Part shown: one piece after another, positions 1 to 25,532 of the stretch
How positions within the stretch are numbered: position 1 is the stretch's first letter
Layout: each line of letters begins with the position of its first letter
Assembly: GCA_028275775.1 (NCBI GenBank)
Contig: JAPWTZ010000007.1
Span: 1-25,532, forward strand
DNA length: 25,532 bases
Direction of reading: 5' to 3'
Origin: Candidatus Nanopusillus sp.
GTDB taxonomy: Archaea > Nanobdellota > Nanobdellia > Nanobdellales > Nanobdellaceae
The notes under the pieces: model-generated
Database searches by the model: none
The model's input: the letters and a program-made list of their open reading frames with translations, nothing else
Told to the model about the DNA's origin: nothing
Translations under genes and position numbers: made by a program

Positions 1-396
<396 letters not shown>

Positions 397-470
397 TCGG
401 CGGATTTCCGCCGCGGGCCTAGCCCGAAAAGTACGGCCGCAGATTCCGCTGCAATTATCCCCTTTCAGAT
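397..470 (-). other. G+C-rich pre-rRNA 5' leader (probable processing-stem half)
   Basis: G+C-rich sequence continues about 70 nt upstream of the mature 16S 5' end. It contains a local hairpin, CGGCGG-AUUU-CCGCCG (398-413). Archaeal pre-16S leaders normally pair with the 3' trailer to form a bulge-helix-bulge processing stem, but the partner strand is outside this window. Confidence 0.5.
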
Positions 471-485
471 ATACTCTACATATGT

Positions 486-520
486 GCCATGTACATCATA
501 TGGTATATGATGTACATGGC
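486..520. repeat. Perfect 16-bp inverted repeat with a 3-nt spacer (GCCATGTACATCATAT-GGT-ATATGATGTACATGGC)
   Basis: Read directly: 486-501 is the exact reverse complement of 505-520. It lies between the eL41 stop codon (565) and the 16S leader, on the transcribed side of both. Confidence 0.9.
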
Positions 521-564
521 TATATTAACACAATATTACTATAATATTTTAAAAACTTTGATAT

Positions 565-681
565 TTATAAAGCTCTCATTCTAGCTATTTTTCTTAATCT
601 TTTTTCTTCTCTAATTCTTCTTCTCTGCCATTTCCATCTAGATCTTAAGTATTTTTTCCATCTTCTAGAACTTCTTCTCAT
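565..681 (-). CDS. rpl41e: Ribosomal protein eL41 (L41e), 38 aa; absent from the supplied ORF track (too short)
   Basis: Manual translation of the minus strand, ATG at 681-679 to TAA at 567-565, gives MRRSSRRWKKYLRSRWKWQRRRIREEKRLRKIARMRAL. It is extremely basic. The SSRRWKK...RxRWKW...RR motif matches archaeal L41e sequences as I remember them. Confidence 0.75.
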   Translation of the reverse strand: MRRSSRRWKKYLRSRWKWQRRRIREEKRLRKIARMRAL

Positions 682-713
682 TCAAAATAATAAGTGAGAA
701 TAATATTTTTAAA

Positions 714-1694
714 TTATGATAGATTTGCTATACCATCTATAAATCCAAGTATAATACCTAAAGAAATTAATAAAATTCCGACCCATCTTGGTATTCTTTT
801 TTTATATGAAGATACATATAAAATTATGACAGAAATTAATAAAACTAAAAAAGATGAAATAATTGGTATAACATCTTGGCCAGAAAATTTTATTGGAGAT
901 ATCATTCCAAGAATTCCGGTAAATATTGTAAATTCTGATATTTCTTCTCCAGATATTGATGCCATACTAATATTAAGATCCTTCTTTTTAAACCAAGAAA
1001 AATGACCATATAATATATCTGGTAATGTAAATAAAATTAAAGATATAGAATAACCAATTAATGGTATAGGAAGATTTAATCCTTGTAAAGTATTTGAAAT
1101 ATTATTTAATATATTTCCACCAATATATATTATTGATATTGCTAGAGCAATTTCTAAAGAAAAGACTATTGCCTTAAAATATTCATAAAAAGAACTTTTT
1201 GGTATATATATATTTTTTTCACTTTTTCTTCTATATTTATACAATAAAAATATTGAAATTATAATAAATATAAGGTATAAAATAGATCCAGAAAAGAAAT
1301 TTATTTGTTTAAATATTAATACAATGACTTGTGCTATTATTGAAATCATAATTAAGGAAAGTACATTGCTATCAATTATTCCTTTTTTAAAATTAAATGC
1401 TAATATAAAAGTACCTAAAGTAATTGTATAATCTAATACTACATTATATAATTGAAAATAATATCCCAGTTTTGGGTCTCCATTTAATGCTACTACTAAA
1501 CCTGGTAAAAAAGATTGTAAAGCGGAGGCCATTCCTGCTGTATATATTAATAAATAATGTTCTGGCCATGAAGAATAATATTTTGAATATTTTCCAATAT
1601 ATTTTAATATAATGTTTTCAGATAAATATATTAGAAAAGCATATATAAGTAAAGGAACAAGGGTTGATATTATAATTATTAAGTAATTTGTCAT
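714..1694 (-). CDS. Polytopic integral membrane protein (~10 hydrophobic segments); possibly a very divergent cation/Ca2+ exchanger-like transporter
   Basis: 326-aa ORF that is hydrophobic throughout. Two internal segments (SALQSFLPGLVVALNGDPKLG and SGEEISEFTIFTGILG) loosely resemble CaCA alpha-repeats (GTSxPEL...) but are degenerate. The family assignment is weak. Confidence 0.7.
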   Translation of the reverse strand: MTNYLIIIISTLVPLLIYAFLIYLSENIILKYIGKYSKYYSSWPEHYLLIYTAGMASALQSFLPGLVVALNGDPKLGYYFQLYNVVLDYTITLGTFILAFNFKKGIIDSNVLSLIMISIIAQVIVLIFKQINFFSGSILYLIFIIISIFLLYKYRRKSEKNIYIPKSSFYEYFKAIVFSLEIALAISIIYIGGNILNNISNTLQGLNLPIPLIGYSISLILFTLPDILYGHFSWFKKKDLNISMASISGEEISEFTIFTGILGMISPIKFSGQDVIPIISSFLVLLISVIILYVSSYKKRIPRWVGILLISLGIILGFIDGIANLS

Positions 1695-1730
1695 AAAAGA
1701 TTAATAACTATCAAGATTTAATAATTTTTT

Positions 1731-2246
1731 ATGGATGATTGTATATATTGTAAAATTGCAAATAAAATGGTATCATCTTATATTTTATATGAAGATAATG
1801 ATATAATATGTGTATTGGATATTTTGCCACCTTCAAAAGGATCTTTTTTGGTATTTCCAAAATCACATATAGAAGATTATACAAGTTTAAATGATGAAAT
1901 AAATCAAAAAATGTTTACAATTTCAAAATATATATCAATAATATTAAAAAATAAATTAAAATTTGATGGATTGAATATTTTATTATCTTCTGGGGAAACC
2001 GGACAAAAATATAAACATATTGTTATTCAAGTTATACCAAGATTTAAAGATGACAATATTAGAATTTATTTTAATAGATTTAAAGAAGATCCATCTTTTT
2101 TAGAAGAATTAAAGAATTATATAACTACAGAATTAATAAAGATGAGTCAACAATATTTAAATTCTGAAAATAAAGAAGAAAAGAAAGAAAATAAAAAAGA
2201 AATAGATTATAAATTATTAAATCAATGGTTTGAAAAAAGAATATAA
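1731..2246 (+). CDS. HIT-superfamily protein with a degenerate histidine triad and a Lys/Glu-rich C-terminal tail
   Basis: N-terminal C-I-Y-C-K-I plus ...FLVFPKSH... and ...HIVIQVIPR match the HIT fold signature (CxFCKI / LVIPKxH / HxHxHxxPR). Here the triad reads H96-I-V98-I-Q100. Confidence 0.8.
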   Translation: MDDCIYCKIANKMVSSYILYEDNDIICVLDILPPSKGSFLVFPKSHIEDYTSLNDEINQKMFTISKYISIILKNKLKFDGLNILLSSGETGQKYKHIVIQVIPRFKDDNIRIYFNRFKEDPSFLEELKNYITTELIKMSQQYLNSENKEEKKENKKEIDYKLLNQWFEKRI

Positions 2247-2269
2247 ATAAATATTTTAAAGATTATTCT

Positions 2270-4000
2270 ATGGCAGATCTTAAGGATGATATATTGAATA
2301 GTGAATATAAAGATAGAGTAATGGGAATAATGGAATTTAAAGAAAAGAATGAGAATATAATGAATTTATTGAAAGAATTAATTTATTATAGTTCTATAAT
2401 GGTAAGTGAAGATTTATTTGAAAAATATAAGAGGGAAATAGAAGTTTATAAACACTGGATAATAATTTTATCAGATTTTGATTTAAATCCGGAAGAAAAA
2501 ATAAAATTAAAGGCATCATTTACGGAAAAATATTTACAAAAAATAAAAAATGAAAAATTAGATATTTGGTTACATGTTTTATTAATTGAAGATATAAAAA
2601 ATATTGCAATGGATTCAAGATTTGAATTATTAGATCTATTATCAATTGGTAATGTAATATATGATAAAGGAATATTTGAAATATTTAGGTTAACAAATGT
2701 TCATAAGAAATTGGTAATTGATATATTACAAAGATATGTTGTTGCATATGTTTTAGCAGGTTCTCAAGTAAAGGGAAGTAGTGTTGAATCTTCTGATGTA
2801 GATATATATGTTGTAATTGATGATACTGATGTTAAACAACATACATTTGAAGAATTGAAAATAAAATTAATGGATTTAATATTAAATAAGGCAATGGAAG
2901 CAAAATTATTAGTTAACTCTAAGAAAGAATTGCATCCACAGGTTTATACATTAACAGAATTTTGGTTAGCAATGTCAGAATCAAATCCAGTAATAATTAC
3001 ATTCTTAAGGGATGGAATACCATTATATGATAGAGGAATGTTTATTGCATGGAAACAATTATTATTAAAAGGAATTATAAAACCATCACAAGAAGCTGCT
3101 AATAAATATATAACTGCTGCAGAAAATGCGTTAAAAGAAGCTAAAAATAAATTAAAAAATATGATAAATAATTTAATAATTGAAGATTTGGCAGTTGCAA
3201 TGGTTACTTCTGCTCAGGCAGTAATAATGGATGCTGGTTTATTACCTGGAGATCCAAAACAAACCCCTGATATGTTAAAAGAATTATTTGTAGATAAAGG
3301 AATATTGAATATTGAATATGTAAATATGTTATCTGAAGTATGGAAAATGAGAAAAGATTTTGAACATGGTAAAGTTAGTGAATATAAATATGAAGATTTA
3401 ATGAATGTATTTGAAAAGGCTGAGAAATTTATATCTGAAATGAAAAATATAAAGCAAATTATTGATAAAGAAAATGAAAAGAAAATAATAGATAATTATA
3501 TATTAATTTATGAAGAATTAAAAACAAAGTTCCAAGATTTATTTAATGTTGAATATAATAATTATGTAAAAGAAAAAATGCCAATAGAATATAATGGATT
3601 AGAAAGTTTAGAAAATGATATTAAAAATTATAAGGAAAAAAAGTATGATATAATTGAATTGGAAAAATTAAAAGAATCATTATTATATCATATTAGAAAT
3701 ATAAGAAATTTGATTGAAAATAGGAGGGAAGAAATATTATTGAGATTTAAGTATTCTATAATTGATAAAGAAAAAAATAAGAATTATGATCTATATTTAT
3801 CAAAATCAAAATTATATATAGTAACAGAAAATGGGGTTGAAATATATGATTATAATGGGAATAAGATTGGTACATTTAATGATCCGAAATATAGAGAAGA
3901 AATGATTAAAGATATTAGTAAAGATGGTTTAAATTATTTAGATAATAATGTTATTGGTGCATTAAATAAAATATTTAAAGATTATTATATATCAAAATAG
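2270..4000 (+). CDS. Fused Pol-beta-type nucleotidyltransferase (MNT) + HEPN domain protein with extra N- and C-terminal regions
   Basis: NTase motif: AG164S-x10-D176-V-D178-IYVVIDD. Downstream is a helical region beginning SQEAANKYITAAENALKEAKNKL and ending with an R-x4-H motif (R361-KDFE-H366), which is typical of HEPN. About 150 aa N-terminal and 190 aa C-terminal (coiled coil plus a small beta region) are unassigned. Confidence 0.75.
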   Translation: MADLKDDILNSEYKDRVMGIMEFKEKNENIMNLLKELIYYSSIMVSEDLFEKYKREIEVYKHWIIILSDFDLNPEEKIKLKASFTEKYLQKIKNEKLDIWLHVLLIEDIKNIAMDSRFELLDLLSIGNVIYDKGIFEIFRLTNVHKKLVIDILQRYVVAYVLAGSQVKGSSVESSDVDIYVVIDDTDVKQHTFEELKIKLMDLILNKAMEAKLLVNSKKELHPQVYTLTEFWLAMSESNPVIITFLRDGIPLYDRGMFIAWKQLLLKGIIKPSQEAANKYITAAENALKEAKNKLKNMINNLIIEDLAVAMVTSAQAVIMDAGLLPGDPKQTPDMLKELFVDKGILNIEYVNMLSEVWKMRKDFEHGKVSEYKYEDLMNVFEKAEKFISEMKNIKQIIDKENEKKIIDNYILIYEELKTKFQDLFNVEYNNYVKEKMPIEYNGLESLENDIKNYKEKKYDIIELEKLKESLLYHIRNIRNLIENRREEILLRFKYSIIDKEKNKNYDLYLSKSKLYIVTENGVEIYDYNGNKIGTFNDPKYREEMIKDISKDGLNYLDNNVIGALNKIFKDYYISK

Positions 4001-4002
4001 AG

Positions 4003-4347
4003 ATGAAGGGAATAATATTAAATTATAGGATGGGTAGGCATCATATATATCCAAATCAGGTAATAGTAAAATTTGAAAATATAAATGATAAATATGAGGC
4101 AAGTAAATATATTGGGAAGCATGTAATATGGGTAAGTCCTGGAAAGAAAATTTTTATTGGAAAAATTGTTGATATACATGGGAATAAAGGAAATTTAAGG
4201 GTTAGATTTAATAAAGGAATACCTGGACAAGCTTTGGGAGATATTGTTTTATTAATTGATAATATAGATAAAGTAAAAGAAATAAGAGAAAAAATAAAAA
4301 ATGCAAAAGATATAAATCAAATAAGGAGTATTTTAATTAATGCTTAA
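4003..4347 (+). CDS. rpl35ae: Ribosomal protein eL33 (L35Ae)
   Basis: MKGIILNYRMGRHHIYPNQVIVKF...ASKYIGKHVIWVSPGKKIFIGKIVDIHGNKGNLRVRFNKGIPGQALGD follows the L35Ae pattern (G-x-I-x-x-[FY]-R-x-G, GKxVxW, HGxxGxxRxxFxxGLPGxAxG). It has a ~25-aa C-terminal extension. Confidence 0.88.
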   Translation: MKGIILNYRMGRHHIYPNQVIVKFENINDKYEASKYIGKHVIWVSPGKKIFIGKIVDIHGNKGNLRVRFNKGIPGQALGDIVLLIDNIDKVKEIREKIKNAKDINQIRSILINA

Positions 4348-5005
4348 ATTTACTGGAACTGAAGGTTTAATATTTTTTAATAAAATTTTAGTTATTTCTG
4401 ATCTACATATTGGTATAGAAAGAGAATTATATAAAAAAGGAATAAATATACCTTCTCAAGTAAATTATTATATAAATAAAATAAAGAAAATTTATGAAAA
4501 ATATAAAATAAAATATTTAATAATTGATGGAGATTTAAAACATAATATACCTGAAACAAGTTTACAAGAAATTTCAGATATTCCATATTTTATAAATGAA
4601 ATTTCTCAATATTTCAAGAAAATATATATAATAAAGGGAAATCATGATGGAGATATTGAAGAATTAATTAATGGGATAAATAATGTTAAAATTTTGAAGG
4701 CATTAAAAATAAAAAATGTTGTATTTACTCATGGAAATTTAAATACAAAATTAAATGGAAAATATTATGTTATTGGACATCATCATTTTGCAAAAAGTAT
4801 TTCTACAAGTATTGGAGAAAGTATATATGAAAAAGTTTTTGTAATTGGATATAAAGATAATAAAATAATTATAATTTTGCCTGCATTTTCTGATTTAGCT
4901 GGATTGTGGGATGTTGGAGAATTTCAGGGTCCTATTGCAAAGGGAATAGAAAAATATGAAGTATATACTTTGGATGGAATTCTAATTGAAGAAAAGGAAA
5001 TTTAA
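4340..5005 (+). CDS. Calcineurin-like metallophosphoesterase, archaeal SbcD/Mre11-related (PdeM-like) family
   Basis: Ordered motifs: ISDLHIG, IIDGDLKHN, IIKGNHDG, FTHGN, VIGHHH, ILPAFSDLAG. The gene overlaps the eL33 stop by 8 nt, and AGGAG lies about 11 nt upstream of the ATG. Confidence 0.85.
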   Translation: MLKFTGTEGLIFFNKILVISDLHIGIERELYKKGINIPSQVNYYINKIKKIYEKYKIKYLIIDGDLKHNIPETSLQEISDIPYFINEISQYFKKIYIIKGNHDGDIEELINGINNVKILKALKIKNVVFTHGNLNTKLNGKYYVIGHHHFAKSISTSIGESIYEKVFVIGYKDNKIIIILPAFSDLAGLWDVGEFQGPIAKGIEKYEVYTLDGILIEEKEI

Positions 5006-5011
5006 AAAATT

Positions 5012-5689
5012 TTAATATTGTATAACATCGGATAGCCGATGTATTAACCTCACCTCTTCTTCGAAAAGTCTATTTTCTTCTTCTATATGTTCATTTAATT
5101 TATCTATTATTTTTTCTTCTTCTTTAATTAATTTATCTAATTGCTTTAGCTCTTTTTTTATAGCTTTATTTTTAATTCTTCCCATCAATTGTTTTACTAA
5201 ATGTTCATTATCTCTATGTAAACTCATAATATTTAAAAAGATTGTTTTTTCATTTTGTTTTACATTTAAATCCTTTATTATTCTTAACTTTTCTTCTTCT
5301 TTTTTTCTTATATCATTTAATTTACCATGTCGTAAGGCTTCATAATACTCTTTGTTAAGTCTGGATAACTCTCTCTCTAATTGTCCAGTTTCAGCAGATA
5401 CTTTATTATATTCTCTTTGAGCCAATCTATACATTGCATTTATATTTCCTAAAATTCTACAAAATATAATTCTTGAATTATTATCTATAATTACTCTATA
5501 TTCATTATTTTGACAATATGGTCTTATAAACATCTGTTGATACAAAATTGTTAATAATTCGTGAAGATCTCTTAAAAGTTCCTCTCTATCTTCTTTTATT
5601 TTTTTAGATATCTCTTCTTCTTTTTTAAAATAATTTTTGAATTTCTTTATTTTTTCTTTTATTTTTCCTGCTAAACCTTTTAATACCAT
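5012..5689 (-). CDS. Hypothetical coiled-coil protein (Lys/Glu-rich)
   Basis: 225-aa ORF with long heptad-like charged helices. I recognise no catalytic motif. A PspA/ESCRT-III-like architecture is possible but unsupported. Confidence 0.6.
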   Translation of the reverse strand: MVLKGLAGKIKEKIKKFKNYFKKEEEISKKIKEDREELLRDLHELLTILYQQMFIRPYCQNNEYRVIIDNNSRIIFCRILGNINAMYRLAQREYNKVSAETGQLERELSRLNKEYYEALRHGKLNDIRKKEEEKLRIIKDLNVKQNEKTIFLNIMSLHRDNEHLVKQLMGRIKNKAIKKELKQLDKLIKEEEKIIDKLNEHIEEENRLFEEEVRLIHRLSDVIQY

Positions 5690-5762
5690 ATTTTATAAAA
5701 AATTTTCTGGAAAATATAAGTATAACTTTAATAAAGAATGCATTCAAATATATAAATTATCT

Positions 5763-6911
5763 ATGACATATAACCTTAATAAAAAAGTAGAAGAATTATT
5801 CTTTGAAAGATTCAAAGATTTTTATCCAATTCAAAAAATAGCAATTCCTGAAATATTAAATGGAAATAATACTTTAATTGTTGCACCTACAGGATCTGGA
5901 AAAACAGAAGCTGCAATATTACCAGTATTTTCAAAAATATTGGAATTAAAGGAAAAAGGAATTGAAAATCAATTATTGGGAATTTATATATCACCATTAA
6001 GGGCATTGAATAGAGATTTATTGGATAGAATAAAATGGTGGTGTGATAATTTAGGTATATCTGTTGCAGTAAGACATGGGGATACAGAAGAAAAAGAAAG
6101 GGTAAGATTATCTAAAAAACCTGTAGAATTTTTAATAACAACACCAGAAACTTTCCAAATATTATTTTTGGGAAAAAGATTAAGGGAACAATTAAAAACA
6201 GTAAAATATGTAATTGTAGATGAATTACATGAATTATTAAATGAAAAAAGGGGAATACAATTATCTTTGGGTTTAGAAAGATTGGTAAATTATGCTGGAG
6301 AATTTCAAAGGATTGCTCTATCTGCAACAATAGGTGATTTGGATGAAGCTGCAAAATTTATTTTTGGATATAGGAATTATAAAATTGCATATTGGTATGC
6401 AGAGAAAAAATATCATATAGAAGTATATTATCCGGAAATTAGTGAAGAAGATTTAGAATTGGCAAGGAAATATAATTGGAATCCAAAAATAGCATGGAGT
6501 TTAAGAAAAATAAAGGAAATATTGGATAAACATAAATCCGTAATAATATTTGTAAATACAAGAGAAATGGCAGAATTATTATCTTCAAGATTTAAGGTTT
6601 GGTTACCTGAATATAAGATTGAAATACATCATAGTTCTTTGTCAAGGGAAGTAAGGGAAAGAAATGAAAGATTATTTAAGGAAGGAAAAATTAAGGCAAT
6701 TATTGCAACATCTTCTTTAGAACTTGGAATAGATATTGGATATGTTGATGCTGTTATTCAATATAATTCACCTAGACAGGTTACAAGGTTAATACAAAGG
6801 ATTGGAAGAGCTGGTCATAAATTACATGAAGTATCTATTGGATATATAATTACAACAGATATAGATGATTATGCAGAAAGCTTGGCAATTAAAAAGTTTG
6901 CTTTAGAATGA
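5763..6911 (+). CDS. Lhr-like DExH-box helicase, motor core only (RecA1+RecA2, 382 aa)
   Basis: FFERFKDFYPIQKIAIPEILNGNNTLIVAPTGSGKTEAA (Q motif plus Walker A), VDELHEL (DExH), LSAT, and QRIGRAGH (motif VI). I chose the start at M43 of the track ORF (ATG 5763), because the upstream 42 codons overlap the divergent gene and look non-coding. The protein ends about 40 aa after motif VI. It therefore lacks the winged-helix and domain 4 of canonical Lhr cores. Confidence 0.85.
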   Translation: MTYNLNKKVEELFFERFKDFYPIQKIAIPEILNGNNTLIVAPTGSGKTEAAILPVFSKILELKEKGIENQLLGIYISPLRALNRDLLDRIKWWCDNLGISVAVRHGDTEEKERVRLSKKPVEFLITTPETFQILFLGKRLREQLKTVKYVIVDELHELLNEKRGIQLSLGLERLVNYAGEFQRIALSATIGDLDEAAKFIFGYRNYKIAYWYAEKKYHIEVYYPEISEEDLELARKYNWNPKIAWSLRKIKEILDKHKSVIIFVNTREMAELLSSRFKVWLPEYKIEIHHSSLSREVRERNERLFKEGKIKAIIATSSLELGIDIGYVDAVIQYNSPRQVTRLIQRIGRAGHKLHEVSIGYIITTDIDDYAESLAIKKFALE

Positions 6912-7035
6912 AAATTATATTAAAAGTATAATCTTTTTCTATTGAGATTTATTAGAAATTTTTCTAAATGAAGAAACATATGAGACTGCCGAGAACAGAC
7001 TTAATTTTTTAGTATTCTTATAGTGTTTTTGGATT

Positions 7036-8166
7036 TTATATCTGAAAATTATGTAGAAGGCTCTCCATATCATTAAATATATTATCAATTTTTCTCTTAT
7101 TGTGCCATTTTAGTGCTAAATTTCTTATCTTGTATCTATTGCTACGTAAGGAGGTTTGATATTTTTGTGTATATTCATTATAGGCAGTAACTGCTCTATT
7201 TTTTATCTCGTTTTTCCCTTCTTTTTCTAAAATTTTTAGTAAATATGATCTTAAAGGCTCTTTGTAGAGTCTGTTTATCTTAGCTTCTAGCACATCAAGA
7301 TCTTTCATATAATTTTCATATTCATTAATAAAGTCTTTAATATTATCCCTAATTTTTCTTAATAAGTCTATGAGAGGGTCAATATTTCTGGGTGGCTGTT
7401 GTTGCCCTAAATAGTTACTTTGTAAAGTATTAACTAAATTGTCGAAATCATTTTTTAGTTTGGTAATATCCTGCTCAAACTGGTTAACTGTTTTTCTAAG
7501 ATTGTTTTGGAGATTTTTAACATCTTGGGGCGTATGTATATGATATATAAGTTTCTTTAGTTTCTTTATATCACTTGACTGTGAGAGTTTGTAACCATAA
7601 ATAAAAATAATAATAAAGAATATAAATAAAAGGATATAAAAAGCTGATGAAAATAAAAATCCTATAATGTTAGTACCATTGGTTAATAGAACATACAAAA
7701 TAAGAGCAGTAATAATAGTTCCCGTAATACCTCCTATTGTGCTTCCTGTAAGGGTGTGAAAGAGTTTATAAAACCCAAAAAATAATAAGACAATTGCTAA
7801 AATAATGGCAAATAAAATCAATATTGCATGAAAAAATATTGTGAGAAGAAGATCAATAATGAAATAAATTAGAAGTAAAGGCCTATTTATTTCTTTTTGA
7901 GTTATATATGTTATAAAGGCAAGTACTCCAAAAACAAATAGAAAAGGAATTGCAAAACCCAAAACAGATGATCCAAGAGTGGTGGTTAGATACTTTATTA
8001 TTGGAGTGTTTATAATAGAAGATAAATTAAAGAAAGGTGAAAGACCAGATGCTTCTTGTTGAGCTTGAGAAATAATTTGATTTAAATTTGATGCTTGAGC
8101 ATAAATATTTATACCTGGTAATAATATCAAAGAGAGTAAATATTTAATATAATTATTAATTTTCAT
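7036..8166 (-). CDS. Membrane protein: N-terminal signal-like segment, ~5-6 TM helices, ~170-aa C-terminal coiled-coil domain
   Basis: 376-aa ORF. The leader is MKINNYIKYLLSLILLPGINIYAQA. A hydrophobic core includes GFAIPFLFVFGVLAF, related to the motif of the 10839-12656 paralogs. The C-terminal half is charged and helical. Confidence 0.75.
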   Translation of the reverse strand: MKINNYIKYLLSLILLPGINIYAQASNLNQIISQAQQEASGLSPFFNLSSIINTPIIKYLTTTLGSSVLGFAIPFLFVFGVLAFITYITQKEINRPLLLIYFIIDLLLTIFFHAILILFAIILAIVLLFFGFYKLFHTLTGSTIGGITGTIITALILYVLLTNGTNIIGFLFSSAFYILLFIFFIIIFIYGYKLSQSSDIKKLKKLIYHIHTPQDVKNLQNNLRKTVNQFEQDITKLKNDFDNLVNTLQSNYLGQQQPPRNIDPLIDLLRKIRDNIKDFINEYENYMKDLDVLEAKINRLYKEPLRSYLLKILEKEGKNEIKNRAVTAYNEYTQKYQTSLRSNRYKIRNLALKWHNKRKIDNIFNDMESLLHNFQI

Positions 8167-8238
8167 TTTACGTTTATAGTATCTTGGAATTTATAAAAAT
8201 TGTTTCCTTCAGATAGTAAAATTCAAAATCAATTCTTA

Positions 8239-8264
8239 ATATTTAAACAAGATATTTAAACAAG
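8239..8264. repeat. Exact tandem duplication of a 13-mer (ATATTTAAACAAG x2)
   Basis: Read directly at 8239-8251 and 8252-8264. It lies 73-98 nt upstream of the minus-strand start at 8166. On that strand each copy contains TTTAAATAT, which is TATA-like. Confidence 0.85.
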
Positions 8265-8341
8265 GATAATAAAAATTGAAAAGTCACTTAAATTTCGAAA
8301 AAGTTTGTAAAATAAATATTTTATACTAAAAGGATAAATAA

Positions 8342-9091
8342 CTATAAATTGCTAACCTTATATTCATGTAAAATAGATTTTTTCATTAGATCTTTTATTT
8401 CTATAGCTTTTTCTAATGCTAAATTTAATGCATCATTTAATTCCTTACTTGAAATTTCTCCATCCAATTGTATTAAAGTAAATTTCTTCTCAGAAGGAAT
8501 TATTGCAACCGGTATATCTGTAGCTCTTCCTTCTCCATAATATTCTATATATTTAGATTTTTCAGGATCTTTCTTTAATTTTTCAGAATCATAATCTTCT
8601 TCTTCCTTATTTAAATCTGCAACAATTCTTTCTCCAATTTTTCCAACTGCTAAACCTACTACTAAATCTTTCATTGGAATACCTGCTAAGGATAATGCTA
8701 AAGATGCAGCATTTATACTTGCAGTCCTTGTTCCAGCATCTGCATTTAATATTTCAACATATACATCTATAATACTTCCAGGAATTTCTTCTAATAATAA
8801 TGCTGGTTCTAATGCTCTTTTAATTACTTCAGATAATTCAATTTCTCTTCTACTTGGTGTAGGCTTTTTCCTTTCAGGTGTAGAAAATGTTAACATATTG
8901 TATCTAACCCTTAAGAATGCTTTATCATAATCTAAAGACATTTTTGAAGGTTTTGGTCCATATACAGCAGCTAATGCAACAGTATCACCAAAAGAAAATA
9001 TTGCAGATCCTTTTGCATTATCTATTACATTTAACTTTATATTTATTTTCCTTAATTCATTATATTCTCTACCATCAAATCTTTTTACCAT
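8342..9091 (-). CDS. rrp41: Exosome complex exonuclease Rrp41 (RNase PH-like)
   Basis: RFDGREYNELRKINIKLNVIDNAKGSAIFSFGDTVALAAVYGP... and ...NADAGTRTASINAASLALSLAGIPMKDLV... are the RNase PH / Rrp41 signatures. Confidence 0.9.
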   Translation of the reverse strand: MVKRFDGREYNELRKINIKLNVIDNAKGSAIFSFGDTVALAAVYGPKPSKMSLDYDKAFLRVRYNMLTFSTPERKKPTPSRREIELSEVIKRALEPALLLEEIPGSIIDVYVEILNADAGTRTASINAASLALSLAGIPMKDLVVGLAVGKIGERIVADLNKEEEDYDSEKLKKDPEKSKYIEYYGEGRATDIPVAIIPSEKKFTLIQLDGEISSKELNDALNLALEKAIEIKDLMKKSILHEYKVSNL

Positions 9092-9093
9092 TT

Positions 9094-9693
9094 TTATTTA
9101 TTTTCCAAAATTTCTTTAACCTTTTCAGTTAACCCCCTTTTATAAGAATTATTTATAACAAATCTAATAATATCTACTGCCTTTAATATATCATTTACAT
9201 TACCATTTAAATATATTCTACCGTTCTTTCCAATTATTATATCAATTTTTAAATATTCTTTAATTAAATTTAACATTGAAGAATTCTTCCCAATTAATCT
9301 TGGAATTCTTGCAGGATCTACTTTTAATATTAATCCATCATTTAATTTTTCCTTTTTCTTAATTTCTAAATCTATTAATTTATTTTTTGTCATTCTTATA
9401 ATTTGACATAATATATAATCTCCATAAGTATATAAATCATTTGGATCTACTCCAGTATCTTTTAAAGATAATTTTCCTACATATGGAGAATTTATATCAA
9501 TTAGCCATCCATTTGATAATACATCAATTACTTTTCCAATTACAATATCATTTACTTCTGGCATGTAATATCCAAAAAGCCTTGTGGTTTTATCCTCATT
9601 TACTAATAATATATATTTTGAATAATAATTATTTTCCCTTTCATATGAATTAATATCTTTTTTCTTTAAGTTATCTCCAGGTATTAATATCAT
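9094..9693 (-). CDS. rrp4: Exosome RNA-binding subunit Rrp4 (S1 + KH)
   Basis: ILIPGD..., YMPEVNDIVIGKVIDVLSNGWLIDINSPYVGKL (S1), and ARIPRLIGKNSSMLNLIKE...IIIGKNGRIYL (KH, GxxG). It lies 2 nt upstream of rrp41, which is the canonical order. Confidence 0.88.
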   Translation of the reverse strand: MILIPGDNLKKKDINSYERENNYYSKYILLVNEDKTTRLFGYYMPEVNDIVIGKVIDVLSNGWLIDINSPYVGKLSLKDTGVDPNDLYTYGDYILCQIIRMTKNKLIDLEIKKKEKLNDGLILKVDPARIPRLIGKNSSMLNLIKEYLKIDIIIGKNGRIYLNGNVNDILKAVDIIRFVINNSYKRGLTEKVKEILENK

Positions 9694-9694
9694 C

Positions 9695-10801
9695 TTATAG
9701 ATAATATATTATATCATTTTTAAACATACTCTCAAGCATATACTTTTCTTCATTTTTATGTTTTATCTTTTCTGCCTCATTTTCTAATATTGAAAATATA
9801 TCCTTTATTGTTGAATATAGATCATATCCGTGATCATCAATTGAGAATTTACCATTATTATATATTAATTTTGCTCTAATTTGATAATATATTTTTCTAT
9901 TTTCTTTATCTTCATTTATCTTTTTAATATGTATTAATAATCTAATATTTTCCCCTAAAATATTTCTATATTTTTTATAAAATCTCTCATACATTTTCTT
10001 TATATAATTTATATCTATTTCATCTAAAGGTATTCCATGAACAATTAGATTATACTCTTTTTCCTTTTTATATTGTAAATAATTTATTAATATATCTTTA
10101 GCAGTTATTATACCAACCAAATTTCCATTATCTAATATTGGCAATGAAAATACTTTATTTTCTATCATTAAATTAATTATTTTCTCTATACTATCATCTT
10201 TATTTGCAAATATTAATTTATTACTCATTATTGATTTTATTTTTATATCAAAATCTTTTTCATTTGGAGTTCTTATATTATTACTATTATCAATTAACAT
10301 ATATTTTAGGATATCTGTTAATGAAATTATCCCAGATACTTTATTATTTTTATCTAATACTATTAATCTTGATATACCTTTATCTTTCATTATACCAATT
10401 GCTTTCTTAATATTTTCATCTTCATATATTGTATAAGCTTCATTTATTATTTCACTTAAGTTCATTTTTCCTAGAATATCTTTATCATTTAATATATCTT
10501 TTAATACATCATATATATTGACTATTTTTATTTGTCCATCTTCTCTTACAAAAGTTACTCTAGAATTAGAATTAATTAATTTTTCTACTATATCAATTAT
10601 ATTGTTTGTTTTTAATGGTTTTATTTTATTTACTATTTTTTCAATTTTCGTATCTGGTCTATATAAATATCTAATTGCTTTTGAATTCTCTAAAACTCCT
10701 ATAGGTTTTCCATTATTATCTGTTACAATTATATCTTCTCCCTTTTTTATATATTCTACAATATCTCCTATTTTTTTATCCTTAGATATGAATACTGCCA
10801 T
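9695..10801 (-). CDS. CBS-domain protein with a C-terminal HPF/RaiA (S30AE)-like domain
   Basis: Residues ~1-245 contain repeated CBS-type segments, e.g. GISRLIVLDKNNKVSGIISLTDILKY and VFSLPILDNGNLVGIITAKDILINYL. Residues ~250-350 read YNLIVHGIPLDEIDINYIKKMYERFYKKY...IRLLIHIKK...YYQIRAKLIYNNGKFSIDDHGYDLYSTIKDIFSILENEAEKIKHK. This follows the beta-alpha-beta-beta-beta-alpha pattern and the G-x-D-[ML]-Y-x-x-I-D...K-x-K-x-K signature of hibernation promoting factor. Confidence 0.8.
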   Translation of the reverse strand: MAVFISKDKKIGDIVEYIKKGEDIIVTDNNGKPIGVLENSKAIRYLYRPDTKIEKIVNKIKPLKTNNIIDIVEKLINSNSRVTFVREDGQIKIVNIYDVLKDILNDKDILGKMNLSEIINEAYTIYEDENIKKAIGIMKDKGISRLIVLDKNNKVSGIISLTDILKYMLIDNSNNIRTPNEKDFDIKIKSIMSNKLIFANKDDSIEKIINLMIENKVFSLPILDNGNLVGIITAKDILINYLQYKKEKEYNLIVHGIPLDEIDINYIKKMYERFYKKYRNILGENIRLLIHIKKINEDKENRKIYYQIRAKLIYNNGKFSIDDHGYDLYSTIKDIFSILENEAEKIKHKNEEKYMLESMFKNDIIYYL

Positions 10802-10838
10802 TAATCTATATAATAAAAAATTCTTAAATGATTATTTT

Positions 10839-11477
10839 CTATCTTCTTGTACGTTCTGGTAATTCATATAGTGCTTCTGCAGGTGCTAGAATAAGGTACT
10901 TTCTGCGTCTTCTTCTTGGATATTTTTCTTTATGTACTGCCCAATATATAGCTGCAGCTATAATTCCTATTAATATAATCAATGGGAGTAAACCAGTAGA
11001 TATTAATACAAATAGTATTTCTAATATTATATTTTGAGCAGTTGCTCCAAATCCACTAAAATCTACTGAAGATGCGTACAGAAATGCAAATAGAACTGTA
11101 AGGGTTATAAATCCAACAATAACATTATGAGAATATTGTTTATATCTTTCAAATTCTTCATCCCCTCTATAAGGTTCTGATATGCTTGCCATCATTGCAA
11201 TTATCATTAAAATAAAAAATATAACAAGTACTTCAAAGAAGAAGAATGATATGAAATTTGATGTAAATATAACATCAGATATGCTATATAAATAATAAAA
11301 TGCTATTACTATAGAAATTATTGCATATAATTTTTCTGCATTAGGATTGTTTCTTCCAAATAAACCAATTTTTCTAAGGGATCCATATAACAATGAAAAT
11401 ACTAATAAAAATGGTGCTACAATTGTAAATATACCATATTCTGAAAATAAAGCATAAATAAATGATGCATAATCCAT
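10839..11477 (-). CDS. Membrane protein, paralog 3 of a tandem family (GxFxxVxPFLLVF N-terminal motif)
   Basis: 212 aa with an N-terminus of FIYALFSEYGIFTIVAPFLLVFSLLYGSLRKIGLFG. It has 4-5 hydrophobic helices and a basic tail (RRRRRK). Its start lies 1 nt after the upstream stop. Confidence 0.8.
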   Translation of the reverse strand: MDYASFIYALFSEYGIFTIVAPFLLVFSLLYGSLRKIGLFGRNNPNAEKLYAIISIVIAFYYLYSISDVIFTSNFISFFFFEVLVIFFILMIIAMMASISEPYRGDEEFERYKQYSHNVIVGFITLTVLFAFLYASSVDFSGFGATAQNIILEILFVLISTGLLPLIILIGIIAAAIYWAVHKEKYPRRRRRKYLILAPAEALYELPERTRR

Positions 11478-11478
11478 T

Positions 11479-12084
11479 TTATCTAGATCTTAATATTATT
11501 GGGCCTCTAATTCTTTCTTCTTCTTCTTCCTTCTTCTCCCCGCCAACCACCAATGCTACTACTAAAAATATAAATGCAAATATAATTAACAATTGTAATG
11601 TGCCAGATTGAATAAGGTTATTAAGTGTATATGACAATAAACCTACGAATGGCGATGAAGAAGGTCCTGCTATGCTTAAAGAATTTACTGCTAGCCATAA
11701 TATTATTCCTACAACAATGAATGCAAAGAATGCTCTTAACCATGAAGGTATCTTTTTATTTGTAAGTGCTAATACAATAACTATTAAAGCAAATGCAATT
11801 ATAGCTAAGCCAGCCCTAGGAATAAATAATAATAACCATCTTATTAAATTTTGATTATATATTGATAAAAGAGCAAATGCAAGAGAAAATAATGCGCTTA
11901 ATTTTCTACCTACATCATCATCAGGACTTGTTTTTAATAAATTAGATAATTCTAGTAACATAAATGTTAAAGAAAATATTAATAAAAATGGTAAAACAAA
12001 ATCTAAAAATCCATATTGTGATAATAATTGATTAAAATTCACTGGATTAAAATTTATTTGTGGTATTTGACTTGTGGTTATCAT
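11479..12084 (-). CDS. Membrane protein, paralog 2 of the tandem family
   Basis: Motif FNQLLSQYGFLDFVLPFLLIFSL, with an acidic tail (KKEEEEE). I prefer the start at M18 of the track ORF. That ATG (12084-12082) forms an ATGA overlap with the upstream TGA (12083-12081). The alternative start at 12135 would overlap the upstream gene by 55 nt. Confidence 0.75.
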   Translation of the reverse strand: MITTSQIPQINFNPVNFNQLLSQYGFLDFVLPFLLIFSLTFMLLELSNLLKTSPDDDVGRKLSALFSLAFALLSIYNQNLIRWLLLFIPRAGLAIIAFALIVIVLALTNKKIPSWLRAFFAFIVVGIILWLAVNSLSIAGPSSSPFVGLLSYTLNNLIQSGTLQLLIIFAFIFLVVALVVGGEKKEEEEERIRGPIILRSR

Positions 12085-12656
12085 TTTGATTGTGAAGGTC
12101 CCGATCCTTGGCCTTTTGAAGGTTTTATAGCCCAATATGCTATTCCAAACATTATTGCTAGAATTATTATTGTTTCTATAAATGGTTGTAATGAAGAAAG
12201 TACTGGAGATGTTACTGCTGAAGCAACATAATTATATAAGCCAAGTATAAATATTACCATTAATGTAAAGATAATTATTGCAGCTGTTAATAATATTATT
12301 CTTGCTCTATTACCAAGTTGTATTTCTCCGCTCTTTTCTTCTCTCTGTAAAAATGGAGAAATTGCTAATATGAGGAAAAATACTGTTAATAAAAATAAAA
12401 CTATATATGGAATTAATGTTCTTAATGATAATACAACATTTGCAGATCCAACTATAAAAAATCCAGTAGCTGCAGATACAATTGATACTAAACTCCTTGT
12501 AACCTTTCCTTTATCTCCTTCAGCAAAAGGATCCCCCAAAATTTTATACTTACTTAATATACCATACATCACAGCATAAACTAATAGAAATGGTAATATA
12601 ACATTAAAGAATCCAAGGTTATTCAATAATGTTATAAGTATATCATAAAATGCCAT
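12081..12656 (-). CDS. Membrane protein, paralog 1 of the tandem family
   Basis: 191 aa with N-terminus MAFYDILITLLNNLGFFNVILPFLLVYAVMYGILSKYKILG. It has 4-5 hydrophobic helices and a Gly/Ser/Lys tail. Confidence 0.8.
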   Translation of the reverse strand: MAFYDILITLLNNLGFFNVILPFLLVYAVMYGILSKYKILGDPFAEGDKGKVTRSLVSIVSAATGFFIVGSANVVLSLRTLIPYIVLFLLTVFFLILAISPFLQREEKSGEIQLGNRARIILLTAAIIIFTLMVIFILGLYNYVASAVTSPVLSSLQPFIETIIILAIMFGIAYWAIKPSKGQGSGPSQSK

Positions 12657-12682
12657 ATTTAAAAATAATATTTCATAATTTA

Positions 12683-12895
12683 TTAATCTTTATCTAATAT
12701 TTCTTGATAATATATAGCATTTGTAGGGCATGCCTTTGCGGCAATTTTTATATCTTCTATATCTTCTTCAGAAGAAATTATATTATTTTTTATTACTATT
12801 CTATTATTTTCAATTGAAAAAATATTTTTATTTATCAAATAGCATGCCAAACAATTTATACATTTACTATAATCAATATCTACTATATATTTCAT
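12683..12895 (-). CDS. Small single-cluster [4Fe-4S]-type ferredoxin (paralog B)
   Basis: 70 aa with C-I-N-C-L-A-C (CxxCxxC) plus a distal A-C-P-T-N-A-I. That gives four Cys ligands for one cluster. Confidence 0.8.
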   Translation of the reverse strand: MKYIVDIDYSKCINCLACYLINKNIFSIENNRIVIKNNIISSEEDIEDIKIAAKACPTNAIYYQEILDKD

Positions 12896-12898
12896 TCA

Positions 12899-13108
12899 TT
12901 AATCTTTTATTTCTTCTACCTTAATTGAATGTGTTGGGCATGCAACTTCAGCATCTCTAGCTTTTTGTATTAAATTTGGATCTTCTATAATTTCAATTTT
13001 AGCTTTTGCTTTTCCATCAGAATCAAATTCATATATTTCTGGTGCAATTGCAATGCATGTTCCACAACCAATGCAGGTGTTTTTATCAACCCATGTTTTT
13101 ATTTTCAT
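12899..13108 (-). CDS. Small single-cluster [4Fe-4S]-type ferredoxin (paralog A)
   Basis: 69 aa with C-I-G-C-G-T-C-IAIAPE...FD.DGKA and a distal VACPTHSI. This matches the Thermotoga/Pyrococcus-type mono-cluster ferredoxin pattern. Confidence 0.85.
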   Translation of the reverse strand: MKIKTWVDKNTCIGCGTCIAIAPEIYEFDSDGKAKAKIEIIEDPNLIQKARDAEVACPTHSIKVEEIKD

Positions 13109-13159
13109 CTAAAATATATCAATGTTATATTTTATAAATATTAAAAACATAAATAGAGC

Positions 13160-13987
13160 GTGGAATTAAATGATATTTTTGTTAGAGTAACAGATATAAC
13201 AGATTATATTTTTTGTCCTAGAAAAGTTTATTTGAAAAGGGTTTTGGGATATTCTGAAGAAGATAATGAGCAAAAATTATTTGGATCTATTGTTCATTCT
13301 TTATTTGATAAGATAAATGAAAAAGAAAAGGAAATAATATTTAATATAAAAGAGTTTGTTGAATATGAAAAAATATTAAATTTATATAATAGTTTTTTAA
13401 TAAAATTATTAGAAGAATCTATAAAAGAATTTGAAGAACAAATAAAAAATTTAAATTTAGATAAAAATGATATAAAAATAAAGGCATATAGTTATGTAAT
13501 AAAAGATATAGAAGATAGGGCAAAAAATGTATTTAATTTTATGAAAGATAAAGATTTATATGGGATAGAATTATGGGAATTCTTAGAACCAAAAATAAAG
13601 ACAGAACTTGATGTTACATCTTTAAAATATAATATAGTTGGAAGGGTTGATAGAGTAGAAATATATAAAAAATATATAATACCATATGAAATAAAATCAG
13701 GATTTTTTAGGAGAGAACATATTACGCAACTATATTCATATTATTTATTATTGAAGGATGAATTTCCAAATTATGATATAAGAAAAGGTATATTATTATA
13801 TGCAAAGGATAATCATAAAATAGAAATAGAGTTTAGAAATAATAATGAAATAAAGAAAATACTTGATATAAAAGATAAAATAATTGATATGATTGATAAA
13901 AAAGAAGATCCTGGAAAGAAATTTTCAGAAAAATGCAAAAAATGCGCATTTTATAATATTTGTTGGAAAAATGGAAATAAAAATTGA
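13160..13987 (+). CDS. Cas4-like / RecB-family PD-(D/E)xK nuclease with a four-Cys Fe-S cluster; stand-alone, with no cas genes or array in the window
   Basis: N-terminal ITDYIFCPRKVYL (Cys 1). Nuclease motifs are GRVDRVE and PYEIKSG (D...ExK) plus QLYSYYLLL (QxxxY). The C-terminal CKKCAFYNIC supplies Cys 2-4. The apparent start codon is GTG, and no in-frame ATG lies upstream. Confidence 0.82.
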   Translation: MELNDIFVRVTDITDYIFCPRKVYLKRVLGYSEEDNEQKLFGSIVHSLFDKINEKEKEIIFNIKEFVEYEKILNLYNSFLIKLLEESIKEFEEQIKNLNLDKNDIKIKAYSYVIKDIEDRAKNVFNFMKDKDLYGIELWEFLEPKIKTELDVTSLKYNIVGRVDRVEIYKKYIIPYEIKSGFFRREHITQLYSYYLLLKDEFPNYDIRKGILLYAKDNHKIEIEFRNNNEIKKILDIKDKIIDMIDKKEDPGKKFSEKCKKCAFYNICWKNGNKN

Positions 13988-14735
13988 TACTAGAAAAAGT
14001 ATATATGAAAATATAAATGAAATATATGAAAAAATAAAAGAATTAAAAAATAAAAAACAAAAAATAGAAAAATTGATAAAGGAATTGGAAGAAAAGTTAA
14101 ATAATATTGAGGAAAAAATAATTATTGAAAAAAAGAAGGAAGAAATTAAAAGAAATAAAAAATGGTATGAGAAATTTAGATGGATGTTTACAACAAATAA
14201 TTTTCTATTAATTGCTGGAAAAGATTCTATTACAAATGAAATTATTATAAATAAATATTTAGAAAAAAATGATTTGGTATTTCATGCAGATATTATAGGA
14301 TCTCCTTTTGGTATATTAAAAAATGGAAGGAATGCAAGTGAAATAGATATATATGAAGCTGCAAAATTTGTTGGATCATATTCTAGAGCATGGAAAAATA
14401 AATTATCTTCTATAGATGTATATTATGTATATCCAGAACAAGTATCAAAAAAGGCACCTTCTGGAATGTATTTAAAAAAAGGGTCATTTATGATATATGG
14501 AGAAAAGAATTATATAAAAGTGAATTTAGAAATTGCATTGGCGTTTGAAGATTATAATATTATTCCAGGTGTACCTGAAAGTATAAAGGATAAATATAAA
14601 AGATATGTTATATTAATTCCTGGAAATAAAAAGCCAATTGATATTGCAAAACAATTAGAAAATATTTTTAAGGTTGATTATAATATCATATTAGGATATC
14701 TTCCTGGTGATAGTGATATACTATCTATCAAGTAA
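13971..14735 (+). CDS. NFACT-family protein, C-terminal half only (coiled coil + NFACT-R/DUF814 + C-terminal region); Rqc2/FbpA homolog fragment
   Basis: KKWYEKFRWMFTTNNFLLIAGKDSITNEIIINKYLEKNDLVFHADIIGSPFGILKNG...EAAKFVGSYSRAWK...DVYYVYPEQVSKKAPSGMYLKKGSFMIYGEKNY is the DUF814/NFACT-R signature. I chose the start at M27 of the track ORF (ATG 13971), which overlaps the Cas4-like gene by 17 nt. There is no NFACT-N or HhH region. Confidence 0.82.
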   Translation: MEIKIDTRKSIYENINEIYEKIKELKNKKQKIEKLIKELEEKLNNIEEKIIIEKKKEEIKRNKKWYEKFRWMFTTNNFLLIAGKDSITNEIIINKYLEKNDLVFHADIIGSPFGILKNGRNASEIDIYEAAKFVGSYSRAWKNKLSSIDVYYVYPEQVSKKAPSGMYLKKGSFMIYGEKNYIKVNLEIALAFEDYNIIPGVPESIKDKYKRYVILIPGNKKPIDIAKQLENIFKVDYNIILGYLPGDSDILSIK

Positions 14736-14740
14736 TAACT

Positions 14741-14748
14741 TTTATAAA
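14741..14748 (+). promoter_or_regulatory. TATA-box candidate (TTTATAAA), centred ~26 nt upstream of the ATG at 14771 (implies a leaderless mRNA)
   Basis: The sequence and spacing fit archaeal TATA placement (about -26/-27 from the transcription start). TATA-like strings are common in DNA this AT-rich. A similar TTTTATAT at 21111-21118 precedes the ATG at 21139. Confidence 0.3.
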
Positions 14749-14770
14749 TTTTTCTATCATAAATTAGATT

Positions 14771-16696
14771 ATGAATAACAGAGTAGTAGTAACAATAAGA
14801 AAATTGTTTGGTTTTTTATTAGGAATAGTATTGTTAGCATTTGGAATACATTCACAACAATTATTAATAGAACCACAAACACAAACATTATTAGCAAATG
14901 CAGCAAATAATTTAACATTTACAATAAAATTATATGGAGTAGAACAGGTACCTGAAGAGGCATATATGTACTTTAATATATATGCACCAAATGGACAATT
15001 AATATATCAATATTATGAACCAATATCAGTATGTACAGGATTAAATATATATCAAGTATCAGTAAATCCTTTAGAATTAGAGAATTTAGTACAACAGTAT
15101 AGTTCAGTAAGTTCATGTACATATTATGGATGTTCAACACAACAATATTATAATTTCACAGTACAGGTAAATGTAACATTATTATATCCATCATGTCCAG
15201 AATATGTAACAGCAGAACAAACATATAATATAACATTTGTACCATATAATTTAACATTATCAATAGTACAATTACCAGAAGTAATTTCACAACAACAAGC
15301 AGAACAATATGGAATAAATGTAGAATCAGTAGTATATTTACAAAATGTTGAAACAAATATACAATCTTCAACATTAACATTAACATTATATAATTCACAA
15401 GGAAATATTATATATCAAACACAAGAAAATGTAAATTTACAACCTGGAGAAAACTTATTAACAGTAAATATACCAAACTATTATTTAGAAAATGTACAAG
15501 GACAAATGTATGTATTAGAACAATTGAATGTTGTATTATCTAATGGACAAGTATTAACACAACAAGCAGAACAATCATTCTATATATCAAATAGTCAAAA
15601 TGGAGAAAATATACAAGTAATTTCAATATCACCAAACTTCAATTCATTAACTAATTTAATTAATTCTATATATAATGTAGAAGTATTAATGGAGAATCCA
15701 GGTTATCAAACAGTAAATGCAACAGTTCAAATGTTAGTATATGATCAATATGGAGATTTAGTATATAATTTACAAGGTTCACAAACAATATCTCCAAATT
15801 CTCAAGGAGAAGTAATATTACCATTAAATACAATAGGATTACAACCAGGATATTATACAATAATATTATATGTATATCAAAATGGAGTAGAAGTATATCA
15901 ATATAATTATACAATAACAATAAATGAACAACAAATACAACCAGTAAATGTATTAAGTGTATATACAAATACATTTAATGTAAAACCAGGACAATTTGTA
16001 GAATTATATGTAAATTTAGAATCTAATTTGCCAATGAATATACAGGTACAACCAATAGTAGAATCAGAAGAATTAAATATATTCCAGCAATTATCAACAA
16101 TAACATTATCACCAAATCAAGTAACACAATTACCAGTAGTAATATATGTTCCAGAGAATTTAATGGCAGGATATTATCCAATAGAATTTGTATTTAATTA
16201 TAATGGAATATCACAAACATATACATATAATTTATATGTAAATGGAACAAAGATAGTACCAAAACCAATAAGTGCATCATTGGTTGGATATGTACCATTA
16301 AAATATGGACAAAATTCAACAATATACTTAGTAATAAGTTCAAATACAACACAGATATATAATTTATTAATACAGGCATATGCTGTTGGAGGAGAAGTAT
16401 ATCCAGAACAAGAAGAAATACAAATAGGAGGTATATATAGTGAAAAAATACCATTAAATGTAACTGCAGAAAGTAATAATGTAACAGTATATGTAAATAT
16501 AATAGATCAACAAACAGGAAAATTATTATATTCATTAAATGAAACATATTCAGTATCTCAAGTACCTTCTGTACCATTATTATCATCAGAATTAATATTC
16601 TGGATATTAGTAATATTGGCAATAATAATAATAGCTGCAGTATTAATAGAATCAAGAAAAGGAGGTAAAAAGGAAAGGGAAAAAGCTGAAGAATAA
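14771..16696 (+). CDS. Large secreted/surface protein (S-layer- or adhesin-like): N-terminal signal/anchor, repeated beta-rich modules, C-terminal TM anchor with a basic tail
   Basis: 641 aa. The N-terminal hydrophobic segment is LFGFLLGIVLLAFGI, and the C-terminal TM is LIFWILVILAIIIIAAVLI followed by SRKGGKKEREKAEE. The body is rich in Q/N/Y/V/T and poor in Lys/Arg/Asp. It carries at least a dozen N-x-S/T sequons. Module-like segments recur, e.g. LYNSQGNIIYQTQENVNLQPGENLLTVNIP and VYDQYGDLVYNLQGSQTISPNSQGEVILPL. Confidence 0.85.
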   Translation: MNNRVVVTIRKLFGFLLGIVLLAFGIHSQQLLIEPQTQTLLANAANNLTFTIKLYGVEQVPEEAYMYFNIYAPNGQLIYQYYEPISVCTGLNIYQVSVNPLELENLVQQYSSVSSCTYYGCSTQQYYNFTVQVNVTLLYPSCPEYVTAEQTYNITFVPYNLTLSIVQLPEVISQQQAEQYGINVESVVYLQNVETNIQSSTLTLTLYNSQGNIIYQTQENVNLQPGENLLTVNIPNYYLENVQGQMYVLEQLNVVLSNGQVLTQQAEQSFYISNSQNGENIQVISISPNFNSLTNLINSIYNVEVLMENPGYQTVNATVQMLVYDQYGDLVYNLQGSQTISPNSQGEVILPLNTIGLQPGYYTIILYVYQNGVEVYQYNYTITINEQQIQPVNVLSVYTNTFNVKPGQFVELYVNLESNLPMNIQVQPIVESEELNIFQQLSTITLSPNQVTQLPVVIYVPENLMAGYYPIEFVFNYNGISQTYTYNLYVNGTKIVPKPISASLVGYVPLKYGQNSTIYLVISSNTTQIYNLLIQAYAVGGEVYPEQEEIQIGGIYSEKIPLNVTAESNNVTVYVNIIDQQTGKLLYSLNETYSVSQVPSVPLLSSELIFWILVILAIIIIAAVLIESRKGGKKEREKAEE

Positions 16697-16702
16697 TTTT
16701 TT
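16697..16702 (+). terminator. Oligo-T tract (TTTTTT) immediately after the surface-protein stop codon
   Basis: A T6 run directly follows TAA (16694-16696). Oligo-T tracts are the usual archaeal termination signal. Confidence 0.4.
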
Positions 16703-16703
16703 A

Positions 16704-16751
16704 TCTGTTAGCTTTAATTCATCATTTTTCAGCCTGGGACGGTTTCTTCAT
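16704..16751 (-). ncRNA. Candidate C/D-box sRNA (C-12 nt-D'-3 nt-C'-11 nt-D)
   Basis: The minus strand reads AUGAAGA (C, 16751-16745), AACCGUCCCAGG, CUGA (D', 16732-16729), AAA, AUGAUGA (C', 16725-16719), AUUAAAGCUAA, CAGA (D, 16707-16704). The internal boxes are canonical and the 12-nt spacing is canonical. Each terminal box deviates at one position. It sits in a G+C-enriched island in a convergent intergenic region. Confidence 0.55.
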
Positions 16752-16753
16752 TT

Positions 16754-16807
16754 TGTACCCCTACTAACTCAACCTTTTTCATCTATCTAAGGTTACCCTA
16801 GTAGGGG
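16754..16807 (-). ncRNA. Imperfect hairpin followed by an ACA triplet (H/ACA-like element or 3'-UTR structure), contiguous with the C/D candidate
   Basis: A 9-bp stem pairs CCCCUACUA (16807-16799) with UAGUAGGGG (16766-16758). Next is a 4x4 internal loop (GGGU/GAGU), then a 4-bp stem AACC/GGUU, then a 16-nt loop UUAGAUAGAUGAAAAA. ACA sits at 16756-16754, exactly 14 nt after the upper stem. The element starts 1 nt after the TAG of the 16808-17335 gene. Confidence 0.35.
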
Positions 16808-17335
16808 CTATATATATCTTAGAAAATTAATTATTATATCTTTATTTAAAACTTCTGGATGGAACAATGAAAAATATATATTTTTATATTTATATAATAC
16901 AGGAATATTTTCTACTTTTCCAATTATATAGAATTTTTCATCAATCTTTGGAATTTTTGTTATTAAAAAATATGCTTCAAAATCTTTATTAATTATTTTA
17001 TCTTTATTTATTACTTTTACATAATATTTTCCAATCAATTCTTTATCTTCAAAATCATAATTTAATAATTTTATTAATATTTGGCTTCCAGAACATATTG
17101 CGAGAGTTTTTATATTGTTTTTAATTATAAATTCAAAATTCTTTATATAGTTTAAATAATCAAAATCCATTATTGCAGTACCTGTTATTATTATTTTTTC
17201 AAAATATTCATTTATTTTATCTTTATATGAAAAAACTTTATAATTAATGTTTAATTCTTTTAAAATATTTATTATTGGATATAAAAATTCATATTTTGAT
17301 AATTCTTCTTTATTTGTATGAATTATTCCAATCAT
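16808..17335 (-). CDS. Class I glutamine amidotransferase, stand-alone small subunit (GuaA-subunit-A-like)
   Basis: 175 aa with nucleophile elbow LAICSGSQIL (G-x-C-x-G-x-Q type) and C-terminal LFHPEV (His-x-Glu of the triad). The start forms an ATGA overlap with the upstream gene (17332-17335). Confidence 0.75.
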   Translation of the reverse strand: MIGIIHTNKEELSKYEFLYPIINILKELNINYKVFSYKDKINEYFEKIIITGTAIMDFDYLNYIKNFEFIIKNNIKTLAICSGSQILIKLLNYDFEDKELIGKYYVKVINKDKIINKDFEAYFLITKIPKIDEKFYIIGKVENIPVLYKYKNIYFSLFHPEVLNKDIIINFLRYI

Positions 17336-17997
17336 TCTAAATAAGCATCCTTTATAATATATTCTGCGTAATTTTTTTCTATCTTTATTTCATAATCTTT
17401 TATTATTATTCTTTTATTAAATAATGGTTGATATAAAACAAATGTTTCATATTCTCCTCCTTCTCCCGCAATATTTATTTTATATTTTTCTTTATATTCA
17501 ATTAATTTTTTTATTATATTTTCATCAACAACTTTTCCTAAAATATTTGTATCTAAAGGATATGTATACCATCCAACAATTATAAATTGAAAATTATTTT
17601 TCAATAATTCATATAAATATTCTTTTTCATCTTTTAACCATAATGGATTGAAACACCATAGATTTAATCTTTTACATATTCTTTGAAATCTTGATCCTTG
17701 ATATGTAGATCTAATTGCTCCAGTAACAATTCCATCAATGTTATATTTTTCTTTTAAATATTTTAATGCTTCAAATAATGTTTCTTCTTCATTATTATTT
17801 ATATAAAATCTTTCTATAGGTATATTTAATGCTTTTGATTGTAATTCAGTTAAATTATTATTAATATAATGATATAAATAACTTTCATTATTTTTTGGGA
17901 TTATATTTAATAGTACAGATATTTCATGATATTTTGATGCAATATATAATGAATAATTTGAATCTTTTCCTCCAGAATATAATACTGCAAGTTTCAT
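17332..17997 (-). CDS. dph6: Diphthine-ammonia ligase (Dph6 / MJ0570-DUF71 family N-type ATP pyrophosphatase)
   Basis: MKLAVLYSGGKDSNYSLY (PP-loop SGGxDS), ...ESYLYH..., DGIVTGAIRSTYQ, and the family-specific IAGEGGEYETFVL motif. Confidence 0.85.
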   Translation of the reverse strand: MKLAVLYSGGKDSNYSLYIASKYHEISVLLNIIPKNNESYLYHYINNNLTELQSKALNIPIERFYINNNEEETLFEALKYLKEKYNIDGIVTGAIRSTYQGSRFQRICKRLNLWCFNPLWLKDEKEYLYELLKNNFQFIIVGWYTYPLDTNILGKVVDENIIKKLIEYKEKYKINIAGEGGEYETFVLYQPLFNKRIIIKDYEIKIEKNYAEYIIKDAYLE

Positions 17998-18587
17998 ACA
18001 ATATTTTTTGGTATAGAGCTTATTAAATTATGTATTAAATTGTATAAATAATTTTCAGGTAATTTTTGATAAATTATATTACAATTTTCTGAATAACAAA
18101 AAACATTATTATTATATAAAAATACATCATCATTTACAATTATTATTGGATATGTTATATTTATATAATATGTTACATTTGAACAATATGGAAATTCAAT
18201 GCATCTTATCATTGGACACATTTCTCTTGGTTTACATGTTATATTACATGGATTTGGTAAACATTCTTCAATTGTTATACTATAATAAAATGTTTGATTA
18301 CAAAAAATAAATGAAGTAGTATTAATATATCCTACTAATGGTATTATATAATTTATCCCAGGTCCTTCATTTTTTATTATAAAATATCCATTTGTAATAT
18401 TATACTGATAACAACCTTTTCCATATAGATTCAATAAATATAATGACAAATTTTGATTATTTATTGTAATATTTGTTTTTTCTAAAACATAGTTATTATT
18501 AAAGTTTACATTATTTAATAAAAATATAAAAAATAAAATTAATATAGATATTATTCCTAGGATTATTGTATAAAAATAAGATCTCAT
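17994..18587 (-). CDS. Secreted/anchored Cys-rich, sequon-rich protein with an M-R-S + hydrophobic N-terminus (pilin-like class III signal candidate)
   Basis: I chose the start at M63 of the track ORF (ATG 18587-18585). The upstream 62 codons overlap the plus-strand CDGSH gene and look non-coding. The N-terminus is MRSYFYTIILGIISILILFFIFLL. There are about 14 Cys, including CLPNPCNITCKPREMCPMIRCIEFPYC, and about 8 N-x-S/T sequons. Its stop forms an ATGA overlap with the dph6 start. Confidence 0.65.
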   Translation of the reverse strand: MRSYFYTIILGIISILILFFIFLLNNVNFNNNYVLEKTNITINNQNLSLYLLNLYGKGCYQYNITNGYFIIKNEGPGINYIIPLVGYINTTSFIFCNQTFYYSITIEECLPNPCNITCKPREMCPMIRCIEFPYCSNVTYYINITYPIIIVNDDVFLYNNNVFCYSENCNIIYQKLPENYLYNLIHNLISSIPKNIV

Positions 18588-18625
18588 GATAAATATTTTT
18601 AAGATTTTTTTAAAAGGTTTTAATA

Positions 18626-18802
18626 ATGGTAGAAATTGTAATAAAGGGATATGAAAACGGACCATATGAAATATCGGTAAATGGAGAAGTATTATATCAT
18701 TTATGTAGGTGTGGTAATTCACAAAATAAACCATATTGTGATGGAAGTCATAGAAAAGTTGGATTTCAGGCAAAATCTTTTGAATTAAAGATTAATAAAT
18801 AA
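18626..18802 (+). CDS. CDGSH-type iron-sulfur domain miniprotein, 58 aa; absent from the ORF track
   Basis: Manual translation gives MVEIVIKGYENGPYEISVNGEVLYHLCRCGNSQNKPYCDGSHRKVGFQAKSFELKINK. It contains a complete C-x-C-x2-S-x3-P-x-C-D-G-S-H signature. Confidence 0.85.
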   Translation: MVEIVIKGYENGPYEISVNGEVLYHLCRCGNSQNKPYCDGSHRKVGFQAKSFELKINK

Positions 18803-18903
18803 TCCTTTAAAATATTTACTCTAAATATCCTATATTTTTATAAAGATAACAATATATAATACCATAAAATTTATTTTAAAATATTACTTTTCATTTTATT
18901 ATA

Positions 18904-21108
18904 ATGGCTACTCTAACTGAAAGAATATTGCAAGTTATGAATAATCCGAATAATATAAGAAACATAGGTATAATTGCGCATATACATCATGGAAAGACAA
19001 CATTAACAGATTCTTTATTGGCAGGTGCAGGAATGTTGGCAGAAGAACTTGCAGGTGAGGCAATGTTTACATGGTGGCATGAAACTGAAAGAGAAAGGGA
19101 AATAACAGTATATGGGGCTGCAGTTTCAATGGTTCATAATTATGAAAATCAAGATTATTTAATAAATTTAATAGATACTCCAGGACATGTAGAATTTTCA
19201 GGACAGGTTACTAGAGCTGCTAGGGCAATTGATGGTGCAGTTGTTGTAGTAGATTTTGTTGATGGAATAATGCCTCAAACAGAAACTGTGTTAAGGACTG
19301 CATTAAAAGAATATGTAAAACCAGTATTATTTATAAATAAAACTGATAGAGCAATTACAGAATTAAAATTATCTCCACAACAAATTATGGAAAGGATTGG
19401 AAAAATAGTTATTGAAATAAATAGATTAATTGATAAATATTCTCCTCCAGAATTTAAGGGAAAATGGAATGTAAATGTAAATGATGGATCTGTTGCATTT
19501 GGATCTGCAAAATTTCATTGGGCATTATCAGTACCTTTTATGAAAAAATATAATGTTTCATTTAAAGATATAATTGAAATATATAATCAATTTTCAGAAG
19601 ATAAAGAAAAATTAAAGGAAGAAATGAGAAAAAGGGCACCAGTTGCAAAAGTTGTATTAGATATGGTTATAAGGCATTTACCCTCCCCAGTTGAGGCTCA
19701 AAAATATAGAATCCCCCATATATGGAAGGGAGATATAAATTCAGATGTTGGAAAAGCAATGTTGAATTTAGATTCAAATGGACCAATAGTAATAAATGTA
19801 ACAAATGTAATAATTGATAAGGTATCAAAACAAGAAATTGCAACTGCAAGAATATTTTCAGGTACATTATCAAAAGGAGATGATGTATATTTAATCCAGG
19901 CTGGAAGACAAATAAAAATACAACAGGTTGCTGTATGGAAAGGAATACAAAGAATAAATGTAGATTCTGTAAAGGCTGGTAATATAATTGCTTTAGTTGG
20001 GATAAGAGGATTATATCCTGGGGAAACAATTGTTGGAAAAGTTCAGGATCCAAAAAGTGTTGAAACATTTGAAGAAATGAAACATTGGTTAGATCCTGTA
20101 GTTACAAAATCATTTGAACCTAAGAATCCAAATGATTTACCAAAATTAATTGAAACATTAGATCTATTAACAAGAGAAGATCCAACAATAAAAGTTGAAC
20201 AAAACAAGGATACTGGAGAAATTTTGGTATCTGGTTTGGGAGATTTACATTTGCAAATAATAGAATATAGAGTACAAAATGATTTTGGAATACCTGTAAA
20301 GGTTGGGAATCCAATAGTAATTTATAGAGAATCTGTTAATGGAATTACACAAGTATATGAAGGAAAATCTCCAAACAAACATAATAAAATATATATACAA
20401 ATTGAACCTTTACCATATGAAATATATGAAAAAATGAGGGAATATATTAGGGAAGGAAAATTACCTGAGGGAAGGATTAAAAAAGAAGATGTATGGAAAG
20501 TATTTAATGAAATTGGATTTGATAAAGAAGAGGCAAGGAGGATTATAATGGTACATAATGGAAATGTATTGATTGATATGACAAGGGGTATTGTTCATTT
20601 ACCAGAAGTAATAGAATATATTGTAGAAGGATTTAAGGAAGTAATGAATCAGGGTCCATTAGCATGGGAACCTGGTATAATGATGAAAGTAAAATTAATT
20701 GATGCAGTATTACATGAAGATGCAATTCATAGAGGTCCTGCTCAAATAATTCCTGCAACAAAAGATGCAATTAAGAGTGCAATTCTTGAGCAACCAACAT
20801 TATATGAACCATTACAAGTTATAAGGATCGATACCCCTCCAGAAACTGTTGGAGATGTAACATCAATATTACAATCAAGAAGGGGACAAATATTAGAAAT
20901 GAATATTGAAGAAGAAAGAGCAACAATTAAAGCAAAAGTACCTGTAGCAAATATGTTTGGATTTACAGATGAATTAAGATCTGCAACATCTGGAAGGGGT
21001 GTTTGGTTCTTAGAAGATCAGGTATATGAAAAAGTTCCAAAGGATTTACAACAACAAATAATAGATTCTATTAGAAAAAGAAAGGGAATACCTGAGGGAG
21101 TTCACTAA
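18904..21108 (+). CDS. fusA: Translation elongation factor 2 (aEF-2)
   Basis: G-domain motifs AHIHHGKTTL, DTPGH and NKTD. Conserved domain IV holds the diphthamide loop LHEDAIHRGPAQIIP. 734 aa is the usual aEF-2 length. Confidence 0.95.
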   Translation: MATLTERILQVMNNPNNIRNIGIIAHIHHGKTTLTDSLLAGAGMLAEELAGEAMFTWWHETEREREITVYGAAVSMVHNYENQDYLINLIDTPGHVEFSGQVTRAARAIDGAVVVVDFVDGIMPQTETVLRTALKEYVKPVLFINKTDRAITELKLSPQQIMERIGKIVIEINRLIDKYSPPEFKGKWNVNVNDGSVAFGSAKFHWALSVPFMKKYNVSFKDIIEIYNQFSEDKEKLKEEMRKRAPVAKVVLDMVIRHLPSPVEAQKYRIPHIWKGDINSDVGKAMLNLDSNGPIVINVTNVIIDKVSKQEIATARIFSGTLSKGDDVYLIQAGRQIKIQQVAVWKGIQRINVDSVKAGNIIALVGIRGLYPGETIVGKVQDPKSVETFEEMKHWLDPVVTKSFEPKNPNDLPKLIETLDLLTREDPTIKVEQNKDTGEILVSGLGDLHLQIIEYRVQNDFGIPVKVGNPIVIYRESVNGITQVYEGKSPNKHNKIYIQIEPLPYEIYEKMREYIREGKLPEGRIKKEDVWKVFNEIGFDKEEARRIIMVHNGNVLIDMTRGIVHLPEVIEYIVEGFKEVMNQGPLAWEPGIMMKVKLIDAVLHEDAIHRGPAQIIPATKDAIKSAILEQPTLYEPLQVIRIDTPPETVGDVTSILQSRRGQILEMNIEEERATIKAKVPVANMFGFTDELRSATSGRGVWFLEDQVYEKVPKDLQQQIIDSIRKRKGIPEGVH

Positions 21109-21138
21109 ATTTTTATATAATAAAAATAATTATTTTTT

Positions 21139-21309
21139 ATGGGAAATAAAATTGGCGAATGTAAATATTGTAATAGGCCTGTATATGATGATGAAAAATA
21201 TAGAATAATAAATTTTAATGGAGAAAAGATGATTTTTCATATATCTTGTTTTAGAAAATTAAAAAAGGAAGCAATTGATTTAGTAAAGAAGGGATTTTTT
21301 AATTTCTAA
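21139..21309 (+). CDS. Small (56 aa) putative zinc-binding protein; absent from the ORF track
   Basis: Manual translation gives MGNKIGECKYCNRPVYDDEKYRIINFNGEKMIFHISCFRKLKKEAIDLVKKGFFNF, with C8-x2-C11 ... H34-x2-C37. A TATA-like TTTTATAT lies ~25 nt upstream. Its last 4 nt overlap the end of the convergent gene. Confidence 0.5.
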   Translation: MGNKIGECKYCNRPVYDDEKYRIINFNGEKMIFHISCFRKLKKEAIDLVKKGFFNF

Positions 21310-22139
21310 ATCTTTGGTTGATATATATGTATCATATATAAATATGTAATATATGAAAATGGGATAATTACAATAAAGAAAAATAATAATGAATTTAAAA
21401 TATTTACATTTCCTGATGCAATTGAAAATAGGAATGCTAAAATTAATAATACCATTGGAAATGTTATAAAGAAAAATGCATATAATGTTACCCACAAATT
21501 AACTTTTTCATTGTATTCCTTTAATTGTAATTCATATTCTTCTAAATTTTGTTTTGCATATATTCTTGCAAAATCTTTTAAAGAACCTCCAGATCTAATT
21601 ACTGATATTAATCCATATAAAAATTCTTTGAATTTTTCTGAAGGTGTTTTTTGAGCTAATTCTAATAATGCAGATAAAATATCATATCCAAAATTATCAA
21701 TCAATATTAATAAATATGAAATTTCTTTATTTATTGCTCCAAATCTTTTTTCTTTATTTAATAATTTAAATATATCTATTATATTCATTTGAGAACCTGA
21801 ATATGAATAAAAGTATAATGCAAAATATGGTAAATTATCTTCTATATCTTTTATATAATCTGCTTTTGCTAATGATGGATAAATATAAAAATAAATAAAT
21901 GTTAAAAAACCAACAATAATTCCAAATAAAACACTTACAGAAAATAATACTATATTATAGAAATTTAGATAGAAAATAAATATTAAGGATAGAGATATAA
22001 AGGATAAGAAAAATGTTAGGAAAGAATATTCTAATGTTATTTTTATATAATCTTCAATGGAAGTTTTAAATTGTGTATAAAATATATCATATTTTTTATC
22101 CTTAAAATATGGATATAATTTTTTTACTAAAAAGTTCAT
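21306..22139 (-). CDS. Type IV pilus/archaellum platform protein, single T2SS-F-domain form (FlaJ/TadC-like)
   Basis: 277 aa. The N-terminal TM pair is followed by a cytoplasmic helical region, NLPYFALYFY...FGYDILSALLELAQKTPSEKFKEFLYGLISVIRSGGSLKDFARIYA, which has the T2SSF pattern. C-terminal TMs follow. The start forms an ATGA overlap with the upstream ATPase gene. Confidence 0.75.
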   Translation of the reverse strand: MNFLVKKLYPYFKDKKYDIFYTQFKTSIEDYIKITLEYSFLTFFLSFISLSLIFIFYLNFYNIVLFSVSVLFGIIVGFLTFIYFYIYPSLAKADYIKDIEDNLPYFALYFYSYSGSQMNIIDIFKLLNKEKRFGAINKEISYLLILIDNFGYDILSALLELAQKTPSEKFKEFLYGLISVIRSGGSLKDFARIYAKQNLEEYELQLKEYNEKVNLWVTLYAFFFITFPMVLLILAFLFSIASGNVNILNSLLFFFIVIIPFSYITYLYMIHIYQPKI

Positions 22140-23683
22140 ATTTTTCTCAATAAAGTATCTTTATCTGTATAATATAGCTTTATATATTCAGCAATTTTCT
22201 TATTTTCTCTTATATTTTTCTTTACTAAATAATCTATTACTTGCTTTTTCTCTTCTATTGAATCTTTAAAACTTATATTTGATCCAACCCTATATTTTAA
22301 TGTTTCTTCAGTATATTTTCCTAAATCTTTTTTCTCAAATGTATCATCTTCAAAATTCCATTTTACAACTGTTTCATTTTCAATTCTTCCATTTAAATAT
22401 TTTCCAACTTCAACAATTTCCCTTATCCTTCTAGCAGATGGTGAAATATTCCTTGCTCTCATTGTAAATACTACTGCATCTAATAATGCAACATGATCTG
22501 GGGTTAAATTAATTGGTGGTGTTGTTAATCTTCTTATTAATGTCCTCCAGCTATCAGTATGTATAGTTGATAGTGCAGAATGGCCGGAAGCCATTCCCTG
22601 GAACATTACATATGTTTCCTCCCCCCTTACTTCTCCAACAATTACATAATCAGGATTCTGTCTAAAAGATTCTGACAATAATTTATACATATCGATTTCT
22701 CCATAATATTTATCTCCAACAAAGAAACCTTTCCTTGTTGTTGCAGGAATCCAATTTTCATGATATAATTGTAATTCTCTTGTATCTTCAATAGATATTA
22801 CCTTTGCTTCTGGTGGTATAAATTGTGCAATTGAATTTAATAATGTTGTTTTTCCTGAAGATGTAGAACCTGCAATTAATATATTTGCTCTATATTCTAC
22901 TAATGTCCATAAATATGCAGCAACTTCAGAATCTAACATATTTAATTTTATTAAATCTACTAAAGATAACATTTGTTTCTTGAATTTTCTTATTGTAAAT
23001 GTTGGACCATGTGTAGTAATTTCTTGTGAATATGTTGCATTTACTCTTGATCCATCTGGTAATGTTGCATCTAGAATTGGTTCTGCATATGATATATGTT
23101 TTCCAGCCTTTTGTGCTAATTTTACTATAAATTTATCTAATTCATCCCTTGATAAAATTATATTTGTCCTCAATATTCCAAATTTATTATGATGTACATA
23201 TATTGGTATATCATATCCATCACATGAAATATCTTCAATAAATATATCATAAAATAATGGATGAATTTTTTCATATCCCAACATATCTCTCCATAAATAA
23301 TAATAATATTTTATGAATACATCTGTATTTATTTTTATCTTATATCTATTTACAAATTCTTCCAATTTCTTTATTAATACATATTCTTTATTTTTATTTA
23401 AAAATTCTTCAGGATCTTTATACATTTCATCTAAAATATATTGTTTTATTTTTTCTATTAATATTCTCTCTTCATCGGATAATTCAGGTTCTAATAATTC
23501 ATATACAAGTTCTTCAGATATATTATCATAGTAAATATGTGCATATGCAAGTTTTCCAATTAATGGATAAATTATATCAATTTTTGATTTATCGATATCA
23601 GATTTTATATTTGGTATAAAAGATTCCTTTTTTATTTCATTATCAAAATATTTTAATATTTCTTCTGCAACAATTTTTTTCAT
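22136..23683 (-). CDS. Type II/IV secretion-family ATPase (FlaI/PilB/VirB11-like)
   Basis: Walker A IAGSTSSGKTTLLNS, Asp box ISIEDTRELQL, Walker B FRQNPDYVIVGEVRGEE, and His box GHSALSTIHT. Confidence 0.9.
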   Translation of the reverse strand: MKKIVAEEILKYFDNEIKKESFIPNIKSDIDKSKIDIIYPLIGKLAYAHIYYDNISEELVYELLEPELSDEERILIEKIKQYILDEMYKDPEEFLNKNKEYVLIKKLEEFVNRYKIKINTDVFIKYYYYLWRDMLGYEKIHPLFYDIFIEDISCDGYDIPIYVHHNKFGILRTNIILSRDELDKFIVKLAQKAGKHISYAEPILDATLPDGSRVNATYSQEITTHGPTFTIRKFKKQMLSLVDLIKLNMLDSEVAAYLWTLVEYRANILIAGSTSSGKTTLLNSIAQFIPPEAKVISIEDTRELQLYHENWIPATTRKGFFVGDKYYGEIDMYKLLSESFRQNPDYVIVGEVRGEETYVMFQGMASGHSALSTIHTDSWRTLIRRLTTPPINLTPDHVALLDAVVFTMRARNISPSARRIREIVEVGKYLNGRIENETVVKWNFEDDTFEKKDLGKYTEETLKYRVGSNISFKDSIEEKKQVIDYLVKKNIRENKKIAEYIKLYYTDKDTLLRKI

Positions 23684-23698
23684 ATAATTTTAACATAC

Positions 23699-23938
23699 TT
23701 ATGAATTTTTAATTATTATAGTACCAACTGAATAGTAATAACCTTGATAATAAAATAAATTTGATTGATTATTTAATTTTGCATCTTCCAATGTTAAATT
23801 ATATATTTGATTTTTTATTAATGAATTTCTATAATTTAAATTATTTAGATAATTATAATAGAATATTAGAGAACCTGATATAAATAATAAAACTAAAAAA
23901 ATAAATAATACTTGCTCTAATAATAATTGTGTTTTCAT
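23699..23938 (-). CDS. Small pilin-like protein (79 aa) with a short charged N-terminus + hydrophobic helix
   Basis: MKT-QLLLEQVLFIFLVLLFISGSLIFYY would place Glu at +5 if cleaved after MKT. It lies directly upstream of the ATPase gene. The cleavage-site residue (T) is non-canonical. Confidence 0.55.
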   Translation of the reverse strand: MKTQLLLEQVLFIFLVLLFISGSLIFYYNYLNNLNYRNSLIKNQIYNLTLEDAKLNNQSNLFYYQGYYYSVGTIIIKNS

Positions 23939-24453
23939 TGTATTATTGAATAAATTAATGTTTGATTTTTAACTATATTTAAATTGCAATTTCCATAACA
24001 TAATCCTGTACAATTATTTGTCAATATTATTAATGATAAATAATTCTCAAAACATCCATACAATGTAATATTATTATTATTTTCCAATAAATAATATCCA
24101 TTCATCTTTGGATCATATACATAATAATTTCCATATGAATATATTAATTCTCCCTGATATGTTATATTATTTAATGTTGTTATACAAAAATTATTTGATT
24201 TAATTAATGTTAAATTATTTAAACAATATATATCATATCCATTTAAATTAAAATTTATATTAAAATACAAATCATCTTCTAAATTATTTAATACATTTTC
24301 TATATATTTTGAATCATATTGAAATTTATTTTGATTATTAAAATTTATTGCATATATTTTATTACTATTCCACCATGTAAAAACAAAATAAAATGTAAAT
24401 ACGGATAATAGAATTATTAGAATATATTCAATATAAATATGTATCGATTTCAT
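23935..24453 (-). CDS. Pilin-like secreted protein (172 aa), Cys- and sequon-rich
   Basis: MKS-IHIYIEYILIILLSVFTFYFVF N-terminus. The body is Asn/Tyr-rich with about 7 Cys (NNCTGLCYGNCNLN) and several N-x-S/T sequons. Its stop forms an ATGA overlap with the next gene. Confidence 0.6.
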   Translation of the reverse strand: MKSIHIYIEYILIILLSVFTFYFVFTWWNSNKIYAINFNNQNKFQYDSKYIENVLNNLEDDLYFNINFNLNGYDIYCLNNLTLIKSNNFCITTLNNITYQGELIYSYGNYYVYDPKMNGYYLLENNNNITLYGCFENYLSLIILTNNCTGLCYGNCNLNIVKNQTLIYSIIQ

Positions 24454-24468
24454 AAAAATATATTAACT

Positions 24469-25532
24469 TTATATATTAAATGTTTTTCTCTGATAATCTT
24501 CTAAGAAAAATATATCTTCTCCCAATGTATATCCATAATCTGATATAATATTATAATATGATGCCTTTTTATTTATATCTCCATGATTTGGTATTATATA
24601 TTCAGGATTTAACATTTTTAATAACATTATATGATCTTGACTTTTTGCATGACCAGATACATGTATATCCTTTATTATTTCTGCTTTTCTTCTCTTTAAT
24701 CTTTCTTCCAATATTTTTCTATTTGCTTCATTTATTGGATGCGGAATTACATTATTTGCAAATATTACTGTTGTATTACTTAGATCAAAATTATATTCTC
24801 CCCTTGCCAATCTATCTAAAACAGAACCAGGTTCTCCTTGATGTCCAGTAACAATTAATAAATATTCTTCCTTATTTTTTTCTATCCTTTCCAAAACCTT
24901 TTTATAATCTCTTGGATCAAAATATACTTCTGCCTCTTTAGAAAAATTATATAAATCAATATTTTCTGCAGCACTAATATATTTTCCCAAACTTCTTCCA
25001 ATAAATATTGGTTTTCTATTTATTTCTTTAGATAATTCAATTATTGATTTTAATCTTGCAATATGGGATGAAAATGTTGTTATAATTATCCCCTTTGTAT
25101 CTATTGAATTTAATACATCATATAACATATATTTTTCAATAATTTCTGATTGAGATTTTGAATTTTCATCTGCTCTCGTTGTTTCAGAAATTAATAATAA
25201 AACACCTTCTTTTCCAATTTTCTTTAATTTTTCTTTATCAGGTTTTTTACCAATAATTGGAAAATTATCAAATTTAAAATCACCCGAAAATATTATATGA
25301 CCTTTATTTGTCTGAATATCAATCATTAATGATTGTGGGATTGAATGAGTAATATTAATAAAATTAATTGAAATATCTTCTGAAATTTTAATTGAGGAAT
25401 TTGGTGATATTTTCTTTAAATCATTTGGTAAAACAATTCCATATTCTTTTTCTTGTTGTTTTATTAATTCAATTGTATATGGAGATGCATAAATTGGAAC
25501 ATTATATTTTGGTGCAATAAAATTTACTGCTC
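24469..25532 (-). CDS. rnj: RNase J (beta-CASP metallo-beta-lactamase ribonuclease), partial; the N-terminus lies beyond the right window edge
   Basis: ITHSIPQSLMIDIQTNKGHIIFSGDFKFD, ...LLISETTRAD..., VTGHQGEP, and HVSGHAKSQDHIMLLKMLNPEYIIPNHGD. The track ORF starts at an internal Met (25326). My hand translation shows the frame stays open for all 68 upstream codons to the edge: AVNFIAPKYNVPIYASPYTIELIKQQ... Confidence 0.88.
   Translation of the reverse strand, partial: AVNFIAPKYNVPIYASPYTIELIKQQEKEYGIVLPNDLKKISPNSSIKISEDISINFINITHSIPQSLMIDIQTNKGHIIFSGDFKFDNFPIIGKKPDKEKLKKIGKEGVLLLISETTRADENSKSQSEIIEKYMLYDVLNSIDTKGIIITTFSSHIARLKSIIELSKEINRKPIFIGRSLGKYISAAENIDLYNFSKEAEVYFDPRDYKKVLERIEKNKEEYLLIVTGHQGEPGSVLDRLARGEYNFDLSNTTVIFANNVIPHPINEANRKILEERLKRRKAEIIKDIHVSGHAKSQDHIMLLKMLNPEYIIPNHGDINKKASYYNIISDYGYTLGEDIFFLEDYQRKTFNI

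Follow-up and report, generated by a model that had tools for sequence, protein, structure and literature searches.

What does a gene encode that appears to join CBS repeats to a hibernation-factor-like domain, and what is it doing directly in front of the exosome genes of a nanoarchaeon? The window, meaning the whole stretch of DNA analyzed, covered 25,532 nucleotides of Candidatus Nanopusillus sp. (contig JAPWTZ010000007.1). Its source was a Nanobsidianus/Nanopusillus-type nanoarchaeon, with 96% identity to Ca. Nanobsidianus stetteri.

The fusion was re-derived here from raw sequence alone. It is not a new kind of system: three groups published it in 2025-2026, as HibA (Madru et al., Nat Commun 2026, PMC13324472), Hib (bioRxiv 10.1101/2025.10.11.676729) and AHA (Souza et al., bioRxiv 2026, PMC12934967), and reported it as the most widespread archaeal hibernation factor. 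HibA is reported from 47% of archaeal genomes (PMC13324472) and AHA in 2,723 species from 17 phyla (PMC12934967), so the view of the first-pass annotation that S30AE-type factors are bacterial or plastid proteins was outdated. The HibA/AHA family has been characterized by cryo-EM, in vitro inhibition, ITC and knockout phenotypes (PMC13324472, PMC12934967). Ribosome binding and translation inhibition were demonstrated for the homologues of P. abyssi, T. barophilus and H. volcanii (PMC13324472, PMC12934967). The P. abyssi protein (PaHibA) was seen on the 70S ribosome by cryo-EM, its C-terminal domain lying in the 30S mRNA/tRNA channel (PMC13324472).

Gene structure and genomic context

The following genes and elements were delimited, all on the minus strand:

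10839-12656, minus strand: three predicted membrane-protein genes (12081-12656, 11479-12135 and 10839-11477), directly upstream of hibA
10802-10838, minus strand: 37-nt A+T-rich spacer 5' of hibA, in which a TTTAAG element was read by eye ~27 nt ahead of the ATG
9695-10801, minus strand: hibA/AHA-type gene, a fusion of a CBS tetrad and an HPF/RaiA-like domain; 368-aa ORF with an ATG start
9094-9693, minus strand: rrp4, exosome cap subunit (Pfam KH_6 and RRP4_S1; NF003181, E = 5.6e-45)
8342-9091, minus strand: rrp41, exosome RNase PH catalytic subunit (Pfam RNase_PH, E = 1.8e-35; TIGR02065, E = 2.1e-77)

The stop codon of hibA is TAA (9695-9697). Reading the junctions in the sequence confirmed the earlier statement that the gene lies 1 nt upstream of rrp4: a single nucleotide separates this stop from the rrp4 ATG, and two nucleotides separate the rrp4 stop from the rrp41 ATG. 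T-rich tracts are present downstream of rrp41. The TTTAAG element might serve a leaderless hibA transcript as an archaeal TATA box, a reading for which it is weak evidence because the spacer is A+T-rich.

The three upstream membrane-protein genes are paralogous to one another, as revealed by mutual cross-matches, and no Pfam or NCBIfam family was found for them. The trio was collinear with hibA-rrp4-rrp41 in those nanoarchaeal relatives whose sequence covers the region (loci L001-L020).

The C-terminal domain has an HPF/RaiA-like fold

The regions of the encoded protein were as follows:

10064-10801, minus strand: N-terminal CBS tetrad, residues 1-246 (Pfam CBS, E = 1.5e-30, 3 stretches)
10313-10333, minus strand: CBS3 ribose-binding-type motif G157-I-I-S-L-T-D163
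10241-10294, minus strand: equivalent of loop 3 or "PTC loop", residues ~170-187, IDNSNNIRTPNEKDFDIK, shorter and divergent
10094-10114, minus strand: CBS4 ribose-binding-type motif G230-I-I-T-A-K-D236
9698-10063, minus strand: C-terminal HPF/RaiA-like domain, residues 247-368 (AF2 with DSSP, Foldseek and profile matches)

The AF2 model of the whole protein had a pLDDT of 88 and a pTM of 0.84. In its C-terminal part, DSSP assigned b1 (251-255), a1 (264-282), b2 (287-298), b3 (303-314), b4 (317-325) and a2 (328-367), and a model of the domain alone had the same b-a-b-b-b-a topology (pLDDT 86.7). When the PDB was searched with the domain alone by Foldseek, the top 36 matches were all hibernation factors of the HPF, RaiA, YfiA, PSRP1, MPY and RafH types. 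Examples were 8uu7_w (E = 4.3e-5, TM 0.77) and E. coli HPF 6h4n_x (E = 2.2e-4, TM 0.76); over the HPF-type structures, TM reached 0.80 and the RMSD was 2.5-3.1 Å. The Foldseek library (cut-off April 2026) did not include the 9SR9 series. A search with the whole model was dominated by CBS-tetrad proteins and returned nothing on the C-terminal domain. The predicted fold (pLDDT 87-88) is thus the one that the hibernation-factor reading calls for.

At the sequence level, the top-ranked families for the C-terminal part were PF02482 (16.2-16.3 bits, cut-off 23.7; E = 0.017-0.018), TIGR00741 (18.2 bits, cut-off 40.9; E = 0.0025) and RaiA NF007654 (15 bits, cut-off 158), though all scored below their curated cut-offs. 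A phmmer search of the PDB with the C-terminal 128 aa gave no HPF match; 9sr9_H alone was related, at E = 0.68 among chance matches. A family profile was therefore needed. Built from 14 family members, it matched PaHibA (9SR9) at E = 1.9e-12, E. coli HPF at E = 3.9e-6 and ~20 other HPF/RaiA chains, and 27 HibA/HPF/RaiA/PSRP1-type chains outranked the first unrelated chain (E = 0.71). The S30AE assignment is accordingly significant for the family profile and sub-threshold for the lone sequence. PF02482 was matched at E <= 1 by 12 of the 14 members (best, 1.2e-10). From a library of 1.84 billion proteins, the domain profile recovered 285 proteins at E <= 1e-3, among them a bona fide PF02482 HPF (P0055; E = 9.1e-8 with the A2 profile, 66.5 bits with PF02482).

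Residues 250-350, correctly converted to nt 9752-10054, had initially been aligned with E. coli HPF motif by motif. All three blocks were reproduced by the family-profile HMM alignment (6h4n_x/4v8h_AX, E~4e-6): LIVHGIPLDEID in the nanoarchaeal protein against LNITGNNVEITEAL in E. coli HPF, IRLLIHIKK against VYVVLKVEK, and a third block that begins NNGKFSIDDHGYDLYSTIKD. In the profile alignment, the b2-b3 hairpin is ~9 residues longer than in E. coli HPF, and PaHibA aligns nearly gap-free. We located one clear insertion relative to bacterial HPF; the HibA paper describes two. The terminal helix of the AF2 model (328-367) has ~40 residues.

Family-typical contact residues were kept at R273, H291, E297, K311, G317, K333, K345 and K349. 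The positions equivalent to PaHibA R290, R326 and R366, which are typically basic in the family, are non-basic in the nanoarchaeal protein. By our count, the protein has the family-typical residue class at ~7 of the 14 contact positions that are strongly conserved. At the PaHibA contact positions, 4 of 45 residues were identical and 14 of 45 similar, vs 17 of 62 and 30 of 62 at non-contact positions, a comparison that did not discriminate. The domain is weakly basic (net +1), and its charge is uninformative as a proxy for rRNA binding.

The CBS tetrad and its loop 3

The N-terminal ~245 aa had been read as CBS repeats, and this was borne out by the Pfam match and by fold matches to four-CBS proteins. 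The AF2 model contains four beta-alpha-beta-beta-alpha units, with approximate borders at residues 1-50 (CBS1), 55-110 (CBS2), 115-169 (CBS3) and 188-246 (CBS4); four tandem CBS domains, making up two Bateman modules, are the N-terminal feature of HibA/AHA. In Foldseek, 257-293 columns of the whole model aligned with four-CBS proteins, including MJ1225 (E = 1e-15), the SriA/B complex chain 9znf_4 (3.3e-15), SSO3205, AMPK-gamma and Dri. An HhpR/CbpB/PrdR-like identity was rejected, because those matches cover CBS regions only and are far below cut-offs.

The G-h-h-[ST]-x-x-D motifs of CBS3 and CBS4 are both intact. G157 and D163 of CBS3 are invariant in an alignment of 15 sequences (family consensus GIxxxxD), and G230 of CBS4 is nearly invariant (GIxTxxDxL). 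The junction of CBS3 and CBS4 is where homologues bind AMP/ATP, and judged by these motifs the nanoarchaeal protein probably binds adenine nucleotides there too.

Loop 3 differs more from the family. From the CBS3 Asp to the start of CBS4 there are 26 aa, where the mode in the family is 30 (range 25-40, 74 sequences), and this segment carries neither the P..R...GE..GEK consensus nor an equivalent of PaHibA Y195. A role of loop 3 at the PTC is described in both papers (PMC13324472, PMC12934967). In P. abyssi an aromatic loop residue, missing from the nanoarchaeal protein, stacks on a PTC adenine, and in vitro inhibition survives loop deletions in PaHibA (PMC13324472). We did not find a shorter, divergent PTC loop of nanoarchaeal HibA described in the HibA or AHA papers.

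Identification as archaeal HibA/AHA

The gene very probably encodes the nanoarchaeal orthologue of HibA (= Hib, AHA), the ribosome hibernation factor of archaea. By full-length phmmer, the protein matched PaHibA 9sr9_H at E = 5e-19, residues 19-342 against 32-367, with both modules collinear; this supports the original reading of a CBS module fused to an HPF/RaiA-type domain. BLASTP gave 23% identity to PaHibA over 324 aa (E = 6e-20). The PDB entry 9SR9 is the HibA-70S structure of the HibA paper.

The fusion is widespread. The domain profile recovered 73 further proteins of 330-410 aa with the HPF-like domain at the C-terminus. CBS was detected in all 74 (these 73 and the window protein), and PF02482 at E <= 0.01 in 34 of them. 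When the 74-sequence alignment was used to look for further homologues, most of the matches were nanoarchaeal proteins already recovered or generic CBS proteins, and one extra non-nanoarchaeal HibA was gained.

The locus also exposes annotation errors among HibA relatives. Public labels included "CBS domain-containing protein", "predicted transcriptional regulator" and "homoserine O-acetyltransferase", the last of which is the wrong label of the orthologue in the cultured Nanobdella aerobiophila. A 92%-identical protein is labeled [quoted passage not shown] by JGI.

Conservation and the exosome operon in Nanoarchaeales

All the Nanoarchaeales genomes recovered share the gene order hibA-rrp4-rrp41, including those in which HibA identity has dropped to 36-39%. 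An intact hibA ORF of ~366-382 aa was present in all 15+ lineages examined, and 34 residues were invariant across 13 nanoarchaeal sequences. The alignment used for the related-loci search was made without the two most distant of 15 sequences. The gene was retained in symbiont genomes of ~0.6-0.8 Mb, with HibA identity down to 36%; in Nanoclepta, HibA identity was 39% vs 74% for Rrp41. Full-length HibA is thus kept in obligate ectosymbionts of the Nanobsidianus, Nanopusillus, Nanobdella and Nanoclepta lineage, with genomes of ~0.6 Mb, which suggests that ribosome preservation matters to host-dependent cells. Our literature search found no papers on Nanoarchaeota and ribosome hibernation.

From its position, hibA appears to be co-transcribed with rrp4 and rrp41 in the nanoarchaeal lineage. 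In the loci examined of HibA homologues outside the Nanoarchaeales clade, exosome genes were not adjacent, and we did not find the operon mentioned in the HibA or AHA papers. In other archaea, the operon position directly upstream of rrp4 is held by aSBDS. In P. abyssi, three exosome subunits are encoded in the same operon as SBDS, and the ribosome-associated aSBDS modulates the activity of the exosome in vitro (PMC2890523). When P. abyssi ribosomes are idle, aSBDS accompanies HibA on them or takes its place. The conserved hibA-rrp4-rrp41 operon points to a connection of ribosome protection with RNA decay that can be tested. A speculative and rather unlikely scenario is that hibA was captured into the exosome operon, that HibA and the exosome, the main 3'-5' RNA-decay machine, are made in fixed proportion in these obligate symbionts, so that ribosomes would be shielded whenever the exosome is made, and that the short PTC loop favors binding modes not inserted into the PTC. 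Neither the fixed-proportion coupling nor the altered binding modes were found in the HibA or AHA papers.

Proposed function

By homology to the characterized members, the nanoarchaeal protein would be expected to bind ribosomes, inhibit translation and bind nucleotides. Its HPF/RaiA-like domain would enter the small subunit's mRNA/tRNA channel at the decoding center, where it would block mRNA and A/P-site tRNA, and the four-CBS disc would dock at the tRNA sites of the large subunit. With one module on each subunit, a single polypeptide would therefore clamp the idle 70S ribosome, keeping it silenced and nuclease-shielded until growth resumes.

An adenine nucleotide at the CBS3/CBS4 junction could couple occupancy to the energy state. 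PaHibA binds AMP with a Kd of 12 uM by ITC, more tightly than ADP or ATP (PMC13324472), and AHA has two AMP bound at CBS3/CBS4 (PMC12934967). Even for the characterized homologues, the energy-charge switch envisaged in the first-pass annotation is borne out only in part: AMP is preferred, but HibA kept largely the same conformations on the ribosome at saturating AMP or ATP (PMC13324472). Because of this result in P. abyssi, the adenylate "switch" is unproven.

Alternative interpretations

The operon raises the question of whether the HibA architecture was repurposed in Nanoarchaeales, with an HPF-like domain that binds the Rrp4 cap or RNA and a CBS tetrad that tunes RNA decay or tailing to adenylate levels. 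Such an exosome-associated role would explain the tight, conserved association with rrp4-rrp41, namely the 1-2 nt spacers and a collinearity that persists in every recovered Nanoarchaeales genome to 36-39% HibA identity. It would also fit the loss of several family-typical ribosome-contact residues and the shortened loop 3, and it has a parallel in P. abyssi aSBDS, which is encoded in an exosome operon and modulates the exosome in vitro (PMC2890523). However, an archaeal exosome superoperon typically has translation and RNA-processing genes as neighbors, and such proximity need not mean that the products interact physically. The protein retains the HPF fold and many of the contact residues in the family consensus, and HibA homologues outside the Nanoarchaeales clade do not lie beside exosome genes. 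We know of no HPF-type domain that binds the exosome, which also counts against this role, and we consider it improbable.

Two further readings seem more improbable still. The protein might be a generic CBS regulator, for instance a transcription factor resembling HhpR or a sensor of the AMPK-gamma kind, its likeness to HPF being convergent or coincidental. This would accommodate the single-sequence S30AE/yfiA scores under curated cut-offs, the public labels of relatives (CBS protein, transcriptional regulator, "homoserine O-acetyltransferase") and a weak NCBIfam HhpR match (E = 9.2e-9, 34.9 bits, cut-off 520). It is largely refuted by the profile and fold searches, and we give it very little credence: the profile matches to HPF/RaiA and PaHibA fall specifically on the C-terminal domain, the first 36 ranks of the fold search are hibernation factors only, and the full-length alignment to ribosome-bound PaHibA spans both modules. 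Alternatively, the reduced genome of the symbiont could carry hibA as a remnant that is decaying or no longer functional, since nanoarchaeal proteins evolve fast (HibA 39% in Nanoclepta vs Rrp41 74%) and some consensus contact residues are lost. The intact ORF of ~366-382 aa in all 15+ lineages, the conserved synteny, the 34 invariant residues in 13 nanoarchaeal sequences and the confident AF2 model make this highly improbable, and the retention of hibA in ~0.6 Mb genomes argues for selection.

Comparison of the nanoarchaeal HibA with known systems

The closest counterparts are PaHibA (Q9UYR4, PDB 9SR9 series) and T. barophilus F0LKU5, which have the same four CBS domains and C-terminal b-a-b-b-b-a domain. 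The nanoarchaeal HibA has 368 aa and PaHibA 392 aa; both share the b2-b3 hairpin extended relative to bacterial HPF and the CBS3/CBS4 nucleotide-site motifs. The differences are the 23% identity, a loop 3 that is 4 aa shorter and lacks Y195 and GE..GEK, several changed contact residues and, compared with PaHibA as described, the location of the gene inside the rrp4-rrp41 operon. In H. volcanii AHA, the CBS tetrad occupies the 50S A/P sites, loop 3 the PTC and the HPF domain the 30S mRNA channel (PMC12934967). Its terminal helix is longer than that of E. coli HPF and, going by the description of AHA, the nanoarchaeal helix 328-367 is likewise long.

Bacterial and plastid HPF, RaiA, YfiA, long HPF and PSRP1 (PF02482, TIGR00741) share a homologous fold and topology, and the binding site is presumed to coincide, on the analogy of HibA and AHA. 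The matched HPF/RaiA chains have no CBS tetrad, whereas the nanoarchaeal protein carries one N-terminally: its domain, residues 247-368, lies behind the tetrad, unlike the stand-alone HPF of ~95-115 aa. Compared with bacterial HPF, its b2-b3 hairpin is ~9 residues longer and its last helix is also longer. The C-terminal dimerization domain of long HPF is missing, the core being followed by a helix alone.

The CBS tetrad is structurally similar to SriA-D/ARC-A/P of Methanosarcina (PMC13004131, 10.64898/2026.01.19.700304) and Dri of Thermoproteota (9E6Q/9E7F), with Foldseek E-values of 3.3e-15 (9znf_4), 3e-14 (9e6q_3) and 5.1e-13 (9zni_6). Sri and ARC have no HPF domain and Dri consists of two CBS tetrads without HPF, whereas the nanoarchaeal protein combines one tetrad with an HPF-like domain. 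In published phylogenies, the CBS module of HibA/AHA lies beside SriA/CM-5, and in published surveys the distributions of Sri/ARC/Dri and HibA/AHA are largely mutually exclusive. The same four-CBS disc is found in AMPK gamma, MJ1225 and SSO3205 (E = 1e-15 to 1e-11, TM ~0.55-0.66 on the target), and CBS3 and CBS4 carry canonical ribose-binding motifs, as in CBS-tetrad adenylate sensors. Unlike AMPK gamma, the nanoarchaeal module has no kinase partner subunits and is fused to a predicted ribosome-binding domain.

Identity and architecture of the hibA product

The gene beside rrp4 was read in the first-pass annotation as a fusion of a CBS sensor and an HPF/RaiA ribosome hibernation domain. This was correct, and neither the fusion nor its function is new: the same architecture has been published as HibA, Hib or AHA, archaeal hibernation factors with a CBS tetrad and an HPF-like domain. 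The gene, here called hibA, has the following coordinates.

9695..10801 (−): hibA, intact ORF of 368 aa, ATG start, TAA stop

Searched at full length against the PDB, the protein best matched 9sr9_H (E = 5e-19), a chain of the cryo-EM entry of Pyrococcus abyssi HibA (PaHibA) on the 70S ribosome (9SR9). The alignment was collinear (residues 19–342 against 32–367) and covered both modules, with 23% identity by BLASTP (E = 6e-20). The window protein is very probably a working hibernation factor of the HibA type.

CBS domains were found by Pfam (E = 1.5e-30). An AF2 model from the full-length alignment was confident (pLDDT 88, pTM 0.84) and placed four CBS units in residues 1–246, where CBS repeats had been proposed from the sequence. 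Foldseek aligned 257–293 columns of this model to four-CBS proteins (E = 1e-15 to 1e-11), including MJ1225, SSO3205, AMPK-gamma and the ribosome-bound Sri and Dri factors. The C-terminal domain was predicted as β(251–255), α(264–282), β(287–298), β(303–314), β(317–325) and α(328–367), the β-α-β-β-β-α order expected by the first-pass annotation. In a separate, domain-only model (pLDDT 86.7), the first 36 PDB matches were all hibernation factors (HPF, RaiA/YfiA, PSRP1, MPY, RafH), with TM values, normalised to the target, of up to 0.80 and RMSD of 2.5–3.1 Å.

Homology of the C-terminal domain

Scanned alone, the C-terminal 122–128 residues stayed below threshold. The best Pfam match was PF02482 Ribosomal_S30AE (E = 0.017–0.018; 16.2 against 23.7 bits), and the best NCBIfam matches were TIGR00741 yfiA (E = 0.0025; 18.2 against 40.9) and RaiA NF007654 (E = 0.026). 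Such single-sequence scores are suggestive, and short of proof of HPF homology. Homologue searches gave 23 relatives; 15 full-length sequences and 14 C-terminal domains were aligned. The C-terminal family profile matched 9sr9_H, labelled "Dehydrogenase", at E = 1.9e-12 and E. coli HPF at E = 3.9e-6 (6h4n_x; likewise 4v8h_AX and 2rql). About 20 more HPF, RaiA, YfiA, protein Y, long-HPF and PSRP1 chains followed, and the first unrelated chain appeared only at E = 0.71. The S30AE match was weak for the lone sequence and significant for the family profile. All three motif blocks previously aligned to E. coli HPF were reproduced (residues 250–350, correctly converted to nt 9752–10054). Profile matches and fold therefore both agree with the fusion proposal, against which a missing profile hit or another fold would have counted.

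In a per-member Pfam scan, 12 of the 14 domains matched PF02482 at E ≤ 1 (best 1.2e-10). A library of 1.84 billion representative proteins yielded 285 profile matches at E ≤ 1e-3. Among the 148 new matches listed, 73 were proteins of 330–410 aa that carry the domain at their C-terminal end and 59 were stand-alone (<150 aa); one stand-alone match, P0055, was a bona fide PF02482 HPF (66.5 bits). When the 73 long proteins were scanned together with the window protein, CBS domains were found in all 74 and PF02482 at E ≤ 0.01 in 34.

Comparison with ribosome-bound homologues

HibA, described as Hib in a bioRxiv precursor (10.1101/2025.10.11.676729), was reported in 47% of archaeal genomes (PMC13324472), and AHA (short for "AMPK-gamma-HPF from Archaea") in 2,723 species spread over 17 phyla (PMC12934967). 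[quoted passage not shown] PaHibA binds AMP with a Kd of 12 µM (AMP > ADP > ATP), in vitro translation inhibition depends on the C-terminal domain, and deletion mutants lose stationary-phase 70S ribosomes and recover slowly (PMC13324472). Two AMP were bound in AHA (PMC12934967). By homology, the window protein would likewise bind ribosomes and adenylates and inhibit translation. A role as an energy switch is plausible, although unproven even in the model homologues, because neither AMP nor ATP substantially changed the ribosome-bound states of PaHibA (PMC13324472).

The β2–β3 hairpin exceeds that of E. coli HPF by about 9 residues, whereas the region aligns nearly gap-free with PaHibA. The long terminal helix of the archaeal-type HPF domain is also present. 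Loop 3, the PTC loop in CBS3, is short: 26 residues separate the CBS3 Asp from the start of CBS4, where the family mode is 30. Neither the P..R...GE..GEK signature nor a counterpart of Y195, which stacks on a PTC adenine in PaHibA (PMC13324472), is present in this segment. The short loop is no argument against function, because loop deletions in PaHibA left in vitro inhibition unchanged (PMC13324472); it may shift which ribosome-bound states occur.

Among the contact residues, family-typical ones are lost at the equivalents of PaHibA R290, R326, A346 and R366. Others are present (R273, H291, E297, K311, G317, K333, K345, K349). The G-h-h-[ST]-x-x-D nucleotide motifs of CBS3 and CBS4 are intact. 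When the 45 C-terminal positions that touch the ribosome in the PTC state of PaHibA (Supplementary Data 1) were mapped onto the window protein, the comparison did not discriminate (4/45 identical and 14/45 similar, against 17/62 and 30/62 at non-contact positions). Two other readings, a decaying remnant and a generic CBS regulator, are very improbable, the latter in view of the hibernation-factor fold of the C-terminal domain. A third reading, repurposing of the HibA architecture towards the exosome, draws on the gene's location. We consider it very unlikely, and distant HibA homologues at five loci lie away from exosome genes: next to SRP54, near uL4, beside UbiD/DUF2070 genes, next to uS19 with RpoL, and next to malate synthase.

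Source organism and gene neighborhood

At its start, the window carries the 5' portion of an archaeal 16S rRNA gene (1–396, −; first 372 model positions), which runs off the window edge and has 41.6% G+C against 20–27% for most of the window. The hibA product was 96% identical to that of Candidatus Nanobsidianus stetteri, 92% to Ca. Nanopusillus acidilobi, 64% to strain YN1, 55% to cultured Nanobdella aerobiophila and 39% to Ca. Nanoclepta minutus. These nanoarchaea are obligate ectosymbionts with genomes of roughly 0.6–0.8 Mb, which fits the host-dependent archaeon assumed earlier. N. acidilobi was among the genomes surveyed for HibA (PMC13324472). The JGI name of a 92%-identical protein is [quoted passage not shown]. 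NCBI and UniRef call the N. aerobiophila orthologue (P0009; AP019769) "homoserine O-acetyltransferase", and another relative carries the name "predicted transcriptional regulator"; both names are likely annotation errors.

The exosome operon of Nanoarchaeales includes hibA, directly upstream of rrp4. As first described, a single nucleotide separates the hibA TAA from the ATG of a 199-aa ORF; a 249-aa ORF begins 2 nt beyond the end of the latter. The 199-aa product is the exosome subunit Rrp4 (Pfam KH_6 and RRP4_S1; NF003181, E = 5.6e-45), the 249-aa product Rrp41 (RNase_PH, 1.8e-35; TIGR02065, 2.1e-77). T-rich tracts lie 3' of rrp41. The 37-nt A+T-rich spacer 5' of hibA contains TTTAAG some 27 nt ahead of the ATG, a candidate promoter element. 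Co-transcription of hibA with rrp4 and rrp41 is presumed. The flanking genes are listed here.

10839-12656 (−): three predicted multi-pass membrane proteins (191, 218, 212 aa), directly upstream of hibA
7036-8341 (−): 376-aa membrane/coiled-coil-like protein, next after rrp41, poorly conserved

The membrane proteins are paralogous and had no Pfam or NCBIfam family match. Their order with hibA, rrp4 and rrp41 was collinear in the recovered Nanoarchaeales genomes wherever the fetched sequence covers it; two short contigs (L004, L021) hold the hibA-rrp4 part only. Three deeper lineages (34–36% HibA identity; L006/L020, L027, L029) have a small gene of ~140–150 aa between hibA and rrp4, with a weak or faint helix-turn-helix (HTH_40) match in two of the three copies and no Pfam match in that of L027. 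In other archaea, the gene just ahead of rrp4 is usually aSBDS (for example AF0491-AF0494). In term searches, the main texts of the HibA and AHA papers gave no mention of an operon, Rrp4, synteny or gene neighborhood. New at the lineage level are the conservation of the exosome-operon linkage, a shortened loop 3 and the retention of hibA in minimal symbiont genomes.

Homologues of the 376-aa protein were found in only two relatives (35–41% identity). At this locus, rrp41 was not followed by rrp42 (window and relatives' loci L001, L003, L005), whose product is the usual partner of Rrp41 in the archaeal exosome ring. On a metagenome contig (L028), a HibA homologue (P0027, 31% identity) lies immediately upstream of the genes for uS19 and RNA polymerase subunit L. 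[quoted passage not shown]

Other genes in the window

12683-13108 (−): two tandem ferredoxin-like genes, ~70 aa each
13160-14735 (+): Cas4/PD-(D/E)XK-type nuclease (275 aa), then stand-alone NFACT-R domain protein
18904-21108 (+): aEF2, G+C-enriched (about 31%)
4003-4347 (+): ribosomal protein L35Ae, also with a RimM N-terminal domain match (E = 9e-9)
24469-25326 (−): 285-aa ORF limited to the beta-CASP and RMMBL portions of an RNase J/CPSF-like nuclease

The nuclease and NFACT-R pair is conserved beside the ferredoxin genes in relatives, which have two or three ferredoxin-like copies annotated Fer4_13/Fer4_15. NFACT-R is a relative of the RNA-binding module of the ribosome quality-control factor Rqc2/NEMF. 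With its listed TTG start, the NFACT-R ORF overlaps the nuclease ORF by 95 nt, and the true start probably lies further downstream. A diphthamide synthase gene (17332-17997) lies near aEF2. The neighbouring ORF (23935-24453) may encode the metallo-beta-lactamase N-terminal part of the RNase J/CPSF-like nuclease; alternatively, this may be a split gene. The L35Ae gene shares 8 nt with the beginning of a metallophosphoesterase gene.

Follow-up and report, generated by a model that had tools for sequence, protein, structure and literature searches.

The uridine that corresponds to U1917 of E. coli 23S rRNA is among the few uridines pseudouridylated across life, and the equivalent of G2251 is a universally methylated base. 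In H. volcanii and S. islandicus, the pseudouridine at the U1917 equivalent is introduced by an RNA-guided mechanism. The published geometry of archaeal H/ACA guides comprises a lower stem of 7–9 bp, an internal loop (the pocket) whose 5' guide strand of 5–8 nt and 3' guide strand of 5–6 nt flank an unpaired U–N of the target, a K-turn or K-loop 5–6 bp above the pocket, and an ACA box at 14–15 nt (up to 16) from the closing pair. The GA stem has about ten layers, with a natural range of 8–11, ten being the productive value in Pyrococcus.

For the C/D box sRNAs, a set identified by RNA-seq is available from N. equitans, in which the terminal boxes read RUGAAGA...CAGA in sRNA8, 9, 14, 16, 17, 19, 21 and 23 (Randau, 2012). 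The D' guide of sRNA4 from the same organism, GGCUGUCCCAGG, has the predicted target CUGGmGGCGG in 23S rRNA (Randau, 2012). scaRNAs are described in a review as a subset of H/ACA RNAs that is absent from archaea. Our literature search returned no description of small RNAs from the Nanopusillus/Nanobdella group.

Here, we analyse a short spacer in DNA of this group and consider it likely that its minus strand carries two guide modules for rRNA modification, one after the other, namely a single-hairpin H/ACA sRNA for helix 69 and a C/D sRNA for the P-loop. Each module is of a well-known kind; all that is unusual is how closely the two follow each other in tandem.

The spacer behind the GATase gene

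At its start, the 25.5-kb stretch of DNA under study (the window) cuts into an archaeal 16S rRNA gene, and outside this gene its G+C content is about 24%. A glutamine amidotransferase (GATase) gene is the last of a minus-strand run that includes a 259-aa ORF and a diphthamide-synthase-family gene. It is convergent with a plus-strand ORF of 641 aa, which ends at 16696, and the spacer of 111 nt between the two holds the H/ACA and C/D unit (Table 1). The hairpin, ACA and boxes that the original prediction had read on the minus strand are all present at the positions it gave. It had let the element begin 1 nt after the GATase stop codon; gene and element do adjoin, but the lower stem already begins at the G of the TAG. 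Likewise, it had pointed to a G+C-enriched island, and the enrichment is real (40% in the element vs 24% in the window) but modest, with several coding stretches similarly high.

Table 1. Position of the unit, of its parts and of the preceding gene in the window
Feature	Position	Strand	Remarks
GATase gene (175-aa glutamine amidotransferase)	16808-17335	minus	
Whole unit: H/ACA hairpin, 2-nt linker, C/D box sRNA	16704..16808 (105 nt)	minus	kept in 8 close and 5 divergent loci
H/ACA hairpin	16808-16757 (to 16754 with ACA; ~55 nt)	minus	
Lower stem, 5' strand GCCCCUACU	16800..16808	minus	pairs with 16765-16757; begins with the G of the TAG stop codon
5' guide strand of pocket, AGGGU	16795..16799	minus	complementary to 23S ACCCU (E. 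coli 1919-1923); core invariant in 13/13 loci
Upper stem, 5' strand AACCUU	16789..16794	minus	pairs with 16776-16771; 6 Watson-Crick pairs between pocket and K-loop
Apical K-loop AGAUAGAUGAAA, 12 nt	16777..16788	minus	C'/D'-like: U-AGA, 3-4 variable nt, AUGAAA; tandem G.A pairs
Upper stem, 3' strand AAGGUU	16771..16776	minus	from fold and covariation table
3' guide strand of pocket, GAGUU (extended by A16765 on opening of the top lower-stem pair)	16766..16770	minus	complementary to 23S (U)AACUC (E. coli 1911/1912-1916)
Lower stem, 3' strand AGUAGGGGU	16757..16765	minus	from covariation table
ACA box	16756-16754	minus	14 nt 3' of the A16794-U16771 closing pair; invariant in 13/13 loci
C/D sRNA	16751-16704 (48 nt, box C to box D)	minus	starts 2 nt (AA) after ACA
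Box C, AUGAAGA	16745..16751	minus	variant as in N. equitans RUGAAGA...CAGA sRNAs
D' guide AACCGUCCCAGG, 12 nt	16733..16744	minus	invariant in 9 close genomes
Box D', CUGA	16729..16732	minus	from sequence and C/D pattern
AAA loop, 3 nt	16726-16728	minus	between D' and C'
Box C', AUGAUGA	16719..16725	minus	from sequence and C/D pattern
D guide AUUAAAGCUAA, 11 nt, probably decayed or orphan	16708..16718	minus	polymorphic; 35/150 shuffles do as well
Box D, CAGA	16704..16707	minus	clade variant

Conservation in relatives had been proposed as a check, and both the boxes and the hairpin are kept, as a pair, in 13 related loci. Eight of these belong to Candidatus Nanopusillus/Nanobsidianus genomes with GATase copies of 92–96% identity, which points to a Nanopusillus-type nanoarchaeon as the source of the window; in these genomes the element is near-invariant. 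Among them, the D guide differs by three different one-base exchanges and the lower stem by two substitutions, and a U-to-C change turns the basal G·U into G–C. In the five divergent loci, i.e. YN1 (L131), a Nanopusillaceae MAG (L132), Nanobdella aerobiophila (L133/L134), L138 and L139, the GATase is 67–78% identical, and the unit again lies directly 3' of its stop codon. The gap between ACA and box C is 2 nt in all lineages with the unit. Beyond these, L137 (GATase 59% identical) has no hairpin, keeps the convergent genes and carries two tandem C/D sRNAs after the gene, and L135 (59%) and L136 (43%) have neither hairpin nor C/D RNA. Since a C/D RNA without the hairpin is found in both L137 and N. 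equitans, the modules are separable in evolution.

The lower stem covaries across these loci, with compensatory C–G to U–A exchanges in two adjacent pairs, one-sided compatible changes in three further pairs and several G·U intermediates. Over both helices, 98.7% of the cells are paired, compared with 36–57% when the partners are slid. The upper stem, the GA...UGA of the loop, the core of the internal-loop strands and the ACA are unchanged across the loci; the nucleotides between GA and UGA in the K-loop and the 3b position (A, G or C) vary among lineages.

The 121-nt region folds better than its shuffles (z = -3.3, with 0 of 200 shuffles as good). The plus strand folds as well (z = -2.6), which, together with the location between convergent genes, is what one would expect of a bidirectional terminator or an mRNA-stabilising hairpin, with the ACA and boxes arising by chance in AT-rich sequence. 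We give this explanation almost no weight: archaeal termination, as described for nanoarchaea, uses oligo-T and not hairpins, the K-loop GA/UGA, the ACA and the boxes are strand-specific, and these motifs stay invariant while the stem covaries. Furthermore, a descriptor for H/ACA hairpins, which demands a K-loop, 5 or more bp in the upper stem, an ACA at 14–15 nt and 7 or more bp in the lower stem, finds this site alone when run over both strands of the window, and nothing in 40 shuffled windows; a C/D regular expression also matches the window only here; and L137 has the convergent genes and a C/D RNA, yet no hairpin.

An H/ACA-type hairpin and helix 69

Drawn in its functional form, the hairpin consists of a 9-bp lower stem (a G·U and eight Watson–Crick pairs), a pocket of 5 + 5 nt, an upper stem of 6 bp and a K-loop of 12 nt; the minimum free energy fold of the free RNA shuts the pocket almost completely, down to a 2 × 2 loop. 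The original prediction likewise had a 9-bp lower stem. Above it, it had drawn a 4 × 4 loop, a 4-bp upper stem and a 16-nt loop. For the internal loop, the 4 × 4 pocket was dropped, as was its reading as a K-turn, in favour of the 5 + 5/6 pocket after the helix-69 match described below. Its distance of 14 nt from the upper stem to the ACA is confirmed, if counted from the closing A–U pair. Its caveat that the pocket strands measure only 4 nt no longer applies, as the helix-69 match places the top of the stem and the flanking wobble pairs in the guide strands, which are thus 5 and 5–6 nt long.

The apical K-loop has the geometry of the C'/D' K-loop in the adjacent sRNA and would provide an L7Ae-type site. 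The GA stem of the window lineage comprises six Watson–Crick pairs followed by N·A, G·A and A·G, i.e. nine layers, or ten counting a bulged A; in L004 and L010, this A has a partner in an extra U, which brings the stem to exactly ten pairs. The YN1 and Nanobdella lineages have nine layers, and in Nanobdella an A·A mismatch replaces the closing A–U pair of the upper stem. With its 9-bp lower stem, ACA at 14 nt, guides of 5 and 5–6 nt and six pairs between pocket and K-loop, the hairpin falls within the published ranges, the size of the pocket being at their small end. It has no match to an H/ACA family in Rfam at E <= 10, which is not disqualifying, since archaeal H/ACA RNAs are lineage-specific in sequence. 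Taken together, its predicted structure supports an assignment to the archaeal box H/ACA guide RNAs.

For the target scan, we conducted a bipartite-match search of the available rRNAs. The source contigs break at the rRNA, and the rRNAs of YN1 and Nanobdella were reached by walking from the antiporter gene that adjoins the 16S; helix 69 was read on the 23S rRNA of the relative YN1. The pocket strands AGGGU and GAGUUA are fully complementary to UAACUC-UG-ACCCU of this rRNA, forming 6 + 5 Watson–Crick pairs with no wobble. The site scores 11, and the next best site in that register scores 5.5. In alignment to E. coli, its unpaired U is U1917 in helix 69. A score of 11 anywhere in rRNA is reached by 20 of 3000 shuffled pockets, and the chance that such a match also falls on a known pseudouridylated uridine is much smaller. 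As a control, two H/ACA pockets of N. equitans reach only 8–8.5, with wobbles. The H/ACA hairpins of N. equitans were also considered as orthologues and rejected, their pockets not matching helix 69 of YN1.

Between lineages, the target pairing is kept at 10–11 pairs, and changes are confined to the edges of the guides. In Nanobdella, L138 and L139, a G replaces the A or U 5' of AGGGU and gains an extra pair with C1924; in L138 and L139, a 3' U-to-A change costs one pair on the 3' side. In these last two loci the edge position is a G·A within the hairpin, yet the G pairs with C1924 of the target. The changes at the pocket edges thus appear to follow the pairing with the target rather than that within the hairpin. 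We consider the hairpin supported as an H/ACA guide for the helix-69 pseudouridine at the U1917 equivalent, a target predicted from the 23S rRNA of YN1. By the same reasoning, helix 69 in the 23S rRNA of N. acidilobi (CP010514.1) would be expected to read UAACUCUGACCCU.

Two other accounts of the hairpin have to be weighed against this guide function. In the first, it would be an L7Ae-binding K-loop that stabilises the C/D sRNA or defines its 5' end, like the tRNA in tRNA-sRNA dicistrons, and would guide no pseudouridylation. The distance of only 2 nt to box C speaks for it, as do the upstream tRNAs that set the 5' ends of sRNAs in N. equitans, the almost shut pocket of the minimum free energy fold and the C/D sRNAs of L137 and N. 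equitans that lack the hairpin and make it look like an add-on. We nevertheless find this account unlikely: it has no need for an invariant ACA at exactly 14 nt or for invariant internal-loop strands, and it leaves unexplained both the 11 perfect pairs to a helix-69 uridine that archaea modify with guides and the pocket-edge changes that track the target, such as the G·A of L138 and L139.

In the second account, the C/D sRNA is real and the hairpin forms a non-guiding H/ACA-type particle, with a chaperone or processing role as in snR30/U17, or acts on a substrate other than helix 69. Its small pocket and the nine instead of ten GA-stem layers in some lineages would fit this. So would a further K-loop/ACA hairpin that YN1 and Nanobdella carry in their 16S leader and for which we found no rRNA target, an example of such a hairpin with no evident role as a guide. 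Set against these points are the perfect helix-69 match at the canonical site and the guide strands, the most conserved part of the hairpin, and we rate this account as quite improbable.

If the hairpin is a helix-69 guide, L7Ae would sit on the apical K-loop and Cbf5, through its PUA domain, on the lower stem and the ACA, with Nop10 and Gar1 completing the particle. The free pocket would be partly shut by weak A–U and G·U pairs and open to take the substrate. Its strands would then pair with helix 69 on either side of the unpaired U–G and thereby place the U1917 equivalent in the active site of Cbf5 for conversion to pseudouridine.

The C/D box sRNA and its guides

The second module has the predicted C/D'/C'/D layout, AUGAAGA-12-CUGA-AAA-AUGAUGA-11-CAGA. 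Its terminal boxes AUGAAGA and CAGA should be able to form a K-turn, and CUGA-AAA-AUGAUGA a K-loop. The original prediction had regarded C-box position 5 and D-box position 2 as deviations that face each other in the K-turn. The two positions covary, reading A·A in the window lineage and Nanobdella and G·U in the YN1 clade (AUGAGGA/CUGA), which is the behaviour expected of a real K-turn pair; what had been called a deviation is the usual variant of the clade, found in eight N. equitans sRNAs.

Within the 23S P-loop, the D' guide forms nine contiguous pairs (eight Watson–Crick and one G·U) with CUGGGGCGG. The P-loop reads GCUGGGGCGGCA in the 23S rRNAs of both YN1 and Nanobdella, and the N+5 position of the guide is the second G, aligned to E. 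coli G2251. The target sequence initially proposed for this guide, CCUGGGACGGUU, is thereby replaced by GCUGGGGCGGCA. As 39 of 150 shuffled guides match rRNA at least as well, the assignment does not rest on the duplex alone but on conservation and the precedent of N. equitans: the core GUCCCAG is common to the D' guides of the window sRNA and of N. equitans sRNA4, which have the same predicted site, and the guide is conserved in sRNA4, L137 and the window alike, its N+5 falling on G2251. On this assignment, the P-loop in the 23S rRNA of N. acidilobi (CP010514.1) should read GCUGGGGCGGCA. A metagenome scan with the P-loop flank deduced from perfect pairing (CTGGGGCGGTT...) retrieved at least 120 23S sequences, none recognisably nanoarchaeal among the matches listed; the flank of the real P-loop target is GGCA, unlike the one deduced from perfect Watson–Crick pairing.

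The D guide presents a different picture. The rRNA target search that had been called for, carried out on YN1 and Nanobdella rRNA, led to the P-loop for the D' guide and to no credible target for the D guide of the window, which 35 of 150 shuffled guides equal. It shows three different single substitutions among nine close genomes, and its spacer, 12 nt long in both YN1 and Nanobdella, has only 11 nt in the window lineage; the D' spacer has 12 nt. In the YN1 clade, the D guide xGAGAGACGAx forms 10–11 bp with GUCGUCUCUC of the 23S rRNA, with N+5 at E. coli 2509 (two of 150 shuffles as good). In Nanobdella, the D guide AAGGAGUAGCUA pairs with AGCUACUCC, with N+5 at U2438, and equals the D guide of N. 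equitans sRNA14 except for its last base; in L137, the GAGAGACGA guide is carried by the separate second sRNA. The AT-rich D guide had been noted as odd for a G+C-rich rRNA target. We found no target for it in our searches, and the 11-nt guide of the window lineage has probably decayed.

In Rfam, the module has sub-threshold matches to several archaeal C/D families, the best being snoPyro_CD, which scores 17.2 bits (E = 0.31) where 45 would be required, as is expected where guides differ between species. In the window, no match but that of the 16S fragment exceeds its gathering threshold, the related loci give no match, and the intergenic stretch 12656-13160 of the window gives none either. 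Overall, the boxes and the D' guide support placing the module among the archaeal C/D box sRNAs, in a nanoarchaeal box variant. Its K-turn and C'/D' K-loop would recruit L7Ae, Nop5 and fibrillarin, and the D' guide, paired to the 23S P-loop, would direct 2'-O-methylation of the G2251 equivalent; the D guide would have lost its target in the window lineage. The original reading of the whole element as H/ACA-like plus C/D is thus upheld, on one side by the geometry, the covarying lower stem and the helix-69 match, on the other by the box variants and the guide shared with N. equitans sRNAs.

One RNA or two, and comparison with known guide RNAs

The unit probably forms the 3' tail of the transcript of the diphthamide-synthase/GATase operon, or else its transcription starts from a TTTAAA box in the end of the GATase gene. 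This box is conserved and lies 38–43 nt upstream of the hairpin; since it sits within conserved coding sequence, its conservation proves nothing, and an internal promoter and operon read-through look alike. RNP assembly would then shield both RNAs against exonucleolytic trimming.

The fusion of the two modules is an arrangement at the DNA level: hairpin and ACA come first, then box C to box D, in tandem and not nested, with a 2-nt linker. Internal ACA boxes work in multi-hairpin archaeal H/ACA RNAs, so that a joined RNA is sterically plausible. It is possible, though in our judgement doubtful, that the modules stay joined as an RNA of about 105 nt with Cbf5 and fibrillarin particles, each nucleated by L7Ae, that is, as an archaeal tandem composite guide RNP. 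Such a particle would modify one and the same nascent 23S rRNA at two places, with pseudouridine at 1917 in helix 69 of domain IV and Gm2251 in the P-loop of domain V, might serve as a folding chaperone too, and would be an independent archaeal parallel to the eukaryotic composite scaRNAs, with relevance to snoRNP evolution. In the literature searched, whose coverage is incomplete, we found no report of a composite or dicistronic H/ACA-C/D RNA from archaea.

The two modules would apparently be the first H/ACA guide and a P-loop methylation guide for the Nanopusillus/Nanobdella group. They suggest that very reduced symbionts retain RNA-guided versions of two of the most conserved rRNA modifications, pseudouridine 1917 and Gm2251. 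They also offer a view of guide RNA evolution in progress, with a hairpin that is present in one clade and missing from more distant relatives, guides that have shifted between one and two C/D RNAs, and one guide that appears to be decaying.

Among known systems, the archaeal H/ACA guides of helix 69, H. volcanii sR-h45 (pseudouridines 1940/1942) and S. islandicus sR148 (U2060, E. coli 1917), have the same target nucleotide as predicted for the window hairpin. They share with it the bipartite pocket, a K-turn or K-loop for L7Ae and the ACA ruler of 14–15 nt. The window hairpin differs in being a single hairpin of 55 nt with a K-loop and a minimal, partly self-paired 5 + 5 pocket, whereas sR-h45 has two stem-loops and also guides 1915, and sR148 is of an 'atypical' class. 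No sequence similarity was found between the window hairpin and the Rfam H/ACA families or the double-hairpin H/ACA RNA of N. equitans.

On the C/D side, N. equitans sRNA4 has the D' core GUCCCAG, the predicted P-loop target and the 12-nt D' spacer of the window sRNA, and the RUGAAGA/CAGA sRNAs of that organism likewise have A·A in place of U·U in the C/D K-turn. By contrast, sRNA4 has the canonical terminal boxes AUGAUGA/CUGA, another D guide and no upstream hairpin, and the window sRNA stands apart from it through its 11-nt D guide without a target.

Eukaryotic composite scaRNAs of the U85 type combine methylation and pseudouridylation guide domains in one locus, as the window does. In these RNAs, boxes C and D of a single molecule enclose the H/ACA domain, and CAB boxes are present; the window modules are arranged in tandem instead, and would make a composite RNA only if they stay joined. 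Lastly, the archaeal tRNA-C/D sRNA dicistrons and sRNA clusters differ from the window in the upstream module, which here is a putative H/ACA guide, with no RNase Z-type site evident and 2 nt between ACA and box C. Like the window unit, they place a structured, protein-bound RNA directly upstream of a C/D sRNA. Co-transcription in the window is probable, and, as in the dicistrons, 5'-end formation of the C/D sRNA may depend on the module that precedes it.

rRNA gene arrangement and the 16S leader

16S and 23S are encoded by unlinked, divergent genes, an arrangement recorded for the window and for L140 and L141, two loci reached through the antiporter gene that adjoins 16S. The window's source contigs end at the 16S gene. 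In YN1, 23S lies on the opposite strand, ~6 kb beyond 16S, and is separated from it by genes for TGT, S19 and type IV secretion-like proteins.

A hairpin precedes the 5' end of 16S by about 90 nt; a promoter-like box, TTTTTAAAATATTAT, lies ~25 nt upstream of the hairpin. In the window, this hairpin is a perfect 16-bp stem, GCCATGTACATCATAT-ACC-ATATGATGTACATGGC, followed by ACA. At the equivalent position, YN1 and Nanobdella carry a K-loop hairpin with H/ACA geometry and a terminal ACA or AUA; a target search of the pockets of these two hairpins against rRNA found none. The interval from the antiporter gene to the 16S promoter contains a conserved 38-aa ORF rich in lysine and arginine, which several assemblies annotate as a gene; it may encode a small protein of the ribosome or one that binds RNA.

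Coordinates of the features in the window and in related loci
Feature	Position	Strand
16S gene	window 1-396	minus
16S-leader hairpin	window 483-520; L140 11171-11225; L141 about 11181-11236	minus (window)
38-aa Lys/Arg-rich ORF, MRRSSRRWKKYLRSRWKWQRRRIREEKRLRK...	window about 560-676 (entry also labelled 11014-11130-equivalent); L140 11011-11127	minus (window)
RNA-processing and nuclease genes	window 8342-9693, 24469-25326, 13160-14735	
Two tandem C/D sRNAs, no hairpin, 3' of the GATase gene	L137 (more distant relative) 835-970	
C/D sRNA with D guide AAGGAGUAGCUA	L133 (Nanobdella aerobiophila GATase locus) 3084-3134	

Other genes of the window

The window also encodes exosome Rrp4-like and RNase PH-like subunits, a Cas4/Csa1-like PD-(D/E)XK nuclease, whose gene overlaps that of an NFACT-R protein, and, at its end, an RNase J/beta-CASP fragment. 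The ~500-nt stretch at 12656-13160 yielded neither an ORF of at least 80 aa nor an Rfam match; its minus strand holds repeated segments rich in Cys codons, a sign that one or two small ORFs of the ferredoxin-like type may be present.

C/D guides in related genomes

In L137, the first tandem sRNA carries the guide for the 23S P-loop and the second the GAGAGACGA guide, whose 23S site lies around E. coli positions 2505-2514, whereas in the YN1 clade a single sRNA carries both. It seems that guides have been reshuffled among sRNAs.

The D' guide of the Nanobdella sRNA is 14 nt long and pairs poorly with the P-loop. Its D guide forms a 9-bp pairing with 23S AGCUACUCC, placing N+5 at E. coli U2438. 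Except for the last base, this Nanobdella guide is identical to the sRNA14 D guide of N. equitans (AAGGAGUAGCUG), for which no target had been predicted in 2012 (Randau, 2012).

Follow-up and report, generated by a model that had tools for sequence, protein, structure and literature searches.

A class I glutamine amidotransferase coupled to Dph6 is a candidate subunit of a glutamine-hydrolysing diphthamide synthetase in archaea

We propose that the products of two overlapping genes in a Candidatus Nanopusillus together form a heteromeric, glutamine-hydrolysing diphthamide synthetase, each gene supplying one subunit, and we put the probability that this is correct at roughly three in four. Both genes are on the minus strand of the window, by which we mean the entire stretch of 25,532 nucleotides that was analysed. 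One of them encodes Dph6 (diphthine-ammonia ligase, a PP-loop ATP pyrophosphatase of 221 amino acids; 17332..17997), which is our candidate for the synthetase subunit. The other encodes a class I glutamine amidotransferase (GATase) of 175 amino acids (16808..17335), which is our candidate for the glutaminase subunit. In current descriptions, diphthamide synthesis ends with Dph6 alone ligating ammonia to diphthine (EC 6.3.1.14). The yeast enzyme is said to need ammonium only, and about the physiological source of the nitrogen there has so far been only speculation. We lean towards a broader view as well: many archaea may make diphthamide with an unrecognised two-subunit, glutamine-hydrolysing synthetase whose glutaminase belongs to a dedicated family derived from subunit A of GMP synthase (GuaAA), so that the ammonium-only form of Dph6 would be just one solution among several, perhaps a derived one.

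Judging from its sequence, the product of 17332..17997 is a bona fide archaeal Dph6. It passes the equivalog test of the archaeal Dph6 model TIGR03679 with 247.7 bits (the cut-off is 197.3), and it matches PF01902 with an E-value of about 1e-61 to 7e-61. It can also be aligned over its full length to PF0828 of Pyrococcus furiosus (3rjz; E = 5e-55), and this alignment contains no insertions in the window's protein that would be specific to a partner. The translation has the PP-loop motif SGGKDS at residues 8-13 (17959..17976, minus strand), and its GEGGEYET at residues 178-185 (17443..17466, minus strand) aligns to GEGGEFET of PF0828. Adenylation of the carboxylate of diphthine with ATP is the established chemistry of Dph6.

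The GATase is harder to recognise. It passes the cut-off of PF00117 only marginally (23.2 versus 22.8 bits), while its relatives and the GATase domains of fusion proteins score 43-77 bits. Because the relatives reach 77 bits, we view the marginal score as a trait of the AT-rich lineage of the window. The catalytic residues are nevertheless all there, as the first-pass annotation had said in claiming an intact Cys-His-Glu triad. The nucleophile elbow AICSGSQ (17081..17101, minus strand) holds Cys81 (17093-17095), and FHPE (16853..16864, minus strand) holds His159 and Glu161. Across the 121 members of the family, the Cys is present in 119, the His in 112, and the Glu in 120. More generally, the Cys, the His-Pro-Glu, and the GxCxGxQ elbow are kept in over 90% of the members, whose pairwise identities range from about 25% to 95%. 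In about 8% of the family, the catalytic His is replaced by Tyr, Ser or Asn, so these proteins lack a canonical triad, yet they have been kept. The family also has signatures of its own. Where canonical GuaAA proteins have a GGP-type oxyanion strand, the family has ITGTAIMD (residues 50-57; 17165..17188, minus strand), in which G52, T53, and D57 are almost invariant. Another invariant motif, E16-F17-x-x-P20 (17276..17290, minus strand), lies at the start of helix 1, and it may be part of an interface or of a channel.

The window's GATase is predicted to have the alpha/beta fold of class I GATases. The AlphaFold model, which was computed with the alignment of 121 sequences, has a pLDDT of 96.7 and a pTM of 0.92. 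With Foldseek, it matches structures of archaeal GMP synthase subunit A with a TM score of about 0.8, and its best 50 matches in the PDB are all class I GATases. Purifying selection acts on both genes of the pair: the GATase has a median dN/dS of 0.13, and Dph6 has one of 0.11.

In the window, the two genes overlap by four nucleotides: the stop codon of Dph6 (TGA) and the start codon of the GATase (ATG) form an ATGA at 17332..17335 on the minus strand, just as the first-pass annotation had described. This pairing is no local accident. Dph6 is directly upstream of the GATase, on the same strand, in all 31 GTDB species genomes that were sampled for the family. It also precedes the GATase in nine of nine targeted look-ups and, among 71 informative metagenome loci, in 69. 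The look-ups covered Nanobdella, YN1, Archaeoglobus profundus, and MAGs of "Thermoprotei", Bathyarchaeia, and Aenigmarchaeota, and the genes around the pair differ completely from one of these loci to another. Going by the names of the records, the carriers are Nanoarchaeota/Woesearchaeota, Aenigmarchaeota, Bathyarchaeia, "Thermoprotei" MAGs, and A. profundus, which is cultured and free living. Of 110 loci, 90 retain the ATGA overlap, including some in which the identity of the GATase has dropped to about 30%. In some loci, mobile elements or toxin-antitoxin genes have been inserted between Dph6 and the GATase, and the orientation of both genes is unchanged. Two metagenome loci (L107 and L119) have the GATase and no Dph6 within 0.4-1 kb upstream.

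Furthermore, in at least four lineages that share less than 50% identity (P0174, P0179/L082, P0222, and P0264/P0268), Dph6 and the GATase are parts of a single chain. The GATase is the C-terminal part of these fusions, its triad is intact, and it is joined by a linker of 20-65 amino acids. The family is fused to Dph6 and never to GuaAB, the ATP pyrophosphatase (ATPPase) subunit of GMP synthase. We considered whether the fusions could be artefacts of frameshifts, and rejected this, as a slip across the ATGA would be of one nucleotide and the linkers add 20-65 residues. A single-sequence AlphaFold prediction for the natural fusion P0222, made with no alignment, had a pLDDT of just 35.6.

The wider neighbourhood of the pair is another matter. 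Upstream of Dph6 lies a gene for a Cys-rich protein with an N-terminal transmembrane helix (17994..18587, minus strand; about 197 amino acids from an internal ATG), whose stop codon overlaps the start of Dph6, again as ATGA. This gene opens the local three-gene operon, and it is seen only in genomes like those of Nanopusillus and Nanobdella; its counterpart in Nanopusillus acidilobi (Nps_03120) carries the label "Uncharacterized protein, 1 TM". Beyond it, and divergently transcribed, is the gene for the protein substrate, aEF-2 (734 amino acids; 18904..21108, plus strand). Its diphthamide loop HEDAIHRG is at residues 604-611 (20713..20736, plus strand), and the target His609 is at 20728-20730. 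The first-pass annotation had placed EF-2 about 900 nucleotides away, and the distance to the start of Dph6 is indeed 907 nucleotides. This neighbourhood, which it had stressed in its heading, is not a general feature, however: EF-2 adjoins the pair in the loci of Nanopusillus and Nanobdella and in YN1-like ones, and in no others. We discount it as functional evidence, as it is only the local synteny of this group of genomes.

To see what else the GATase might serve, we used the complete gene table of N. acidilobi, a close relative with proteins that are 94-96% identical to those of the window's genes, as a proxy. Its single "GMP synthase" entry is the GATase (Nps_03130), and its single "PP-loop" entry is Dph6 (Nps_03125). 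The table has no entry for GuaAB or for IMP dehydrogenase (IMPDH), and it lists no NAD synthase or carbamoyl-phosphate synthase by name, so under these names it offers no other candidate for the acceptor of the ammonia. It does list Dph2 (split), Dph5, and EF-2, so the rest of the diphthamide pathway is present. (The organism's proteomics table gives no values for Nps_03125 or for Nps_03130.) According to the paper on N. acidilobi, the organism cannot make nucleotides; it encodes no cofactor biosynthesis either. The first-pass annotation had reasoned that in a reduced genome that probably lacks purine biosynthesis, a GuaAA-like GATase needs another partner. For N. acidilobi, whose gene table lists neither GuaAB nor IMPDH, this argument stands, but it cannot account for the pair everywhere, as the pair is also found in the free-living A. 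profundus and near an IMPDH in an Aenigmarchaeota MAG.

How might such a synthetase work? At His609 of EF-2, Dph6 would use ATP to adenylate the carboxylate of diphthine. The 175-residue GATase would dock on Dph6 and would hydrolyse glutamine with its Cys81-His159-Glu161 triad, and the resulting ammonia would be handed to the active site of Dph6, where it would displace AMP to yield diphthamide. Presumably, the GATase would stay inactive until Dph6 has bound both ATP and diphthine-EF-2. The ATGA overlap would couple the translation of the two proteins and keep their amounts roughly equimolar. The use of glutamine, the physical association of the subunits, and a tunnel for ammonia are what we infer from the analogy, the pairing of the genes, and the fusions. 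The table for N. acidilobi has no entry named glutamine synthetase or ammonium transporter, and in such a symbiont, glutamine from the host may be the practical nitrogen donor.

The obvious objection is that the GATase could be just what its annotations say. The closest relatives of the family, by sequence and by fold, are GuaAA proteins, and its members are currently annotated as "GMP synthase - glutamine amidotransferase domain", "GMP synthase-like", or "GATase-related". The C-terminal half of the GATase is 30-44% identical to GuaAA from Methanocaldococcus jannaschii, which the family profile finds with E = 3e-16, and on the Aenigmarchaeota contig, IMPDH is 3.5 kb from the pair. If the GATase were the small subunit of GMP synthase and served GuaAB, then its adjacency to Dph6 would be historical or would reflect co-expression. 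We consider this highly improbable, not only because N. acidilobi has neither GuaAB nor IMPDH in its table and cannot make nucleotides. The window's GATase fails the models for GuaAA by a wide distance (24 bits versus a cut-off of 198 for NF001975, and 23.8 versus 172 for TIGR00888). Among the 121 family members, the best E-value for NF001975 is 4.6e-22, and none comes near the cut-off of 198 bits; similarly, the family profile scores only 63 bits against the closest solved GuaAA. We compared the family to 120 canonical GuaAA proteins, which were returned by a homology search seeded with a fragment of M. jannaschii GuaAA and do not include A. profundus by name. The two groups were split in 99 of 100 neighbour-joining bootstraps, the identity between them is 27% in the median and never above 42%, and the nearest neighbour of a family member was never a GuaAA. 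(The monophyly of the Dph6-linked family was recovered in 30 of 100 bootstraps with a single PdxT as the outgroup; the solid part is the split from GuaAA.) So the family is GuaAA-like in sequence and fold, yet it is a separate group from the canonical GuaAA, and the window's GATase is a paralogue that has diverged from GMP synthase subunit A. The first-pass annotation had read the pair as a possible two-subunit, glutamine-dependent synthetase, and the checks that we took from it, on the missing partner of GMP synthase, on the conservation of the adjacency, and on the phylogeny, all favour that reading. The canonical GuaAA controls are beside GuaAB or alone, never beside Dph6, and it is Dph6, never GuaAB, to which the family is fused. 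Also, MAGs of Archaeoglobaceae have a canonical GuaAA that is about 60% identical to that of M. jannaschii, while the Dph6-linked protein of A. profundus falls in the other family. As for other known GATases, all scores for PdxT, HisH, and TrpG are far below their cut-offs, and since a PdxS/PdxT pair follows closely after Dph6-GATase in A. profundus, the Dph6-linked GATase of this organism is not PdxT.

We find it just as improbable that unrelated housekeeping genes are merely co-transcribed and that the GATase serves some other, unlinked enzyme. Compact archaeal genomes do pack unrelated genes into overlapping operons, and the upstream gene for a membrane protein overlaps Dph6 by an ATGA too. 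But that gene and EF-2 are lost from the neighbourhood outside of Nanopusillus-like genomes while the pair persists from Nanoarchaeota to Archaeoglobi, the genes have been fused independently, and their orientation is kept despite the insertions. It is also very unlikely that the substrate of the pair is some carboxylate other than that of diphthine, with the DUF71 protein (Dph6) being a functional variant, as has been proposed for the DUF71 subfamily of B12 salvage. The window's Dph6 is above the equivalog cut-off, and its counterpart is the only PP-loop entry of N. acidilobi, in an organism that has Dph2, Dph5, and an EF-2 with the target His and encodes no cofactor biosynthesis. If the DUF71 protein had another function, then the diphthamide pathway of N. 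acidilobi would therefore lack its last enzyme. We take somewhat more seriously, though we still think it unlikely, that the GATase-like protein is a partner of Dph6 that does not donate ammonia, such as a scaffold or chaperone for EF-2, an amidase, or a deamidase, whether non-catalytic or with a different catalytic role. When ammonium is supplied, Dph6 is regarded as sufficient by itself, and in eukaryotes the amidation also needs a non-catalytic helper, Dph7. The loss of the catalytic His from about 8% of the members and the replacement of the canonical GGP strand by GTA would fit as well. On the other hand, over 90% of the members keep the Cys, the His-Pro-Glu, and the elbow, the predicted fold is that of a complete GATase, with high confidence, and purifying selection on the GATase is as strong as on Dph6.

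We found no description of a class I GATase that is tied to diphthamide or to Dph6 in the literature or in family libraries, and arCOG00090 was not mentioned in the literature that we searched. If the proposed synthetase is confirmed, it would be a second, glutamine-hydrolysing form of the Dph6 enzyme (6.3.5-type), and to our knowledge, no other triad GATase delivers its ammonia to a protein side chain that was modified after translation. It would add a member with a protein substrate to the ammonia-channelling enzymes. A whole family of small "GMP synthase-like" proteins, at present mis-annotated or unannotated, would gain a function, and an otherwise inexplicable GATase in symbiont genomes of 0.6 Mb that make no nucleotides would be explained. 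For metabolic reconstructions of DPANN archaea, a false call of "purine metabolism" would be removed. The idea can be tested directly with proteins from cultured organisms, namely A. profundus or Nanobdella aerobiophila.

The window's Dph6 is a full-length orthologue of the known diphthine-ammonia ligases (yeast YLR143W, P. furiosus PF0828, and P. horikoshii PH1257) and would carry out the same last step. However, the described enzymes are treated as single catalytic polypeptides that use free ammonium, whereas here Dph6 comes with a dedicated gene or domain for a glutaminase. That the source of NH3 for Dph6 might vary between organisms was proposed by de Crecy-Lagard et al. (2012; PMC3541065), who noted AsnB(GAT-II)-DUF71 and RidA-DUF71 fusions in a few organisms. 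As in our proposal, the AsnB fusions would provide Dph6 with NH3 from a fused glutaminase. But those fusions involve a class II (Ntn) GAT with a second PP-loop domain, or RidA, whereas the GATase here is of class I, with a triad, and is usually encoded by a separate, coupled gene; PMC3541065 does not mention a class I partner of Dph6.

The nearest parallel is the archaeal two-subunit GMP synthetase (GuaAB plus GuaAA; M. jannaschii, P. horikoshii PH1346), and the first-pass annotation was apt in likening the layout to it. The two glutaminases share their fold and triad, the partner is likewise a PP-loop enzyme that adenylates its substrate, and the order of the genes is likewise ATPPase and then GATase, which abut in our control locus from Iainarchaeum. 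In the M. jannaschii enzyme, the glutaminase is activated by the substrate-loaded ATPPase and ammonia is tunnelled, and GMP synthetases that are fused, naturally or by engineering, are active. The differences are that the acceptor here would be Dph6 and its substrate a modified histidine on a 734-residue protein rather than XMP, that the Dph6-linked GATase is in a separate clade with its own signatures (EFxxP and GTAxxD) and fails the GuaAA models, and that it forms the C-terminal part of the fusions. In other systems too, a glutaminase feeds an ATP-dependent activating subunit that works on a large substrate: GatCAB and GatDE act on Glu or Asp that is bound to tRNA, and MurT/GatD acts on lipid II. 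Their synthetase folds are unrelated to that of Dph6, though, and as far as we know, none of them takes part in modifying the side chain of a protein.

The window comes from a nanoarchaeon of the Nanopusillus/Nanobsidianus type, and the proteins it encodes share 92-98% identity with their counterparts in Nanopusillus spp., N. acidilobi, and 'Nanobsidianus stetteri'. Its Dph6 (17332-17997, minus strand; 221 amino acids) scores 247.7 bits against the archaeal Dph6 equivalog model (cut-off 197.3), is matched by PF01902 over its entire length, and aligns end to end with PF0828 of P. furiosus. The TGA stop codon shares bases with the ATG of a 175-amino-acid class I glutamine amidotransferase, or GATase (16808-17335, minus strand), in an ATGA overlap at 17332-17335 (minus strand). 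The GATase has the motifs AICSGSQ (Cys81) and FHPE (His159 and Glu161). Both proteins are complete, and the GATase is a triad enzyme of the same type as GuaAA, the glutaminase subunit of GMP synthase. Both genes are under purifying selection (dN/dS of 0.11 for Dph6 and 0.13 for the GATase). EF-2, with the motif HEDAIHRG, is encoded on the opposite strand, 907 nt from the pair. The first-pass annotation had described the two ORFs, their junction, the triad, and the position of EF-2, and every detail was confirmed.

The stop codon of a gene for a Cys-rich protein (17994-18587, minus strand) overlaps the start of Dph6, again as ATGA, to give a three-gene overlapping operon. This protein has one N-terminal transmembrane helix and many N-glycosylation motifs, has no match in Pfam or NCBIfam, and is kept only in Nanopusillus/Nanobdella-like genomes (40-88% identity). 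A 259-amino-acid form with a TTG start is probably too long, since it would run into the gene for a 58-amino-acid CDGSH-type zinc-finger (iron-sulfur) protein (18626-18802, plus strand), located between the operon and EF-2. Nanobdella, YN1, and N. acidilobi (Nps_03115) carry the CDGSH gene as well.

Just downstream of the GATase stop codon lies a roughly 100-nt non-coding element (16700-16808, minus strand), with a GC content of 0.36 versus about 0.17 in its surroundings. It is nearly invariant from Nanopusillus to Nanobdella/YN1, while the flanking proteins are just 67-78% identical. It begins with a 5' hairpin, GCCCCUACUAGGG...UAGUAGGGGU, that shows compensatory changes between lineages, followed by AUGAAGA, 12 nt, CUGA, AAA, AUGAUGA, 12 nt, and AGAU/CUGA. 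These motifs are arranged as in an archaeal C/D box sRNA. No Rfam match to the element reached the gathering score, and the sub-threshold matches on its strand were nearly all to archaeal C/D box families (snoPyro_CD, sR52, sR9, sR17, and others). An archaeal 16S rRNA gene, truncated by the window's edge, has its 5' portion at 1-396 (minus strand; RF01959, 327 bits), so the ORF at 70-510 (plus strand) is spurious.

We used a profile of the GATase family to fetch related loci. GTDB contigs, searched at one genome per species, gave 31 loci (Nanopusillus, Nanobsidianus, Nanobdella, YN1, and Woesearchaeota/Nanoarchaeia MAGs), and Dph6 is directly upstream on the same strand in all 31. Among the best 80 loci from a metagenome scan, Dph6 is directly upstream in 66 and, in 3, is set apart by an inserted gene at a distance of 0.8-1.6 kb upstream; 9 loci end too near the GATase for a call, and 2 orphan loci have no Dph6 within 0.4-1 kb upstream. 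All 9 targeted look-ups found the pair, in carriers such as Nanobdella aerobiophila, strain YN1, a 43%-identical ENA contig, the cultured Archaeoglobus profundus, and MAGs whose records are labelled Thermoprotei, Bathyarchaeia, and Aenigmarchaeota; the genes around the pair are otherwise unrelated between these loci. The coupling thus spans several archaeal groups as named by the records, and the adjacency across archaea that the first-pass annotation had thought worth checking is borne out. Proximity to EF-2, its other positional argument, holds in the window and is restricted to the Nanopusillus/Nanobdella group, so it is not a wider pattern.

At the ORF level, the 4-nt start/stop overlap is kept in 90 of 110 loci; the remaining junctions are 3 other overlaps, 7 gaps of at most 60 nt, 9 larger gaps, and 1 in-frame fusion. 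Where the two genes are not contiguous, intervening genes have been inserted and both flanking genes keep their orientation. The inserts are a 386-amino-acid ORF (locus L067, 1727-2887), a PIN gene next to a small ORF (L125, 1579-2192), two small ORFs (L100, 2387-3000), a 252-amino-acid ORF that overlaps both neighbors (L121, 2246-3004), and membrane proteins (L113, 1515-2915). An exhaustive HMMER search of 1.84 billion representatives yielded 312 members of the family at E ≤ 1e-10, and 4 of the top 150 are single-chain Dph6-GATase proteins of 400-470 amino acids, with both domains confirmed by Pfam. These fusions are independent of one another and rare (1-2 members per 90% cluster), and one sits on a 91-kb contig. 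Their linkers are 20-65 residues long and their GATase triads are intact, so they are not frameshift artefacts.

Could the GATase be an ordinary GuaAA? Its predicted structure (pLDDT 96.7, with a 121-sequence alignment as input) matches archaeal GMP synthase subunit A (2a9v at TM 0.82, then 1wl8/2d7j and 2lxn), and the family profile matches M. jannaschii GuaAA at E = 3e-16. The GATase barely passes Pfam's GATase model (23.2 versus 22.8 bits), and it scores about 24 bits against each of the GuaA-N, GuaAA, PdxT, and HisH models, far under their cut-offs. None of 121 sampled members approaches the 198-bit GuaAA cut-off (best E = 4.6e-22). For comparison with the family, we gathered 120 canonical GuaAA with the M. 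jannaschii sequence as query. Median pairwise identity is 39% within the family and 27% to GuaAA (maximum 42%), and by this comparison no member has a GuaAA as its nearest neighbor. Clustering with bona fide GuaAA, which would favor the ordinary reading, was not seen: the GuaAA clade lacked any family member in 99 of 100 neighbor-joining bootstraps. With a single PdxT outgroup, the family's own monophyly is poorly supported (30/100), which is why we claim only its separation from GuaAA. Three canonical GuaAA controls lie beside GuaAB (the ATPPase subunit) or stand alone, and none is beside Dph6. The Dph6-linked protein is not PdxT either, as A. profundus encodes PdxS/PdxT immediately after the Dph6 and GATase genes. 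In an Aenigmarchaeota MAG (JACQIC010000089.1, locus L127), an IMP dehydrogenase gene (4852-5352) lies 3.5 kb from the pair, so the pair is present as well in organisms that synthesize guanine nucleotides, where the glutaminase might sometimes serve GuaAB too.

In the gene table of N. acidilobi, the sole PP-loop and GMP-synthase entries are the pair itself, Nps_03125 and Nps_03130 (PMC4935971). The first-pass annotation had reasoned that absence of guaB and of the GuaA ATPPase subunit would favor reassignment, and this relative's table has no separate entry for the ATPPase subunit and none for IMP dehydrogenase, the guaB product. Entries for NAD synthase, carbamoyl-phosphate synthase, glutamine synthetase, and an ammonium transporter are missing as well, and we found no other candidate acceptor under the names searched. 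It does contain Dph2 (split), Dph5, and a CTP synthase; in CTP synthases a GATase domain is part of the same chain, as our Iainarchaeum control shows. N. acidilobi is unable to synthesize nucleotides, cofactors, amino acids, or lipids (PMC4935971). Neither Dph6 nor the GATase was detected in its proteome table. Terrestrial Nanoarchaeota have a split Dph2 (Nst 222-440, Nps 3285-2235), and the gene is marked as missing from N. equitans (PMC4935971), whereas the 2012 DUF71 paper reports a DUF71/Dph6 homologue in N. equitans (PMC3541065); the two sources look inconsistent about its diphthamide pathway.

We put the chance that the pair is a glutamine-dependent two-subunit diphthamide synthetase at roughly three in four; comparative genomics supports the first-pass interpretation as far as such evidence can. 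The GATase would bind Dph6, hydrolyze glutamine, and hand NH3 to the adenylated diphthine carboxylate on His609 of EF-2. Family-specific invariant residues (E16, F17, and P20, and G52-T53-A and D57 in place of the GGP strand) are candidates for the interface or channel. The catalytic His is missing in 9 of 121 aligned members (about 8%: six Tyr, one Ser, one Asn, and one alignment gap), which keep the Cys, the Glu, and the adjacency to Dph6 (for example, FSPEV in loci L004 and L025). These lineages may have lost glutaminase activity, or it may be changed. The lineage of L004, L025, and L074 is among them.

De Crecy-Lagard et al. (2012) predicted Dph6 and raised the possibility that it draws NH3 from differing sources, pointing to fusions with AsnB (GAT-II plus PP-loop) in a few archaea and with RidA in eukaryotes; their paper has no mention of a class I GATase partner (PMC3541065). 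A full-text literature search found nothing linking diphthamide or Dph6 to class I GATases, GuaA, or glutamine dependence. Neither NCBIfam (June 2026) nor Pfam has a dedicated model for the family, and source annotations call the protein 'glutamine amidotransferase-related', 'GMP synthase-like', or 'hypothetical'. The concept was partly anticipated, but the comparative evidence is exceptionally clean and the family widespread, and proteins of cultured organisms make the hypothesis testable at once.

The two-subunit GMP synthetase of M. jannaschii forms a transient complex and tunnels ammonia, and by analogy, substrate-loaded Dph6 would probably activate the GATase. In a Ca. Iainarchaeum MAG (locus L123, 3044-4582), canonical guaAB and guaAA are directly adjacent, with the ATPPase gene first and the GATase gene second, just as for Dph6 and its partner. 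This is a neat structural parallel; these genes adjoin the CTP synthase gene. The PP-loop amidation chemistry and the logic of glutaminase plus synthetase are known, and what would be new is an unrecognised subunit and an unusual acceptor, a protein.
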